A DNA stretch of 64,000 nt from Coprothermobacter platensis DSM 11748 (lineage in GTDB: Bacteria > Coprothermobacterota > Coprothermobacteria > Coprothermobacterales > Coprothermobacteraceae): assembly GCF_000378005.1 (NCBI RefSeq), contig NZ_KB899040.1, forward strand, positions 189,468 through 253,467, written 5' to 3'. Position 1 is the stretch's first letter; each line of letters begins with the position of its first letter. Below the pieces are notes generated by a model. It had not been told where the DNA came from. It made no database searches and was given only the letters and a program-made list of their open reading frames with translations. The position numbers were made by a program, and so were the translations under genes. Below, in pieces: positions 1-64,000 of the stretch.

Positions 1-325
1 TGCTCACAGGTGGTTTGGGGTCAGCAAACCTACACCTGGAGATTGGAAAAACAATTTGATGGGTACACTGGAGGGTGTAAAAGTAGAGGTTTCCGTTGTC
101 CTGGGTCAAACGTCAGCGCGCATAGGTGACATACTGAGTTGGAAAGCGGGAGACTTAATCCAACTTGATAGGCTAAGTGATGAACAGGTAGACCTAATGG
201 TAGAGGGTGTTCCTTTTGCAAAGGGTATACCTGGTTTATACAAACGCAAGAAGGCGTTCCTTATTGTGGGTAGAACTGGTGAGGATACAGAAACAGAAGA
301 GGAGGAACATTCAGAAAATGGCTGA
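1..325 (+). CDS. fliM: Flagellar motor switch protein FliM, C-terminal FliN-like (SpoA) domain; 5'-truncated by the window edge
   Basis: Frame is open from position 2. Translation ...[50 protein letters not shown] is a SpoA/FliN-type surface presentation domain, and it sits immediately upstream of fliY. Confidence 0.6.
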
Positions 326-1187
326 TTTTATAGGCAGTTTGAAACGTCTCTTATCCGAAGTAAGCAATAACGGTATCAAGCTTGGTAACTTTTATAGCAT
401 TAATGCGTTGAAAGCAGAAAGTGCTCAATTCATAAGTATAGATTTTTCTATAGATGACTATGGGGATAGCGTTTTGTTGATGGACGAAAACCTTGCCAAA
501 CAATTAGGGAACGAGATGCTGAAAATATTCCAGTTAACAGTTGAAAACCTAAACGATGAATTAGTCCTTAGTACCATTGGTGAAGCAGTAAACCAAAGCA
601 TGAACGGTGCCATTCAGGAAAGTGCCGATCAATTTGGAGGTCTACAGCCTATTACTGTAGGGCCGGCACAGGTATTGAATGCAGATAACTTATCTGAAAA
701 AATCGCTGATAAATCCATGATTGAAATAGAAGGTGGAATGTGGCTCGCCGTTCCTCACGAATTAGCACAGACACTGCTTGAAGGCCACGTTCAGCAAAAT
801 GATAACGCCAGGCAGGTAGATGATGTTGTTCATTCGGCACGTGAACAATCAGATGATTCAGTTGACGCCAATGTTGAAGAAGTGACATTCCCAACGCTCA
901 AGCCAGAAACACCTGCTCAAGCACTCCCAAGAAACTTAGATCTCTTGCTCGATGTTAAGGTTACTGTTTCTGTTGAACTCGGTAGAACGCATCTTAACAT
1001 TAAGGAGATTTTAGGGCTGGGCTCTGGTTCTATCATAACGTTGGACAAACTGGCGGGAGAGCCAGTTGACATATTAGTTAATGGTAAGCCCATAGCAAAG
1101 GGTGAAGTCGTAGTTATTGATGAGGCGTTTGGTGTTAGAATTCTTGATATAATAGCACCCGGAGAGAGATTTAAAGCTGGAGAATAA
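318..1187 (+). CDS. fliY: Flagellar motor switch protein FliY/FliN (CheC-like N-terminal region plus C-terminal FliN domain)
   Basis: C-terminus [65 protein letters not shown] is a FliN/SpoA domain. ATG at 318 follows GAGGAGG. The track ORF from 207 would overlap fliM. Confidence 0.85.
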
Positions 1188-1204
1188 AATGTCAGGAGGT
1201 TAAA

Positions 1205-1573
1205 ATGGGCAAAAAGGTTTTGATTGTGGACGATGCAGCTTTTATGCGTATGATGATAAAGAATGTCTTGACACAGAATGGTTATGAAGTTGCAGGTGAA
1301 GCTGCAAACGGCCAGGAAGCGCTAGGCCTTTATGATAAGACAAAACCTGACTTGGTGACGCTGGACATAACGATGCCTGAAATGGATGGCATACAGACGT
1401 TAAAGGAATTGCTTAAGAGAGATTCATCAGCAAATGTCATTATGGTTACAGCCATGGGACAACAACAGCTTGTTATTGAGGCAATACAATTAGGCGCAAA
1501 GGACTTTGTGGTCAAGCCTTTTCAGCCCGACAGGCTTCTGGACGCGGTAAGAAAGGCTCTGGGTGATGAATAG
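1205..1573 (+). CDS. cheY: Chemotaxis response regulator CheY
   Basis: 122-aa single receiver domain (VLIVDDAAFMR..., phospho-acceptor D in LDITMPEMDG, VTAMGQ, KPF). RBS AGGAGG upstream. Confidence 0.9.
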   Translation: MGKKVLIVDDAAFMRMMIKNVLTQNGYEVAGEAANGQEALGLYDKTKPDLVTLDITMPEMDGIQTLKELLKRDSSANVIMVTAMGQQQLVIEAIQLGAKDFVVKPFQPDRLLDAVRKALGDE

Positions 1574-1910
1574 CCTTTGGCAATGGGTACTTGTATTACT
1601 GTTTTTCGTCATAGTTGTTGGTGTTTTATGGTTTATCGGTAGATACAGCCGGAATTGGCTTGGTAATTTTCGCATTCCCAGTGAGGGAAAACGCTTAAAA
1701 GTTATCGATTCTGTGGCTTTAGATTTTAAAACCCATCTGTTCTTAGTTTCTGTTTCTGAGAGTGGTGAGTATTTAGTTGCTGATAATGGCAACTATGTAC
1801 ACATTTTGCCTGTACTTAAACCTACTGATGATAATCATCTTAAAAGTCAGGATAATGCTTCTGGTTTTGAACAAATATTGAACGATGTCGACAGCAAGTC
1901 CTCTAATTAG
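1563..1910 (+). CDS. fliO: Flagellar biosynthesis protein FliO/FliZ (small single-pass membrane protein)
   Basis: 115 aa with N-terminal TM helix WVLVLLFFVIVVGVLWFI. Lies between cheY and fliP as in fliY-cheY-fliZ-fliP clusters. Confidence 0.6.
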   Translation: MMNSLWQWVLVLLFFVIVVGVLWFIGRYSRNWLGNFRIPSEGKRLKVIDSVALDFKTHLFLVSVSESGEYLVADNGNYVHILPVLKPTDDNHLKSQDNASGFEQILNDVDSKSSN

Positions 1911-2541
1911 TATAAACCTGGGTTCTGGTGGTATTTCCATTGTTCAATTGATCGTTTTATTGACCGTTTTTACCCTTGCTCCGTCATTGCTTATGTTTTT
2001 TACGAGTTTTTTACGTATTCTGGTTGTATTTGGTTTTATGAGAAGTGCCATCGGTTTGCAGCAATTTCCACCTGCTCAGGTGTTCACTGCTCTGGCACTA
2101 ATTCTAACGTTCATGATAATGGGTCCTGTATTCTCCCAAGTTTATCAAGAAGCGTGGGTACCTTACAGCCAAGGGCAACTTAACTTTCAGCAATTTGTAA
2201 ATGCCGCTCAGAAGCCTGTTGCTGGTTGGATGCTCAAACAGGTGAAACCTGAAGAATTGCAGACAATGTCTGCAATATCAGGCACAGACCCCAAAAATCC
2301 GAATTTTACTACCTTGGCCAGCGCGTTTATGCTTAGCGAACTAAAAACTGCTTTTACTATGGGTCTGCTTCTGTATCTTCCATTTATAGCTTTGGATGTG
2401 GTAATAGCATCAGTTCTTATGTCGCTGGGTATGTTCATGATACCGCCAGCGATGATAAGTTTGCCTTTGAAAATACTCCTGTTTGTAGCGGCAAACGGTT
2501 GGGATACGGTGATTATGGGATTAGTGAGGAGTTTCCATTGA
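1885..2541 (+). CDS. fliP: Flagellar export apparatus protein FliP
   Basis: Conserved FliP segments FTLAPSLLMFFTSFLRILVVFGFMRSAIGLQQFPP and GLLLYLPFIALDVVIASVLMSLGMFMIPP. Confidence 0.9.
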   Translation: MSTASPLISINLGSGGISIVQLIVLLTVFTLAPSLLMFFTSFLRILVVFGFMRSAIGLQQFPPAQVFTALALILTFMIMGPVFSQVYQEAWVPYSQGQLNFQQFVNAAQKPVAGWMLKQVKPEELQTMSAISGTDPKNPNFTTLASAFMLSELKTAFTMGLLLYLPFIALDVVIASVLMSLGMFMIPPAMISLPLKILLFVAANGWDTVIMGLVRSFH

Positions 2542-2801
2542 TTGATTTTGTTTTCACATGGTTCCGTAATTCCATCATGCAAATTATTATCTTAGTCGGT
2601 CCGGTATTGTTAGTAGCGTTGGTTTTAGGTATTGTCATAAGCATTTTGCAAGTACTCACACAAATACATGATGCCTCCGTGGCATTCGTTCCTAAGTTTT
2701 TGGTGATCATGCTTATGGTTTTGTTTCTTGGTGGCACAGCTATCAATGTTATGACCAAGTTTTTTGTGAGTGTCGTTTCAGCATGGCAAACAATACCTTA
2801 G
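2499..2801 (+). CDS. fliQ: Flagellar export apparatus protein FliQ (true start probably TTG 2538 or ATG 2577)
   Basis: ILVGPVLLVALVLGIVISILQVLTQIHDASVAFVPKFLVIMLMVLFLG matches the FliQ core. fliP stop TGA is at 2539-2541. Confidence 0.85.
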   Translation: MGYGDYGISEEFPLIDFVFTWFRNSIMQIIILVGPVLLVALVLGIVISILQVLTQIHDASVAFVPKFLVIMLMVLFLGGTAINVMTKFFVSVVSAWQTIP

Positions 2802-3529
2802 GTTACTGGCCCGTTTTTTTTCGGTTATTGGGTTTTATCGTAGCTACTCCTATTTTGCCCTCAAGGTTCTTTAATATGAGGACCAAAATAACATTTGTAT
2901 CTGTAATGGCACTTGTGGCTATTCCAGACTTTATGTCTGTGTTTGCTATTCAGACATCGGTAGGTTGGGTCGAAATCTATGTTAGCGAACTCTGCTTGGG
3001 TTTAGTTCTTGGTGTCTTTAGTGGGATTGTTTATTGGGCATTGGTGTTCGCTGGTGATTTATGGGATATCATGTCAGGCTTTCAGATGATGACTGCCATA
3101 GATCCTTTTACTTCCGTACCTCAGCCTGTCATGACACAACTTTTCTCGTTAATGGCTGCTGCAACCTTTGTGATCACCGGTGTATTAGATAACTTTATCG
3201 TAGACATCATTATGAGTTACAAATTAGTTCCCGCTGGTAGCTTTCTACATTTGGCTCTGTCGGAACCTGTTTTATTCTTGACCAGGGCTTTTGCCTTGGG
3301 TTTAGCTGTATCAATTCCTATCATTGTTGTAATCTTGATATTGCAGTTTATAATGGGTGTAGTGTCAAAAGGTGCTTCTGGTTTTCCGATTTTTGTTGTT
3401 TGGGTTCCGTTGCAAACTGCTGTAGCACTTGTTTTGCTTTTTGTGATGCTTCCAGCTATACGCTTGTTCATGCACAATTGGACTAACTGGGCAGTGCAGT
3501 ATTTTACGTCATTACTGACCGCGGGGTAG
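2783..3529 (+). CDS. fliR: Flagellar export apparatus protein FliR
   Basis: 248-aa polytopic membrane protein in the fliPQR position. Its start overlaps the fliQ end. Confidence 0.85.
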   Translation: MANNTLGYWPVFFRLLGFIVATPILPSRFFNMRTKITFVSVMALVAIPDFMSVFAIQTSVGWVEIYVSELCLGLVLGVFSGIVYWALVFAGDLWDIMSGFQMMTAIDPFTSVPQPVMTQLFSLMAAATFVITGVLDNFIVDIIMSYKLVPAGSFLHLALSEPVLFLTRAFALGLAVSIPIIVVILILQFIMGVVSKGASGFPIFVVWVPLQTAVALVLLFVMLPAIRLFMHNWTNWAVQYFTSLLTAG

Positions 3530-3538
3530 AGTAAGACT

Positions 3539-4561
3539 ATGGCTGAAGGAGAAAGAACAGAACCACCGAGTCCAAGACGTTTGGAGAAGGCCATTCAGGA
3601 GGGCAATGTACCTCAGAGCCCTGAGCTAAGCGGTGCTGTAGGTACTTTAGTTTTCGTTGTTCTTTTGCGCATGTATTACCCTAATTTTATTGCAGCCTGG
3701 GACAGGATGTTTTTCTCTGTTTTGGATAGTGTTTCTCAAGATACATTGTTGCATGCTCTTGCATCGTCCTTGATGGGTGCCATTCCAGTAATGCTTGTAC
3801 CACTCATTGGAGTTTTACTTACGACCATGGTAACCACAGGTTTGAGAACATACCCGAAACGTATGGCTCCGCGCTTGGATGGTCTTAACCCCATGCAGAA
3901 TATTAAACGTATTTTTTCTTTGCAAGGTCTTGAGCAGTTGGGCATAGGACTTCTCAAAGTGATTTTGCTTTCTGTCGTAGCATACTTTCTTGTTAAGGAT
4001 AAATTGGTGGGTGTCATGTCTGGCACAGAGGACCCTGTCCAGTTCTTGAACCTTTGTGCTGTTATTTCCACGGATATACTGCTTTACTTGGTAGCTGTTT
4101 ACGTAGGAATAGGAGCACTGGATTACGTTTTTCAAAGAAGACGATGGTGGAACCAACTTAAGATGACAAAAGAAGAAGTAAAAGAAGAAATGAAAAGTAT
4201 GGAAGGCGATCCTACTGTTAAATCAAGAATTCGTTCTAAAATGAGACAATATGCCATGAGAAGATCATTAAACGATGTAAAGAAGGCAACAGTGGTGGTT
4301 ACAAACCCGACTGAGTATGCTGTTGCTCTACGTTATGAGAAGAACATGCCTGCTCCAGAAGTAGTTGCAAAGGGCGCTGGTTGGTTTGCACAACGTATAA
4401 AAGAAGAGGCTCGCAAGTATAATGTACCTATAGTGCCGAGACCAGAGCTTGCAAGAACGTTGTTTAGAAAAGTGGAGGTTGGCGATTACATTACGCCTGA
4501 TCTTTACAAGGCTGTAGCGGCTGTTTTAGTTGAAGTCATGAAAAGGAAGAAAAAAGTATGA
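3539..4561 (+). CDS. flhB: Flagellar export switch protein FlhB
   Basis: 340 aa with an N-terminal cytoplasmic plus TM region and a C-terminal domain around TNPTEYAVALRYEKNMPAPEVVAKGAG, which is the FlhB autocleavage region. The motif here is NPTE rather than NPTH. Confidence 0.9.
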   Translation: MAEGERTEPPSPRRLEKAIQEGNVPQSPELSGAVGTLVFVVLLRMYYPNFIAAWDRMFFSVLDSVSQDTLLHALASSLMGAIPVMLVPLIGVLLTTMVTTGLRTYPKRMAPRLDGLNPMQNIKRIFSLQGLEQLGIGLLKVILLSVVAYFLVKDKLVGVMSGTEDPVQFLNLCAVISTDILLYLVAVYVGIGALDYVFQRRRWWNQLKMTKEEVKEEMKSMEGDPTVKSRIRSKMRQYAMRRSLNDVKKATVVVTNPTEYAVALRYEKNMPAPEVVAKGAGWFAQRIKEEARKYNVPIVPRPELARTLFRKVEVGDYITPDLYKAVAAVLVEVMKRKKKV

Positions 4562-6570
4562 AAGGAATGTACACAATTGTTTTTGTTGTAGTAGGCATTT
4601 TCATGCTTATGATTCCGGTACCATCCGTGGTATTGGATGTTTTGTTTGCCATAAACTTAGTTTTCTCTTTACTTGTGTTGATGATCTCTCTATATACACG
4701 CTCAGCTACAGAATTTTCTTCTTTCCCCACACTTATGCTTTTTGCAGTGTTCTTCCATCTCATCTTGATCATAAGCAGTGCACGTGCCATATTGGTTAAC
4801 GGTAATCCCGGTGCCTTAGCGACTGCCTTTGGAAAACTCATCATGGGTCAAGGGAACTGGGTTGTGGGTCTTGTTATTTTTGTTGTGTTACTTATCGTTC
4901 AGTACATGGTTATTACCAGTGGTCAACAGCGTATCTCAGAAGTTGCAGCACGTTTTACACTGGATGCTATGCCTGGTAGACAAATGGCCATTGACGCTGA
5001 CCTTTCTGCAGGTTTCGTTACTCCAGAAGAAGCACGCAAGCAACGTGATAATTTAAGAAAGGAATCCGATTTCTTCGGAGCTATGGACGGTGCATCTCGT
5101 TTTGTTCGTGGCGAGACCATGGCATCTGCCTTAGCTGCTGTTGTGAATGCTTTAGGCGGAATGATAATGGGTATGCTCAGCGGACAGGCTGCTACAGATG
5201 CACTTTTGCATTATTTGGAAGTCGCTATAGGTGTTGCCTTACAAATAGCTATTTCGTCCTTGGCTTTGTCTTTGGCGGCAGCACTCTTGGTTGCTCGCGT
5301 TTCTTCTGAAGAACGGCTTGGCGATGAAATTACAGCTGAGCTGATGTCCTTTCCAAGCCTCATAAGGATTCTCGGTATCGTTCTCATCGTTGCTTCTCTT
5401 TTGCCTGGAGTCCCTAAATTGCTTCTCATTCCGTTAGGCATTTTGCTTATATGGGCGGGAAGAGCTCCTGCGGTTCCGGCACCGTCAGAATCTGCAGCCG
5501 TGGTAGAACCGAAGCGTTTATTTGAGCAGTTTTCAGAGCCCGATGCGATGATGAGTTTTATAGGAGTAGATGCAATTGAGTTGGAGTTCGGTTACGAATT
5601 GCTTCCACTTTTTGATACGACTAGCGGGCAAGACATTCTCGATAGTATTGCTCTTTTGAGAAAGAACCTTTCTGAAGAGTTCGGCTTTCCCATACCCGGG
5701 GTAAGAATTCATGATAATTTAAGCCTGAAACCGACACAGTATCGTATAAAACTAAGAGGGGTTACCATGGGAGAAGGCAATCTTGAAATGGGGTTACTGC
5801 TTGCCATGGGCGATCAAACGGATTTAGATAAAATCTCCGGTGTTGATACAAAAGAACCGGTTTTTGGTTTAGATGCTAAATGGGTCGCGCCTGGGGATAA
5901 GCTTAAAGCAGAAGCGGCCAATTTGACTGTTGTCGACTGTGGAACGATTCTTGTTACACATTTAGGTGAGGTACTCAGGAACAATTTATCCGATCTCATA
6001 ACGCGGCAAAACGTGAAAGATATTTTGGACTACGTAAACCGTTCGCATCCTGCTGTTGTGGAGGAACTACAGCAGGTGGCTTCTCTTGGAGATCTGGAAT
6101 TTGTCTTTAGGTACTTACTCCAGGAAAGATTGCCTGTGAGAGATGTGGTTAGAATTATGGAACTGATTACCGATTCGCTGCGTGTAAACAGAGATTTGAG
6201 AGAAGCAGCAGAGCAAGCACGTAAGGCGAGTGTACCTTATTTCTTAGAATCGGTGAGCGATAATGGAACAACCAAAATTGTGACTTTTAAACCCGATATT
6301 GAACGTTCTTTAATAGAAAGTTATCAGCCAGGAACAGAATTTGGTTTCGCTTTGTCGACAGAGAATTTACGCAGAATATTGGATGAAATAAAGAAAAACT
6401 GGGACCTGGCTCGTTCTTACACCGAGAATCCTATTCTGGTTACTCATCCCCGAATAAGACGCATTCTTTGGGAACTACTTAGTAGACAGGGTTTTAAAGA
6501 CATAGTTGTTTTATCTTATAATGAAATAATGGATACCAAATACGTAGTGGTGGGAAGTGTTGGCGCTTAA
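4558..6570 (+). CDS. flhA: Flagellar export apparatus protein FlhA
   Basis: 670 aa with N-terminal multi-TM region, FHLILIISSARAILV and the large cytoplasmic FlhA C-domain. Start overlaps the flhB stop. Confidence 0.95.
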   Translation: MKGMYTIVFVVVGIFMLMIPVPSVVLDVLFAINLVFSLLVLMISLYTRSATEFSSFPTLMLFAVFFHLILIISSARAILVNGNPGALATAFGKLIMGQGNWVVGLVIFVVLLIVQYMVITSGQQRISEVAARFTLDAMPGRQMAIDADLSAGFVTPEEARKQRDNLRKESDFFGAMDGASRFVRGETMASALAAVVNALGGMIMGMLSGQAATDALLHYLEVAIGVALQIAISSLALSLAAALLVARVSSEERLGDEITAELMSFPSLIRILGIVLIVASLLPGVPKLLLIPLGILLIWAGRAPAVPAPSESAAVVEPKRLFEQFSEPDAMMSFIGVDAIELEFGYELLPLFDTTSGQDILDSIALLRKNLSEEFGFPIPGVRIHDNLSLKPTQYRIKLRGVTMGEGNLEMGLLLAMGDQTDLDKISGVDTKEPVFGLDAKWVAPGDKLKAEAANLTVVDCGTILVTHLGEVLRNNLSDLITRQNVKDILDYVNRSHPAVVEELQQVASLGDLEFVFRYLLQERLPVRDVVRIMELITDSLRVNRDLREAAEQARKASVPYFLESVSDNGTTKIVTFKPDIERSLIESYQPGTEFGFALSTENLRRILDEIKKNWDLARSYTENPILVTHPRIRRILWELLSRQGFKDIVVLSYNEIMDTKYVVVGSVGA

Positions 6571-7565
6571 TGGAAGTAATCAAGGTAAATGATACGGATA
6601 TACAAAGTGCCTTAGATATGATTAAGCGTCAGTACGGCACTGAAGCGATGATATTAGAAATACGAAAAAAACGCAGGTATGTGGTGGGTCCGTCGTACTA
6701 TGAAATACTTGTGGGTATAGATCAAAATGAGGCGCCGTCAAAAGTTGACAGTATCGGTGCATTAGAAAAGGCGATAAAACGTTTAGACGAAGCTGTAACA
6801 TCTTTGGGTGTAAAAGATAATGAATTGGAGCAATTATCGAGAGAATCTGGATTTTCAAAAGAATTTTTACTGAAGGCTCGAGCTATTCCTCATGATGATT
6901 GGAAATCAAGTATTCGCACATACTTAAGCGATAAACTACAATTTGTAAGACCAGAGAACGTGAAGTTCCGAAGTTTTCCAAGAGTGTTTGTTCTTCTTGG
7001 CCCCACGGGTGTTGGAAAAACGACAACGGCTGCCAAGCTTGCTGGTTATCTATTGATGGAAAAGAATGCGAATTCAGGCTTTATTACCATTGATACTGTT
7101 CGTCCTGGAGCTGTGGAGCAAATAAAACTTTATGGCAAGGCAATGAATATGCCTGTAGAAGTAATAAGACGCCCACATCAGATGGAAAAGGTGCTAACAA
7201 AATTTCCGGATGCTCATTACATCTTTGTAGACACCGTTGGCAGAAATCCACGTGAACTTGCTAAATTAACAGAGATGAAAATGTATTTAGACCAAATCGC
7301 TGATTGGGTACCAGTTCTCTGTTTGAATGCTGGCCTAAGGAAAGAGGAAATGCAAAAAGCTTTTGAGTACTTTGGGAAAATCTTTCATATGGAGTATTTC
7401 ATTCTTACGAAAACCGATGAAGTAGAAAGTTTAAATAGCGCCGTTGAATTCTTGGCTGAAACCAATTTGAAGGTTCTCGCATTTACCGACGGCCAGAATG
7501 TTCCTGATGACCTTTTGTTCCCCTCGACTGAAGATGTCATGAACATGGTTGGATTAGCTTTATGA
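6570..7565 (+). CDS. flhF: Flagellar biosynthesis GTPase FlhF (SRP-type GTPase)
   Basis: P-loop LLGPTGVGKTTTAAKLAGY, DTVGRN and TKTDE motifs of the SRP/FtsY-like GTPase family. Sits between flhA and flhG. Confidence 0.85.
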   Translation: MEVIKVNDTDIQSALDMIKRQYGTEAMILEIRKKRRYVVGPSYYEILVGIDQNEAPSKVDSIGALEKAIKRLDEAVTSLGVKDNELEQLSRESGFSKEFLLKARAIPHDDWKSSIRTYLSDKLQFVRPENVKFRSFPRVFVLLGPTGVGKTTTAAKLAGYLLMEKNANSGFITIDTVRPGAVEQIKLYGKAMNMPVEVIRRPHQMEKVLTKFPDAHYIFVDTVGRNPRELAKLTEMKMYLDQIADWVPVLCLNAGLRKEEMQKAFEYFGKIFHMEYFILTKTDEVESLNSAVEFLAETNLKVLAFTDGQNVPDDLLFPSTEDVMNMVGLAL

Positions 7566-8416
7566 ATAATGACAAGATGAACATATCTTCCAATGAAATG
7601 AAGAAAACGCGTGTAATTGCGGTTTCTTCTGGAAAGGGCGGAGTAGGCAAAACGTTAGTTGCGCTGGGATTGGGTATGGCGTTATCCAGTGCAAAAAAAG
7701 ATGTGCTTTTGGTAGATGCTGATTTGGGTACTGCTAACCTTAACGTTGCCTTAGGTATACCTGTTGAATATAATCTTTGGGATGTGGTAAAAGGGCGCAT
7801 CAACGTAGACGGAGCTATTGTTAATATAGAAGAACATTTAGACCTTTTGCCTGGTGTTAGCGGTATTTATGAAGCGACATTCTGGCGTATGCGTGATACG
7901 GAAAAGCTGTGGCGTGAGCTGGACCTCAGTTTGGCAAAATACAATTATGTAATCATTGATACTGGGTCTGGAATAGGAAACGGCGTAATACAGTTCGATA
8001 TGGCGGCAGATGAAGTTGTGGTAGTCTTCACACCAGAAGCAACATCTATCACCGATGCCTATGCACTGGTGAAGACCCTTCATAAAGAAGGTTACGATGG
8101 AAACATATATGCTATTGAAAACATGGTTAAAAGACAACAATCGGATTTTGTGCTTGCATTGTCTTTGAAAACCATGGCCCAGCGTTTTCTTAGCAGGGAT
8201 ATAGAAATACTTGGAACTATTCCCTATGATGCAGAAATATCAAAAAAGGTTCGCTATCAGGAATTGGGAAAGTACTTGCATGAGGCTGATGATTTTATGT
8301 TCTATGTGCGATCTGTGGCAAAGAATTTGTTGAAAAATGGTGATGATATCGGTTCATATCGTCCTTCGTTCTGGACAAAGCTAAGAACACGTTTATCTAA
8401 TATTTTAGGTGGTTAG
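7562..8416 (+). CDS. flhG: MinD/ParA-type ATPase FlhG (YlxH/FleN-like flagellar number regulator)
   Basis: Deviant Walker A VIAVSSGKGGVGKTLVALGLG. Position downstream of flhF. Confidence 0.85.
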   Translation: MNNDKMNISSNEMKKTRVIAVSSGKGGVGKTLVALGLGMALSSAKKDVLLVDADLGTANLNVALGIPVEYNLWDVVKGRINVDGAIVNIEEHLDLLPGVSGIYEATFWRMRDTEKLWRELDLSLAKYNYVIIDTGSGIGNGVIQFDMAADEVVVVFTPEATSITDAYALVKTLHKEGYDGNIYAIENMVKRQQSDFVLALSLKTMAQRFLSRDIEILGTIPYDAEISKKVRYQELGKYLHEADDFMFYVRSVAKNLLKNGDDIGSYRPSFWTKLRTRLSNILGG

Positions 8417-8426
8417 GAGTTCCTTT

Positions 8427-9488
8427 ATGGCTAGAGTGCTTATAGTAGAAGATTCAAGGTTTGTTAGGCAACTTGTTTGTGATATTCTGAAGAAAAATCT
8501 TAATGTCATATGTGACGAGGCATCAACAGTAAAAGAGGCAATTTCCAAAATCAAGTTTTATCCTTATGATGTAATTCTTCTCGATTATATCCTTCCAGAT
8601 GGAACTGGAATGGACATACTTCATGAAGCAAAAAGTTCCATTCAAGGTAAGGTTATTCTGTTTTCGAGTTTGGCCGAAGAAGGAGCAGATATTACCGTCC
8701 AGGCACTGTCTGAGGGCGCTGCTGATTTCATTCTAAAGCCCGGCTGGGGTGGAATGTTAGCGGAACAGTTTTCTGCTGAACTTCTCAGTAAGGTTGGGAC
8801 ATTTTTAGAAGAACATGAATCGTCTAATGCTGTGAAAGAGCTCAAACAACCGCAGGTGAAAACGGATAGAACCGTCACCTCAACACCTCTAACAGCCAAA
8901 CCCTTCGTTAAGTGCGGTGGTATCGCTAATGGCATTATTGTCGTGGGATCTTCTACCGGAGGTCCCCAAGCTTTGAGACGTTTTTTAGCGAAGTTCGAAT
9001 GCATCAACGTACCCATGGTTATTGCACAGCATATGCCACCAGTTTTTACAAAAAGCTTAGCAGAACAGCTTAACCGCACCTGCCATATGACTGTTATAGA
9101 AGCTGTAGAAAGCACCCAATTGCAACCTAATAAGGTTTACATCGTTACTGGTGGTAAGCACGGTATTGTGAGCGATAACCAACTTGACATCATCGATGGC
9201 CCACCTGTGAACGGCGTTAAGCCTGCAGCGGATTTGTTGTTTGCTTCTGCGGGTGAGAGTTATAAAAGTCAGACCCTTGGGGTTGTACTGACGGGTATGG
9301 GCAAAGATGGTCTTGAAGGGAGCAAGATCATCAAGCAGATGGGTGGCAAAGTCATAGCGGAATCTGAAAACACTGCCGTGGTATGGGGTATGCCTGGAGA
9401 AATAGCAAAAAATGGATTGGCGGATGCAGTGGAAGATCTGGAGTTGCTTCCAGAGGTAGTGGAGCGTATCATTAGTACATGGAAATAG
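8427..9488 (+). CDS. cheB: Chemotaxis protein-glutamate methylesterase CheB (receiver plus methylesterase)
   Basis: N-terminal receiver (VLIVEDSRFVRQ, LLDYILPDGTG). C-terminal methylesterase motifs GIIVVGSSTGGPQAL and GMPGEIAK. ATG at 8427 follows TAGGAG. Confidence 0.9.
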   Translation: MARVLIVEDSRFVRQLVCDILKKNLNVICDEASTVKEAISKIKFYPYDVILLDYILPDGTGMDILHEAKSSIQGKVILFSSLAEEGADITVQALSEGAADFILKPGWGGMLAEQFSAELLSKVGTFLEEHESSNAVKELKQPQVKTDRTVTSTPLTAKPFVKCGGIANGIIVVGSSTGGPQALRRFLAKFECINVPMVIAQHMPPVFTKSLAEQLNRTCHMTVIEAVESTQLQPNKVYIVTGGKHGIVSDNQLDIIDGPPVNGVKPAADLLFASAGESYKSQTLGVVLTGMGKDGLEGSKIIKQMGGKVIAESENTAVVWGMPGEIAKNGLADAVEDLELLPEVVERIISTWK

Positions 9489-10231
9489 ATGTCGAGCAGG
9501 TAATCGATAGGCTCAAAAAATCCAGAGATTTGGATTTGTCCGGGTATGCAAGAAGCACACTTACGAGAAGAATTACTTATTTTATGGGCTTAAAGAAAAT
9601 CACAACAACTGCGGAGCTTGCTGATATTCTCGTAAAAAATGATGCCATGTTCCAAGATTTTCTCGATAAATTGACTATTAATGTTACAGAATTTTTCAGG
9701 GACCCTCCATTTTGGGATCGCCTCCTTGCACTTCTAAAAGCAGACCATAAAACACAGTTGAACATTTGGTCTGCGGGTTGCAGTATAGGGTGTGAGCCTT
9801 ATACGTTAACCATGTTGCTAACCGAAAATAGATTGCCGTTTGCCCCCATACGAGCAACTGATATGGACAAAGGGGCTTTAGAAAAAGCTAAAAAGGGTGT
9901 TTATGGACCAAGCGAAATCAAGAATGTTCCAGCAGAGTACATGAAGTATTTTACCTTGCAAGATGGCCTTTATTTAATCGATCCTTCTATCAAGAAGAAA
10001 GTGCAGTTTGAACAGCATAATCTTTTACAGGATGAATTTCCTGCCTCTGAAATGGATTTAATATTGTGTAGAAATGTCGTTATTTATTTCGGGCACGATT
10101 ATCTGTGGGCTAAGTTTTCGCAAGCACTTAAACCTGGTGGAATTTTATTTGTGGGCGCTTCCGAGATTATTTTTGATCCAAGTAAATATGGCCTATCTCT
10201 TGTTACCCATGGCTTTTATCGTAAACAATAA
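9479..10231 (+). CDS. cheR: Chemotaxis protein methyltransferase CheR
   Basis: TEFFRDPPFWD motif, SAM-binding IWSAGCSIGCEPYTL, and NVVIYF. Confidence 0.9.
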   Translation: MEIDVEQVIDRLKKSRDLDLSGYARSTLTRRITYFMGLKKITTTAELADILVKNDAMFQDFLDKLTINVTEFFRDPPFWDRLLALLKADHKTQLNIWSAGCSIGCEPYTLTMLLTENRLPFAPIRATDMDKGALEKAKKGVYGPSEIKNVPAEYMKYFTLQDGLYLIDPSIKKKVQFEQHNLLQDEFPASEMDLILCRNVVIYFGHDYLWAKFSQALKPGGILFVGASEIIFDPSKYGLSLVTHGFYRKQ

Positions 10232-11999
10232 AAACATTTATAAAGTTCGAAGCCAATTCTGAAAATCCTATCTCTCTTTTTCCATCACTTATATGTAGAG
10301 CTCTTGACTGTATAAGGCTCTTGTCCATTAAAAATGCCAGCAGATCTGCAATGGTTTCCCTTTCATCAACTGGCACCTTTATAGGTTCTAACGAGTCCAC
10401 CGTAACATTTACAAGAGTATAATCTATTTTCTTGTAGAGTATCCCTGGACCGATAATTTCGGGTCCCTTTAGTCGCACAAAACTTTGTTCCTTTATAGAT
10501 AGCATGTTTTCCAATTCGCTCTTGGTAGCAGGTGAAAGTCTGTAATTACGGCCTTCCTCTGGATCGAGAACAGGCTGACCATTTTCATCGACCAATGACA
10601 AGTTTATTTTTTGCCGCATGGAACCTTCAACGATACAGTATAAGTCAATTTTTACCGTTCGTTCCGTGGTATGAAACGTTAACACATCTCCATCATGTAG
10701 AGGTGTTTCCCAATTACTTTTTGAGCCATTAACGTAAGGAACTACATCGTTTTGTTCATAAAGTATGATTTCTTGATTATCATTTCCTAAGAGGACGTTT
10801 ATGGCCTTTGGTTTTCTACTTAAGAGTTGTTCTATGTTTAAGCCTGAACGTGCTAATGCCGATTGAACTGTCGGATGTTCCGTGTTGAGGAAAAAGATGG
10901 AACTACCATTCAAAGAAATACGGATTATATCTCTTTTTACGTCAAGGTATGCGAGTCCTAAAGCAACAGCCCACGTAGGTTTGCTAAGCTCTCCCTTGGC
11001 TTCCAATTTGGCCACATGAACCATTTCTGGGGAAATATCTAAGGCTTGTGCAAGAAACTCATCCAGTTTTGGTGTAAGAGAACCACCACCCACTAGTGCC
11101 ACGGCAGAAGGCGATTTGTCATCGTTTGCTTTCAGTATTTGCTCTGCTAAGTTTACGGCTAAAGTGGACGCTGCTTCAGATATGGCATCGTTGACTTTAG
11201 CCACGTCTATGGAAATTTGTTTTCCGACAATATTTTTCACTTTTTTTGCGTTACTCGGCTTCACTTTTATCTTTTCTGCAACATCCAGCGGCACCATGAA
11301 TTTTTGAGCTATATATTGTGTTATAAATTGTCCAGCCATATTTATGGATGCGAAATTATAAACACGCCCTTCTTTAAAAACTGTTATATCAGATGTGCCT
11401 GCTCCTATGTCCACCAAGGCTATATTGAAATATCTGAGTTCTTGTCTAACAGAAGCTTCTTTGCTCGCTACAGCTTCGCTGTATATGCTTATTATGTTCA
11501 GACCTGCCTCTTTTACTGTATTTATAAGCGAAAGAACAGTGTCTTTTCTAAAGAACTGTAAGACAACCTTGACTTTTAGCAGTTGCCCATGCCGGCCTAT
11601 AGGGTTTTCTACGACCATGTCGTCCAATGTCCATTGAACTATGTCGTAGTCTGACAGTAAATATCCTTCCAGAGAAGCTTTTTCAGTTATTTCAGCAAGT
11701 AACGTTTCCACATCATGTTCCGTGACAAAGTCGGAGAAAACATGCTTTCGTCCTTCAACAGTTTTCACAACCATGCTTTTACCTGCTACCGCTATTAACG
11801 CTGGCAAATTCAAGTCGAAGTTGTATTTTTCCAGAAATGAGCGTAATTCCTTTGCTGCCATGGGTACGTTTTCCACTTGCCCATCTTTTAATATAGAAAA
11901 CTGGTGTTGTTTTAACGCGTAATTTACAATATTGTTCTGCTCATCGACCTCTATAGCGGCAAACTTGTGTGTGCCAATGTCCAAGCATAAACGTTTCAT
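10203..11999 (-). CDS. FtsA/PilM-like actin-fold ATPase (about 350 aa) fused to a 240-aa C-terminal extension of unknown function
   Basis: Actin-fold phosphate motifs LCLDIGTHKFAAIEV, ALVDIGAGTSDITVF and VALVGGGSLTPKLDEFLAQAL. Residues 360-598 have no motif I recognise; the segment YVNGSKSNWETPLHDGDVLTF looks MoaD/ThiS-like. Overlaps the DUF342 gene by 4 nt. Confidence 0.6.
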   Translation of the reverse strand: MKRLCLDIGTHKFAAIEVDEQNNIVNYALKQHQFSILKDGQVENVPMAAKELRSFLEKYNFDLNLPALIAVAGKSMVVKTVEGRKHVFSDFVTEHDVETLLAEITEKASLEGYLLSDYDIVQWTLDDMVVENPIGRHGQLLKVKVVLQFFRKDTVLSLINTVKEAGLNIISIYSEAVASKEASVRQELRYFNIALVDIGAGTSDITVFKEGRVYNFASINMAGQFITQYIAQKFMVPLDVAEKIKVKPSNAKKVKNIVGKQISIDVAKVNDAISEAASTLAVNLAEQILKANDDKSPSAVALVGGGSLTPKLDEFLAQALDISPEMVHVAKLEAKGELSKPTWAVALGLAYLDVKRDIIRISLNGSSIFFLNTEHPTVQSALARSGLNIEQLLSRKPKAINVLLGNDNQEIILYEQNDVVPYVNGSKSNWETPLHDGDVLTFHTTERTVKIDLYCIVEGSMRQKINLSLVDENGQPVLDPEEGRNYRLSPATKSELENMLSIKEQSFVRLKGPEIIGPGILYKKIDYTLVNVTVDSLEPIKVPVDERETIADLLAFLMDKSLIQSRALHISDGKREIGFSELASNFINVFIVYDKSHG

Positions 12000-13579
12000 C
12001 TGGAATTCGCTATCCTCGGAATCGGCGGCGGGTTTATATAAGGTACAAATTTTACTTCGCCGTCTTCAAATAAGAACGTAACGAAGGATAATTCACTTTT
12101 TACTAAATAAACGCTGGAACCGAATCTTATTTCCACATTGGGGTATACAGTGTCTCTTATGAATATCTTTGCTCTTTTGAGCGCTTCTTGCTTTTCTGTG
12201 AGCAGGGTTTTTACACGGTCATCGAGTATCTCTATTTCGGCTGCTAAACTTGCAAGTTTTTCCTCATACATCTTCAGCATCATAGGTGATTTTTTTGTCA
12301 TATCGTCCAGCTCATTGTATTCTTTTCTCTTTTCCATGAGTGTTCTTGAAATGTACTCATATTCTTCAACAAGGGCCTGGGGCCCTGTTATTTGCAGTAC
12401 AACACGTTCAGCTAAGTCATTGCCTACATTTGCAGAAACGATATTCCTTTCTGCGTTTATGGTAGAACCAGAGATACGTCCTTTTGAATGGGTAAGATAC
12501 AAATCTGTACAGCTTACTTGGCTGAACAAAATACCACTTTCTACAACGACAATTGGCGCCTCCACTTTTGCTTTTATTATTTGCCTTGCCATGACAGAAT
12601 TGCCTGCTTTTAACGTGGCCTTGTTATTACCTGCAACAATGCCATCGATTTTTATATTTTGTCCGGCTTCAAGGTAAGAACCTTCCACAACGCCGTGGAC
12701 CTGTATGCTGCTTTTTGCAATGACTTTAAAACCCTCTCTAACGGTACCTGTGATTTGTACAGCATCTACCATTCCTTCTACGTTCCCCGTATGAAAGTCA
12801 ATGTCTCCTGAGATTATCAGTTGAGACACAACATTTATACGGGTTCCTTCTTTCTGAGCTATGCCATCCGTCTTGGCAATAATTCTTAACCCATCCTCGC
12901 TAACTGAGGTGTTTTTTCCCGCCAGTTTTCTTAAATCTATGTCTCTACCATCTTTAGCGGGTAGAATGCGTCCTTTCACGGTAATGCCTGCTTTTCCTTT
13001 TTCTGCAGGGATTTTTTCTACGAGCACCGTTCCGGCAGATACGTAATCCCATTTTGAAACAAGTTCCTTAAAATCAACGTGTTGTTCTTGATCAGTTACC
13101 ATGTTTATGGGTTTTTGATATGACCATTCTAATGAAGCATCCGTGCCGTCTATAGGAGGTTCTCCTTTAGCTATGAGCACTTTTTCAAAGGGTAACTTCA
13201 AAAGTGTTTCTATAACGCTTTCATCTTGTATGACTATACCCTTATCTTTTAGTATCTTCAAAATGTCTTGCTTTGTCATTTGGTAAGAACAAAAACCTGG
13301 TAGATAAGTGGCGTAAGCTTCCATTTCATCAGAGGATATTTCCAAAGCCAAATCAGGTGGAACCAATTCTTTGCTCACAGGTACCCAAGTACCTGCATTT
13401 TTTATGGCATCAATGATTAGATCCAGTTTTTCTACTGGTATTCGCATCTCTCTTAAGACGTTTAAAACCTTATTAGGGCTCGTCGCACTGTCTTCCACAC
13501 ATAACTCTATGCCGTTCTCTCCGCAACGAACAATTATGCCATCTTTCCTTATTTCGCTACTATCAATGTTTATGCTCAA
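11996..13579 (-). CDS. DUF342 (FapA-like, flagellar-assembly-associated) protein
   Basis: 527 aa with a repetitive central region resembling a beta-helix (IKIDGIVAGNNKATLKAGNSVMARQIIKAKVEAPIVVV...). Has a coiled-coil segment and the C-terminal YPNVEIRFGSSVY motif typical of DUF342. Confidence 0.75.
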   Translation of the reverse strand: MSINIDSSEIRKDGIIVRCGENGIELCVEDSATSPNKVLNVLREMRIPVEKLDLIIDAIKNAGTWVPVSKELVPPDLALEISSDEMEAYATYLPGFCSYQMTKQDILKILKDKGIVIQDESVIETLLKLPFEKVLIAKGEPPIDGTDASLEWSYQKPINMVTDQEQHVDFKELVSKWDYVSAGTVLVEKIPAEKGKAGITVKGRILPAKDGRDIDLRKLAGKNTSVSEDGLRIIAKTDGIAQKEGTRINVVSQLIISGDIDFHTGNVEGMVDAVQITGTVREGFKVIAKSSIQVHGVVEGSYLEAGQNIKIDGIVAGNNKATLKAGNSVMARQIIKAKVEAPIVVVESGILFSQVSCTDLYLTHSKGRISGSTINAERNIVSANVGNDLAERVVLQITGPQALVEEYEYISRTLMEKRKEYNELDDMTKKSPMMLKMYEEKLASLAAEIEILDDRVKTLLTEKQEALKRAKIFIRDTVYPNVEIRFGSSVYLVKSELSFVTFLFEDGEVKFVPYINPPPIPRIANSR

Positions 13580-14396
13580 TGTTCTCGCCCCCCAGTCGTA
13601 TTTCCGCTACTGAAAGCGGATGGCATCCTTCTTCGTTAAGAAGAGATAGGATTGATTCCTGCATGGAGAAACCGAAAGAAACAATATCAGAAGTTTTGAC
13701 AGCGGCGCGCACGGTTACCTTTACACCACTTTGAGACAATTCTACAAAGACTGTTGGTTCTTCCACAACCCTTTTATCCTCCCTCAGCATCTGCAAAAGC
13801 TTCTCTTTAATAATAAGATATTTTTGCGGACAATCGATGTAGAAGGAAAAATTCCAAAGCCTATTTGCGCTTCTGGTGTTGTTAATGATGGGCCCTTCCA
13901 CAAGCAACTTATTAGGTATGGTAATTTCGGTTCTTTCTAATGTTTCGATGTTTGTGGTAAGTACGTTTATGGCTTTCACAGAGCCTGAAAAGTTATTGAT
14001 TGTGACCCAGTCACCGATATCAAATGGCTTCTGAGCTAATATCATCATTCCAGCGAATAGATTAGCCAATATGTTCTGTGTTGCTAATCCAACTACCAGA
14101 CCTGTTATACTTACGCCTGCCAATATTGACGTGTAAGACATACCTGCAATTCTAAGTGCACCCAAAAAAGCTATGATTACCACAACATAATAAAAGAACG
14201 ATAGCCAGAAACTAATGGTTATACCTGAAATGCTTGGATGTGCTTGTAATTTTACTTTCGAGCTTTTTATCAAAGCAACGGTGATGCGTTGAACCAATAT
14301 AAAAAACAATATGGCTAAGAGTACGTAAAACCCTCTAGTCATAATGTTGTTTAAGAAGGATAATAGTTGACCATATAAATCGTCAAAACTACCCAT
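13563..14396 (-). CDS. mscS: Small-conductance mechanosensitive channel MscS family protein
   Basis: Three TM helices followed by NLFAGMMILAQKPFDIGDWVTINNFSGSVKAINVLTTNIETLERTEITIPN, the MscS pore and beta domain. An alternative start at the MTRG codon 14342 is possible. Confidence 0.85.
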   Translation of the reverse strand: MGSFDDLYGQLLSFLNNIMTRGFYVLLAILFFILVQRITVALIKSSKVKLQAHPSISGITISFWLSFFYYVVVIIAFLGALRIAGMSYTSILAGVSITGLVVGLATQNILANLFAGMMILAQKPFDIGDWVTINNFSGSVKAINVLTTNIETLERTEITIPNKLLVEGPIINNTRSANRLWNFSFYIDCPQKYLIIKEKLLQMLREDKRVVEEPTVFVELSQSGVKVTVRAAVKTSDIVSFGFSMQESILSLLNEEGCHPLSVAEIRLGGENIEHKH

Positions 14397-14414
14397 GTTA
14401 ACATTATATAAGTT

Positions 14415-15227
14415 ATGGGAGGGAAGAGATTTGCTTTTATACGCTTGTTGGCTTTTTTTCTTACTTCTGTGCTATTGTGTTCTTGTGCGGCTCCACCTTC
14501 AAACAATCGAATAGCTATAGTAGGAGGTCCCGCTTATGCCATTGTCAGTGAAATTGCTTCCAAAGATGAAATTGTAAATGCCACGCCTTTAGCGGGAGAT
14601 CCACATTTTTTGGAAGTAACAGCATCATTATCAAAGGCTCTTGAACAGTCTGTGGCTATTATTTCATTAGGAGCATCATCGGACAGGAAGATCGTTGAAT
14701 CATTTCACAAGCCATTGTTGTTCCTATTGCCAGCAAATACTAAGGACCCTCATTTGTGGCTTTCTCCTAAGCGTGTCATAGAATGGGTTCCCTCTATTGA
14801 GTCATTCTTGGATGATTATTTTCCTGAAAACAAGAAAGAGCATAGCGCTAATGCAAAACGTTTCTTAACGCAATTGTATTCCTTCGATGCAGTGTTCCAT
14901 ACATTTTCAGGTTCATGTTTCATCACGCAGCACCCTGCTTTTGCCATTGTCCAAGAAGATTACTCGTGGAACATAGCAGGTACCTTAGAAATAGGAGAAG
15001 TTGAAATATCACCACGTAAATTAGCTGCTCTTTCCCGCGTTGTTGCGACACAACGTTCCTGCATCCTTCTTCTAAATCCTAATGAGGAGTCTAAGACGGC
15101 TGAGGTGTTAAAACAGCAGTTGAAGCTACCTTCTGTGTACTTTGATTTGATGGAATTGGCTACTGGCACATATACGTCTATAATGGAACAAAACATAAGT
15201 AAACTGATGGATGTTATTAAAAGATGA
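14415..15227 (+). CDS. znuA: Metal (Zn/Mn) ABC transporter substrate-binding lipoprotein, TroA/ZnuA family
   Basis: Signal peptide with lipobox LLCSC; DPHFLEV and DPHLWLSP metal-binding motifs. Confidence 0.8.
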   Translation: MGGKRFAFIRLLAFFLTSVLLCSCAAPPSNNRIAIVGGPAYAIVSEIASKDEIVNATPLAGDPHFLEVTASLSKALEQSVAIISLGASSDRKIVESFHKPLLFLLPANTKDPHLWLSPKRVIEWVPSIESFLDDYFPENKKEHSANAKRFLTQLYSFDAVFHTFSGSCFITQHPAFAIVQEDYSWNIAGTLEIGEVEISPRKLAALSRVVATQRSCILLLNPNEESKTAEVLKQQLKLPSVYFDLMELATGTYTSIMEQNISKLMDVIKR

Positions 15228-15907
15228 AAGTAAATGAACAGACACTGCTTTCCGTTGATAATCTGACTGTCGGTTATGACAAGCCTTTAATAAGTAGGAT
15301 TTCCTTTCAAATAACCCGTGGGCAGTCTTTAGGCATTATAGGCCCAAACGGAGCCGGTAAAAGTACACTGGTTCGTACGATTCTTGGTATTCAAATGCCT
15401 TTGGAAGGTTCTGTAAGTTTTTTAGGTTCGGCTGTACGTGCACTTCGAGCAGATCAGAGGATTTTGCTTAGTTATGTTCCTCAACGTGCTGCAGTGGACT
15501 TGTCTTTTCCTGTAACACTTCGGGATGTGGTTTATATGTCGCTTTTGACCCAAATGCGCTCAGGTATGATGACAGTTGAAGAAGCCGATACACGAATACA
15601 ATCGGTGTTATCACGCTTTGGATTTAATGACATGTACGTTCCCCTGAGAAAACTATCAGGAGGACAGCTACAAAGACTTCTTATAGCTAGAGCACTCGTT
15701 AATGAGCCTCTGCTTACTATCATGGATGAGCCGACTTCCAATTTAGATCCTGCTTTCACTGACGCGTTCTACAGCATATTGGATGAAGGAAAGAAGCATG
15801 GTAAAGCATTTATTATTGTTTCACATGACTTGGAAGGGGTTCGAAGAGTAGTAGATAAATGTCTGATTATTAACTTTGATAGCTGGGAGCTAAGAGATCA
15901 TGCTTAG
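15224..15907 (+). CDS. znuC: Metal ABC transporter ATP-binding protein (ZnuC-like)
   Basis: Walker A GPNGAGKSTL, signature LSGGQLQRLLIARAL, Walker B IMDEPTSNLD. Confidence 0.85.
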   Translation: MKVNEQTLLSVDNLTVGYDKPLISRISFQITRGQSLGIIGPNGAGKSTLVRTILGIQMPLEGSVSFLGSAVRALRADQRILLSYVPQRAAVDLSFPVTLRDVVYMSLLTQMRSGMMTVEEADTRIQSVLSRFGFNDMYVPLRKLSGGQLQRLLIARALVNEPLLTIMDEPTSNLDPAFTDAFYSILDEGKKHGKAFIIVSHDLEGVRRVVDKCLIINFDSWELRDHA

Positions 15908-16688
15908 TTATACATTCATGCAAAGAGCATTGGTTGAGGTTTTGATGCTGTCGTTAGGACTTGGGCTACTCACCATATTGGTAAACTTACGCGATTTGGG
16001 TGTACTGGGTACAGGAATTGGACATGCTGCCTTTACTGGAGGGGTACTCGGTGCTATTTTTGGCATGCCTTGGTTGTGGATGGTAGCAACAGGTATGGTT
16101 GTAGCTTTGTTGTCTCAAAGAATAGAAGGGAAACGCGTTTCCAGCTCTAATTCAGTGATAGTCGCATTTACGTTTATATTAGCTTTAGGCTTGATTTTAT
16201 CGTATTTTATTCCTGAGCAAGTTTCTACTGTTATGGGATTGCTCTTCGGTTCTATGGTTGGTGTAGATATTACAGATTTGGCTCTTACTGCCATAGGTAC
16301 AGCGGCCATTGCTGTCTTTTTCTTTTCCCGATACTGGGACATACTCAGCACAACCTTTGACGAAGAATATGCTTCTGTTTCTGGAATAGCAGCGGGTTCT
16401 ATCAGGCTCATCATTTCCGTACTACTGGCATTTTATATAACGGTGACCATAAGAGCAGTAGGCACACTTATGGTTGAAGCACTTTTGGTTTTACCGGGCG
16501 CTGTGTCACTGCAATTAACCGATTCTTATCATACGTCATGGAAAATATCTACCATTATTATCGGTTTGTCCGGTTTACTTGCATTAGCCTCTGCGTTCTT
16601 TTGGAACCTACCTGTATCGCCTTTGATGGTTTTGTTTCTTTCTGTATTATTTCTAATCTCTCGTTTTGTACACAGACATAATGTGTGA
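15900..16688 (+). CDS. znuB: Metal ABC transporter permease (ZnuB/TroC-like, ABC-3)
   Basis: 262-aa polytopic membrane protein overlapping the znuC end. Gly-rich TM helices typical of the ABC-3 family. Confidence 0.8.
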   Translation: MLSYTFMQRALVEVLMLSLGLGLLTILVNLRDLGVLGTGIGHAAFTGGVLGAIFGMPWLWMVATGMVVALLSQRIEGKRVSSSNSVIVAFTFILALGLILSYFIPEQVSTVMGLLFGSMVGVDITDLALTAIGTAAIAVFFFSRYWDILSTTFDEEYASVSGIAAGSIRLIISVLLAFYITVTIRAVGTLMVEALLVLPGAVSLQLTDSYHTSWKISTIIIGLSGLLALASAFFWNLPVSPLMVLFLSVLFLISRFVHRHNV

Positions 16689-16758
16689 TTGTTAAGCCTA
16701 TTTGCCTATAAAAAACGTGAAAGGCGATATTAGCGATATAATTGTCACGTAACAATGG

Positions 16759-17499
16759 ATGAGCGGAGGAAAAGGAGGCTTTGAATTGATCGAAGTTCAG
16801 AATCTTCAAAAACATTTCGGGAATGTTGAGGCGTTAAAAGGCGTATCTTTTAATTGCAAAAGTGGTCAGGTTACAGGACTTTTGGGTCCTAATGGCGCTG
16901 GCAAGACGACTACTATAAGGATTCTTAGTACAATTCTCAAACCTATAAGTGGGAGCGCCAAGGTGAACGGTTTTGACGTAGTGAAAGATGCTTCCAAAGT
17001 ACGTTCTTCTCTTGGAGTGGTATTAGAGAACACGGGTTTATACCGTAGGCTCACTGGCGACGAAAACGTGCTCTATTTTGCAGACCTCGCTGGCGTGTCA
17101 AGACCGGAAGCGTACAAGAGAATGGAAGTGCTTTATAAATTGCTGGAAATTGATTACGGAAAAAGGCAAGCAGGGACTTATTCAAAAGGCATGGCTCAAA
17201 AGCTCAATTTGGTGCGTGCAGTTATTCATGATCCTCCTGTTCTCATATTAGATGAGCCTACTGCGGGCCTTGATGTTCCCAGCACATTGGCTGTCCGCAC
17301 ATTTGTGAAACAACAAAGGGACAGTGGTAAAACAGTTCTCTTTAGTACGCATTTGATGAATGAAGCGGAGCTTTTATGCGACTATGTTTACATCATTAAT
17401 CTTGGCTCCATCGTGGCAGAAGGAAGCCCAGAAGAGCTAAAGCAACGTACGCAAAGCAATTCGCTGGAAGAGGCATTCATGAAGGTGGTGAAGCAATGA
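16759..17499 (+). CDS. ABC-2 type transporter ATP-binding protein (NatA-like)
   Basis: Walker A LGPNGAGKTTTIRIL, Q-loop, signature YSKGMAQKL, Walker B LILDEPTAGLD. Confidence 0.85.
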   Translation: MSGGKGGFELIEVQNLQKHFGNVEALKGVSFNCKSGQVTGLLGPNGAGKTTTIRILSTILKPISGSAKVNGFDVVKDASKVRSSLGVVLENTGLYRRLTGDENVLYFADLAGVSRPEAYKRMEVLYKLLEIDYGKRQAGTYSKGMAQKLNLVRAVIHDPPVLILDEPTAGLDVPSTLAVRTFVKQQRDSGKTVLFSTHLMNEAELLCDYVYIINLGSIVAEGSPEELKQRTQSNSLEEAFMKVVKQ

Positions 17500-18674
17500 A
17501 ATCCATTTTTGCTGTAATGAGGAAGGAAATAAAAGAAGCTTTCAGAGATCGCCGAACACTTATCATGAGTGTATTGTTACCAGCGGTACTTGTGCCTGCT
17601 ATCGTGCTTGGAATATTCTATTTCGAAGGGCAATCGGTAAAGCAAGAGACAAAAAGTGGCTACACGGTAGCGTTTCAAGGTAGTGAAGAACTCCGTTCTT
17701 TCCTTGCCAATGCAAACTTAAAAGTGATCGATTCCAAAGACGTTAGCGACATGGTTCTGCAAAAGAAGGCTGACGTAGGTGTAGTTGAAGAACAAACAAG
17801 CTCTCATTCTCAGATTACAGTGGTTACATCCTTCGCTTCTGGAAGCAAAGGAGAAAACGCTGCAAGTTATGTTAATGGCATTCTACCGAGCTATCGTGAG
17901 CTTCGAATAAAGCAGTATCTTGCCACTAAAGGCATAAAAGATGATGTGTTTTCTTTAGTTGTCGTTCAAAGCAAGCAAGTAGGAGAACCCAATGCGTTCT
18001 TAAAGTTCATGTTAGCTTATATTGTATCTTTAGTCATGCTGAGCAGTGGTTTTGTAGGTAATGTTTATCTTGGCACAGATATCGGGGCCGGTGAAAAGGA
18101 AAGAGGAACACTTGAAAGTTTATTAGCTACGCCTGTTTCACGTTTTCACATTGCTATGGGTAAGTGGCTTGCTTTAGCTGTTTTGAACAGCATAGGTACA
18201 TTGATAACTCTACTGTCGTTTACCTTTTCCTATACTTATGCATTGACGAATTTTGACTTGGGTTTAGGTGTGACTGCTGGTACGTCTGCCCTAAGCATCT
18301 GGGGGTCAGGCATATGGGCAATGGTTATAGGAGCCATATTACTTTCTTTAACAGGTGCCGCTTTGCAATTCATTATTTCTATTTACAGCAGGAATATGCG
18401 AGAAGCACAACTGTATCTGGGACAAATGGGTATGGTCATATTGCCTTTCATATTCGTTCTTATTCCTTCTCTTACTAATGCCACAGCAATGCCTACGTGG
18501 TTATATTTCGTCCCCATCGTTAATGCTTCGGCTGTTACATATAATGTCATTATTGGGAACGTCGTTTGGCCGCTTATAGGTATGGCGTTCTTGATAGATG
18601 TTGTGGTTGCTATAATTTTGGCGTTAGTCGTTAGCAAATTTATGAACAAAGAAAGCGTAATCTTGAGAATTTAA
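17496..18674 (+). CDS. ABC-2 family transporter permease (NatB-like)
   Basis: 392 aa with N-terminal TM helix, a large extracytoplasmic loop and about five C-terminal TM helices. Overlaps the preceding ATPase gene by 4 nt. Confidence 0.7.
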   Translation: MKSIFAVMRKEIKEAFRDRRTLIMSVLLPAVLVPAIVLGIFYFEGQSVKQETKSGYTVAFQGSEELRSFLANANLKVIDSKDVSDMVLQKKADVGVVEEQTSSHSQITVVTSFASGSKGENAASYVNGILPSYRELRIKQYLATKGIKDDVFSLVVVQSKQVGEPNAFLKFMLAYIVSLVMLSSGFVGNVYLGTDIGAGEKERGTLESLLATPVSRFHIAMGKWLALAVLNSIGTLITLLSFTFSYTYALTNFDLGLGVTAGTSALSIWGSGIWAMVIGAILLSLTGAALQFIISIYSRNMREAQLYLGQMGMVILPFIFVLIPSLTNATAMPTWLYFVPIVNASAVTYNVIIGNVVWPLIGMAFLIDVVVAIILALVVSKFMNKESVILRI

Positions 18675-18690
18675 TTCATCATGTTATAAT
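18663..18690 (+). promoter_or_regulatory. Sigma-70-type promoter with extended -10 (TTGAGA, 16 nt spacer, TGtTATAAT)
   Basis: TTGAGA at 18663-18668, TG at 18682-18683, TATAAT at 18685-18690. Predicted transcription start about 18697-18699, at the 5' strand of the leader's closing helix. Confidence 0.45.
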
Positions 18691-18697
18691 TAGGTTA

Positions 18698-18852
18698 GCC
18701 TGCCGTGTGCGTAAATAGGGGCAGAAGTGCATCCAACAAGTGCGTCTTGGGAGCTCGAATTCCATCTCCCTTCCAGGAGGTGGAAGGGAAGCGCCCACCT
18801 GTGTGACAGGGACGCAGCTTTCTGGCCCTGTACGGCACGGCGGGTTTGTTTT
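18698..18852 (+). ncRNA. GC-rich structured 5' leader RNA of unknown class (candidate riboswitch or regulatory leader)
   Basis: About 60% GC against a roughly 42% GC background. A 10-bp closing helix pairs 18698-18707 with 18836-18845 and is followed by UUGUUUU. Four internal helices are nested inside. See findings for detail. Confidence 0.4.
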
Positions 18853-18869
18853 AAGAGGGGAGGCATGTC

Positions 18870-19238
18870 ATGACAAACTGGCAGGTGTTTTTCATCGCTT
18901 TTCCACTTTGGGTGTTTGCTGTAGGCATCATAGTATTCATGGTGCTAATATTAAGAGCTATTCAGAAGTATGGTGGCGAAATAAAAGATGCAGTGGGCGA
19001 TTTACAGCAGGATGTTAAAAAGATCACTAATAGCGCTGCAACGGAAGTACCTGAAATTCTCAGGAATGTTACGGAAACTACAGACCAACTAAAAAACATG
19101 ACTGGTGATTTGAAGCAGTTGACTGCTGTTTTGCCCTATGTGGTAAAGCCCAATTGGACAAATGTAGTCCTAAGAACGCTTCCTTCGGTTATATCTCTTG
19201 TGAGTAGGAATAAAGGCAAGGGAAAACAGGTAAAATAA
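18870..19238 (+). CDS. DUF948-like membrane protein (N-terminal TM helix plus coiled coil)
   Basis: 122 aa. TM helix WQVFFIAFPLWVFAVGIIVFMVLIL, then heptad-like EIKDAVGDLQQDVKKITNSAATEVPEILRNVTETTDQLKNMTGDLKQL. SD GAGGGGAGG lies 6 nt upstream. Confidence 0.5.
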   Translation: MTNWQVFFIAFPLWVFAVGIIVFMVLILRAIQKYGGEIKDAVGDLQQDVKKITNSAATEVPEILRNVTETTDQLKNMTGDLKQLTAVLPYVVKPNWTNVVLRTLPSVISLVSRNKGKGKQVK

Positions 19239-19259
19239 TGGAAAAGGGGGTGTCAAATA

Positions 19260-19487
19260 ATGTTGTTAAAAGGTAGTAATGAAGAAGGCGCCGTTTTAAG
19301 AAAGGGCGCGGCAGTTGGAATCGGTTCCTTCCTTGGTGGTATGCTCCTCGGTGGATTGATTGGAGCCTTGGTAGGCGGTACGTTGGTACATATTGCTCAT
19401 TTCAAGATGGAAAATGGATGCCCTTGGTGCGACGAAGACATGGAAGAGTCGTGTGAATGTGAAGAAGACGAAGAAGAGGAAAAATAG
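19260..19487 (+). CDS. Small glycine-zipper membrane protein with Cys-rich acidic C-terminal tail
   Basis: 75 aa. GxxxG zipper GIGSFLGGMLLGGLIGALVGG, then CPWCDEDMEESCECEEDEEEEK. SD AAGGGGG lies 8 nt upstream of the ATG. Confidence 0.45.
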   Translation: MLLKGSNEEGAVLRKGAAVGIGSFLGGMLLGGLIGALVGGTLVHIAHFKMENGCPWCDEDMEESCECEEDEEEEK

Positions 19488-19542
19488 CGTGAAGAGTAAC
19501 CATGTTTCTACCAAGAAGAAAGAACGAAAAGGAGGGAAAATT

Positions 19543-19812
19543 ATGGATGATATGCGTGATGTAATCAGAGTAGCAAGTGTGTTCGCGGCTGGCATTCTTA
19601 TAGGTGCCACCTGCGGTTTATTGATGGCGCCTATGTCCGGTGCAGAAATGCGTGGAGTAGTAAAGGAAAAAACATCTGATTTAAGAAAGAAAACTTTAGA
19701 GAAAGCTCAGGAGTTAAAGGATAAAGCTGCTGAGCTTACAAAAAAAGCCGAAGACATGATTAGTGAAGAAGCAATAGAAATTGAAGAAGATATGGAAGAT
19801 GAATCTAAATAA
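19543..19812 (+). CDS. YtxH-like (DUF948 family) stress protein
   Basis: VASVFAAGILIGATCGLLMAPMSGAEMRGVVKEKTSDLRKK followed by a charged coiled coil. ATG at 19543 follows AGGAGG. The track ORF start at 19393 is spurious because it overlaps the previous gene out of frame. Confidence 0.55.
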   Translation: MDDMRDVIRVASVFAAGILIGATCGLLMAPMSGAEMRGVVKEKTSDLRKKTLEKAQELKDKAAELTKKAEDMISEEAIEIEEDMEDESK

Positions 19813-19837
19813 TAAGAAACTTCCAGTAAGGGTTTAA

Positions 19838-19871
19838 AGAGAGGCGCCACCTCAATTGGTGGCGCCTCTCT
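19838..19871. terminator. Bidirectional intrinsic terminator between the ytxH-like gene (+) and dnaJ (-)
   Basis: Perfect 14-bp stem AGAGAGGCGCCACC / GGTGGCGCCTCTCT with loop TCAATT; T/A-rich flanks on both sides. Confidence 0.6.
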
Positions 19872-20984
19872 TTAATTAAAAAAGCCAAATTTCTTTTTGT
19901 TATTATCGTTTTCGTGTAACTTCTTTATTTCTTCCAAATACTTTCGCTCCTGTGGTGTAAGCTTGGACGGCATGTCCACTTTTATCGTTACATGCAAGTC
20001 GCCTCTATAACGACCATTCTTATCTGGTACCCCTTCATTTGCCAGTATGTACTCCTGATCTGGTTGAGTACCTGCCTCAAGTAATAGTTCTTTCTCTTCA
20101 CCAGTAGCGGTATTTACTTTTACTTTGCCGCCTAAAATGGCATGATAATAAGGCACATGCACTTCCGTATACAGATGTGTTCCTTTCCTGCGCCAGCCTT
20201 GAGGAATAAGTACTTTAATAGTCACATTTATGTCGCCGCTTACGCCATCTTTTACAGCATTCCCTTGCCCTTTGAGTGTGATTACGTCGTTGTTGTCCAC
20301 ACCTGGGGGAATTTGCAGACCAAGTGTTCGTTGTTTTCTTACAACGCCCGCACCACGGCAGGTGGGACATGTTTCTTCAGGAACTTTTCCCGTACCATGG
20401 CAAACAGGACATTCGGTTTGGCTCACGAACACCCCGAAGGGTGTCGTTTGCCTATTTTCTATAACTCCCGTGCCGTGACATCGGTCACAAGTTTTGACTC
20501 GTCCGTCTTTTGCTCCCGTTCCATGGCAATCTTCACACAATTCGGCTCTTGAAAATTGCAAGGACTTCGTAGTTCCTGTGATCACATCTTTTAGGGAAAG
20601 AGTTACTTCTAAGTTGATATCAGAACCTTTGGGTTTTGCTTGAGTTGCTGTATTCCTATTGAATATAGTGGAGCCGAATGGAAAATCGGTGAAGAAATCA
20701 CGGAAGATAGAGTCAAAGAAATCGAATCCTTGTCCAGGCCTGTAATAATCAGAACCAGAGCCGAAATTCACTCCGCCTTTTCTCATGGCGTCGTACTCTG
20801 CACGTTTTTTCGGGTCTGTGAGTACCTGATATGCTTCGTTGATTTCAGCCATACGCTTTGCTGCTTCTTCGTCACCCTTGTTCAAATCAGGGTGAAACTG
20901 TTTTACGAGTTCTCTATATTTTCTCTTTATATCATCAACCGAAGCATCCTCTGGCACGCCAAGAATTTCGTAATAATCCTTCAT
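19872..20984 (-). CDS. dnaJ: Molecular chaperone DnaJ
   Basis: J domain YYEILGV...HPD. Four CxxCxGxG zinc-finger repeats (CEDCHGTG, CDRCHGTG, CPVCHGTG, CPTCRGAG). C-terminal substrate-binding domain. Confidence 0.95.
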   Translation of the reverse strand: MKDYYEILGVPEDASVDDIKRKYRELVKQFHPDLNKGDEEAAKRMAEINEAYQVLTDPKKRAEYDAMRKGGVNFGSGSDYYRPGQGFDFFDSIFRDFFTDFPFGSTIFNRNTATQAKPKGSDINLEVTLSLKDVITGTTKSLQFSRAELCEDCHGTGAKDGRVKTCDRCHGTGVIENRQTTPFGVFVSQTECPVCHGTGKVPEETCPTCRGAGVVRKQRTLGLQIPPGVDNNDVITLKGQGNAVKDGVSGDINVTIKVLIPQGWRRKGTHLYTEVHVPYYHAILGGKVKVNTATGEEKELLLEAGTQPDQEYILANEGVPDKNGRYRGDLHVTIKVDMPSKLTPQERKYLEEIKKLHENDNNKKKFGFFN

Positions 20985-22807
20985 TAGTGGATATCTCCTT
21001 GAGGACCTTCTCCCTCTGTACCATCACCCGGGTTATTTGGACCAGGCTGTTGACCAGGGTTGCTCTGATATAAGTAAGAGCCTGCTTTTCCCATAGCAGT
21101 CAATACATCTTCCATTAATTGTTTTAGCTGATCCACAGGTTCATTATCGCGCAACGCTTTTTCCAAGTTATCTGTCTTTTCCGTTATCTCTTTTGTAATG
21201 TCCTCGGGGAGTTTCCCCTCATTCTCTTTTAAAAGTTTCCGTGCTTGAAAAACATAAGTGTCTGCTTGGTTGCGCGTTTCTATTTCGTCTTTTTTCTTCT
21301 TATCTTCCTCAGCATACATTTCTGCTTCTTTACGCATCCGTTCAATTTCATCTTCAGAAAGTCTTGTGCTGTTAGTAATTGTTATTTGTTGACTCTTCCC
21401 TGATGCCTTATCCTTTGCAGTGACGTTCAAAATACCGTTAGCATCGATGCTGAACGTTACTTCAATTTGTGGTATACCTCTAGGCGCTGGTGGTATGCCA
21501 TCTAGGACAAACTCTCCCAGGGACAGGTTGTCTTGAGCTAATGGCCTTTCACCTTGGAGTACATGTACCTGAACGCTGGTCTGGTAATCGGTTGCTGTAG
21601 TGAATATCTCAGATTTCGTCACCGGTACTGGTGTATTCCTTGGGATAAGAACGGTCATAATACCGCCTACTGTTTCTACACCGAGAGAAAGGGGCGTTAC
21701 ATCAACCAACACGATGTCTTTTACTGTGCCTTCGATGATGCCAGCCTGTATGGCAGCTCCCATTGCTACCGCTTCCATGGGGTCTATACCTCGTTCCACC
21801 GGTTTATTCATGAACTGCTCCACGAAATCTCTCACGATGGGCATTCTGGTAGGACCACCAATTAATATGATTTTGTCTATGTCATTGGGTGTGAGTTGCG
21901 CATCTTTTAACGCCTGCTCAATAGGAGTTGCTGTTTTCTCTACTATCGGCCTGACAAGCTGTTCCAGTTTTGCTCTGGTCACTTTCATCTGAAGGTGAAC
22001 AGGCTGTCCATCTTTCATGGCGATGAAGGGTAGGGAAATATCTGTTTCAAGAACAGAGGAAAGCTCGATTTTTGCTTTTTCTACAGCTTCATTCACCCTT
22101 ATCATTGCCATTCGATCGCTGCGTAAATCTATACCACTTTCTCTTTGGAATTCTTCCAAAACGTAATCCATAAGGACTTTATCCATATCACGACCACCAA
22201 GTTGAGTATCACCACTTGTGGAAACAACTTGGAACACGCCGTGTCCAAAATCCATTATGGTGACATCCAACGTACCGCCACCAAAATCGTAAACCATAAT
22301 TTTCATTTCTTGCTCAGCTTTATCAAGGCCGTATGCAAATGCTGCCGCTGTTGGTTCATTTATGAGCCTTACTACTTCCAGACCTGCTATAGCACCTGCA
22401 TCTTTGGTTGCTTGCCTCTGGGCATCGTTAAAATACGCTGGTACGGTAATTACCGCCTGACTCACTGGTTCACCAAGGAACGCTTCAGCATCTTTTTTGA
22501 TTTTTTGCAAAATAAACGCTGATATTTGTTCTGGTGTATATGTTTTTCCAAAACATTGTATCGTTTCTCGTGTTCCCATTTTTCTCTTTATACCAGTAAT
22601 AGTACCTTCTGGGTTCATAGCCGCTTGCCTTCGCGCGGGTTCGCCTACCAGTATTTGTCCGTCTTTGGTAAAAGCCACTACTGATGGCACTGTTTTGCCG
22701 TACATGGTAGTTCCTTCCGCAGATGGAATGATAGTAGGTTTTCCGCCCAGCATAACTGCGGCACATGAGTTCGATGTTCCCAAGTCTATACCTATGATCT
22801 TGGCCAT
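20984..22807 (-). CDS. dnaK: Molecular chaperone DnaK (Hsp70)
   Basis: [27 protein letters not shown] and the rest of the Hsp70 ATPase and substrate-binding domains. Stop overlaps the dnaJ ATG by 1 nt (TAATG). Confidence 0.95.
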
Positions 22808-23047
22808 AATTGCACCTCCTGCATCTACTTAGTCCCTTTTCTTCTTTCTTATTTACCAACATGGGCTCTGTTTTATACATAATGAAAGTAAATACTAATG
22901 TGCTTAACATTTATTTAAGAATAAAATTCGGCTGTTCACGGTATTATACATAACGAAGAACGGAAGACATGATCTTCCAAAAGTAAGCCTCCCTGTGAGA
23001 TGCTTACCCCTGGCATCTCACCCACCTCCTTTCCTCACCACACCTAC

Positions 23048-23079
23048 AAAGGGCGGTTACCCCCACCGCCCTTTTTTTA
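23048..23079 (+). terminator. Rho-independent terminator oriented for plus-strand transcription
   Basis: GGGCGGT / ACCGCCC stem with a C-rich loop followed by TTTTTTT. On the minus strand the same hairpin is followed only by a weak UUUGU. Confidence 0.55.
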
Positions 23080-23089
23080 TTGATACGAT

Positions 23090-24268
23090 TTATATTTTGT
23101 TAAGAGCAATTTCTCCGTTGACCATGACCATTTGAGGTTTGCCATCGACACTCAATGGGTCTCCATCCCACAGTACTAAATCCGCATCTTTGCCAGCATC
23201 TATGGAGCCGATTCTGTTATCGAGGCCCAATATTCTTGCAGCATTTATTGTTATGGCCTTTATACCTTCTTCGTAGGGTAAACCATATTTTACTGCAAGG
23301 CTTACAGCTAAAGGTAAGAACTGTATGGGAATAACCGGATGATCTGTCATAATAGCGAATAGTACTCCATGCTGGTACAACACAGCAGGTGTTTCAAAAC
23401 TCTTGTTCATGAGTTCTACTTTACTTCTGTTTGTAAGATTGGGTCCCACGATACAGGGGAATTTTGACTCTGCTATCTGTTCTGGTATTAGGTGGCCTTC
23501 TGTACAATGATCAATGGTGATATTGATATCGAATTCTTTAGCAATTCTTATAGCTGTAAGTATGTCGTCTGCACGGTGTGCATGGATCTTCATCGGTATT
23601 TCCTTACGGAGGACCATACAGATGTGTTCCATCCCTAAGTCGTAATCTGGTTGCTTATCAGGTTCGGAAGCATAACGTTCTTTCTTTTCCATATAGGTTC
23701 GTGCTTTTATTAGCGCTTGTCTCATAAGGGATGCAGTGGCCATACGGGTTACAGGTGATTTTCTCATGTCTCTATAAACGCGCTTTGGGTTTTCTCCAGT
23801 AGCTGCTTTAAGTGCGACGGGGTCTTTTATGACCATTTTATCTATGGTGTCACCAAAAGTTTTATAAACACATGCTGTCCCACCTATGACATTGGCTGAA
23901 CCAGGTGCTGCGCAAACAGTAGTGATACCACCCTCTAATGCATCTCTTACACCCTGTTCACGTGGGTTTATTCCATCAATGGCTCTTAAATAGGGTGTGA
24001 CGGGTTCAACCCACTCATTATAATCTTCGCCTTCCCACCCGATGCCTTCTTCAGAAATGCCTACATGTGTATGAGCATCGACGAAACCAGGCATCAGTAG
24101 TAGTCCTTTGGCATCAACAATGTGAGCGCCGTCACTTTGAATAGGTCCGGCGGAAACTTGCACGATCTTGCCGTTCTCGACTAAAACGCTTCCGTTTTCA
24201 ATGACGCCGTGGGAAACAGTGTAAACCTTTGCATTGGTAATGATTACTTTCACAATTACACCTCCCAA
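23090..24268 (-). CDS. Amidohydrolase-family metal-dependent hydrolase
   Basis: 392 aa with N-terminal beta-sandwich (KVYTVSHGVIENGSVLVENGKIV), metal ligands PGFVDAHTHV, HAH and HCTEG, and C-terminal GSIDAGKDADLVLWD. Confidence 0.8.
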   Translation of the reverse strand: MGGVIVKVIITNAKVYTVSHGVIENGSVLVENGKIVQVSAGPIQSDGAHIVDAKGLLLMPGFVDAHTHVGISEEGIGWEGEDYNEWVEPVTPYLRAIDGINPREQGVRDALEGGITTVCAAPGSANVIGGTACVYKTFGDTIDKMVIKDPVALKAATGENPKRVYRDMRKSPVTRMATASLMRQALIKARTYMEKKERYASEPDKQPDYDLGMEHICMVLRKEIPMKIHAHRADDILTAIRIAKEFDINITIDHCTEGHLIPEQIAESKFPCIVGPNLTNRSKVELMNKSFETPAVLYQHGVLFAIMTDHPVIPIQFLPLAVSLAVKYGLPYEEGIKAITINAARILGLDNRIGSIDAGKDADLVLWDGDPLSVDGKPQMVMVNGEIALNKI

Positions 24269-24296
24269 AAAGTATTTACATCTTAAATATTAGCAT

Positions 24297-25406
24297 TCAG
24301 AACAATATAAAGATGATGGGAAATATGCTTACTACAGTAACTGCCATAATGAGTTTGTTGTATAGGGCTCCTGCTTTTGCTTGGAAGTAGTCTCTGGACA
24401 GAATTAGACATAAATGTGTTGGACTTGCCATGACGCCTGCAAAAGCAAAAACAAATGCTAAATTCAGCATGGCTACGCGATTGGAAGGTGTGGTTAGCCC
24501 CATGAGTAGAGGCAAAGCTGTACCTACTCCAGCTTGAGTAAGACCAGTTATTAATGATATGGCAAAGGGGAGAACAATAAAGAATATTATGTTAGGAAGG
24601 TGCATGGCTGCCAAACTGGATGCAACTGCTTTATCTCCGCCTGTAGCAGTGAGGACGGCAGCGAAGAAATAGACAGCCGGAATAACTGCTAACATTTTCC
24701 ATTTTAATGCTTCCTTCGTAAGACTAATCATAGATGGTAGGTGCTTGTACTGACGCAGGTAAATGAACAGACATGCTAAAAGAATTGCTGTAGGAACGGT
24801 AAAATCAGATTTTATAAGAACCCCAGCGACGATTACAGCCAGTAATGGTCCCAAATCCAAAAGAATTTCTATCCAATTCGGTTTTTGAAATCTTATTGAT
24901 GGCATAGAAAAACCAAATACTAATAACCAGCCAATGACAATCATGATTATGGGTATATACCAATTCAGTTGCGCCATGGAGCCAGGGCTAATCCCTATTA
25001 GCATTGCTGCCATGAGTGTACCAGGGTAAACAGGCAGTATGGGTTCCCATATATGCCTGAACCAAAAGTTTATAAAGGCTTTTTCTTGATCTGGTACATT
25101 GGAATGAGCAAGAGTTTCTGCCACCAATGGTGCAGAAAAACGTGCGCCTCCCGGTGATGGCAATAGACCCATTACCGCAGGCATAACAGCGCTTGTTAAT
25201 CTATAATCTCCTAAAAGTTTTATGAAGTTTTGGGTGAGTCTTGTTAATGCACCACTTCTCCGCAAGAAGACTTCATATAGTGACATGAGATAGAGTGTGA
25301 GCAAGACGGCAATAGTTTTTTCTGCCAATAAACTTCCGAAGAATTGTTGCACAATTTGTGCAAAAGATAGGTGTCCCACAATTCCCAAAAAAACCGATGC
25401 AATCAA
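24297..25406 (-). CDS. DUF401-like polytopic membrane protein (putative permease); 5' end probably lies upstream at 25486 with a frameshift at a T6 run
   Basis: 369 aa with at least 10 TM helices and a TTG start in the track ORF. An in-frame-shifted 27-codon ORF sits just upstream, driven by a perfect leaderless promoter; see findings. Confidence 0.55.
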   Translation of the reverse strand: MIASVFLGIVGHLSFAQIVQQFFGSLLAEKTIAVLLTLYLMSLYEVFLRRSGALTRLTQNFIKLLGDYRLTSAVMPAVMGLLPSPGGARFSAPLVAETLAHSNVPDQEKAFINFWFRHIWEPILPVYPGTLMAAMLIGISPGSMAQLNWYIPIIMIVIGWLLVFGFSMPSIRFQKPNWIEILLDLGPLLAVIVAGVLIKSDFTVPTAILLACLFIYLRQYKHLPSMISLTKEALKWKMLAVIPAVYFFAAVLTATGGDKAVASSLAAMHLPNIIFFIVLPFAISLITGLTQAGVGTALPLLMGLTTPSNRVAMLNLAFVFAFAGVMASPTHLCLILSRDYFQAKAGALYNKLIMAVTVVSIFPIIFILF

Positions 25407-25492
25407 AAAAGCAGATACAAATCAAGTTTATCCAATAAAATTACGATGGCACCAAAAATGATCAGAAGCCACCATGTCAGATTCATCGTTCA

Positions 25493-25521
25493 ATTATAAA
25501 ATAATAATTACGTATTAACAA
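25493..25521 (-). promoter_or_regulatory. Consensus sigma-70 promoter (TTGTTA, 17 nt spacer, TATAAT) on the minus strand giving a leaderless transcript at the ATG 25486-25484
   Basis: Minus-strand sequence cTTGTTAatacgtaattattatttTATAATtgaacgATG. The -10 hexamer ends 6 nt before the ATG. Confidence 0.5.
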
Positions 25522-25536
25522 GAGCTTACCTAAATG

Positions 25537-25902
25537 TTAAGTATTAGGTGATCCAGGTGGCCTCTTAGATGTTTTGGTTTTTTCTATTTCTTCGAGGTGC
25601 AAACGCCTATTATAACAAGCGGTGGCAAAGCGTTCAAGAATGGCAGGGAAGTCGCTATCATCAAGAAGTTCCTTTAATTGCCCAGTTTTTAACTCTTGTG
25701 GTATTACATAGTAGGGTGGAGACGTAGGTTCGAATTTTATCTGCAGTGTAGGTTTTAACGTTATATCGGGCAATATCTTTTTCAAAAATTTTTGTGCTGT
25801 TTGGGAAAAAACATCTCCAACTTCTACCACTGTTTCTGTTTTTGCAAGTTTTTCTCTGAATTCAGCAGAAAGTTCTTTTTCGAACTGCACGTAGGACTTC
25901 AT
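25537..25902 (-). CDS. Hypothetical protein (121 aa, soluble)
   Basis: ORF with good SD (AAAGGGGTG, then 6 nt, then the ATG at 25902). No family recognised by eye. Confidence 0.4.
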   Translation of the reverse strand: MKSYVQFEKELSAEFREKLAKTETVVEVGDVFSQTAQKFLKKILPDITLKPTLQIKFEPTSPPYYVIPQELKTGQLKELLDDSDFPAILERFATACYNRRLHLEEIEKTKTSKRPPGSPNT

Positions 25903-25992
25903 TTGATCACCCCTTTTGTGCATGATTAAACATATAATACCAAGAAATGGCCATGCTTATAAATCGTTTGGAATCGGGTAAAATAAAGACGG

Positions 25993-26607
25993 ATGGAAGA
26001 AAGAACAAATCTAAGACAAACATTGGCTCAGACCATTTCTGATATTGGCAATCCTATGATCTGGGGGACGTTCTTGTTCGTTCTCCTTATGTGGGTAAAA
26101 GGGCTTGCTCTGGAACATATTCTTCTCGCTTTGGCGATATTTTTTGCCACTGTTGGTCTTGTTTCTGCTGTAACCTTTGCCATTGCTCGCAATCGGCAAT
26201 TCATTCGGACAAAGGATTTGGTAGAGAGAGAGATTCGTTCACTGCCTTATGTCGCTTCTATGTTGGCTTATTTCTTGGCTGCGGCTATCTTTGGCAGACA
26301 AAACTGGGCGCCTAAATGGATCATTTTTATCACGTCGTCTATGGGTGTTGGTTTAGGCATATGTGGTGTAATAAATGCATTTTGGAAGATTTCTTTCCAT
26401 ACGTTTGCATCTTCCGCCATGGCAACGATGTTCTTCATGGTCAGTGCAAATTGGTGGAGTTTGATTTTCTTCGCGATTAGCTTAATCATAGGATGGTCTC
26501 GTGTAAAGATAAATGTTCACACACCTAAACAAGTAGGTGCGGGTTTCTTGCTTGGCATCGTGGTGCCGTTAATTACTAAGATGACATTTTTAGGAGGATA
26601 TTTGTAG
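25993..26607 (+). CDS. PAP2-like membrane phosphatase family protein (tentative)
   Basis: 204 aa with about five TM helices. Possible PAP2 motif 2 (SFHT) and motif 3 (SRVKINVHTPKQV, matching SRx5Hx3[D/Q]). Confidence 0.4.
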   Translation: MEERTNLRQTLAQTISDIGNPMIWGTFLFVLLMWVKGLALEHILLALAIFFATVGLVSAVTFAIARNRQFIRTKDLVEREIRSLPYVASMLAYFLAAAIFGRQNWAPKWIIFITSSMGVGLGICGVINAFWKISFHTFASSAMATMFFMVSANWWSLIFFAISLIIGWSRVKINVHTPKQVGAGFLLGIVVPLITKMTFLGGYL

Positions 26608-27122
26608 TGGAAATCAGAGTTATTCCTGATGAAATATTGCGTATGAAAACAAAGAAGATGAAGGATATCAGTGAGGCAGACAAGAAATTGTTTGAAGATA
26701 TGTTCACACTGATGAAAGAAAATGAGGTCGAAGGAGTAGGTTTGGCAGCCCCTCAAGTCGGTGTGCCACGTCGTTTCGTCGTCATAGAGTTGGACGATTT
26801 TAGAGAAGTTTTGATCAATCCACAATGGGAGCCTATGGGGAAAGAAAAGGATGAAGATATAGAGGGTTGCTTATCAGTACCAGGCGTTTACGGACCCGTG
26901 GAGCGTTTCAAAAAAATAAGGGTATCGTTTACTGATGCGTTGGGAGAAAAGCGGACGCTGAAATTAGATGGGTTGTTAGCGCGTGTTGTCCAACATGAAA
27001 CAGATCATCTGGATGGTATTCTTTTCATCGATAAAATAACCGATTGGGATAGAATAGAAGTGCTTCCACTGGCGCTTCGTTATCCTGGAGTAGTGGACCT
27101 TTTGAAGGAACACGAAAAATGA
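26607..27122 (+). CDS. def: Peptide deformylase
   Basis: Motifs GVGLAAPQVG, EGCLSVPG and QHETDHLDG. Confidence 0.95.
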   Translation: MEIRVIPDEILRMKTKKMKDISEADKKLFEDMFTLMKENEVEGVGLAAPQVGVPRRFVVIELDDFREVLINPQWEPMGKEKDEDIEGCLSVPGVYGPVERFKKIRVSFTDALGEKRTLKLDGLLARVVQHETDHLDGILFIDKITDWDRIEVLPLALRYPGVVDLLKEHEK

Positions 27123-28039
27123 AAATTGCTTTTTTCTCTTCTGGTTCTTTTGGCCTCCCCATTTTGGAGCACCTTGTAAATGACGGCCATGATGTAACGT
27201 TGATCACGAAGAGTGATACTGTAGCTGGTAGAGGCTTGCATATCAAAGCTTGTCCACCTGCTTCTCTTGCTGAACAGCTCTGTGTACCAACGTACAAGGT
27301 AAATACGCTCAAAGGTGACTTTATCGAATGGTATAAAATGCAGGATTTCTACTTGTCTGTAGTTGTAGACTTCGGTTTCTTCATCCCAAAGAGCATTTTT
27401 TCTTTAGAGAGGCCAATCATGGTGAATATCCATCCTTCTCTTCTTCCTAAATATCGTGGTCCTAACCCCATTCGAAGAGCGCTCTGGAATGGTGACTCTG
27501 TGACTGGTGTTTCTTTGATAAAGGTTGCATCTAAGATGGATGAAGGTGACATCTACCTACAAGAACGCTTAAACATTGAACCTGAAGATGATTTCCTCTC
27601 TTTAACGAACAAACTGCAAAAATTATCTATGAAGCTTCTCGACCAGTTTATTAGCAAAATACAATTTGAGATCCCTTCTAGTGTGCCGCAAAGTGGTGAG
27701 GCTTCTTATGCCCCTAAATTTGACGCTGATGAAGAATGGATAAATTGGCACCGTTCTGCCTCGGCTATTTCAAATCAGGTAAGAGCTTTAGCTGATGTGG
27801 GTGCAAAGACTACTTATGATGGGAAGTTAATGAAGGTTTACCAAGCACGTGAAAATGCAGTGCCATTAGATAAAGTCCTTATCCCTGGGCACTTCCTTGT
27901 GTATGGCAAACAACTTTTTGTAGGCACTGGTAATGGTGTTCTTGAAATACTCTCTTTACAGTTAGAAGGTAGAAAAAAGCAGGAAACTTCATCATTTGTG
28001 GTAGGAATTAGACAAAAAGAAGGCGTTTTTGGTGATTAA
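27119..28039 (+). CDS. fmt: Methionyl-tRNA formyltransferase
   Basis: MKIAFFSSGSFGLPILEHL, NIHPSLLPKYRGPNPIRRALWNGD and the C-terminal Fmt domain. Overlaps def by 4 nt. Confidence 0.9.
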   Translation: MKIAFFSSGSFGLPILEHLVNDGHDVTLITKSDTVAGRGLHIKACPPASLAEQLCVPTYKVNTLKGDFIEWYKMQDFYLSVVVDFGFFIPKSIFSLERPIMVNIHPSLLPKYRGPNPIRRALWNGDSVTGVSLIKVASKMDEGDIYLQERLNIEPEDDFLSLTNKLQKLSMKLLDQFISKIQFEIPSSVPQSGEASYAPKFDADEEWINWHRSASAISNQVRALADVGAKTTYDGKLMKVYQARENAVPLDKVLIPGHFLVYGKQLFVGTGNGVLEILSLQLEGRKKQETSSFVVGIRQKEGVFGD

Positions 28040-28664
28040 CCCGCTGGTTGTTCTTCCCCCCATATTATTGCTTGTATATTATCTGGGTATTGTGCTGTTT
28101 AACAGTGGTACATACAATAACCTATCGCGAAATGTGGTTCCCGTAAAGGAACGCCTCAGTGAGGTTTTTCCAAAACTTTTGCCTTGGGATTCTTTATTCC
28201 GTTTTAAAGTGAGACCAGACATCGTTTCACCTTATATGAACGTGGAAAATGATTTTGTCTATTTTCCAGAACGCATGCTCATGTACAACAATGCTTGGAA
28301 TTTAAGTCTTATCGCAAGGAGCATAGGTGAGGCGTTGCAGGTTCGCAGCAGCTTTTGGCGTATTTATTACCGGATTAGACCGGTGTTACGATGGATTTTC
28401 CTCGTGGGCCTATTTGGAGCACTTATTTTTGGCTCAACGCGTGGGGCTTATTTCTTTGCAGTTTTTGGCCTCATCTTAGATTACGTTAGCTACAACCTTT
28501 CTACTGATGCTTTGAATAGAGCGCGTCTTGTACTGGTAAAATATTCACCAGAGGTGGCGGATGAGGTAAAACTGTTACCACCAAACTTTGTGTTCGAAGC
28601 GTTAGGGGAGCCTTACCGCGTGCTGAGATATATCGTTTTTCATTTGAGATGGAGGAATTTGTAG
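28029..28664 (+). CDS. Hypothetical membrane protein
   Basis: 211 aa with TTG/GTG start overlapping the fmt stop. N-terminal TM helix and a second TM pair LRWIFLVGLFGALIFG...AYFFAVFGLIL. No recognised family. Confidence 0.4.
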   Translation: MVINPLVVLPPILLLVYYLGIVLFNSGTYNNLSRNVVPVKERLSEVFPKLLPWDSLFRFKVRPDIVSPYMNVENDFVYFPERMLMYNNAWNLSLIARSIGEALQVRSSFWRIYYRIRPVLRWIFLVGLFGALIFGSTRGAYFFAVFGLILDYVSYNLSTDALNRARLVLVKYSPEVADEVKLLPPNFVFEALGEPYRVLRYIVFHLRWRNL

Positions 28665-28668
28665 ATTT

Positions 28669-29292
28669 ATGATAGTAATTTATTTTTTATTATTAGTGTT
28701 TTTTCTATCATTTGTAGGATTCTTAATACTTCCCATTGGCTTTCTCGGTTTAGCTTTGACATCGCTTGTGGATGCTCCTATGCAACTTTACTATATGATT
28801 GCTCATCCTGAAGTAAGAAAAAACCATGCCTTAGAACATGCAACCATACATGTGCTGGAACAAGAGTTGCCTGTTAAACTATCGGGTATTAGTTACCCTA
28901 ATGGATTCCTCGTTCAAGGTATAGGAGATCCATTCATCGTAGCTCAAGCTGCAGAAGTTGCTAAGCAAAGGCTTTTAAATGGAGAGCATAACTTGGCTGT
29001 ACACCCACGCTGTGGTACAACATCTGTGGTTACCTCTTTAGTATTTGCCATATTGTTTATTGTTTTTTCAATTATTTTCGGTTTGTTTTCATGGATCAAT
29101 TTAATTCTCTCGTTAATCTTAGCGAGTCTCCTTGGATCCGTCTTAAGCCCTATCGTGCAAAAGTACATTACTACTGATTGGCACGTGCAAGACATTGAAC
29201 TACTGCAAGCAGAACCTATTATAAGAGGGTGGTCTTCTCAGGGAGTATTTGTGCACACCAAAAGGAGTGACGTAAAATGGTCCATAAGTTAA
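28669..29292 (+). CDS. Hypothetical membrane protein with HxxEH and HPRCG motifs
   Basis: 207 aa. N-terminal TM helix, HALEHATIH (an inverted-zincin-like HxxEH), AVHPRCGTT, then two more TM helices. Confidence 0.45.
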   Translation: MIVIYFLLLVFFLSFVGFLILPIGFLGLALTSLVDAPMQLYYMIAHPEVRKNHALEHATIHVLEQELPVKLSGISYPNGFLVQGIGDPFIVAQAAEVAKQRLLNGEHNLAVHPRCGTTSVVTSLVFAILFIVFSIIFGLFSWINLILSLILASLLGSVLSPIVQKYITTDWHVQDIELLQAEPIIRGWSSQGVFVHTKRSDVKWSIS

Positions 29293-29945
29293 CAGCAATT
29301 ATATGCTTACTGTGTTTATTGATGGTTGTCCCCACATGGGCTGACAATGTCCAACGAGTACCGTCTGTGACAGGCTTAACGGTTAACCAAGCACTTGAGG
29401 AAATTGCTAAAGAAAAATATGCCGCTTCTGTGGAATATGAATATGCCACCGTTGCTCCGGGGGTTGTTATTGCTCAGACGCCTGATGGTGGTATATTGGC
29501 ACCTTCTGGGCAAGAAGTCCGGCTCATTGTTTCAAAGGGGCTTAAATTGGTAGAATTGCCTAATTTGATAGGTTTATCTGGCGCAGATGCTATCGATAAG
29601 GTAAAGAGCTTGGGTCTTCGCATCGGTTCTATAACAGAGGTGCAAACAGGGGACCGGTTTGTTGTCAAAGACCAGGACCCTGCCGAAGGTTCTTTGACTG
29701 TAGAAGGAGATGTGGTCAACCTAACGGTGGGCATACCAAAACTGGTTCGTGTTCCAGCGCTTATCGGCCTGACATTAGAAAATGCACAAAACGCCATAAC
29801 TTCAGCAGGACTGAAGGTGGGACAGATTACTCGAACCGCGACGTCTAATACTCAGGTTGAAATCGTGAAAGCGCAATCGCCACGGAGTGGTGTTTTTCGT
29901 TATGAGGGCACTGTTATTAATATAGAGGTGTGGTCGCCTAAATGA
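29277..29945 (+). CDS. Secreted protein with three PASTA domains and no kinase or transpeptidase domain
   Basis: Signal peptide followed by three repeats of about 65 aa (GLTVNQALEEI..., LIGLSGADAIDKVKSLGLRIGSITEV..., LIGLTLENAQNAITSAGLKVGQITRT...) that match the PASTA fold pattern. Confidence 0.75.
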   Translation: MVHKLTAIICLLCLLMVVPTWADNVQRVPSVTGLTVNQALEEIAKEKYAASVEYEYATVAPGVVIAQTPDGGILAPSGQEVRLIVSKGLKLVELPNLIGLSGADAIDKVKSLGLRIGSITEVQTGDRFVVKDQDPAEGSLTVEGDVVNLTVGIPKLVRVPALIGLTLENAQNAITSAGLKVGQITRTATSNTQVEIVKAQSPRSGVFRYEGTVINIEVWSPK

Positions 29946-30808
29946 TGGCTTTCTTTTTGGGCCGCGTACTTCGTAGGGAGCGCTATAACGTACTCCTTTC
30001 TTACGAAGGGAATACCTATACGGGGCTCGTAAAAAGAAAGGTCCTCAACGATGGTGGTATTTTTGTCAATGACCGTGTATGGTTTTTACCTGCCGATGGT
30101 AATACTGCTTCGGTTGAGCGTGTAGCTGGCAGGAAAAATGTTTTTTTGCGTCCTCCTGTGGCTAATATTGATTTGCTATTGTATGTTCATTCTTTCATCA
30201 GCCCAGCATGCGATATCAAGTATCTTGATCTTACTTTAGGTCTGGCGCGACAGAATAATGTGGATGCTGTTGTTTTATTTCATAAATCTGATCTTTACGC
30301 TGATGGTTTCCTGGAACCTTGGGAGCATTTATATCAACGTTTAGGCTATCGTGTTCTATCTACTTCAATCTATAAGGATCTATCGGAGTTAAAACGCATG
30401 ATCCAAGGGAAAACAGTTCTTTTCACCGGGCAATCTGGAGTTGGCAAAAGTAGTTTAGTAAAGGCTCTTTGGGGTTACGAAAAGGCACGTGTTGCTGATG
30501 TGTCGCATGCTGGAAGGGGTAAACATACCACTACGTGGGTGGAACTTATGCACATGGATAATACGTGGTTTGTGGATGCTCCGGGTTTTGCTCTATTGGA
30601 GATGCCTGCCATGAGACCAAGGGATGTTCAACAGTTGTTCCCTGAAATAGAAGAAGCGTCTGCTGATTGCTATTATTCTGATTGCCTTCACCTTCATGAG
30701 CCACAATGTGCTGTAAAAAAGGCTGTGTCTTTAGGTCAAATATCACAATCTCGGTATGATTCGTATTGCTATTTTCTTACAAAACAGCAAGAGGAGGCAA
30801 AAAAATGA
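29942..30808 (+). CDS. rsgA: Ribosome small-subunit-dependent GTPase A (RsgA/YjeQ)
   Basis: Circularly permuted GTPase with VLFTGQSGVGKSSLV and a C-terminal zinc finger CYYSDCLHLHEPQC. Confidence 0.9.
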   Translation: MMAFFLGRVLRRERYNVLLSYEGNTYTGLVKRKVLNDGGIFVNDRVWFLPADGNTASVERVAGRKNVFLRPPVANIDLLLYVHSFISPACDIKYLDLTLGLARQNNVDAVVLFHKSDLYADGFLEPWEHLYQRLGYRVLSTSIYKDLSELKRMIQGKTVLFTGQSGVGKSSLVKALWGYEKARVADVSHAGRGKHTTTWVELMHMDNTWFVDAPGFALLEMPAMRPRDVQQLFPEIEEASADCYYSDCLHLHEPQCAVKKAVSLGQISQSRYDSYCYFLTKQQEEAKK

Positions 30809-31458
30809 AAAAAATTATTCCGTCGCTTTTATCTGCGGATTTTTGGTGTCTCAAAGATCAGCTCTTGGAACTTAGGCAATTAGGGGTTGATACCTTACAT
30901 GTGGATGTCATGGATGGGAATTTTGTTCCTAATATTTCTTTAGGTGTGCCGATAGTAGAAAGTTTAAGTAAGCATAGTGATTTTATACTCGATGTTCATT
31001 TAATGATTGCTAACCCTGAACAATATGTAATGGCCTTTAAAAAGGCGGGGGCCGACATTCTCACTGTTCATATAGAAGCTACCAACCACATTCACAGGTT
31101 AATGCAGCAAATAAGGGAAACCGGGTGCAAAGCTGGTGTAAGTTTGAATCCTGGAACGCCAGTGGAGTTTATAAAGCCTATTTTGCATTTGGCGGATGTG
31201 GTGTTGGTTATGAGTGTTAATCCTGGCTTCGGTGGCCAACAATTCTTGTCAGAAACGCTTGAAAAAATTGCTACGTTGCAAAACTGGAAACAAGCTTTTA
31301 ATTATAACTATGTAGTGGAAGTAGATGGCGGAATTAACGTGGAAACAGCGAAAAGCGTTTTGGATGCGGGAGCCGAGTGGCTCGTTAGCGGAAGTGGCGT
31401 TTTTAAAGGTGATATCAGTCACAACATAGCTCAACTTAATGGAATTTTGCTAAAATAA
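30805..31458 (+). CDS. rpe: Ribulose-phosphate 3-epimerase
   Basis: IIPSLLSADFWCLKDQL...LHVDVMDGNFVPNISLG and the rest of the TIM-barrel. ATG at 30805 follows GAGGAGG. Confidence 0.9.
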   Translation: MKKIIPSLLSADFWCLKDQLLELRQLGVDTLHVDVMDGNFVPNISLGVPIVESLSKHSDFILDVHLMIANPEQYVMAFKKAGADILTVHIEATNHIHRLMQQIRETGCKAGVSLNPGTPVEFIKPILHLADVVLVMSVNPGFGGQQFLSETLEKIATLQNWKQAFNYNYVVEVDGGINVETAKSVLDAGAEWLVSGSGVFKGDISHNIAQLNGILLK

Positions 31459-31526
31459 CATTAAGGAAGCCTCTGTTTTTAAAAGAGAGGGCCTTCTGGC
31501 TATAGAGCCAGGAAGGAGGCAACAGT

Positions 31527-32474
31527 ATGCCAGAGGTGTTGATGGCGGGAACGATTAGTATATTTATATTGGTAATCGGTTTAATCTGGCTTCTTGTTTG
31601 GCTATTGCTTGCTTATATTTCCAAACAAAAGAGCACGCTTGGTGTTCTTGCTGCTTTTAGTGTAGTTTGGGCGGCATTGGGTTTTTGGCGGGCATTGAGA
31701 TCAGACATGTTTAGTATGATCATCCTTTTTGTTGTACTCCTTATTACTTTGCCTTCTACGCTCAGAGTAGTTAACCAGTATCAGCGCGCAGTGTTGTTAC
31801 GATTTGGAAGGCTAGCTTCTGTGTTGGAACCGGGGTTAAACGTTATTCTTCCCTGGGGCATCGATAGAACCATTTTTGTGGATATGCGTACTACTACCAT
31901 TGATGTACCTAAACAAGACATAATAACGCGTGATAACGTTCCTGTATCCGTAGATGCGGTCGTCTATTTCAATGTTTTCGAGCCCAAGCTGGCTGTCTTG
32001 GAGGTTCAGGATTATCGTTCTGCCACAACGCTTTTAGCTCAAACCATGTTGAGGTCTGTACTTGGCTCTCATGAACTTGATGACATGCTTAGTCAACGCG
32101 AAAAACTGAATGAAGTTTTACAGGTCGATTTGGATAAGGCTACAGACCCTTGGGGGGTTCGTGTTACAGGAGTGGAGATTAAAGCTGTTGATTTGCCAGA
32201 GGATATGAAGCGTGCCATGGCAAAACAAGCAGAAGCGGAGCGTGAAAGACGAGCAAAGGTTATCGCTGCGGAAGGTGAGTATCAAGCATCTGAAAAACTC
32301 GCGCAAGCAGCAGAAGTCATCGGAGGTACCAGAGTCGGTGTTTTATTGAGAATGCTACAGACACTTTCCGAAATAGCGGTGGAAAAGAATAGTACGATCG
32401 TATTTCCTTTGCCCATGGAAATATTAAAATACTTCCAATCAAAAGGAGAGGAAGGCAATGAAACAAGTTCTTAA
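31527..32474 (+). CDS. SPFH/band-7 (stomatin-like) membrane protein
   Basis: N-terminal TM helices then the SPFH core VVNQYQRAVLLRFGRLASVLEPGLNVILPWGIDRTIFVDMRTTTIDVPKQDIITRDNVPVSVDAVVYFNV and a coiled-coil tail. Confidence 0.85.
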   Translation: MPEVLMAGTISIFILVIGLIWLLVWLLLAYISKQKSTLGVLAAFSVVWAALGFWRALRSDMFSMIILFVVLLITLPSTLRVVNQYQRAVLLRFGRLASVLEPGLNVILPWGIDRTIFVDMRTTTIDVPKQDIITRDNVPVSVDAVVYFNVFEPKLAVLEVQDYRSATTLLAQTMLRSVLGSHELDDMLSQREKLNEVLQVDLDKATDPWGVRVTGVEIKAVDLPEDMKRAMAKQAEAERERRAKVIAAEGEYQASEKLAQAAEVIGGTRVGVLLRMLQTLSEIAVEKNSTIVFPLPMEILKYFQSKGEEGNETSS

Positions 32475-32658
32475 GGGAGTAATCGTTATTGGGTTGGTAA
32501 TAGTCATTGTGTTCGGTGCCATTTATCTTATGGGCTACGGCAACAGTAGTGCAAATGTTACAACGCCGAGCCAGATGGATTGGGAACGCTATTTCCAGGA
32601 TATTATGAAGCAGGTTACAGGTCCTGGAAAAGCAACGCCATATAGATACGCGCAGTAA
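32458..32658 (+). CDS. Small single-TM protein downstream of the SPFH gene (short NfeD-like partner, tentative)
   Basis: 66 aa with a TM helix. GGAGAGGAAGG SD precedes the ATG, and the gene overlaps the SPFH gene end. Confidence 0.4.
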   Translation: MKQVLKGVIVIGLVIVIVFGAIYLMGYGNSSANVTTPSQMDWERYFQDIMKQVTGPGKATPYRYAQ

Positions 32659-32671
32659 GGAGGCAGCAAAA

Positions 32672-33853
32672 GTGGCAAGAGTGTATCTTGAACAAGTATG
32701 GAAGAAGTTTGGCAACGTAGAAGCTGTAAAAGATTTGACTTTAGAAGTGAACGACGGTGAATTTTTCGTATTACTTGGCCCCAGTGGATGTGGCAAAACA
32801 ACCACGTTGAGAATGATTGCTGGTCTTGAAGATGTTACTAAAGGTACCATATTCATTGGCGACCGTGTTGTAAATGACGTGCATCCTAAGGACAGAGATA
32901 TTGCCATGGTTTTCCAAAACTATGCCCTTTATCCACACATGTCTGTGTATGATAATATCAGCTTTGGGCTAAAACTACGTGGTTTGGCGAAGGATGATAT
33001 AAAAGCGCGTGTAGATGAAGTAGCAAGCTGGCTGGGTTTATCAGAACTATTAAATCGCAGACCTAGAGAATTATCTGGTGGCCAACGTCAGCGTGTTGCT
33101 TTAGCCCGTGCTCTGGTGCGACAGCCGAAAGTATTCCTTATGGATGAACCACTGTCTAATTTGGATGCAAAATTGCGAACTCAGGCACGTGGTGAACTTC
33201 TGCGTTTGCATAAAGACTTTCCTACGACAACAATCTATGTTACCCATGATCAAGTAGAAGCAATGACACTGGGTGATCGTGTTGCGGTTATGATGGATGG
33301 CTCTCTGCAGCAGGTCGACAATCCGCAAATGCTCTATCTATATCCTTCTAACCAATTTGTCGCTGGTTTTGTTGGTACACCTCCGATGAATTTTGTCGAG
33401 GTATCCATATTAAATGAGAACGGTCAGGTATATTTGCAGCATGGTACAGTAAAGCTACCTGTCACAAATGATATGGCTGTAATGTTAAAAGAGTATTCCA
33501 AGGATAAGGCCATGTTGGGTATAAGACCTCAGGATGTGCATTTAGCTGATGAAACACGCGATATCGAAAATAACGACTGGATTCTGCACTGCGAGAGTGA
33601 TGTGGCGGAGCGGTTGGGAACAGAAACGTATGTGCACTTTACTATTGACGATTTCGAACTTGTGGGAAGGGTTTCCGCTGTTAGAAGTGTAACTATGGGT
33701 GCGGCTTATGACGTTTATGTGGACCTATCGGGCGCTCACGTTTTTGACTCTCAAACGGGTGTCCGAGTGTGCAGCGGGACGTCTCCTGAGCGAATGGAAT
33801 CACGATTAGGCTTGAAAGATACAACGCATGTTCAAGATTCTTCAGCGAATTAA
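32672..33853 (+). CDS. Sugar ABC transporter ATP-binding protein, MalK/MsmX family (orphan ATPase with C-terminal TOBE domain)
   Basis: Walker A LLGPSGCGKTTTLRMIAG, signature LSGGQRQRVALARAL, FLMDEPLSNLDAKLR, and a C-terminal MalK-type regulatory domain. Confidence 0.9.
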   Translation: MARVYLEQVWKKFGNVEAVKDLTLEVNDGEFFVLLGPSGCGKTTTLRMIAGLEDVTKGTIFIGDRVVNDVHPKDRDIAMVFQNYALYPHMSVYDNISFGLKLRGLAKDDIKARVDEVASWLGLSELLNRRPRELSGGQRQRVALARALVRQPKVFLMDEPLSNLDAKLRTQARGELLRLHKDFPTTTIYVTHDQVEAMTLGDRVAVMMDGSLQQVDNPQMLYLYPSNQFVAGFVGTPPMNFVEVSILNENGQVYLQHGTVKLPVTNDMAVMLKEYSKDKAMLGIRPQDVHLADETRDIENNDWILHCESDVAERLGTETYVHFTIDDFELVGRVSAVRSVTMGAAYDVYVDLSGAHVFDSQTGVRVCSGTSPERMESRLGLKDTTHVQDSSAN

Positions 33854-33883
33854 GAGACAAGCATTGTTATAGTTGAGTTTGTC

Positions 33884-35260
33884 ATGGAAAAAGGCGATAA
33901 AAAAACAAAACGCGTAAAATCGGCGGATGAAAAGCCACTTATTTTGGTCGCTGATGATGAACCTTCCATAAGAGAGTTAGTTCAAACCGTCTTAGAGCAG
34001 CAATCGCTGCGTGTAGTAACGGCTGCCGATGGGGAAAAGGCTTTAAGTATCTTGAACAGTCAATCAGTGGATTGTGCTGTGATTGATTTACGTATGCCAA
34101 AAGTTGACGGTCTTGGTGTTCTGGAACAATTGGTTCTTAAGAATGTTCCAACCATTGTCATCACTGCCTACGGCACCTCGGATGTAACCATAGAAGCCAT
34201 GCGTAGAGGAGCCTATGATTTCATTACAAAGCCATTCGACATTGATGAATTGGCTGAAAAAGTAAAAAAGGCATTGGACTATTCACAAACCAGTGATGTA
34301 CTTCCCATAAAGGCTACAGGAGAACCCTCTTCACTTATGGTAGGCATGTCTGCAGCTATGCAGGAAGTTTACAAACTCATAGGCCGAGTAGCGCCCACAG
34401 ATGTTACCGTGCTCATTACGGGAGAGTCGGGAACTGGAAAAGAACTGGTAAGCAGAGCTATCCACTATAACTCCCCAAGGAATAAAGGACCATTTATTGT
34501 CGTTAATTGTGCTGCAATTCCTCAGGATTTGCTGGAAAGTGAGCTATTTGGTTATGAAAAAGGTGCTTTCACGGGAGCGGATGAAAGGAAAATTGGTAAA
34601 TTTGAACTGGCCAATCATGGAACCATTCTGCTCGATGAAATAGGTGATATGACACCTATGTTGCAAGCGAAAATCTTGCGTGTTCTACAGGAGCATGTCA
34701 TTGAACGGGTTGGAGGGACTAAGTCCATACCTGTTGACGTACGAGTACTCGCCGCTACGAACAAGGATTTATTAAGTATGGTAAAAACGGGCTTGTTCAG
34801 AGAAGATCTATACTTTAGACTTAACGTCGTGCAGATACAGCTTCCGCCTCTTCGAGAGCGTAAAGAGGATATCCCTTTGCTTGCTGACCATTTTATAAAG
34901 AAATATGCGGCCGAAACAGGAAAAGACGTTACTGGAGTAACGCCTGAAGTAATGGCAGCGCTTATGGCTTATGATTACCCCGGTAATGTAAGGGAATTAG
35001 AAAACGTTATTGCGCGCGCAGTCGCATTGTGTTCTGGTAAAGTGTTAACATCTGATTTACTTCCTTTGCATGTCCTGGAGCCTCAGCCAACGCTTCGCCC
35101 ACTTAAAAGCACACTTTTAGAAGCTGAACGCAGGGCATTTAGACAAGCTGTGAGTTTAGTTGGCTTAGATGCTAAAAAGGTTGCCGATCTTCTGCAAATA
35201 GACGAAGCGCATGCTCAACAGCGCCTTAAGGAGTGGTTTTCCAATGTGGGCCCCAATTGA
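33884..35260 (+). CDS. Sigma-54-dependent response regulator (NtrC/AtoC family)
   Basis: Receiver (ILVADDEPSIRE...DLRMPKVDG), AAA+ domain with GESGTGKELVSRAIH and the GAFTGA motif (ESELFGYEKGAFTGA), and a C-terminal HTH. Confidence 0.9.
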   Translation: MEKGDKKTKRVKSADEKPLILVADDEPSIRELVQTVLEQQSLRVVTAADGEKALSILNSQSVDCAVIDLRMPKVDGLGVLEQLVLKNVPTIVITAYGTSDVTIEAMRRGAYDFITKPFDIDELAEKVKKALDYSQTSDVLPIKATGEPSSLMVGMSAAMQEVYKLIGRVAPTDVTVLITGESGTGKELVSRAIHYNSPRNKGPFIVVNCAAIPQDLLESELFGYEKGAFTGADERKIGKFELANHGTILLDEIGDMTPMLQAKILRVLQEHVIERVGGTKSIPVDVRVLAATNKDLLSMVKTGLFREDLYFRLNVVQIQLPPLRERKEDIPLLADHFIKKYAAETGKDVTGVTPEVMAALMAYDYPGNVRELENVIARAVALCSGKVLTSDLLPLHVLEPQPTLRPLKSTLLEAERRAFRQAVSLVGLDAKKVADLLQIDEAHAQQRLKEWFSNVGPN

Positions 35261-36449
35261 TTTATTGGTATTTCTTGCTTCCTACGGGTTGGCGATTTTG
35301 ACAAAGTTTGGTTATCCCGTACCTCCTTCTAACTTGGAATCCATTGTCATCGTATTGCCATGGGCAGCGGTTATTTTCCTGTTTCTCATGTATTACTTAG
35401 ATGCTTATGCTACTTACACACGGTCTTTTGAAGATATAGCGTGGGCGACGGCCATATCCATCGCGGGGTCGAGTCTCGCAGCACTGGTGTTTTCTTTCTG
35501 GTTACGTGCCTTTGCTTTTCCGCGAAGCGTGGTGTTGTTTGCTCTTATCTATGAAACGATATTCTTTTTCCTTGTTACTTTTATAAAAGTCAGGCTCATA
35601 CCTGAAGAACCTTTCTCCAGTGTTTTTGTTGAGGGCGTTAGTGAAAACGTGGCTGCTCTTCTTTCTTCACGTAAAGCAGACAGCGTAAAGGAAGCACAGG
35701 CAGTAGCTGTTGGGGGAGAGCAGATTGTAGAAAAGCTGAAAGAGGCTATACGTTATGGAAAGCCTGTCATCGTTGACCCCACCATAGAGCAAATGGCTCT
35801 CCTGAACGGCCTAATGGTTTCTTTTGATGACCACCCCTTTGTTTTGGTTCATTCATGGGTGTATGACCGCGTGCAAGTGGTAATGAAACGTGTATTTGAC
35901 ATTATCCTTGGATTATTGGGGAGCATCATCGTTATTTTGCTTTTGCCCTTTATTGGTTTGGCTATCTACATCAACAGTCCCGGACCCATTTTTTTTACAC
36001 AAAAACGCCTTGGAAAAGGAGGCAAACCTTTTAGGGTAATAAAATTTCGTACAATGATTCCTGATGCCGAAAAATACACAGGGCCTGTTTTAGCAAGCGA
36101 AGATGACCCTCGTATCACCCGTGTGGGCAAGTTCTTGAGAAAAACGCGTTTAGACGAACTTCCACAGTTCTTTAACGTGATAATAGGCGATATGTCTATC
36201 GTGGGTCCTCGTCCCGAACGTCCTGAGTTTTATGAGAAAGCAGAAAATGAAATTGAGGATTTTCGTCTGCGGCTCATTGTAAAACCTGGTCTAACCGGCT
36301 ATGCGCAGGTTTATGCCAGTTACAGCGTAGACTTTAGAGATAAGTTTTTCTTTGACTTGTTCTATATAACGAGTCCTAACGTGATTTCTACTGATATAAA
36401 AGTTTTATTGCTTACAGTAAAATCCGTTTTAAAAAGGGAAGGGACATAA
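35244..36449 (+). CDS. Polyprenyl-phosphate sugar phosphotransferase (bacterial sugar transferase, WbaP/EpsL-like)
   Basis: About five N-terminal TM helices and the catalytic C-domain KRVFDIILGL...SPGPIFFTQKRLGKGGKPFRVIKFRTM...DELPQFFNVIIGDMSIVGPRPERPEF. Confidence 0.85.
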   Translation: MWAPIDLLVFLASYGLAILTKFGYPVPPSNLESIVIVLPWAAVIFLFLMYYLDAYATYTRSFEDIAWATAISIAGSSLAALVFSFWLRAFAFPRSVVLFALIYETIFFFLVTFIKVRLIPEEPFSSVFVEGVSENVAALLSSRKADSVKEAQAVAVGGEQIVEKLKEAIRYGKPVIVDPTIEQMALLNGLMVSFDDHPFVLVHSWVYDRVQVVMKRVFDIILGLLGSIIVILLLPFIGLAIYINSPGPIFFTQKRLGKGGKPFRVIKFRTMIPDAEKYTGPVLASEDDPRITRVGKFLRKTRLDELPQFFNVIIGDMSIVGPRPERPEFYEKAENEIEDFRLRLIVKPGLTGYAQVYASYSVDFRDKFFFDLFYITSPNVISTDIKVLLLTVKSVLKREGT

Positions 36450-36462
36450 ACATAAAAAAAAC

Positions 36463-36486
36463 AGGTGCCCTTTTTTGAGGGCACCT
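36463..36486. terminator. Bidirectional intrinsic terminator (sugar transferase on +, hup on -)
   Basis: AGGTGCCC / GGGCACCT 8-bp stem with loop TTTTTTGA. A8 run upstream on the plus strand, which is a U8 run downstream for the minus strand. Confidence 0.6.
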
Positions 36487-36510
36487 CTTAACATAAAATG
36501 TGTGATAAAA

Positions 36511-36774
36511 CTAAGCGTGAAGCTCTTTTCCTGGCCTGAAGACGACAGTTTTCTTTGCTGGAATGTCGATTGGTTGACGCGTTTTTGGATTAACGCCTTT
36601 TCGTGCTTTTCTCTCGCGAAGAACAAACTTACCGAAGCCTACCAATACTACGGGCTCGCCACTCTTCACTGTCTCTGTTACGACATCCATAAAACCATTC
36701 AAGAACATTTCAGCATCTTTCTTTTTCAAACCTGTCCTCTCAGCCAGGGCATCTACTAATTCTGGTTTCGTCAT
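36511..36774 (-). CDS. hup: Nucleoid-associated DNA-binding protein HU
   Basis: MTKPELVDALAERTGLKKKDAEMFLNGFMDVVTETVKSGEPVVLVGFGKF...RKGVNPKTRQPIDIPAKKTVVFRPGKEL. ATG at 36774 lies 8 nt after AGGAGGTG. Confidence 0.9.
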   Translation of the reverse strand: MTKPELVDALAERTGLKKKDAEMFLNGFMDVVTETVKSGEPVVLVGFGKFVLRERKARKGVNPKTRQPIDIPAKKTVVFRPGKELHA

Positions 36775-36925
36775 ATCATCCACCTCCTGATTTTTAGAGG
36801 GTTATGCACGACACCCTCTAAAGCTATTATATAACACTGTTTCCTGCATAGTCAATACATTTGGTAAATCCAACAGTATGAAATGGCAGTGGATAACTTA
36901 GTGAAACACAAGGTTCATCGCAAAA

Positions 36926-37894
36926 CTAATCCAAATCCTCGTCTAATACAAAGATAGAGACGTCTAATGGTTCACTGTAGCGAGACCACTTTAGCCCCTT
37001 CGCCTTTGTATCGCGGTATATTTCTTGGGCATGGTCTAAATATGCATCTGTTCTATCTGCCATGGATACCAGTAAGGCTTCCAGCGTTTTGGGCTTTACA
37101 GGAGAGCCCCATTCTTTCTCTCCGTGATGGCTGAGTACTATGTGGAGTAAAGCTTGTTTAAGACCTTCATCTATGCCCAGTTCATCAGCAAACTGTGATA
37201 GCATGAGCGTACCATGAACCACATGACCCAGTAGCTTGCCGTTGTCAGTGTAGTCGCCACCGGGTATGCTCATTTCTTCTACTTTGCCGATGTCATGAAG
37301 TAGAGCACCCGTTACGGCCAGATCGCGATTTACCTCTGGGTAAAAAGAAGACAACTTGTCTACGATTTGTGCTACATGAACAGAATGCTCCAGAAGTCCT
37401 CCCACACGAGCGTGGTGTATACTCTTTGCTGCCGGTTTCTTAATAAATTCTGTCCATATTTTTTCAAGAAGGACGTACTCCAGAAGAAGTTTCATTTCTG
37501 CACTTTGCACACTGTCCACTAAGCTTCTGAGTTCCTCTTTGAGTTCTTCAGGATTACTTACGCTTGGATATAGGAGAGCCATTGTGGATTCATCTATTTC
37601 CGATAAATCCACCTTTTCTATTCCAGATAAGTAAATGGTTACATCTGAGTTGAATTCACCTACATTGCCGCTGCAACATACTACTTGACCGTTTTCTACA
37701 CTGATCATCTGCCCGTCATTAAGTTCCATAAAACCCTTTACTGTTCCTTTCATGTCGGACAGTACTACGTTTACAAAATGAGAACCATCTTTCTTCTTGG
37801 AGCCATAACTCTTCTGTTGTAGTACAAATAAATCTCTTATGCTGGTCATTCCAGGTTGCAATTCCGTTGAGAAAATACGTTTCGTGTAATGCAT
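36926..37894 (-). CDS. OB-fold plus HD-domain phosphohydrolase, YhaM-like 3'-5' exoribonuclease family
   Basis: N-terminal OB fold (NVVLSDMKGTVKGFM...) and HD domain with LLHDIGKVEE and LHIVLSHHGEKEWGSPVKPKTLEALLVSMADRTDA. Confidence 0.65.
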   Translation of the reverse strand: MHYTKRIFSTELQPGMTSIRDLFVLQQKSYGSKKKDGSHFVNVVLSDMKGTVKGFMELNDGQMISVENGQVVCCSGNVGEFNSDVTIYLSGIEKVDLSEIDESTMALLYPSVSNPEELKEELRSLVDSVQSAEMKLLLEYVLLEKIWTEFIKKPAAKSIHHARVGGLLEHSVHVAQIVDKLSSFYPEVNRDLAVTGALLHDIGKVEEMSIPGGDYTDNGKLLGHVVHGTLMLSQFADELGIDEGLKQALLHIVLSHHGEKEWGSPVKPKTLEALLVSMADRTDAYLDHAQEIYRDTKAKGLKWSRYSEPLDVSIFVLDEDLD

Positions 37895-37895
37895 A

Positions 37896-38447
37896 CTAAT
37901 GGCTCACTACAGTCTTGTATGTTACTCTGTCTGCCAGTTCCTCAAGTTGCTGTAATCTAAAAAATACTTCCCATAAACTTTCACCAGCCATTAGTAAACC
38001 GAAACCTGTAGTTACTAATGCTACTCCCACATCAAAGATATCTTTTATCTGTTCCATCATCTCATGGCGATCCACGGGGTTGGAATTGATTACTTGCAGC
38101 CCTTGAAACAGCATTTCTGGTTCGACGTTTTCAGCCATGGGAACTCGTCCTAATGCTAAATTGACCAAACTTACCGGGTAAGAATGTATGAGTGCATTGA
38201 CATTGGTCCACTGTCTGTATATATCCAAATGAACGAGTATCTCTTCTGTGGGATTTCCTCTTACCACCGCTCCGTTGGGTTCTATTTCCACTAAGTCTTC
38301 ATCTTTTATGAACGGGTCTTTCTTTCCTACTATCGCCAAGATGTTTCCATTGTCCAGCTTTACCGACACTGTAGTATGTCCATCGCTACCCAATATGCTT
38401 GTGTTAATGGCTCTTACTACAGTTTCCAGTTCTTCTTCCGTTTCCAT
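37896..38447 (-). CDS. Class II aldolase/adducin-family protein (short form)
   Basis: 183 aa with the HSYPVSLVNLA metal-binding region typical of class II aldolase / ribulose-5-phosphate epimerase folds. Confidence 0.5.
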   Translation of the reverse strand: METEEELETVVRAINTSILGSDGHTTVSVKLDNGNILAIVGKKDPFIKDEDLVEIEPNGAVVRGNPTEEILVHLDIYRQWTNVNALIHSYPVSLVNLALGRVPMAENVEPEMLFQGLQVINSNPVDRHEMMEQIKDIFDVGVALVTTGFGLLMAGESLWEVFFRLQQLEELADRVTYKTVVSH

Positions 38448-38462
38448 CTTTACATCCTTCCT

Positions 38463-39155
38463 TTATGGTATTTCGTTTTTGTAATCGTCGTTTGTTTCAC
38501 TTTTATACAGTTCATGTAGAAGTACCTGTATGCGGGCTTCTATAATATCCATGGCAACCATGTTTTTGCCACCTTCTGGCACGATGATGTCCGCAAAACG
38601 CTTAGTAGGCTCTACAAATTGTATGTGCATGGGCCGAACGGTGTCCAAATATTGATTTATTACAGAGTCCAACGTTCGACCACGTTTCTCTACATCACGT
38701 CTCAGCCTTCTTAGTATTCTTACATCTGCATCAGTGTCTACGTAAATCTTTATATCAAACAAATTCCTTATGCGCTCATCATAAAAAAGAAGTATACCTT
38801 CAACAATGATCACCGGTCTCGGATAAACCAGTTCGTAGTTTCCGGTCCTACCATAAAGCTCAAAAGAATATTCTGGGACTTTTATTGGTTGACCGTCTAT
38901 GAGCGCTTTTAAATGCTCATAAAGTAAATCGAAATCGAAAGCGTTTGGATGGTCATAGTTGAGTTTACGTCGCTCTTCTAAAGGTAAATCAGGAAAATCT
39001 TTATAATAAGAATCCATAGAGAGCATACTTACTTGGTCGTTGGGGACCATGTCTCTTAATGTTCTAGCAACAGTGGTTTTCCCGGAACCTGTTCCTCCAG
39101 CTATGCCCAGTAGAAGGTACTTCTTTCGCACATTACAAATTATAGCAAAATCCAT
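38463..39155 (-). CDS. udk: Uridine kinase
   Basis: P-loop LLGIAGGTGSGKTTVARTL, VIIVEGILLFYDERIRNLFDIKIYVDTDADVRILRRLRRDVEKRGRTLDSVINQY. Confidence 0.85.
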   Translation of the reverse strand: MDFAIICNVRKKYLLLGIAGGTGSGKTTVARTLRDMVPNDQVSMLSMDSYYKDFPDLPLEERRKLNYDHPNAFDFDLLYEHLKALIDGQPIKVPEYSFELYGRTGNYELVYPRPVIIVEGILLFYDERIRNLFDIKIYVDTDADVRILRRLRRDVEKRGRTLDSVINQYLDTVRPMHIQFVEPTKRFADIIVPEGGKNMVAMDIIEARIQVLLHELYKSETNDDYKNEIP

Positions 39156-39213
39156 GAAGCTTTTTAGGTGCTATAAAATGTTAAACTATTGATAAAAAGG
39201 AGGCGGATATCCG

Positions 39214-40614
39214 TTGAGTATGGAAGATCTTATGCTAAATTGGAAAAACGGCCATTTAAGGGTCGATGAAACAACATCCCAGCAGATAGATGCATTTGCT
39301 AAGGATTACATGCGTTTCATGGTTGCGGCCAAGACGGAGCGGGAGAGTATAACGGAATCATTACGTATTGCGAAGGAAAATGGTTTTGTTGACATTGAAG
39401 AGATTAAAGAGTGGAAACCTGGGCAAAAAGTATACTACGTGAATCGTAAGAAGAGCGCAGTTTTTGCCATCCTTGGCCAGCGTCCTGCACTGGATGGCGT
39501 AAACATGGTAGCAGCTCACGCTGATGCTCCCAGGCTAGATCTTAAACCACGACCACTCAAGGAAGATGAGCAAATTGCAATATTGGAAACACATTATTAC
39601 GGTGGCATAAAGAATTTTCATTGGGTTTCTACGCCACTTAGTCTTCACGGTGTTGTGGTAAAAAGTGATGGAACCGTTGTGCAGGTCAGTATTGGAGAAA
39701 AAGACGATGATCCCGTGCTTGTCATACCGGACATTTTGCCGCATTTAGGCAGAAAGATTCAAATGTCCAAGACCATGGATGAAGCTATACCCGGTGAATC
39801 ACTGGATGTTGTCATCGGTTCCTTACCTATGAAAGGTGAAGAAAAAGAACCAGTAAAGAAGTACATTCTGCAATTGCTAAACGACACTTATGGTATTACT
39901 GAAGCAGATCTGCTATCGGCAGAGCTGGAGGTTGTCCCTGCATTGAAGCCTAAGGAAGTCGGTTTAGATAGGGCCCTTATTGGCGCTTATGCTCAGGATG
40001 ATCGTGTTTGTGGTTACACAGCATTCCGCGCATTACTGGATATGACCTTTGTTCCAGAGAAGACTGCCATGGTCATTTTTGCTGACAAAGAAGAAGTAGG
40101 TTCCATGGGCAATACCGGTATGCAATCTGCATTTATCGATAATTTCTTCTCGAAACTCATCGCTTTGAGCAAACCATCATTTACTCCCTTGGACCTTTTT
40201 GAAGCATGGAATAAAACCAAGGTCCTGTCTGCCGATGTCACCGCGGCCGTCGATCCTATTTGGAAGAGTGTTCATGAAATGCAAAATGCGGCGCGCGTCC
40301 ACTATGGCCCTGTTTTGACTAAGTACACTGGCAGTAGGGGTAAAGGTGGCGCGAATGACGCTCATGCGGAGTTCCTTGCTCAGGTGCGTGATGCCTTCGA
40401 CAAAGAAAATGTCGTTTGGCAGATGGCTGAACTCGGAAAAGTAGATGAGGGCGGCGGCGGAACGGTAGCGTTGTTTATGGCTAATAGGGGTGCAGATGTC
40501 GTGGATATAGGTGTAGCTCTATGGGGCATGCATTCTCCATTTGAGATATCCAGCAAATTGGATGTTTACTATGCTTATAAGGCTGACGAAGCATTCTTCA
40601 AGCATGTGAAATAA
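39214..40614 (+). CDS. M18-family aminopeptidase (aspartyl aminopeptidase-like)
   Basis: 466 aa with AAHADAPRLDLKPRP, AYAQDDRVCGYTAFRALLD, and the C-terminal GGGGTVALFMANRGADVVDIGVALWGMHSPFE. Confidence 0.65.
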   Translation: MSMEDLMLNWKNGHLRVDETTSQQIDAFAKDYMRFMVAAKTERESITESLRIAKENGFVDIEEIKEWKPGQKVYYVNRKKSAVFAILGQRPALDGVNMVAAHADAPRLDLKPRPLKEDEQIAILETHYYGGIKNFHWVSTPLSLHGVVVKSDGTVVQVSIGEKDDDPVLVIPDILPHLGRKIQMSKTMDEAIPGESLDVVIGSLPMKGEEKEPVKKYILQLLNDTYGITEADLLSAELEVVPALKPKEVGLDRALIGAYAQDDRVCGYTAFRALLDMTFVPEKTAMVIFADKEEVGSMGNTGMQSAFIDNFFSKLIALSKPSFTPLDLFEAWNKTKVLSADVTAAVDPIWKSVHEMQNAARVHYGPVLTKYTGSRGKGGANDAHAEFLAQVRDAFDKENVVWQMAELGKVDEGGGGTVALFMANRGADVVDIGVALWGMHSPFEISSKLDVYYAYKADEAFFKHVK

Positions 40615-40637
40615 TAACTTAAGAAACACATTCATAT

Positions 40638-40666
40638 AAAAAGCGCCCTTTTTTAGGGCGCTTTTT
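40638..40666. terminator. Bidirectional intrinsic terminator (aminopeptidase on +, marR on -)
   Basis: AAAAGCGCCC / GGGCGCTTTTT stem with loop TTTTTTA. Confidence 0.6.
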
Positions 40667-40668
40667 AT

Positions 40669-41103
40669 TTAAAAATCTATGGTTTCACGCAGTGTTTTAA
40701 CTGCGCTCGCTATATCTTTTTTTTGCCTTTCGTTGAACTTGCTTAAATAATCTTCTAAAGTGGCAAGGAAATGTTCTTTTACATCTTTTAGAGCTTTTTT
40801 GCCGGATTCGGTTATCTCTACCAGTACCAGCCTTCTGTCTCTATCTTCATCACGGAATCTGCGCACGAAACCTTTCTCAACTAATTTATCCATGTGAGGC
40901 GTAAGGCCACCCATTGTAACGACCAAAGCATCTGCTAATTCTGACATTTTACATGGGCCAATTTTTTGCAGTTCGTTCAAAATCTTTAGTTCACTCAGCC
41001 CCACTTGAAAATCTTGTTCCTGTGAGCATGCGTAAAAAAGTTTTTTGAACCGCCTCGGCAGTTGCATATAAAGATCAAACAAATTCTCAGCTAATTGCTC
41101 CAT
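40669..41103 (-). CDS. MarR-family transcriptional regulator
   Basis: 144 aa with winged helix LSELKILNELQKIGPCKMSELADALVVTMGGLTPHMDKLVEKGFVRRFRDEDRDRRLVLVEITESGK. Confidence 0.85.
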   Translation of the reverse strand: MEQLAENLFDLYMQLPRRFKKLFYACSQEQDFQVGLSELKILNELQKIGPCKMSELADALVVTMGGLTPHMDKLVEKGFVRRFRDEDRDRRLVLVEITESGKKALKDVKEHFLATLEDYLSKFNERQKKDIASAVKTLRETIDF

Positions 41104-41141
41104 ATACCTTAATTATATGCCCTTTCCAGTAATTATATTTT

Positions 41142-41678
41142 TTAAAGGACTATGACTCCTTCATCGAAACACTTTCTTGCAGGTGCAGGTGGAACTTCCA
41201 AAGGATAGCCCATGGCAACAACTACCACAGGCAAGAAACGTTTATCTATTCTTAAAGCATGTCTTACTTGTTCCTCATCAAAATTACCAACCCAGCAGGT
41301 GCCTATACCTTCTTGCCATGCTGCTAAGATGATATTCTCCATAGCTGCACTGACATCACAGATACCGTAAAGTGTTGTTCCTCTCTTCCCATAATAGCTT
41401 CTCATACTTTCTACATCAGTGCACCCAACGAGTACCAAAGGAGCCTGAGCTACATGGTCCTGACCAAAGCATGCATCGGATAGGTCTCGTTTCATCTGCT
41501 CCTTTGTAACCACAAATATGGTCCGCGCTTGCAAGTTTCCTGCAGATGGGGCCCATAAACCTGCTTCCAAAATACGCTTGATTACACTTTCATCGATAGG
41601 ATCCGGTTTGAAATTTCTTATACTTCGTCGCTGTTTGATTAGTTCATATATGTCATCCATATAAATGAATTTTAGCAC
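41142..41678 (-). CDS. Nitroreductase-family FMN oxidoreductase
   Basis: IKQRRSIRNFKPDPIDESVIKRILEAGLWAPSAGNLQ and the rest of the nitroreductase fold. Confidence 0.85.
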   Translation of the reverse strand: MLKFIYMDDIYELIKQRRSIRNFKPDPIDESVIKRILEAGLWAPSAGNLQARTIFVVTKEQMKRDLSDACFGQDHVAQAPLVLVGCTDVESMRSYYGKRGTTLYGICDVSAAMENIILAAWQEGIGTCWVGNFDEEQVRHALRIDKRFLPVVVVAMGYPLEVPPAPARKCFDEGVIVL

Positions 41679-41730
41679 GATCCGTGCATGTATAGTAAAT
41701 TCATTCTGTGGTTATTAAATTGTACAGGAG

Positions 41731-42078
41731 GTGAGTTTTGTGGAAAAGAAAAAAGTTTTGTTCATCATTTCATCAGGAGACAAGCAGGTCATTCTGCCAG
41801 CGCTTAACCTGGCTATGAATTCAAAAAAAGGTGGATTATATGATGATGTAAAAGTACACTTCTTTGGTATAAGTGAAAAAGTTGCGGCTGAAGATGAAGA
41901 AATTCAACAGAAAATCGCAGATCTTATAAAAGAGGGTATCAACCCCATGGCTTGTGTAAATCTCAGTAAGAAGTTTGATGTTTCTGTAAAATTGGATAGC
42001 ATGGGTTTCGATCAAGTTCCTATCGGGCCTGAAATAGCTAAGTTAATCAATGATGGTTATGTCCCCATGGTCTTTTAA
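41731..42078 (+). CDS. DsrE/DsrF-like family small protein (tentative)
   Basis: 115 aa with alpha/beta pattern KKVLFIISSGDKQVILPALNLAM...VHFFGISEKV...GINPMACVNLSKKF, reminiscent of DsrE/TusD-like sulfur-relay or peroxiredoxin-like small proteins. Confidence 0.4.
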   Translation: MSFVEKKKVLFIISSGDKQVILPALNLAMNSKKGGLYDDVKVHFFGISEKVAAEDEEIQQKIADLIKEGINPMACVNLSKKFDVSVKLDSMGFDQVPIGPEIAKLINDGYVPMVF

Positions 42079-42102
42079 GTAAAAGGGCAGGTATTAACAC
42101 GC

Positions 42103-42759
42103 ATGATTGATATTGACGAGCTGGAGCAATTAGTTAAAACGCGCAGATCTATAAGGCAGTGGCAAGAAAAGGATGTGCCAGAGGAAGTGTTGAAGAAGGC
42201 ACTGGAAATTGCCGTCAACGCTCCCAGTGGCATGAATTACCAAGGCTGGAAATTCATTGTTGTGAAGAACAAAGAGAAAATTGAAGAGATCGCGGATAGT
42301 GTTAAGAATAGAATTAGGATGTTTGCGCAATGGCCTGAAGCAGCTAAATACATAGATGACCCAGAAAAGATGGTTGAAAATGCAGGCTTTTTTAAAAAAG
42401 CCCCCGTACTCATCGCTGTATATTCGCAGATATATCCTTCTGGCCGCGATGGTGTCTATCTGGAGCGTATGAGCCATGATGAAGAAGCGAAAAAGATGAA
42501 ATCATGGTTAGATTTAGCTAACCCAAGGATTCAATCGGCTGCTTCAGCTATCGCTTATCTATTGTTAGGTTTGCATGCTCAGGGGCTAGGCAGTGTTTGG
42601 ATGACTGGCCCTATGCAGGCGAAGGGCGACATAGAACACATTTTGGGTGAATTTGAAGGTTATGATTTGGTTGCCCTTATAGCCACAGGTTATCCAGCAG
42701 AAACGCCTAAAGAAAAGAAGATGAGGCCCTTTGATGAACTGGTTCAGTTTGTTGAATAA
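42103..42759 (+). CDS. Nitroreductase-family FMN oxidoreductase (second paralog)
   Basis: VKTRRSIRQWQEKDVPEEVLKKALEIAVNAPSGMNYQGWKFIVV and the rest of the nitroreductase fold. Confidence 0.85.
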   Translation: MIDIDELEQLVKTRRSIRQWQEKDVPEEVLKKALEIAVNAPSGMNYQGWKFIVVKNKEKIEEIADSVKNRIRMFAQWPEAAKYIDDPEKMVENAGFFKKAPVLIAVYSQIYPSGRDGVYLERMSHDEEAKKMKSWLDLANPRIQSAASAIAYLLLGLHAQGLGSVWMTGPMQAKGDIEHILGEFEGYDLVALIATGYPAETPKEKKMRPFDELVQFVE

Positions 42760-42792
42760 CGTTAGACGGCTGAATGTACTAAACTAAAGCGT

Positions 42793-43038
42793 ATGCGTGT
42801 AAAGGTTATTGGTTACATAGGCGAAATGTTGTCTCTTCCATCCGAAGGGCAGGAAGTTCTGTTGGATGAACCGCTGTCTTTAGGAGAGTTGACCATTCGT
42901 TTGTGGAATGTGCCATTTTCTATGTTCACCGGTGCTAAAGTGGGCGATATGACCGTATCTGAGGAATATGAATTGAGCGGCGATGAAGAGGAAGTTATTC
43001 TTATTTCACCCGTCCATGGTGGTGGAACATCTGCATGA
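42793..43038 (+). CDS. MoaD/ThiS-like ubiquitin-fold small protein with GG followed by a short C-terminal extension
   Basis: 81 aa: MRVKVIGYIGEM...GDEEEVILISPVHGGGTSA. The C-terminal pattern resembles MoaD DGDEVAFFPPVTGG, but the Gly-Gly is followed by 3-4 extra residues. Overlaps the next gene by 4 nt. Confidence 0.5.
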   Translation: MRVKVIGYIGEMLSLPSEGQEVLLDEPLSLGELTIRLWNVPFSMFTGAKVGDMTVSEEYELSGDEEEVILISPVHGGGTSA

Positions 43039-43766
43039 AAGCACGGGTGATTTTTGACAACTGCCGTGAAGGATCGCTAAACATGGCTTTAGATTACGTC
43101 ATGCTACAGCATTTACAAGAGGAAGAACAAGTGATTTTGAGATTTTACACGTGGTGCCCTCCCACCGTTTCTGTAGGTTTGTTTCAGGAGTGGCACCACG
43201 ATGTTTCATATCCTGTGGTTAGGAGACCTACTGGAGGAAAAGCTGTCTTGCATGATGGTGATTTGAGTTATGCTTTGGTGGCACCGTTGAACGGTTTTGG
43301 AAATAGCGTGCTGGAAACATATTATTTGGTATCCGAGGGTCTTATCGATGGGCTAGGACTGCTTGGTGTTTCAGCTGATTTCCTTCAGGCTCCACTTCCT
43401 GCTAAAGATGATCCCGACGGGTGTTTTATTCATGAATCTGGCCACGAAATTGGTATATGGGGGCGTAAAGTTATCGGCTCTGCGCAAGCGAGAAAACCCT
43501 GGGGTTTTTTACAGCATGGATCAATTTTAGTCGAGCCCATATATGAGCACATGTCAAACTTGTTTGGTGTGTCTGAAGAAGAAGTGCGAGAACATTGCAT
43601 AGCTTTGAAAGATCTGTTACCAGATATTACTCCCGGAGTGCTTGCTAACGCTCTTAAGGAAGGTTTAGAACATGTGTTGGATGTTCATTTTAACGTTTCC
43701 GAAGTAACAACCGAAGAACTAAGACAGGCATCAACTATAAGTACAAAGTACACTTTATGCAGTTGA
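43035..43766 (+). CDS. Lipoate-protein ligase / octanoyltransferase family catalytic-domain protein (LplA/LipM-like, BPL_LplA_LipB fold)
   Basis: VVRRPTGGKAVLHDGDLSYALV matches the LplA RRxxGGGAVxHD motif. KVIGSAQARKPWGFLQHGSIL matches the catalytic-lysine motif K[IV]xGSAQ. The 243-aa length means there is no LplA C-terminal domain. Confidence 0.7.
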   Translation: MKARVIFDNCREGSLNMALDYVMLQHLQEEEQVILRFYTWCPPTVSVGLFQEWHHDVSYPVVRRPTGGKAVLHDGDLSYALVAPLNGFGNSVLETYYLVSEGLIDGLGLLGVSADFLQAPLPAKDDPDGCFIHESGHEIGIWGRKVIGSAQARKPWGFLQHGSILVEPIYEHMSNLFGVSEEEVREHCIALKDLLPDITPGVLANALKEGLEHVLDVHFNVSEVTTEELRQASTISTKYTLCS

Positions 43767-44368
43767 ATTACAGCTCTCTTATAGATTTAACAAAAGACAT
43801 TTCGGAGTCTCTTGAAGTGTTTCCGGGAGACCCACAGGTTTTTATAGATACGGTTTCCCTGCCCAGCGATAATTTTGTTTTAGAACGCTTATGTATGTCT
43901 ACTCATGCAGGTACACACATAGACGCCCCTTTTCATGTAGTAGAAAAGGGTGCTCATGTGGATGAAATTCTCTTAAGAGACCTCCTTTTGCCTGCTCTCT
44001 TTTTTAATGTGGTTGGCCTTAATGAAGATGAACGTTTGTCTGCATTCCAGCGTAGCGCAGAGAATATAAACGGTAAAGCACTACTTATTAGAACAGGGCA
44101 GCGCGTATCCGCAAATATAACAGAAAAAGAAGCTGCACTCTTTATTTCTTTGAATGTAAAGGCTATCGGCGTTGATGCTATGAGTGTGGAGGAAAGTCAC
44201 GATCTACCTGTGCATAAAGCGTTATTATCAAACGGTATTCTCATTGTCGAAGGATTGACGAATCTAAATTTGTTAAAAGAGAGCGTTGATTATTTCTTTG
44301 TTGTCGCGCCCATGAAACTAAAAGGATGTAGCGGTGCTCCCGTAAGAGCATTTGTTGTAACTTTATGA
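43757..44368 (+). CDS. Cyclase-family protein (kynurenine formamidase-like)
   Basis: HxGTHxDAPxH motif: STHAGTHIDAPFH. Confidence 0.75.
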   Translation: MQLNYSSLIDLTKDISESLEVFPGDPQVFIDTVSLPSDNFVLERLCMSTHAGTHIDAPFHVVEKGAHVDEILLRDLLLPALFFNVVGLNEDERLSAFQRSAENINGKALLIRTGQRVSANITEKEAALFISLNVKAIGVDAMSVEESHDLPVHKALLSNGILIVEGLTNLNLLKESVDYFFVVAPMKLKGCSGAPVRAFVVTL

Positions 44369-45024
44369 AATTTCCTGAACTTTTTCTTGGTACGGTTATA
44401 AGCCGCTACAAACGTTTTAAACTTTGCGTGGACATTGCTGGAGAGAAAGAGTGGGCATACTTGCCAAACCCAGGACGTTTGCGTGAGCTCATATATCCTG
44501 GTTCTCTTGTTTGGCTTAAGAAAGTAATGGATCCTGGAAGAAGCCTTAAATGGGAAGCTGTCCTTGGTTACGATGGCGTTCTGGTCTCTCTATATGCGGC
44601 TTTAGCCAACAAGTTGTTCCTACAGTATTTAGCATCTCTGGGTGCAGATTCGCAGTACACCATAAAAGGGGAAGTGCCCACTGCTACGTCACGCTTTGAT
44701 TTCCTCATCGATGGTCAGTTTGTGGAGGTAAAATCAGTCACATTGGTTCAAGATGGTTTAGGCCTATTTCCGGATGCACCAACCAAGCGTGGGGTAAGGC
44801 ATCTTAAAGAACTGGGAACACTGCGGAAAGGTGCTGTCGTTTTTGTCGTTCAGCGATGTGATGCAGAAGCTGTAACATTTAATAGTGCAATGGACATGGA
44901 TTTCGCTCTGGCTATGAAATGGGCAAGAGATGAAGGTGTTCGGTTTAAAGCGATAAACTGTAAGGTTACGAAGGAGGATATTACACCATGGCAGGAAATT
45001 CCAGTACTCTTTCCTCAAGATTAA
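44365..45024 (+). CDS. sfsA: Sugar fermentation stimulation protein SfsA
   Basis: N-terminus RYKRFKLCVDI...AYLPNPGRL matches the SfsA RYKRFLADV...AHCPNTGRM signature. Confidence 0.8.
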   Translation: MKFPELFLGTVISRYKRFKLCVDIAGEKEWAYLPNPGRLRELIYPGSLVWLKKVMDPGRSLKWEAVLGYDGVLVSLYAALANKLFLQYLASLGADSQYTIKGEVPTATSRFDFLIDGQFVEVKSVTLVQDGLGLFPDAPTKRGVRHLKELGTLRKGAVVFVVQRCDAEAVTFNSAMDMDFALAMKWARDEGVRFKAINCKVTKEDITPWQEIPVLFPQD

Positions 45025-45650
45025 ATGAAGCTGATTCGTTAACAGCCTTGATAAGGTCCGTTTATTCGGAAGCAAAACCGCTGGTTACAAAACGTGTGCA
45101 AGAATTTGAAGCATTTCCCAAACAGGATTTAGCCAAGCTCTTCTCTGAGCTTAGTTTCTGTGTCCTAACTGCCAATTGGAGCGCTCAAGGTGGTATAAAG
45201 ACACAGAACGCAATCGGCAACGGTTTTATAAGCTTGCCATATGAAGAACTGGAAGAAAACCTTAGGAAAGTTGGCCATCGATTTGCTCCTCAAAGAGCAA
45301 GATTCATTGTGGAAAATCGGCAAAAAGCGGATATGCTTTTTGATATAATCCAATATCCAACTAAAGAAGCACGTTTCTATTTGGTGAAGAATTTCAAAGG
45401 TATAGGGTGGAAGGAAGCAAGTCATTTTCTGAGAAATATCGGCCTGCTGGACGTGGCTATTTTAGATAAGCATATCCTCAGACTTATGCATTACTATCAT
45501 ATGATCTCTGAATTGCCCAAAGGTTGGACGCAAAAACGATATGAAACCTATGAACAATTACTCGTTCCAATCTCCCAGGAAACTGATATGCCGTTGGGAG
45601 AGATGGATCTCTACTTGTGGTACGCCGTTAAAAATACTGTGGATAAATAA
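44988..45650 (+). CDS. ogg: 8-oxoguanine DNA glycosylase / DNA lyase (Ogg2-type HhH-GPD enzyme)
   Basis: KNFKGIGWKEASHFLRNIGLLDVAILDKHILR contains the HhH, the catalytic Lys and the Asp of the N-glycosylase/DNA lyase family. Confidence 0.7.
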   Translation: MAGNSSTLSSRLNEADSLTALIRSVYSEAKPLVTKRVQEFEAFPKQDLAKLFSELSFCVLTANWSAQGGIKTQNAIGNGFISLPYEELEENLRKVGHRFAPQRARFIVENRQKADMLFDIIQYPTKEARFYLVKNFKGIGWKEASHFLRNIGLLDVAILDKHILRLMHYYHMISELPKGWTQKRYETYEQLLVPISQETDMPLGEMDLYLWYAVKNTVDK

Positions 45651-45669
45651 ATGGGTTTTGGAGCTTATC

Positions 45670-46167
45670 TTATTCTGTTAAGAACGGTTGATACCGAGAG
45701 CCTTCTATCTGAAACAATGGTGTGAAAGGTCGTTCGAGAACGGTTTTGGTTACGCGCAGTACAAACAACGTATGATCTCCTGTTTCTACGTAGTCCGTTC
45801 TTTCCACTTCAAAATATGCCGGTATCCCTTTTATGTAAGCGGAGCCGTTTTCTGCTAAGCTTTTCTCTACACCCAACTTACCAAACTTGTCGACATTCTT
45901 ACCCGAGCATTTACCAGTATCTTCCACAAGTTTTTGAAAATGCTCATCAATTAAGTTTATCGTCGCGTAAGGAAAATCTGTAAGCATTTTGTGTGTGAAC
46001 CGCAGGGGTGATATAGAAACACCGATTAAGAAGGGATTTCTTGACAAAATTGTATGCCACCCAGCAGGCATCATATTAGCGTTTTCAAAGGGACCTGTCA
46101 CTACTATAATGACTTGCCTTGGATGCAGTAAATGGTAATCAGCGCGTGATAAAAGAAGTTTGTTCAT
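45670..46167 (-). CDS. Flavin reductase-like FMN-binding domain protein
   Basis: 165 aa with VIIVVTGPFENANMMPAGWHTILSRNPFLIGVSI, typical of the FMN-binding split barrel. Confidence 0.75.
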   Translation of the reverse strand: MNKLLLSRADYHLLHPRQVIIVVTGPFENANMMPAGWHTILSRNPFLIGVSISPLRFTHKMLTDFPYATINLIDEHFQKLVEDTGKCSGKNVDKFGKLGVEKSLAENGSAYIKGIPAYFEVERTDYVETGDHTLFVLRVTKTVLERPFTPLFQIEGSRYQPFLTE

Positions 46168-46280
46168 TGTTAAAAAACCTCCTTCGTTTTTTGGCCAATT
46201 CAGTAACCTTTAAATTATAATTAACTTATACACATTTAGGTGCACTGATAATTGTTTTGCTCATAAAAGGAGGTTGCTTC

Positions 46281-48566
46281 ATGCAAGAAGAATTCAAGTA
46301 TTGGGAGAAGATGAAGGATATCACCTTCGAGTTCATGGATATCATGCTGAATTACAGGCAGAGTGGACATCCAGGAGGAAGTCACTCAAAAACCCAGATG
46401 TTTCTTGCTCTCATGTTCGGTGGCAAGATGCGTTATGATATAAGGCGCCCTGAATACCGTTTCAGTGATAGATTCATACTTTCTGGTGGACACACAGTAC
46501 CCATGGTAGACTCAGTCCTTGCCATGATCAGCGATGCATTCCGTGTTCGCTACAGCGATACAGGCGATAAACGCTTTTTCATAGATCCTGAAAAAATCGT
46601 CTTACCTGAGGATTTAATGACTTTTAGGCACCGTGATGGACTGCCCGGTCATGCTGAGTTTTCCGGCAAGACATTATTCCTGAAGTTCAACACAGGGCCA
46701 TCAGCTCATGGCTTACCCGCTTCTGTAGGAGAAGCCCTTGCCTTAAAGAAGGCAGGTTTAGACGAATTTAAAGTGTTTGCCATTGAAGGAGAGGGAGCAC
46801 TCACAGCAGGTGGGTCCCACGAAGCAAAGAATGGTGCTTGGGGTTATGGTTTGGGAAATCTTTATTGGCTCGTGGATTGGAACGATTTTGGTATAGACGA
46901 TAGGCGAACATCGTCGGTTGTGTTCGGTGGGCCAGATGAGTGGTTTTCTTCTCATGGGTGGCGTGTTTTTGGCACCTTAGAAGGTCATGACTGGAATGAA
47001 GTTTGGAAAGTGTTTGTTGATGCTTTGGATCATCCTGATAGTTTACTTCCCACTGTCATGTATTTCAAAGACAGAAAAGGCTATGAATATGGTGTCTATG
47101 ACAACAAATCCCATGGCACACCAATAAAGAAGAATGCGCCTTTATTCTGGGATGTTCGTAAGCGGTTTATGGAGAAATATGGAGTGGAATATGATGGTTA
47201 CGGCAAACCTGCGCCCGATAATGCCGAAGATGAAATGAAACAGTTCCGCAATAACCTCGATATTGCAGCAAGTGTACTGCGTAACGATAGGGAACTGGTA
47301 GAGTATATCACAGATAGGTTGGTGGATATAGGAGAGAGTCTGCCTAAATCTGTTCCTACCTTCAAGCTTGATGGGAATCCTTATAAAGACCCTGCTCTCT
47401 ATGACTATAAGCACTATCCTGAGGAGATGTATGCCAAACCAGGCGAAAAGGAGCCTAACAGAGCGGCTCTTATCAAATGGGGCAGTTACGTCAATGCTGT
47501 TATAGGCCGCAAGTATAACAGACCGGTTTTCATAGCTACATCAGCTGATTTGACCGAATCTACGAACCTGCATGGTTTTGGGCTCGGTTGGGAAGATAAA
47601 CCGGGCTGGGGTTGGTATGATCGCTCCAGCAATGTAGATGGAGCCATTTTGCCTTCAGAGATAACAGAATTCATGAACTCTGGTGTAGCTGCTGGCATGG
47701 CTACTGTTAATCTTGCTGAAAATCCTTATGAAGACTTTAACGGTTATTGGGTCATCATGTCTACTTATGGATCCTTTGCCTACTTGAAATATGGTCCTAT
47801 GAGGCTGCTAAGCCAGTTAGCTCAAGATTGTCCGTTGAAAGTAGGTAAGGTCATATGGGTTTTGGGACACTCAGGTCCAGAAACAGCGGAAGATTCACGC
47901 ACGCATTTTGGTGTATTCTCTCCCGGCGTTTCTCAATTATTCCCCAAAGGGCAGGTGATCAACCTTTATCCTTGGGAATATAACGAGGTTCCTGTGGTGT
48001 TGGGTGAGGCCTTGAGTAAGGACGTTCCCATAATTGCTCTGCACTTAACAAGGCCAGCTATCAATATTCCTGATAGAAAAGCACTGGGCATTGCTCATTA
48101 CTTTGACGCTGCTAAAGGTGCTTATCTGATAAACGATTTTGATCCTGCACGTCCCAAGCAGGGCACGGTAATCGTGCGAGGAACGAGTACTACGGCAAAC
48201 TTGGTAAGCATTTTACCTCAGATAAAGGAAGCTTTTAACGTAAAGATCGTTGCCGCAATAAGCAGAGAATTATTTGATATGCAACCGCAGGAATATAAGA
48301 TGCAGATATTACCGGCTTCTGATTGGGCTGACTCCATGGTTATAACTAACGAAGCGCTATCACTCATGCAACCTTGGATCTTTTCTAAAGTGACCGAAGA
48401 ATATTCATTGTCCAGTGATTGGGATAATCGCTGGAGATCTGGCGGTTCTGTAGATGAAGTTTTAGAAGAAGCCCATTTGGATTCTCAGTCCATATTCAAA
48501 GGCATAGAACGGTTTGTTAAAGACAGAGAAAAAAGGTTAGCTCGCTTTAAAGAGCTGGGATGGTGA
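46281..48566 (+). CDS. Transketolase-family ThDP-dependent enzyme (long, divergent)
   Basis: N-terminal RQSGHPGGSHSK and DRFILSGGHTVPM match the transketolase ThDP-binding region. 761 aa from the ATG at 46281, which follows AAAGGAGG. Confidence 0.7.
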   Translation: MQEEFKYWEKMKDITFEFMDIMLNYRQSGHPGGSHSKTQMFLALMFGGKMRYDIRRPEYRFSDRFILSGGHTVPMVDSVLAMISDAFRVRYSDTGDKRFFIDPEKIVLPEDLMTFRHRDGLPGHAEFSGKTLFLKFNTGPSAHGLPASVGEALALKKAGLDEFKVFAIEGEGALTAGGSHEAKNGAWGYGLGNLYWLVDWNDFGIDDRRTSSVVFGGPDEWFSSHGWRVFGTLEGHDWNEVWKVFVDALDHPDSLLPTVMYFKDRKGYEYGVYDNKSHGTPIKKNAPLFWDVRKRFMEKYGVEYDGYGKPAPDNAEDEMKQFRNNLDIAASVLRNDRELVEYITDRLVDIGESLPKSVPTFKLDGNPYKDPALYDYKHYPEEMYAKPGEKEPNRAALIKWGSYVNAVIGRKYNRPVFIATSADLTESTNLHGFGLGWEDKPGWGWYDRSSNVDGAILPSEITEFMNSGVAAGMATVNLAENPYEDFNGYWVIMSTYGSFAYLKYGPMRLLSQLAQDCPLKVGKVIWVLGHSGPETAEDSRTHFGVFSPGVSQLFPKGQVINLYPWEYNEVPVVLGEALSKDVPIIALHLTRPAINIPDRKALGIAHYFDAAKGAYLINDFDPARPKQGTVIVRGTSTTANLVSILPQIKEAFNVKIVAAISRELFDMQPQEYKMQILPASDWADSMVITNEALSLMQPWIFSKVTEEYSLSSDWDNRWRSGGSVDEVLEEAHLDSQSIFKGIERFVKDREKRLARFKELGW

Positions 48567-48574
48567 AATAGGAT

Positions 48575-49159
48575 ATGAAGATGGAACTTAGCTCTGCTGA
48601 TGGAATCATTGTTGTGGATATTCAGCGTGATTTTTGTCCCGGAGGTGCACTTCCTGTGCCTGAAGGTGATGACATTGTCCCCTTGGTAAATGAACTCTTA
48701 CATAAGGCGGAAAAATCAGGTTGTTTCATTGTTTATACAAGGGATTGGCATCCACAAAACCACATGTCTTTTAAGACATTTGGAGGTACGTGGCCAGAAC
48801 ACTGCGTTCAATGGACCGCCGGAGCTGAGTTCCATCCTTCTCTTTATCTATCTGATAAGGGCGTCATTATTAGTAAAGGTACAAACCCAGAGTTTGAAGC
48901 TTATAGCGGATTTCAAGGAACCGATTTAGATGCTACATTGAAGGCTAATGGTGTGCACAGGTTATTCATCGTGGGTTTAGCTACGGACTACTGTGTTAAA
49001 GAAACTGCTTTGGATTCATTACAAAGGGGCTATGATACTTACGTTGTCAAAGATGCCGTACGTGGAGTGAACGTTCATCCTAATGATTCGGAAAACGCTT
49101 TGAATGAAATGGAGCAAAATGGTGCAAAAATTATATTTTCTAAGGAGTTGCTGTATTAA
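48575..49159 (+). CDS. pncA: Nicotinamidase/pyrazinamidase (isochorismatase family)
   Basis: IIVVDIQRDFCPGGALPVPEG, catalytic region FIVGLATDYCVKETALD. Confidence 0.8.
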   Translation: MKMELSSADGIIVVDIQRDFCPGGALPVPEGDDIVPLVNELLHKAEKSGCFIVYTRDWHPQNHMSFKTFGGTWPEHCVQWTAGAEFHPSLYLSDKGVIISKGTNPEFEAYSGFQGTDLDATLKANGVHRLFIVGLATDYCVKETALDSLQRGYDTYVVKDAVRGVNVHPNDSENALNEMEQNGAKIIFSKELLY

Positions 49160-49908
49160 TGGCTTACATAGAAAGTCCGAAAAACCCAAAAATTAAGTTT
49201 GTAAAGAAGCTACTTACCAGCAAAAAAGAGCGTGATGCAAGAAACCAGTTCATTTTAGAAGGTGCAAAAGCCATAGAATCATACGCTCAGTCTGGTGGTG
49301 TTATTTCAGAAATCCTCTATTCTAAAGAAGCGAAAAATCTACCAAAAGTGAAGGGTCAGCTTACTGAATGCAGTTATGATGCTATAGAGTCTGTAAGTGA
49401 CATAGCTGCTGACCAAGGTGTTGTTGCCATTGCCCAAAAGAGAGAATGGACACCGCAGCATGTTCTAAAAAGAGGACGCATCATTTTACTGGACCAGATA
49501 CAAGATCCCGGAAATCTGGGGACTGCCATGCGCACCGCTGCTGCTTTTGAATATGGCGTTTTGCTAACGGCGGGTAGTGCCGACGTGTACAATCCAAAAG
49601 TTGTAAGGGCTTTAGCAGGAAATTTACTTTCTCCCTTTGCATACGTTTTGCCTGAAGATGCGCTGAGGTTGTGTGAAGATCGTTTTGTTGTAACAACATA
49701 CAAATCTGAAGAAAAACCACAGTTTCAATGGGAGTTGCCGCTGGTTTTGATCCTTGGTAATGAAGGGCAAGGATTGAGCCCCATTTGGAAAAAAATCGCC
49801 AAGGCCAATGCGTGGATTCCTTCCAAAGTGGAATCCCTAAACGTCGCAGTAACCAGTGCCATATTGATGTGGGAGGGTTCCAAGATTGGACCTGCAAGAA
49901 ATCGTTGA
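49159..49908 (+). CDS. TrmH/SpoU-family RNA 2'-O-methyltransferase
   Basis: SpoU motifs ILLDQIQDPGNLGTAMRTAAAFEYGVLL, LILGNEGQGL and LNVAVTSAILM. Confidence 0.8.
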   Translation: MAYIESPKNPKIKFVKKLLTSKKERDARNQFILEGAKAIESYAQSGGVISEILYSKEAKNLPKVKGQLTECSYDAIESVSDIAADQGVVAIAQKREWTPQHVLKRGRIILLDQIQDPGNLGTAMRTAAAFEYGVLLTAGSADVYNPKVVRALAGNLLSPFAYVLPEDALRLCEDRFVVTTYKSEEKPQFQWELPLVLILGNEGQGLSPIWKKIAKANAWIPSKVESLNVAVTSAILMWEGSKIGPARNR

Positions 49909-50503
49909 CGTGCTGGCGGAAACGCATAAGAACGACTTGCACTTTGACTTGAATTTTGAGAATCCTTTCCAGTTACTTGTAGGAGCGCTTTTAGCTGCAC
50001 AAGCCAGTGATGAATCAGTAAATGCAATAACCAAAGGTTTTTTCAAAACGTTTCCCACGCCTGAATCTGTAGCTACAGCCAGCGAGGAAACGCTGGAAAA
50101 GGCTATATATCCTGTGAATTTTTATAAGACCAAAGCAAGACGTCTTAAAGAATGTTGCAAGGCATTATCTACTGCGTTTCATGGAAAAGTTCCTGAAAGC
50201 CTCGATGATTTGGCGAGCCTTCCGGGTGTTGGCAAGAAAACAGCATCCATGGTTGTCCTGGGGGCTTACGGTAAGCCCGCAGTGGTAGTGGACAGGCATG
50301 TTTTGAGAGTACTCAATCGTCTGGGTTTTTCATACAAGAATGCTGACATGGCTGAAGAGGAAGTAAAAAAACTGCTATCGCCTTCTTACTGGGGTAAACT
50401 TTCGTTCGCCTTGATGAGGCATGGCAAGACTATTTGCTTGGCTAAGAAACCTCAGTGTAGCCAATGCCCGTTAAAAGATACTTGTCCCAGCAGCGAGGTC
50501 TAA
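49886..50503 (+). CDS. nth: Endonuclease III
   Basis: HhH LPGVGKKTASMV, catalytic region, and a C-terminal 4Fe-4S cluster CLAKKPQCSQCPLKDTCPS. Confidence 0.9.
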   Translation: MDLQEIVDVLAETHKNDLHFDLNFENPFQLLVGALLAAQASDESVNAITKGFFKTFPTPESVATASEETLEKAIYPVNFYKTKARRLKECCKALSTAFHGKVPESLDDLASLPGVGKKTASMVVLGAYGKPAVVVDRHVLRVLNRLGFSYKNADMAEEEVKKLLSPSYWGKLSFALMRHGKTICLAKKPQCSQCPLKDTCPSSEV

Positions 50504-50509
50504 AAATTC

Positions 50510-50980
50510 ATGCCAATGGTCGACCTAATAACTACCATTGTTCTTATCTATTTTGCTGCCTCCGGATTCCTTAGCGGCGCCAGTGCGTTAGCCACTACAC
50601 TTGCGTTTTTTATCACTGTTTACTTTAGAATTTTTATATCCAGTAGCATTGCAAAGTGGGTTTTTACTTTGCTGACACGTTTTGGTGTAACTGCCGATTA
50701 TGTACAGTTGCTTTCAACAGTTTTAGCTTTTCTGTTTTTCTATCTTGTGGTAAGAATGCTCATTCGGTCTATTCTGCACATTGTTCTTCCGTCTTCGGGC
50801 ATAGGGCGTATCCTTTATGCAGCAGGAAGTGCTCTTGTGAACGGTTTTGCTTACTTCTATCTGCTAAATAGTTTACTCAGTCAGTCCTCTCCGTTAAGTG
50901 TTTATCTCTTACCTTATTTTAAGAATACCTTTACTTTGCAGCTCTTACAGACCATATTCAGCCACACATTTGTAGTGTGA
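50510..50980 (+). CDS. CvpA-family membrane protein
   Basis: 156 aa with four TM helices and the N-terminal pattern MxxVDLITTIVLIYFAASGFLSG typical of CvpA. Confidence 0.6.
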   Translation: MPMVDLITTIVLIYFAASGFLSGASALATTLAFFITVYFRIFISSSIAKWVFTLLTRFGVTADYVQLLSTVLAFLFFYLVVRMLIRSILHIVLPSSGIGRILYAAGSALVNGFAYFYLLNSLLSQSSPLSVYLLPYFKNTFTLQLLQTIFSHTFVV

Positions 50981-51025
50981 AACTTTTTGCATCTCTCCGC
51001 GTCTACATTACGGAGGTGATACAAA

Positions 51026-51754
51026 ATGAAGAAAATTTATGGTTCATTAGTAGCGGTGGCATTAGTAGCCGCAGTAGTATTGGGAGCATGGCTCTTACCA
51101 GTAGGAGCTGCCAGCAGTGAGTCCAAGGATACACCTACGATTTCTGTGAACGGGACAGCGAAGATCGATGTCGTTCCTGATATCGGTACCATAGGCTTTG
51201 CTGTGGAATCAACTCAAAAGACAGCGTCAGAAGCATTAGCTGACGTAACAAAGACATCTAATGCGGTTATCAGTGCCCTAAAGCCGATTGTCCAGGATGA
51301 GAAAAATATCCAGACTGGCGGAGTAAACGTTTACCCTGTTTACGATTCTACCGACAAAGGTACGCAGTTTATAGGATATCGTGCCAATGTGCAAATATCA
51401 GTTAAGTCTTCTGTGGATACGTTATCAAAGATCATTGACGCAGCTTTTTCTGCTGGTGCCACAGGCATGAATGGGATTACTTATGAGTATTCAAAGACTG
51501 CTTCTGTCATGGACCAACTATTGAAAGATGCTATGGCGGATGCTCGCCATAAAGCTGAAGTGACATTGTCTGCTGAACATGCTACCCCTGGTACTTTAAA
51601 CAGCGTAGAGGTTTTGGACAGTGGCATTCCCGTTTGGAATCAAATGAAACAAACGATGGCATCTGCAACGGGTGCTGACCAAACACTAGATGTAATGCCC
51701 GGTGTCCAAGAAATCAGTGTAAGCGTAGCAGTTTCCTACGTTATAAACCAGTAG
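51026..51754 (+). CDS. SIMPL/DUF541-family secreted protein
   Basis: Signal peptide, ISVNGTAKIDVVPDIGTIGFAVESTQKTASEA and the C-terminal SIMPL pattern. Confidence 0.75.
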   Translation: MKKIYGSLVAVALVAAVVLGAWLLPVGAASSESKDTPTISVNGTAKIDVVPDIGTIGFAVESTQKTASEALADVTKTSNAVISALKPIVQDEKNIQTGGVNVYPVYDSTDKGTQFIGYRANVQISVKSSVDTLSKIIDAAFSAGATGMNGITYEYSKTASVMDQLLKDAMADARHKAEVTLSAEHATPGTLNSVEVLDSGIPVWNQMKQTMASATGADQTLDVMPGVQEISVSVAVSYVINQ

Positions 51755-51788
51755 GCACGTCCACCTTTTAAACCATATTCGGGGGGTT

Positions 51789-51825
51789 AGGCGTATGCGC
51801 AAATGCGCATACGCCTTTTTGTTTT
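51789..51825 (+). terminator. Intrinsic terminator downstream of the SIMPL gene
   Basis: Near-perfect 12 to 13-bp palindrome AGGCGTATGCGCA / TGCGCATACGCCT followed by TTTTTGTTTT. Confidence 0.6.
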
Positions 51826-51837
51826 AAAATAGTTCAT

Positions 51838-52551
51838 ATGGATTATTTTGGTGAGCTTTACTACCGATGTTTTAAGACTAAACTTGAAGAGCGGGCAGAA
51901 GAAGAGACCAGACGGGCTATTGAACTCATGGATAAACCGAAGACAGTGCTGGATGTAGGCTGCGGATGGGGCAGACATCTTCATTACCTGCTCAATTGGG
52001 GTATAGACGCTTGGGGTATAGAGCCAAATCCATTCTTTGTGGAAGTTTTTCGCGAACGCTACCCCATGTGGAAGGATAGAATTATTCAAACAACTTTGCA
52101 AGATGCCTATGTGTTTAAGCAGTTTGGCGCTGTTTTGAGTTTGTGGACGAGCATTGGTTGGGATGAAAGCGCCTCTGCAGAAGAGTCACTTTTCGATAAG
52201 TTCAGCCAGTTTTTGCTCCCTGGTGGCCAACTGCTCATTGACGTGGATAATCTTCAAGGTTGGCAAGCACACTTTTGTAAACGTTGGTGGGAACGCGTAG
52301 AGGGTGGTTATGTCCTCGACAAACACGACCTGCGAGGGAACATACTTACCACAAACAGGCTTTTTCTGCTTGGCGACAGCCAATACAATGTAAGAAGGCA
52401 GTTGAAACTGTATTCCCTTGATGAATTGCAGAATATGGCTGAGGACCACGAATTATTTCTCAAAATGGCATACAGAGATTTAACAGGTAATCCTTTTCAG
52501 AAAGAATCAGCCAGAATTGTCGCTGTTTTTGAAAAAATCAGCGCAGCGTGA
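51838..52551 (+). CDS. Class I SAM-dependent methyltransferase
   Basis: SAM motif I VLDVGCGWGRH and the following Rossmann-fold pattern. Confidence 0.7.
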   Translation: MDYFGELYYRCFKTKLEERAEEETRRAIELMDKPKTVLDVGCGWGRHLHYLLNWGIDAWGIEPNPFFVEVFRERYPMWKDRIIQTTLQDAYVFKQFGAVLSLWTSIGWDESASAEESLFDKFSQFLLPGGQLLIDVDNLQGWQAHFCKRWWERVEGGYVLDKHDLRGNILTTNRLFLLGDSQYNVRRQLKLYSLDELQNMAEDHELFLKMAYRDLTGNPFQKESARIVAVFEKISAA

Positions 52552-53239
52552 CTTCTCCCCAGTTTATGTTTATCCATTTTCCTCCAGCGGCAACTAGTAA
52601 GCTTCCATCATCGTTTATGTTGGATGCGATACCTTCCCAGGACTCATCCTTTGAAAGAATTTTTACTTGTTTGCCTAATAGTGCGAATCTGTTCTTGAAT
52701 ACTTGTACCACGGTTTTATAATCAACTTCTTGGTTGTAAATTTGCTCCATACGTTTTGCTAAATAAGTGAGTGGTTGTTCCAGTGCGACTTCTCTTTGCA
52801 GCTCTTCCTTTATGGAAGTGCCCGGGTATTCTTCTGGGAATTCGCTTTGATTAACGTTTAAACCAATGCCTACTATAATCCCCTGCAAGGTGTCTTGCCA
52901 TATTCCTTCTGGTAGCACGCCGGCGACTTTTTTGCCGTTTATAAGCACATCATTGGGCCATTTTGCCTCCCAGCTTAGACCAAGTGATTCAAGGTATTCG
53001 CCAATAAAAACCGCGGCTGCCATGCCTACCAAAGGCGGATTTGCGTAATAGTTTCCTGGCAACGCAAAGCTTACAAGTAAATTCATTCCTGGCTCATCTT
53101 TCCATACTCTACCCATACGGCCACGTCCCATAGTCTGATGCTTAGCTACGAATGCAGCAGGCTCGCTTTTCCTATCAATAATATGGGTTCTTGCCAAATC
53201 ATTTGTGGATTCCACCACATCAAACGTGTATATGTCCAT
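52538..53239 (-). CDS. birA: Biotin--[acetyl-CoA-carboxylase] ligase, catalytic-only form without an HTH domain
   Basis: KHQTMGRGRMGRVWKDEPG (GRGRxGRxW motif); 233 aa. Confidence 0.85.
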   Translation of the reverse strand: MDIYTFDVVESTNDLARTHIIDRKSEPAAFVAKHQTMGRGRMGRVWKDEPGMNLLVSFALPGNYYANPPLVGMAAAVFIGEYLESLGLSWEAKWPNDVLINGKKVAGVLPEGIWQDTLQGIIVGIGLNVNQSEFPEEYPGTSIKEELQREVALEQPLTYLAKRMEQIYNQEVDYKTVVQVFKNRFALLGKQVKILSKDESWEGIASNINDDGSLLVAAGGKWININWGEVTLR

Positions 53240-53304
53240 ACTGTTAAATCACCCCCTCTTGGCTATTATAACAGTGTTAAACTCAAAGTGGAGGTGACCA
53301 CAGC

Positions 53305-55077
53305 ATGATGGAATGGTCCTTGAGTGAGCTTTACCCTTCTTTTGATTCTCCGCAGTACCAGGAGGACATGAAGAAGTTAGAAACACAGATTAATGCGTTT
53401 AATGAATGGTCAGAAAAGGCACTGACGGATTACAACGACGCTTCCGCTAAGGCAGAAGAAGGTATTAAACAAACCATGGTAATTGCTGAACTTTATGATA
53501 AACTTGCCTCTTTTGCCCAACTTACCATGAGTGTGGAAGCACAAAATGAAGACGCTGCGAAAGCTGCAGATAAGGTCCACACGATTGTAGCCAGCATGGC
53601 ACTGGGCGACACACGTTTTAAGAAATGGCTTGCCGGCATCACAAATTTGGATTCAGTTATAAATGAGTCCAGTCTTCTTAAAGAACATGAGTATTTTATA
53701 AAAGATGCTGTCCGTTACGCTAAACGATTGCTCAGTGAACAAGAAGAGCAATTGATAAGCCAGATGCAAACGACTGGCAGTTTGGCGTGGTCCCGTTTGC
53801 AGGGCAGTCTCACATCCAAACTTCTTGTGGATATAACAGTAGATGGTAAAGAACAAAAACTACCGCTGACTGTGGTCAGGAATATGGCGTTTCATGAGAA
53901 TAGAAATGTGCGCCGTACAGCTTACGAAGCAGAACTCAGGGGCTATGAAAAAATCGATGAGGGTGTTGCGGCAAGCTTAAACGGTATAAAGGGCGAATTT
54001 TTGACCATATCCGAGAAACGTGGCTACCGTGACCCATTAGAAGCCACCTTAGAAACGATGAAGATGGATCGCAGTGTTTTCGACACGCTTATGGATGTTA
54101 TGAAGGAAAGTCTTCCAATATTCCGCAGGTATTTGAAGATAAAAGCTCAACTGCTTGGGGATGGAGATGGACTCCCATGGTACGATCTATTTGCTCCCGT
54201 AGGTAAAAGTAATAGAACCTTCACCATTAATGACGCAAAAGACTATATCGTTTCTAACTTTGCCAAGTTTGCTCCTGAGCTATCTAACTTAGCTCGTCAG
54301 GCGTTCGAGGAAAAGTGGATTGACTACACTCCTCGTGAAGGCAAACGCGGTGGAGCCTTCTGTTCAGGCATACATCCCATTAAACAGTCGCGAATCATGG
54401 CAAATTTTGATGGCACCTTTGATGGTGTAACCTCATTGAGCCATGAGTTGGGGCACGCATTCCACAACTGGTGCCAACGGGATGAAAGCATCCTTAATGC
54501 TGATTCTCCCATGCCACTGGCGGAAACAGCTTCCACGTTCAATGAGACCATGATAGCTGAAATAGCTATGTCTGAAGCTGACAATGACGAAAAACTCTTC
54601 ATACTTGAGAAGAGTTTAAGTGGAGATACCCAAGTTGTGGTGGATATTCTAAGCCGATTTTTATTTGAATCAGAAGTGTTCCAAAGAAGAAGTCAGGGCC
54701 CGCTTTCTGTCTCCGAGCTCAAAGAGATTATGGCGAATGCCCAAGAACAAGCTTACGGAGATGGTTTAAACTGGGATTATCTTCATCCTTATATGTGGGT
54801 TAATAAACCTCACTATTACTACGCAAATTTACATTTCTATAATTTCCCGTATGCTTTTGGTCAATTGTTTAGCAAGGCACTTTACGCCATGTATAAAGAG
54901 CAAGGTAAGGATTTCTTGCCCGCTTATGAGAATTTGCTTCGCAATACCGGAAAGCATGACATAAAAGATCTTGGTAGCCTCATCGGTGTAAACCTAACAG
55001 ATAAGAAATTCTGGGAGAAATCCATCGCCCTCATAGAAGAGGAAGTTAATGAATTCGAACGTTTAGCAAACCAGTAA
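53305..55077 (+). CDS. pepF: Oligoendopeptidase F (M3B family)
   Basis: 590 aa with the zinc site HELGHAFH and the M3B architecture. Confidence 0.9.
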   Translation: MMEWSLSELYPSFDSPQYQEDMKKLETQINAFNEWSEKALTDYNDASAKAEEGIKQTMVIAELYDKLASFAQLTMSVEAQNEDAAKAADKVHTIVASMALGDTRFKKWLAGITNLDSVINESSLLKEHEYFIKDAVRYAKRLLSEQEEQLISQMQTTGSLAWSRLQGSLTSKLLVDITVDGKEQKLPLTVVRNMAFHENRNVRRTAYEAELRGYEKIDEGVAASLNGIKGEFLTISEKRGYRDPLEATLETMKMDRSVFDTLMDVMKESLPIFRRYLKIKAQLLGDGDGLPWYDLFAPVGKSNRTFTINDAKDYIVSNFAKFAPELSNLARQAFEEKWIDYTPREGKRGGAFCSGIHPIKQSRIMANFDGTFDGVTSLSHELGHAFHNWCQRDESILNADSPMPLAETASTFNETMIAEIAMSEADNDEKLFILEKSLSGDTQVVVDILSRFLFESEVFQRRSQGPLSVSELKEIMANAQEQAYGDGLNWDYLHPYMWVNKPHYYYANLHFYNFPYAFGQLFSKALYAMYKEQGKDFLPAYENLLRNTGKHDIKDLGSLIGVNLTDKKFWEKSIALIEEEVNEFERLANQ

Positions 55078-55100
55078 GTAGGAGCAAGTCCTATTAATAA

Positions 55101-55127
55101 AAGGGAGAAGACGGCGTCTTCTCCCTT
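55101..55127. terminator. Bidirectional intrinsic terminator (pepF on +, holin-like gene on -)
   Basis: AAGGGAGAAGAC / GTCTTCTCCCTT stem flanked by an A-run and a T-run. Confidence 0.6.
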
Positions 55128-55156
55128 TTTGCTTAAGTATTACAGCACTTATACCA

Positions 55157-55492
55157 CTATTGAATTAGTGGGCCTACGAAGAGCCCCACTATACTTGACA
55201 ATATCCATACAATTATTGCAGCCCCGAAGGATTTCAGGTAAATACCCGGCACTAAGCTTGCCATGAGCCAAATAATAAAGCCGTTTATAACTAAGCTGAA
55301 CAAACCCAGTGTCAATATGTTAATAGGCAACGTGAGCAAAGTCAAAATTGGTTTTATGATGATCTGAGCCAAGCTAAGTACCAATGCCCCTAAAATCATA
55401 GCTGCCACACCAGAATATGTTATTCCGTGGTAAAACAAACTTACTATGGCCAGTACCACAAAATTTGCGATCCACTTTCCTAAAAATATCAT
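55157..55492 (-). CDS. DUF360 / phage-holin-4 superfamily small membrane protein
   Basis: 111 aa with four TM helices. IIKPILTLLTLPINILTLGLFSLVINGFIIWL matches the YvlD/DUF360 pattern. Confidence 0.5.
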   Translation of the reverse strand: MIFLGKWIANFVVLAIVSLFYHGITYSGVAAMILGALVLSLAQIIIKPILTLLTLPINILTLGLFSLVINGFIIWLMASLVPGIYLKSFGAAIIVWILSSIVGLFVGPLIQ

Positions 55493-55541
55493 TACATCAC
55501 CTCCTTTAACGTGATACCATAAAAACGCAAGTTATATTAAA

Positions 55542-57143
55542 ATGTTCCAAATGGTGTATGTAGTAGGTCATAAAAACCCTGATACCGATTCGATTGTTTC
55601 CGCGGTAGGTTATGCTGCGCTTCAGCCAGATGAGTATGTTCCTTTTAGAGCTGGAGAACCTAACGATGAAACGGTGGCTCTTTTTTCCTTAGCTAATCAC
55701 GATTTGCCGCCGGTGTTAAATTCTCTGCATTTGACCGCCGAAGATATGGCCAAACAGGTTTCTGTTTTAGAAGAAGATGCTACGTTTTTGAACGTTGCTA
55801 AACGTTTGGAGAAGCAAAAAGTCGTGCCTATTTTAAAGGACGGTAAACTGCAAGGAATCGTTACGGAAAAAGACATTTTTCGCGTTATCCAAGAAGAGCT
55901 GTTCAATGAAAATATAATACTTTCTTTGCAGCCAGACGTTCTTCAGAAAACCGTTCCTGGAACGTTTCTTAGTACCCCTGGCGTAATTAAGGGTAAACCG
56001 CTTATTTTAGCCTCCTCTGCAGATACTGTTTCTCAGCGGATAAGCGCTGACCACATCGTTATAATGGGCGATAGGTGGGACTTGCTGCCTCTCATAATAG
56101 AAAGAAAAGTAGGCGGCCTTGTCTTCACCATGGGAATTACCCCTCCTGAGAAAGAACTTCATAAACTTTTAGATGCTGGCATTATCGTTTATTCTTCTTC
56201 ATTGCATACGTACAACACAGTTAGGTTGCTTTTCATGGCTCTTTCTGCCAAAGAAGCCATGAATAATAGCCCTGTAAGCGTGTCTCCACAAGATGGCCTC
56301 CAGTATTTGAGACGGCTGTCCAATCTTTACCGCCATCGTTACTTCCCCATTGTGGAAGAAGATGGGTCATTTAAGGGACTCTTGGAACTCGCCGACTTGG
56401 CCAGTCCACCGAGAAAAAGGGTGGTTCTGGTTGATCATAACGAACACGGGCAAGCTGTGGATGGCGTTGAAGAAGCAGAGGTTGTTGCCATCATAGATCA
56501 TCACCGGGTGGCTTCTTTTACTACCGATGAACCCATAAAGATTATCGTGGAACCTGTGGGTTCTACCTCTACGTTGGTTGCACGAGAGTATTTGCGCTCT
56601 GAGAAAATGCCTGCCCACGATGTATCCACGTTGCTCTTAGGTGGTATTATCAGCGATACATTGAATTTACAATCTGTTACCACGACGCCACTTGATGTGG
56701 ATGTGGCTCAGTACTTAGAAGATAGAAGTGTTGTTTCTCGTGAAGAGCTTGCAGGCCAACTCTTTCAAGCACGTATCCAAGCTATTTTGAAAGATCCTTC
56801 TACGCTTACAAAGGATTTCAAACTGTTCACTTTTGGTAGCGTCAGGGTAGGGATAGCTCAAATAGAAGTTCCTGAAGGGATGTCACTGGTACAAAGTATG
56901 CGTAGTTACATAGACCACGTAATGGAGGAAAAAGTTCATCAAGAAAACTTAGATTTAGGGCTTTTCATGCTAACCGACATAACCAGGAAGGGTACTTTGC
57001 TCTTTGCTTTTGGAGATAGGCAAATTGCACAAACTGTATGGGCTCGTCCTTTTAAAGATGGATTCGAATATTTACCTCAGGTTGTGAGCCGAAAGAAACA
57101 GATAGTGCCAATTCTACAGAAAAATCTTGGTACTGGTAGATAG
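55542..57143 (+). CDS. CBS-domain-containing family II inorganic pyrophosphatase (DHH-CBS-DHHA2, CBS-PPase)
   Basis: N-terminus VVGHKNPDTDSIVSAVGYA is the DHH motif of PpaC. Two CBS domains are inserted, and a C-terminal DHHA2 domain follows with DHN and GGIISDTLNL. Confidence 0.8.
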   Translation: MFQMVYVVGHKNPDTDSIVSAVGYAALQPDEYVPFRAGEPNDETVALFSLANHDLPPVLNSLHLTAEDMAKQVSVLEEDATFLNVAKRLEKQKVVPILKDGKLQGIVTEKDIFRVIQEELFNENIILSLQPDVLQKTVPGTFLSTPGVIKGKPLILASSADTVSQRISADHIVIMGDRWDLLPLIIERKVGGLVFTMGITPPEKELHKLLDAGIIVYSSSLHTYNTVRLLFMALSAKEAMNNSPVSVSPQDGLQYLRRLSNLYRHRYFPIVEEDGSFKGLLELADLASPPRKRVVLVDHNEHGQAVDGVEEAEVVAIIDHHRVASFTTDEPIKIIVEPVGSTSTLVAREYLRSEKMPAHDVSTLLLGGIISDTLNLQSVTTTPLDVDVAQYLEDRSVVSREELAGQLFQARIQAILKDPSTLTKDFKLFTFGSVRVGIAQIEVPEGMSLVQSMRSYIDHVMEEKVHQENLDLGLFMLTDITRKGTLLFAFGDRQIAQTVWARPFKDGFEYLPQVVSRKKQIVPILQKNLGTGR

Positions 57144-57152
57144 CAAATTGCT

Positions 57153-58079
57153 TTAGTAAACGGTCATACTTCTTAATCTTTTTATACGCTCTTCTGTAGA
57201 AGGATGAGTGGAGAATAGGTTAGTCATCCAATCGCCTTTCACGTTATTTACAATGAAAAGTTCCGCAAAAGCTGGATTTGTGCTTGAAGCGGCACGTTTG
57301 GGCACGCGCTTTCCATAAAGGTCTAATTTCTCCAGAGCACTGGCTAATGCTTCGGGATTTCTTGTAATCTGTGCACTTCCAGCATCTGCCATGAATTCTC
57401 TTTCTCTGCTCACGGCTAACCTTACCAATGTAGCGGCTAATGGAGCAAGGAATATGAGAAGCATGCCTATGAGCATTACGATGGCGTTTGAACCTCGGTC
57501 GTCTCTATCTCTGCCCATGCCACCCCAGAACATCATGCGCCATGAGATATTGGCTAAATAAGAAACCATGAGCGCTAAAGTCGCTGCCATACTTGTTAGT
57601 AGTATGTCTCTGTTCTTTACGTGGCTTAACTCGTGTCCTATCACACCCGATAGCTCTTCGCGATTCATCATCTGTAGAAGGCCCCGCGTAGCCACTACCA
57701 CGGCATGGTTTGGGTCTCTACCTGTAGCAAATGCATTTGGTTCTTGGGTTTCCATGATGCCCACTTTAGGCATAGGCAAACCTGCAGCAATGCTAAGTTC
57801 TTCCACCACGTCAAAAAGTGTCTGAGCTTCCAACGATTCGTTCCTGTCTACCAAATGAGTCCCCGTAGAAGCAAGAACAATCTTATCTGAATACCAATAG
57901 CTGACCCAAATTTGCATAAGAGCCATGACTAACGCTATGGTGAGCCAAAGCGTCACATTGCCAAATAAATAACCAATGACCCAACCTAAAGCCAAGATTA
58001 TGGCGCCAAACCATATCATAAGAAGAAATGTTTTTAATCTTATCGTTCTCATTGTGTCGCTAACGCTTATTGCCAACAA
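57153..58079 (-). CDS. htpX: Zinc metalloprotease HtpX (M48)
   Basis: HELSHVKNRD zinc motif and four TM helices. Confidence 0.9.
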   Translation of the reverse strand: MLAISVSDTMRTIRLKTFLLMIWFGAIILALGWVIGYLFGNVTLWLTIALVMALMQIWVSYWYSDKIVLASTGTHLVDRNESLEAQTLFDVVEELSIAAGLPMPKVGIMETQEPNAFATGRDPNHAVVVATRGLLQMMNREELSGVIGHELSHVKNRDILLTSMAATLALMVSYLANISWRMMFWGGMGRDRDDRGSNAIVMLIGMLLIFLAPLAATLVRLAVSREREFMADAGSAQITRNPEALASALEKLDLYGKRVPKRAASSTNPAFAELFIVNNVKGDWMTNLFSTHPSTEERIKRLRSMTVY

Positions 58080-58175
58080 TAATCACCTCTTCCTGACTAT
58101 TATACCCGGCCGCTCACTGGATTAAACGATTTTTTAAATTCATTTTATCGTTTTACGTTTATAATAGTTCAAGAA

Positions 58176-58565
58176 ATGACAATGGATAGAGAAAAACTTC
58201 TTACCCTCATACAAGAATCCTTTTATGAAGGTGGGTTACTGCTTGAAAATGGCGCTGTAAGAGCGGCTGCTAACCGTTTTTATACAGCAGCCATGTATGG
58301 TGTTATGTTGTTTTTGTCGAGCTCGGTACAAGCTGATGAAACCATTTGGCGTTTGGGCTCGCGTTATTTAAGGAAGAACTCTAAGATGTATAAGACATCA
58401 TTAGAAATACGCAAACTGCGTGGCAATATCGAGTTTACACTGGATCATGAACCTTCACTGTCGGATGTGAAAAAACTTAGTAAGTTATGCCATGTTTTGA
58501 CCACATGGTGCATAGAGCAGACAAAGGAACCTTTATGGAACGAGAAATCATACTACATGGAGTAA
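58176..58565 (+). CDS. HEPN-domain protein (orphan, no adjacent nucleotidyltransferase)
   Basis: 129 aa all-alpha. N-terminal FYEGGLLLENGAVRAAANRFYTAAMYGVMLFL matches the HEPN helix-1/2 pattern. The 3' end overlaps uvrA by 31 nt. Confidence 0.5.
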   Translation: MTMDREKLLTLIQESFYEGGLLLENGAVRAAANRFYTAAMYGVMLFLSSSVQADETIWRLGSRYLRKNSKMYKTSLEIRKLRGNIEFTLDHEPSLSDVKKLSKLCHVLTTWCIEQTKEPLWNEKSYYME

Positions 58566-61360
58566 GGCATCACAATCTTAAAAACCTTTCTTTGAGCATT
58601 CCCCGAGAAAAGTATATTGTTGTTACGGGGATATCAGGCAGTGGCAAATCCACATTGGCTTTTGACGTATTATATGCAGAAGCCCATCGCCGCTTTATCG
58701 AATCACTTAGTGGCTATGCACGTATGTTTTTGGGGATAATGCAAAAACCTGAAGTGGACTACATAGAAGGGATACCTCCTGCCATTTCGGTGGAACAAAA
58801 AACTGCCTCTCATAATCCGCGTTCTATAGTGGGTACGGTAACAGAAATTTACGACTACCTACGACTACTTTTTGCTCATGTGGGTATACCTTACTGCCCG
58901 GAACATCATATTCCCATGCTTCCTGTGACGGTGGACGAGATCGTGGATAAAGTCCTCAGAGAATACGAGGGCCAGCACATTTACATACTATCGCCCATTA
59001 TACGTGGTAAAAAGGGAGAGCAGAAGAAACTTGTAGAACAAGTAGCTAAAATGGGATACACAAAGCTTTTCATGGATGACATACTTTACGACGTGGACGA
59101 ACCCATTGAGATAGACAAGAATCAGCGTCATACGCTGGAAGTGGTAACGGACAGGCTCACTGTGAAAGCGGAAAACCGATCCAGAATCGCTGACGGCGTG
59201 GAACAAGCATTCAAACTGGCCGAAGGCGTCGTAGCTATCATGACTGATCAGGGCAAAGAGTACTTCAGCCAACAAATGGCTTGTCCCATATGTGGCAGGA
59301 CATTGCCAGAACTCTCCCCACGCCTTTTTTCTTTTAATTCGCCTTATGGCGCATGTCCTGAGTGTAACGGTTTAGGTTTTCAAACAAAGGCATCCGAGGA
59401 CTTGGTGGTAGATCAAGATAGCCCACTTCTTGACGCGATCATACCTTATCGTGATAATGATTTTTATCAGCAGATGCTCATGGTATTGGCTCGCGAGCTT
59501 CATATTGATACGAAGAAGCCTTTCAAAGACCTACCTGCAGATGTCAAAGAAGGCATCCTAAGAAAAGGTTTTGGAAAGATTAGGCTTCCACTTCAAATGG
59601 AGAACGGCAGGGAGATAAATGTTACATTCAGACCTGTTTTACCAGAAATAGAAAGGCACATAAGTGAAACAGAAAGCGAAGATGTTTTTAACTGGTACTA
59701 TCGTTATGTAGAAGAAGTGCCTTGCGATGCATGTGGTGGTTCCAGGCTCAGACCAGAAGCGCTCTGGGTTGAAGTGGATGGCAAGAACATTCACCAAGTT
59801 ACCAGCATGGATTTTAAACATTTTCGCACGTGGCTTGAGAATCTGCACGTAACAGGTGCAAAAAGTACTGTAGCAGCCCCAATCATGCAAGAGCTCATGA
59901 AACGGGTCAACTTCGTAGTGGATATCGGCTTGGAATATATTCAGGTCAATCGCCGCATGGACACGCTTAGCGGCGGCGAGGCCCAAAGAGTAAGGCTTGC
60001 CTCCCAGTTAGGAAGTGGCCTTACCGGCGTCCTTTATGTTCTCGATGAACCTTCCATAGGGTTGCATTCACGAGATACGGATAGATTGGTTTCCATTCTT
60101 CGTTCTCTTAGAGACGAAGGGAACACTGTGGTTGTTGTAGAGCACGATAATGACATAATTGAATCAGCAGATCACATAATCGATTTGGGACCTTACGCAG
60201 GCAAAAGGGGAGGTGAAGTAGTTTTCCAGGGGACTCCTGACGAGCTTAAAAAAGCAGATACATTAACAGGTTTATATGTATCGGGAAAAAAGCAAATACA
60301 GATCTCCCAGAAGAGGCGACAGCCTCAGGGGTGGATAAAGCTTCAGGATGCATCACTGAACAATCTTAAGCACATCGATGTGCAATTTCCTTTGGGTTGC
60401 TTCACCGTAGTTTCAGGGGTATCCGGTTCCGGAAAATCTTCGCTGGTCATTGACACTCTTTACAAAGCACTGGAGAATTATCAGAGCAAACGCAAAGTTA
60501 GCAGTGTTCGTCTTAAGAACATGCAAATTGACGGTACCATAAAACACACTGTTCTGGTAGACCAGAGCCCCATAGGACGAACGCCGCGAAGCAATCCTGC
60601 CACATATACGGGTGTTTGGACACCCATCCGAGAACTGTTTGCGTCTATGAGAGAGAGCAAAGAGCGTGGATACAAGGCGAGCCGTTTCTCCTTTAATGTG
60701 CCAAGCAGCAGAGGTGGCGGCCGTTGTGAAGCGTGTAAAGGTGAGGGCCAGATTAAAGTAGAGATGGCACTGCTTCCTGATGTTTATGTGACTTGTGAAG
60801 TATGTGGAGGCAAGCGGTTTAACAAAGAGACTTTAGAAGTTAAGTACAAGGGTTTGAGCATAGCGGATGTTCTGGATTTGACAGTAGAAGAAGCGTTGGA
60901 TGTATTTGCCAACATTCCATCTGTAAGGAAGGGTTTAGAAGTTCTTAATGCTGTGGGCTTGGGTTATATAGAGCTGGGGCAAGCAGCAACCACTTTGAGT
61001 GGCGGAGAAGCGCAACGGGTTAAGCTGGCAACTTACTTAAAGTCAAGAGCCACAGACCATGTATTTATATTGGATGAACCCACCACTGGTTTGCACAGTT
61101 ACGATGTCGAAATGCTTCTAAAGGTCCTGCACAAGCTTGTTGATCAGGGCAATACAGTCATCGTCGTGGAACACAATCTTGATGTTATAGGTAATGCTGA
61201 CTATATCATTGATTTAGGCCCTGAAGGTGGGGAAGAGGGCGGCAATATCGTTTTTAGCGGCACTCCCGAGCAGATTGTCAATGAACCGCGTTCTTATACG
61301 GGCATTTATCTTCGGCAGTATTGGGAAAAACTTCAGCCAAAATTGATTTTGTCGCGATGA
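58535..61360 (+). CDS. uvrA: Excinuclease ABC subunit A
   Basis: HHNLKNLSLSIPREKYIVVTGISGSGKSTLAFD, two ABC modules and zinc fingers (CPICG...CPEC; CEACKG...CEVCGG). The N-terminal 16 codons of the track ORF are probably not translated. Confidence 0.95.
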   Translation: MEREIILHGVRHHNLKNLSLSIPREKYIVVTGISGSGKSTLAFDVLYAEAHRRFIESLSGYARMFLGIMQKPEVDYIEGIPPAISVEQKTASHNPRSIVGTVTEIYDYLRLLFAHVGIPYCPEHHIPMLPVTVDEIVDKVLREYEGQHIYILSPIIRGKKGEQKKLVEQVAKMGYTKLFMDDILYDVDEPIEIDKNQRHTLEVVTDRLTVKAENRSRIADGVEQAFKLAEGVVAIMTDQGKEYFSQQMACPICGRTLPELSPRLFSFNSPYGACPECNGLGFQTKASEDLVVDQDSPLLDAIIPYRDNDFYQQMLMVLARELHIDTKKPFKDLPADVKEGILRKGFGKIRLPLQMENGREINVTFRPVLPEIERHISETESEDVFNWYYRYVEEVPCDACGGSRLRPEALWVEVDGKNIHQVTSMDFKHFRTWLENLHVTGAKSTVAAPIMQELMKRVNFVVDIGLEYIQVNRRMDTLSGGEAQRVRLASQLGSGLTGVLYVLDEPSIGLHSRDTDRLVSILRSLRDEGNTVVVVEHDNDIIESADHIIDLGPYAGKRGGEVVFQGTPDELKKADTLTGLYVSGKKQIQISQKRRQPQGWIKLQDASLNNLKHIDVQFPLGCFTVVSGVSGSGKSSLVIDTLYKALENYQSKRKVSSVRLKNMQIDGTIKHTVLVDQSPIGRTPRSNPATYTGVWTPIRELFASMRESKERGYKASRFSFNVPSSRGGGRCEACKGEGQIKVEMALLPDVYVTCEVCGGKRFNKETLEVKYKGLSIADVLDLTVEEALDVFANIPSVRKGLEVLNAVGLGYIELGQAATTLSGGEAQRVKLATYLKSRATDHVFILDEPTTGLHSYDVEMLLKVLHKLVDQGNTVIVVEHNLDVIGNADYIIDLGPEGGEEGGNIVFSGTPEQIVNEPRSYTGIYLRQYWEKLQPKLILSR

Positions 61361-62100
61361 AATACACAGGACGAGCGGTTTTAGTTACCGGTGGGTCGAG
61401 GGGCATTGGTGCTGCCATTGTACGACGTTTAGCACAGGAAGGTCTCAAAGTTGCTTTTTTCTACCACCAAAGTGTGGAAGACGCCATGAGTTTATTAAAC
61501 TGGGGTGAACAAAGTGGTTTTTCCATTGTCCCCATTCAGGTTGATTTAAGTCAAGAGATGGATGTGCAAAGGGCATTACAGAATGCCAAAGTCAACGTGG
61601 GTCCCATTGATTACTTAGTAAACAACGCGGCTGTAGCGCGGTATGCACTTTTCAGTGATGAGACAAAAGAAGATATGGAACAAATCATTAGGACAAATTT
61701 TGAATCTGTTTTATGGGTCACTCAGGACGTGAGTAAAGGGATGGTCCTGAGGCAATTTGGTTCCATCGTAAACATTTCTTCAATTTGGGGGCTTTATGGA
61801 AGTTCCTGCGAGAGTGTTTATGCCGCGACAAAAGGTGCGCTGATAAGTTTTACGAAATCCATTGCCAAAGAGCTTGGCCCCAGTAATGTTAGAGTAAATT
61901 GTATTGCTCCGGGTGTCATTGATACAGACATGTTAGAGCCACTTTCTAAACAAGACATAGATCAATTGGTTCAACGCATTCCATTATGCAGGCTCGGACG
62001 CCCTGAAGAGGTTGCCTCTGCTGTGGCCTTTCTTCTTTCCGATGAAGCAAGTTACATAAGCGGTTCTGTTCTGGAAGTATCAGGAGCGTTTATCTCCTAA
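61357..62100 (+). CDS. SDR-family oxidoreductase (FabG-like)
   Basis: AVLVTGGSRGIGAAI, NNAAV, and the catalytic YAATKGAL. ATG overlaps the uvrA stop (ATGA). Confidence 0.85.
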   Translation: MKYTGRAVLVTGGSRGIGAAIVRRLAQEGLKVAFFYHQSVEDAMSLLNWGEQSGFSIVPIQVDLSQEMDVQRALQNAKVNVGPIDYLVNNAAVARYALFSDETKEDMEQIIRTNFESVLWVTQDVSKGMVLRQFGSIVNISSIWGLYGSSCESVYAATKGALISFTKSIAKELGPSNVRVNCIAPGVIDTDMLEPLSKQDIDQLVQRIPLCRLGRPEEVASAVAFLLSDEASYISGSVLEVSGAFIS

Positions 62101-62657
62101 TAGGCAATATCTTCGTCAAAGTCGGAAGCAGGCTCTTTCTTTGTTCCCACTGCCACTGCCAGTGACTCTTTGCCGACTTCCTTTAATACCACGTAAGGAT
62201 TAACAAAACCCAGCTTCAACAGTAGAGGAAGGCTATCACGAGAAGATTGTTCCATCAGTGTTTTTTTGTATTTGTCTACCAACTGTTCTTCAAATGGTAA
62301 TAAGACCTCTACTTTTCCATTTTCAGGAAGCAAATAATAAGCTTCTATGAGATAAGATTCTAATTTACTTGGGGTTGGTATAACGAACACTCTATCCAAT
62401 GATGTGCTTTTTACACTTCTAAGCCGACGTAAGTGCGTTATGATAGTCCTATGCATAATATCCTTATCTTCCAACTCTGAATGCCATAGTTGCGGGTTGT
62501 TCGTCACTAACAGCAACCACCCATAAGTTCCCACTTCGTTGAGAAAACTTACTACCAAGCTATATGCATCACGCTCTGGGAGAGAGTCCACGGATATCAA
62601 AGCCACATTTTGATTTGGCTTTAAATCCAGCGTTTTAGGTATTAATCTATATTCCAT
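62097..62657 (-). CDS. Hypothetical protein (possibly a degenerate RecA/KaiC-like fold without a P-loop)
   Basis: 186 aa; no recognised motif. Alternating beta/alpha pattern. Overlaps the DUF72 gene by 16 nt. Confidence 0.35.
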   Translation of the reverse strand: MEYRLIPKTLDLKPNQNVALISVDSLPERDAYSLVVSFLNEVGTYGWLLLVTNNPQLWHSELEDKDIMHRTIITHLRRLRSVKSTSLDRVFVIPTPSKLESYLIEAYYLLPENGKVEVLLPFEEQLVDKYKKTLMEQSSRDSLPLLLKLGFVNPYVVLKEVGKESLAVAVGTKKEPASDFDEDIAY

Positions 62658-63400
62658 AAGCTAAGGAGCATCTGAGCGTTTTTAAACGCTTTCCCTTGAT
62701 AGTGATTGTTAAAGTATAGAAGATATCTGTTGCTGTTTGTCGCCTTTATGTCTTTCATTATTTCCTCCAATTCTTCCTGGCTGTACAAGTAGTTATAGCG
62801 CTCATAGGCTTCTTCATGTTGCCACCAATTTTCCTTGTTCCTTCCGTGAAATCGCATATACACGGTGTCATTGGGTATTACTTGCCTCAGAAAAGGTGAA
62901 TCTTGAGAAACAGGTATAAAATTCCATTCCTTAGCCATGTGGCTTATGGTTTCATCTTTGAACCAGGAAGGGTGTCTCACTTCCACGGCTTTATCATATG
63001 GAATGTCTTCCATTACATCTTGTAAATAGTCAACATTTTCTGCTGTTTTGTGAAAAGAATACGGAAACTGAAGCAGAACAACCATTTGCCTTCCTTCCTC
63101 TGGTATGGTGTTAAACGCCTCCAGTACGTAGGGAAGGGATTCTTTATTGCCTTTATGGGTGATTTCCTGATACATTTTTACCGCGAACAAGAAATCCTTG
63201 TTCGTTCTTTGGCATAAGCTTTTCATGGTCTTTTTACTCGGAATGGCATAAAAACTGCTGTTTATTTCCACTGTATTGAAAAAGTGCACATAGTAATCAA
63301 ACCACTGTGTTTTCTTAATTGTTTCTGGGTAAACGTAACCCATCCAATCTTTGTAAGAAAAGCCGCTTGTTCCTACTCTTAACTCCATATTTCTTGCCAC
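62642..63400 (-). CDS. DUF72 (YecE-like) family protein
   Basis: N-terminus LRVGTSGFSYKDWMGYVYP...FNTVEINSSFYAIP matches the DUF72 hallmark GTSGWSYxxWxGxFYP...FxxVEINxTFY. Confidence 0.75.
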   Translation of the reverse strand: MARNMELRVGTSGFSYKDWMGYVYPETIKKTQWFDYYVHFFNTVEINSSFYAIPSKKTMKSLCQRTNKDFLFAVKMYQEITHKGNKESLPYVLEAFNTIPEEGRQMVVLLQFPYSFHKTAENVDYLQDVMEDIPYDKAVEVRHPSWFKDETISHMAKEWNFIPVSQDSPFLRQVIPNDTVYMRFHGRNKENWWQHEEAYERYNYLYSQEELEEIMKDIKATNSNRYLLYFNNHYQGKAFKNAQMLLSLWNID

Positions 63401-64000
63401 TTCCTAAAGACAGTGAAGAGCCCAGCAACAAATGCTACCGAGAACGTTGACCACAGTATAAAGGCACTCACTGAACCTGGTGAAATAATGTATCTGCGAG
63501 CTCCGTACAGTCCCATCCATATGAGAACTACACCACTGCACATATAAAAAATAGACTCGCTATCCATGTCAGGGAATATTAGGGACAAAGGTATTATGGC
63601 AATGGCCGGCCCAACTAAGAAAAGAGGAGAAAACTTAAACAAGAACCCTCCCAATAATGTTGATATGATAAGAAGGCCAATGGTAACAGGTACCATCCTA
63701 AGATTGAAACGCCAGGATAAGAACAAAGCGCCTAATAAAAACCAATACCACCGCTGTGCCATATCCAATAGCCATTTTTGCCGTGCTACGGCGTTTATTT
63801 CTTGCATTGCTTCGCTAATCATTTCTTGCTCTTCGCTAAAGGCTTTTTCATAATCACCTTCGTAATAACTTATACCCGGTTTATAACTTTCGATATCGGT
63901 AAACTTACTGGTTCCAAACAAGGATGTGGAAATACCATCAGCAAGTACAAGTTTTTGTCTTAACAAGAAGAAATTTCTGTATGCTTTGAGTTCGTAGTTA
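63379..64000 (-). CDS. Membrane protein of unknown function, 5' end beyond the window
   Basis: Reading frame remains open upstream of the TTG at 63966 to the window edge. Soluble N-terminal region then four TM helices. Confidence 0.4.
   Translation of the reverse strand, partial: NYELKAYRNFFLLRQKLVLADGISTSLFGTSKFTDIESYKPGISYYEGDYEKAFSEEQEMISEAMQEINAVARQKWLLDMAQRWYWFLLGALFLSWRFNLRMVPVTIGLLIISTLLGGFLFKFSPLFLVGPAIAIIPLSLIFPDMDSESIFYMCSGVVLIWMGLYGARRYIISPGSVSAFILWSTFSVAFVAGLFTVFRKWQEIWS

Follow-up and report, generated by a model that had tools for sequence, protein, structure and literature searches.

We found that the GC-rich structured RNA encoded at positions 18694-18852, on the plus strand of a 64,000-nt stretch of Coprothermobacter platensis DNA (hereafter the window), is, judging from its sequence, very probably a 6S RNA (ssrS) gene, a member of this family in the Coprothermobacterota. 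6S RNA is a well-known small RNA that binds RNA polymerase and holds back its activity. The initial annotation had described an unclassified riboswitch-like leader; instead, Rfam assigns the element to RF00013 (6S/SsrS) above the gathering score. Membership in the family is shown by the covariance model, conservation, synteny and stem covariation, and the apparent orphan riboswitch is thereby corrected to a standard 6S RNA. The element belongs to an already known RNA family and would be labelled as such by any Rfam-based annotation. Hence, there is no case for pursuing it as a new class of regulatory RNA. Our literature search returned no paper on 6S RNA in Coprothermobacter, and none joining 6S RNA with YtxH, one of the proteins encoded downstream.

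Assignment to the 6S family and conservation

Positions 18694-18850 of the plus strand match RF00013 at a score of 54.1 bits (E = 5.5e-8 in the Rfam search of the 64 kb), which exceeds the gathering score of 46.4 by only 7.7 bits. The match is full-length, covering model positions 1-187, and is the sole Rfam match in the window, whether the gathering threshold or E <= 0.05 is applied; neither a second 6S copy nor further RNA elements were found in the 64 kb at this latter cutoff. When the cutoff was relaxed to E <= 10, the other Rfam matches near the element were chance-level snoRNA, miRNA and sRNA models. As a positive control, E. coli ssrS scored 139.8 bits in the same covariance-model search. 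Moreover, the segments flanking and within the central bubble, GGGAGC on the 5' side and CCCACCUG...CAGG on the 3' side, match upper-case positions of the Rfam consensus with high posterior probability and are invariant across all homologues.

The same element is found at the same position in all 17 orthologous loci recovered via the neighbouring protein (L001-L014 and L016-L018; the window itself is not counted). A cmscan check against Rfam, in the window and also in these loci, found 6S/SsrS RNA. RF00013 lies above the gathering threshold in 14 of the 17 loci (47.4-52 bits). The other three, L003, L016 and L017, represent a single divergent lineage that scores 34.7 bits, below the Rfam threshold, and whose 6S RNA is recoverable by synteny only. 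The consensus structure comprises 56 pairs, with 99% of cells paired, and the rod architecture is maintained in both MFE and RNAalifold predictions. Nine pairs are changed on both sides, as compared to a mean of 2.7 in shuffled alignments, and none of the 500 shuffles reached nine; when the partners were slid out of register, pairing fell to 40-51%. Covariation supports the closing and the terminal stems. Within the closing/internal stem, 99.2% of the cells are paired over 28 pairs and there are two double-sided changes (columns 5:154 and 32:130), and 6 of the 10 pairs of the terminal hairpin are altered on both sides across lineages. The alignment holds 9 distinct sequences with a mean column identity of 90% and, because the homologues are so close to one another, it is mainly the terminal hairpin that supplies the covariation signal.

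Putative promoter and rod architecture

Structured RNAs are usually GC-rich in thermophiles with AT-rich genomes, and the high GC content of the element fits this pattern. The body of the RNA (18700-18849) has a GC content of 0.593, with flanks of approximately 0.38-0.42 and a window value of 0.423. The figure of about 60% originally reported thus holds for the RNA body and is slightly high for the whole interval 18675-18869, which stands at 0.54. The predicted fold is far more stable than expected by chance (MFE of -81.2 kcal/mol versus -56.1 +/- 4.2 for shuffled sequences; z = -5.95), none of 200 shuffles being as good.

A putative 6S promoter lies at 18663-18690 on the plus strand, with a -35 box TTGAGA (18663-18668), a 16-nt spacer and an extended -10 box TGtTATAAT (18682-18690). 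The near-consensus sigma-70 site recognised in the initial annotation is confirmed in that it matches 11 of 12 consensus positions, carries the upstream TG, and is the best plus-strand site in 18300-19300. The -35 box sits within the final codons of the ABC-2 permease gene, whose stop codon, TAA at 18672-18674, ends where previously placed. TGnTATAAT and a TTG-type -35 occur at equal distance in 11/11 loci compared. From the promoter position, transcription is predicted to start at 18697/18698, 7-8 nt past the -10, in accordance with the 5' end near 18698 proposed earlier. The likely transcript would run from there to the U-rich tail at 18846-18852 and be about 155 nt long. This predicted length, together with the conserved TGnTATAAT promoter, would fit a 6S RNA of roughly 150-200 nt made from a housekeeping promoter.

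The long stem of the rod is formed by the 5' strand 18697-18730, which pairs in segments with 18817-18846. The paired segments of this closing and internal stem are 18697-18708/18835-18846, 18710-18712/18832-18834, 18715-18720/18826-18831, 18722-18727/18819-18824 and 18729-18730/18817-18818. The 10-bp closing helix described at the outset (18698-18707/18836-18845, with two G-U pairs and followed by the U-rich tail) is exact, and so are three further helices numbered 2, 3 and 5 there, all of them Watson-Crick throughout, which makes four exact helices out of five. The terminal arm spans 18748-18797 and contains the pairings UGGG/CCCA (18748-18751/18794-18797) and GCU/AGC (18753-18755/18790-18792). 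It is capped by a hairpin in which UUCCAUCUCC (18760-18769) pairs with GGAGGUGGAA (18776-18785) around a loop at 18770-18775, a register found in both the MFE structure and the homologues. This hairpin replaces the remaining helix 4, UCCCUUCC/GGAAGGGA. The 8-bp complementarity of the latter is genuine, but it begins at 18767 rather than 18766 (18767-18774/18782-18789), is weaker (-13.7 kcal/mol locally versus -16.2 for the hairpin adopted here), and is kept neither in the homologues nor in the MFE structure.

Immediately 3' of the closing stem, the U-rich tail at 18846-18852 reads UUUGUUUU, counting the last stem base. It is probably a weak or leaky terminator, or the mature 3' end. The corresponding tails of the homologues are U-rich yet variable (UCUCUUUA, UUUCUUUG, UCACUUUA, CUUUUUUG and UUUUUUAC).

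The predicted central bubble and its collapse helix

Positions 18731-18747 (AUCCAACAAGUGCGUCU) form the predicted 5' strand of the central bubble, and the Rfam alignment places the bubble at about 18735-18747/18798-18810. Alignment of the window RNA and E. coli ssrS to RF00013 equates C18737, within this strand, with E. coli U44, the start of pRNA synthesis, at model position 45. The pRNA predicted from the window 6S RNA, starting opposite C18737, would be 5'-GUUGGAUGCACUUCUG. On the 3' strand of the bubble, a small hairpin (CCUGU-GUG-ACAGG, 18798-18810; the former helix 5) aligns to the Rfam consensus CCCACCUggaAcagCaGG and, by comparison, appears to match the 3'-CB hairpin of Bacillus-type 6S RNAs (PMC8876501).

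The pairing between UGCGUC (18741-18746) and GACGCA (18811-18816), formerly called helix 2, can be equated with the collapse helix of the central bubble (CBCH) described, along with a 3'-bubble hairpin, in B. subtilis 6S-1 RNA (PMC8876501). This helix competes with the pairing 18728-18734/18810-18816, which we equate with P2. Its sequence is invariant in the homologues save for one change from U-A to U-G. Thermodynamic prediction favours the collapsed form over the open bubble by 5.6 kcal/mol at 37 C and by 2.2 kcal/mol at 65 C. The predicted ground state is not the canonical open bubble but a form in which UGCGUC/GACGCA closes part of it. When positions 18722-18737 were blocked, the predicted fold retained and lengthened the collapse helix. 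Because the homologues hardly vary in the central region, covariation cannot separate the open from the collapsed form.

By analogy with studied 6S RNAs, we infer polymerase binding, pRNA synthesis and a refolding pathway for the window 6S RNA. Its own housekeeping promoter, of the extended -10 type, would drive an RNA of about 155 nt that folds as a typical 6S rod, with a long closing/internal stem, an openable central region and a terminal stem-loop. Its open form would mimic an open promoter and sit in the active site of RNA polymerase holoenzyme carrying the housekeeping sigma factor, and this occupancy would damp transcription under nutrient scarcity. Once NTPs are back, the polymerase would use the bubble's 5' strand as template for a short product RNA, the pRNA, predicted to start opposite C18737 with 5'-GUUGGAUGC..., and its synthesis would unzip 18728-18734/18810-18816, the helix equated with P2. 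GACGCA, the 3' strand set free in this way, could then pair with UGCGUC to form the collapse helix beside the pre-formed 3'-bubble hairpin, releasing the RNA. One possibility suggested by the modelled energies, whose gap is 5.6 kcal/mol at 37 C and narrows to 2.2 kcal/mol at 65 C, is that the unusual stability of the collapse helix may let the open, polymerase-binding form prevail only close to the organism's high growth temperature.

In its predicted rod with a central bubble, its small preformed hairpin in the 3' strand of the bubble (18798-18810) and its collapse helix, the window RNA resembles B. subtilis 6S-1 (bsrA) and the 6S RNA of Aquifex aeolicus. It differs from both in being shorter (about 155 nt) and in its genomic context. 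The start of pRNA transcription in 6S-1 is C40 (PMC8876501) and, as in that RNA, the window pRNA is predicted to begin with G. The collapse helix of 6S-1 includes weak G-U and A-U pairs (PMC8876501), unlike that of the window, whose six pairs are all perfect Watson-Crick ones and for which prediction gives a higher stability than for the open form even when no pRNA is present. Release of E. coli 6S RNA involves an extended 9-bp 3'-bubble hairpin and not a collapse helix (PMC8876501). The window RNA shares with E. coli ssrS the Rfam family, a predicted overall plan of closing stem, bubble and terminal stem, and the conserved CCCACCU..GG segment of the 3' bubble strand, which aligns between the two. 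In contrast, ssrS is 183 nt long and reaches 139.8 bits, versus about 155 nt and 54.1 bits here.

Alternatively, the element could be a lineage-specific, rod-shaped and GC-rich sRNA that resembles 6S RNA but serves another function, such as a base-pairing sRNA or an element for processing or stability of the downstream mRNA. We consider this highly improbable, even though the score is modestly over the threshold (54.1 versus 46.4), falls to 34.7 bits in the L003/L016 lineage, and the bubble is partly closed in the predicted ground state. The reverse complement of the element keeps the helices, and yet it gives no RF00013 match even at E <= 10; therefore, the score is not merely a product of the rod shape. 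An RNA transcribed from the reverse strand was likewise rejected: it folds less stably (-65.4 kcal/mol, z = -4.2) and has no Rfam match. Furthermore, the motifs flanking the bubble are sequence-specific and align to the family consensus, the arrangement of alternative helices fits the published refolding scheme of 6S-1 (PMC8876501), and the 64 kb contain no other 6S candidate.

Downstream genes and their possible expression by read-through

As first proposed, a structured non-coding RNA on the plus strand lies directly 5' of a trio of small genes. A Shine-Dalgarno sequence, GAGGGGAGG (18855-18863), precedes a DUF948-like gene (18870-19238, 122 aa), which is followed by genes for a glycine-zipper-like small protein (19260-19487, 75 aa) and a YtxH-like protein, all on the plus strand; the latter probably starts at the ATG at 19543, after AAGGAGGG, and its gene ends at 19812. 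Public gene calls run the DUF948 ORF into the 6S gene. The order DUF948, glycine-zipper, YtxH is also present in L010, L011, L012, L013 and L016, and the conserved context consists of the ABC-2 permease, 6S RNA and this trio, convergent with dnaJ-dnaK.

The position of the RNA, immediately 5' of the operon and with no promoter between them, together with its GC-rich structure and U-rich tail, is also what a riboswitch or an SD-sequestering leader would display. Under that reading, a ligand or stress would toggle the pyrimidine strand UCUCCCUUCC between an internal hairpin and the Shine-Dalgarno sequence and so control translation. We regard such a cis-acting leader as highly improbable, and it is already refuted in large part. 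The element is a full-length match to a trans-acting family, Rfam reports no riboswitch or leader family in the window at E <= 0.05, and, unlike in leaders of this kind, there is no conserved expression platform. The postulated pairing of the pyrimidine strand with GAGGGGAGG can form in the window, over about 9 bp, but at -14.7 kcal/mol the strongest duplex between the Shine-Dalgarno region and the body does not surpass shuffled bodies (-15.0 +/- 2.3). In 11 loci, the best duplex that the RNA body could form with the 20 nt preceding the start codon was computed and set against 200 shuffles per locus; it was at or below the shuffled expectation in 11/11, and the partner site shifted among loci (body positions 21, 66, 78, 81, 107, 128, 136 and 137). 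Moreover, both the pyrimidine strand and the AGGAGGU loop belong to the terminal hairpin. This hypervariable hairpin varies more than any other part of the RNA and has a different sequence and length in every lineage; neither the strand nor the loop occurs in the other lineages. A fold extended through the start codon leaves the Shine-Dalgarno sequence unpaired with the 6S body. We thus rejected the translational switch, which is specific to the window and has a chance-level duplex energy. The idea of a leader probably holds only architecturally, the downstream genes sharing the 6S promoter via read-through. That the interval is instead a small protein-coding gene has a negligible likelihood: three ORFs (48, 58 and 92 aa) do overlap it mechanically, but their frames are not kept in the homologues (across the element, each of the six frames is interrupted by stops in L010, L011 and L014), homologue lengths range from 154 to 161 nt through indels whose sizes are not divisible by three, variable sites lack a third-position bias, and compensatory base-pair changes are present.

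Taking the element as 6S RNA, the end of the closing stem is separated from the DUF948 start codon by 22-26 nt in 11/11 loci measured. No plus-strand promoter site for the DUF948 gene was found between 18690 and 18870, nor any promoter-like sequence from the stem to the start codon. This short spacing and the lack of an intervening promoter indicate that the trio is probably co-transcribed with the 6S RNA. E. coli ssrS is co-transcribed with fau (ygfA). In this sense, the two loci are alike in having a protein-coding gene directly downstream on the same strand, and they differ in that the gap to fau is 75 nt, versus about 20 nt in the window, and in that the downstream genes are unrelated. In lactic acid bacteria, the 6S gene shows strong family-level synteny, a TATAAT promoter and an adjoining stress-protein gene, uspA; it is flanked by rarA and uspA, and is mostly monocistronic with a predicted terminator (PMC8414754). 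The window shares with it the strong synteny, the TATAAT promoter and a stress-protein gene as neighbour, and departs from it in its flanks (the ABC-2 permease and DUF948/YtxH) and in its weak U-tract. A profile search with the DUF948 alignment, run to follow the 6S-DUF948 linkage beyond the phylum, matched only Coprothermobacterota proteins.

There is, in our estimation, an even chance that the DUF948, glycine-zipper and YtxH genes lack a promoter of their own and owe their expression to transcription continuing from the 6S gene past the weak U-tract, as for fau with ssrS in E. coli. The stronger proposal, that in the Coprothermobacterota the 6S RNA is an obligatory 5' part of the sole transcript able to express this membrane-stress trio, is more tentative and on balance unlikely. 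If true, a polymerase-sequestering RNA and stress proteins would issue from one promoter, and their relative amounts would depend on termination or processing at the weak U-tract. 6S RNA and its conserved context are now documented in the Coprothermobacterota, a thermophilic and little-studied phylum.

Identity and fold of the element

A scan of all 64 kb with Rfam 15 returned a single match at the gathering threshold, the 6S/SsrS RNA family (RF00013), at 18694-18850 on the plus strand (54.1 bits, E = 5.5e-8; gathering score 46.4; model positions 1-187). No other Rfam family was found in the 64 kb even at E <= 0.05, and the window holds no tRNA or tmRNA gene, leaving 6S as its only Rfam-recognisable RNA. 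As a positive control, the annotated ssrS of E. coli K-12 scored 139.8 bits in the same tool. Three features of the model are matched in the alignment: the closing stem, the 5'-side GGGAGC of the terminal arm and the strongly conserved 3'-bubble segment CCCACCUG..CAGG. Moreover, although the helices persist on the reverse strand of this DNA, searching it locally at E <= 10 gave no 6S match; therefore, the score does not come from the rod shape alone. The initial annotation had described an unclassifiable riboswitch-like leader, and the Rfam scan that it proposed settles the matter: the element belongs to a known RNA class, which the standard model picks up at the curated threshold.

The layout of the interval was correctly described at the outset. 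The ABC-2 permease ORF stops at a TAA (18672-18674), and the ATG at 18870 opens the next ORF. The GC content is 0.593 over 18700-18849 against 0.38-0.42 in the flanks, and 0.54 over the entire 18675-18869 against 0.423 for the window. The promoter (-35 TTGAGA at 18663-18668, 16-nt spacer, TGtTATAAT at 18682-18690) matches 11 of 12 consensus positions, carries a TG extension and ranks top among the plus-strand sites of the surrounding kilobase. Its -35 element lies inside the final codons of the permease gene (18663-18674), so that transcripts of the transporter operon could also extend into 6S; the stretch between these two genes showed no terminator-like site.

The plus-strand RNA (18694-18852) folds at -81.2 kcal/mol, while its dinucleotide shuffles average -56.1 +/- 4.2 (z = -5.95; none of 200 as good), whereas the reverse strand folds more weakly (-65.4 kcal/mol, z = -4.2). 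We aligned 12 sequences (9 distinct; 90% mean column identity), in which variation falls mostly in the terminal hairpin, different in sequence and length in each lineage. The single-sequence minimum free energy (MFE) fold is also the RNAalifold fold. An explicit count on the alignment gave standard pairs in 99% of 501 cells and changes on both sides at 9 pairs (shuffled mean 2.7; reached in 0 of 500 shuffles), and sliding the 3' partners by 1-3 columns left pairing at only 40-51%. The terminal hairpin contains six of the compensatory pairs, the closing/internal stem two and the arm adjoining the bubble one. Most helices initially drawn were recovered exactly: the closing helix of 10 bp with 2 G-U pairs (18698-18707/18836-18845) and the helices at 18741-18746/18811-18816, 18748-18751/18794-18797 and 18798-18810. 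The terminal 8-bp hairpin placed at 18766-18789 does exist, although it starts at 18767 and the homologues do not support its register; they support 18760-18769/18776-18785, which is locally more stable (-16.2 vs -13.7 kcal/mol). On sequence criteria, the element is non-coding. A coding element was rejected by lengths that range over 154-161 nt with differences not divisible by three, by stops in all six frames at three homologous loci (L010, L011 and L014), and by variable sites without third-position bias.

Homologous loci and gene calls

The 122-aa downstream protein is a weak DUF948 match; the named relatives closest to it come from Coprothermobacter proteolyticus (66% identity) and from Coprothermobacteraceae MAGs. 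With these proteins aligned, we retrieved 4 loci from representative genomes, 5 from metagenomes and, through exact-protein look-ups, 8 more. All 17 carry an RF00013 match directly 5' of the DUF948 gene on the same strand, and 14 score above threshold (47.4-52 bits). The other three (L003:2833-2984; L016 and L017:2896-3047; MAG Ch108 and two Logan contigs) represent one divergent Coprothermobacteraceae lineage with an identical RNA of 34.7 bits, below the gathering score; it shows compensatory changes from A-U to G-C (alignment columns 32:130) and from U-A to C-G (62:99). The conserved order is ABC ATPase, ABC-2 permease, 6S, DUF948, a small glycine-rich (glycine-zipper-like) protein and YtxH, with dnaJ-dnaK on the opposite strand. 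This order spans 16759-22807 in the window and is seen across the contigs of the phylum, all of these genes being convergent with dnaJ-dnaK. Thus, the 6S RNA has a transporter on one side and a group of stress and chaperone genes on the other.

Public gene calls for two DUF948 homologues, P0010 (141 aa; L016:3001-3426, 6S match 2896-3047) and P0007 (159 aa; L013:176-655, 6S match 180-333), start inside the 6S gene. The conserved start is a TTG/ATG before ACnAAyTGGCA (encoding TNWQ), about 20 nt past the RNA, and therefore both ORFs are over-extended into the non-coding RNA. The JGI label 'methyl-accepting chemotaxis protein' on several of these small proteins looks spurious. The YtxH-like ORF at 19393-19812, mechanically called at 139 aa, is probably over-long: its homologues have annotated lengths of 84-92 aa, AAGGAGGG precedes an ATG at 19543, and the 75-aa glycine-rich ORF (19260-19487) has its end within the longer frame. 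Elsewhere, the window's only tandem repeat, small and A-rich with 2.2 copies of an 18-nt unit (81% matches), lies at 25386-25425, where a minus-strand ORF (24297-25406) has its 5' end, and 40614-42103 has no ORF of at least 180 aa.

Central region and pRNA

Alignment to the Rfam model forces the central region into an open bubble like that of E. coli (5' strand about 18735-18747, 3' strand 18798-18810), whose promoter-distal closure is GCAUCC/GGACGC, including one mismatch. Thermodynamic folding gives another ground state: UGCGUC (18741-18746) pairs with GACGCA (18811-18816), and the 3' strand of the bubble folds as the small hairpin CCUGU-GUG-ACAGG. The same arrangement has been described for B. 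subtilis 6S-1 and A. aeolicus 6S RNA, where a short 3'-bubble hairpin is already present in the free RNA (PMC8876501); accordingly, the small hairpin is the 3'-bubble hairpin and UGCGUC/GACGCA the collapse helix. Forcing UGCGUC to be unpaired gave an open form of -75.6 kcal/mol; it lies 5.6 kcal/mol above the MFE at 37 C, and the gap narrows to 3.6 at 55 C and 2.2 at 65 C. When 18722-18737 was blocked, mimicking a bound product RNA (pRNA), the collapse helix was kept and extended. Covariation gives no choice between open and collapsed forms because the central region is nearly invariant among homologues. Two Rfam alignments place U44 of E. coli 6S, the established pRNA start, at model position 45, to which C18737 of the window corresponds; a pRNA from there is predicted to read 5'-GUUGGAUGCACUUCUG.

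Translation and transcription of the downstream genes

The leader had also been proposed to act as a translational switch, its pyrimidine strand pairing with the Shine-Dalgarno (SD) sequence. This is not supported. Across 11 loci, the best duplexes that the 20 nt just 5' of the start codon form with the RNA body (-10.6 to -14.9 kcal/mol) were equal to or weaker than those with shuffled bodies (means -14.1 to -17.0), and the partner position jumps from locus to locus. The pyrimidine strand and its AGGAGGU loop occur only in the window's version of the hypervariable terminal hairpin. In addition, when the folded segment is extended to include the start codon, the SD does not pair with the 6S body.

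In each of the 11 loci measured, 22-26 nt separate the end of the closing stem from the DUF948 start codon, and the SD occupies most of this gap. We found no promoter-like site on the plus strand between 18690 and 18870. The tail after the closing stem is U-rich, imperfect and variable; just one terminator-like hairpin exists locally, a weak one of 5 pairs whose formation would be at the expense of the closing stem. Most simply, the DUF948, glycine-zipper and YtxH trio would owe its expression to transcription that starts at the 6S promoter and reads through. The E. coli ssrS-fau arrangement is similar, with a gap of 75 nt.

A 6S RNA at this locus is in itself of an already known type. The remaining interest lies in a collapse helix of unusual stability in a thermophile, in the sub-threshold 6S RNA of one lineage, which would escape threshold-based annotation, and in the possibly obligatory co-transcription of 6S with a conserved stress-protein trio.
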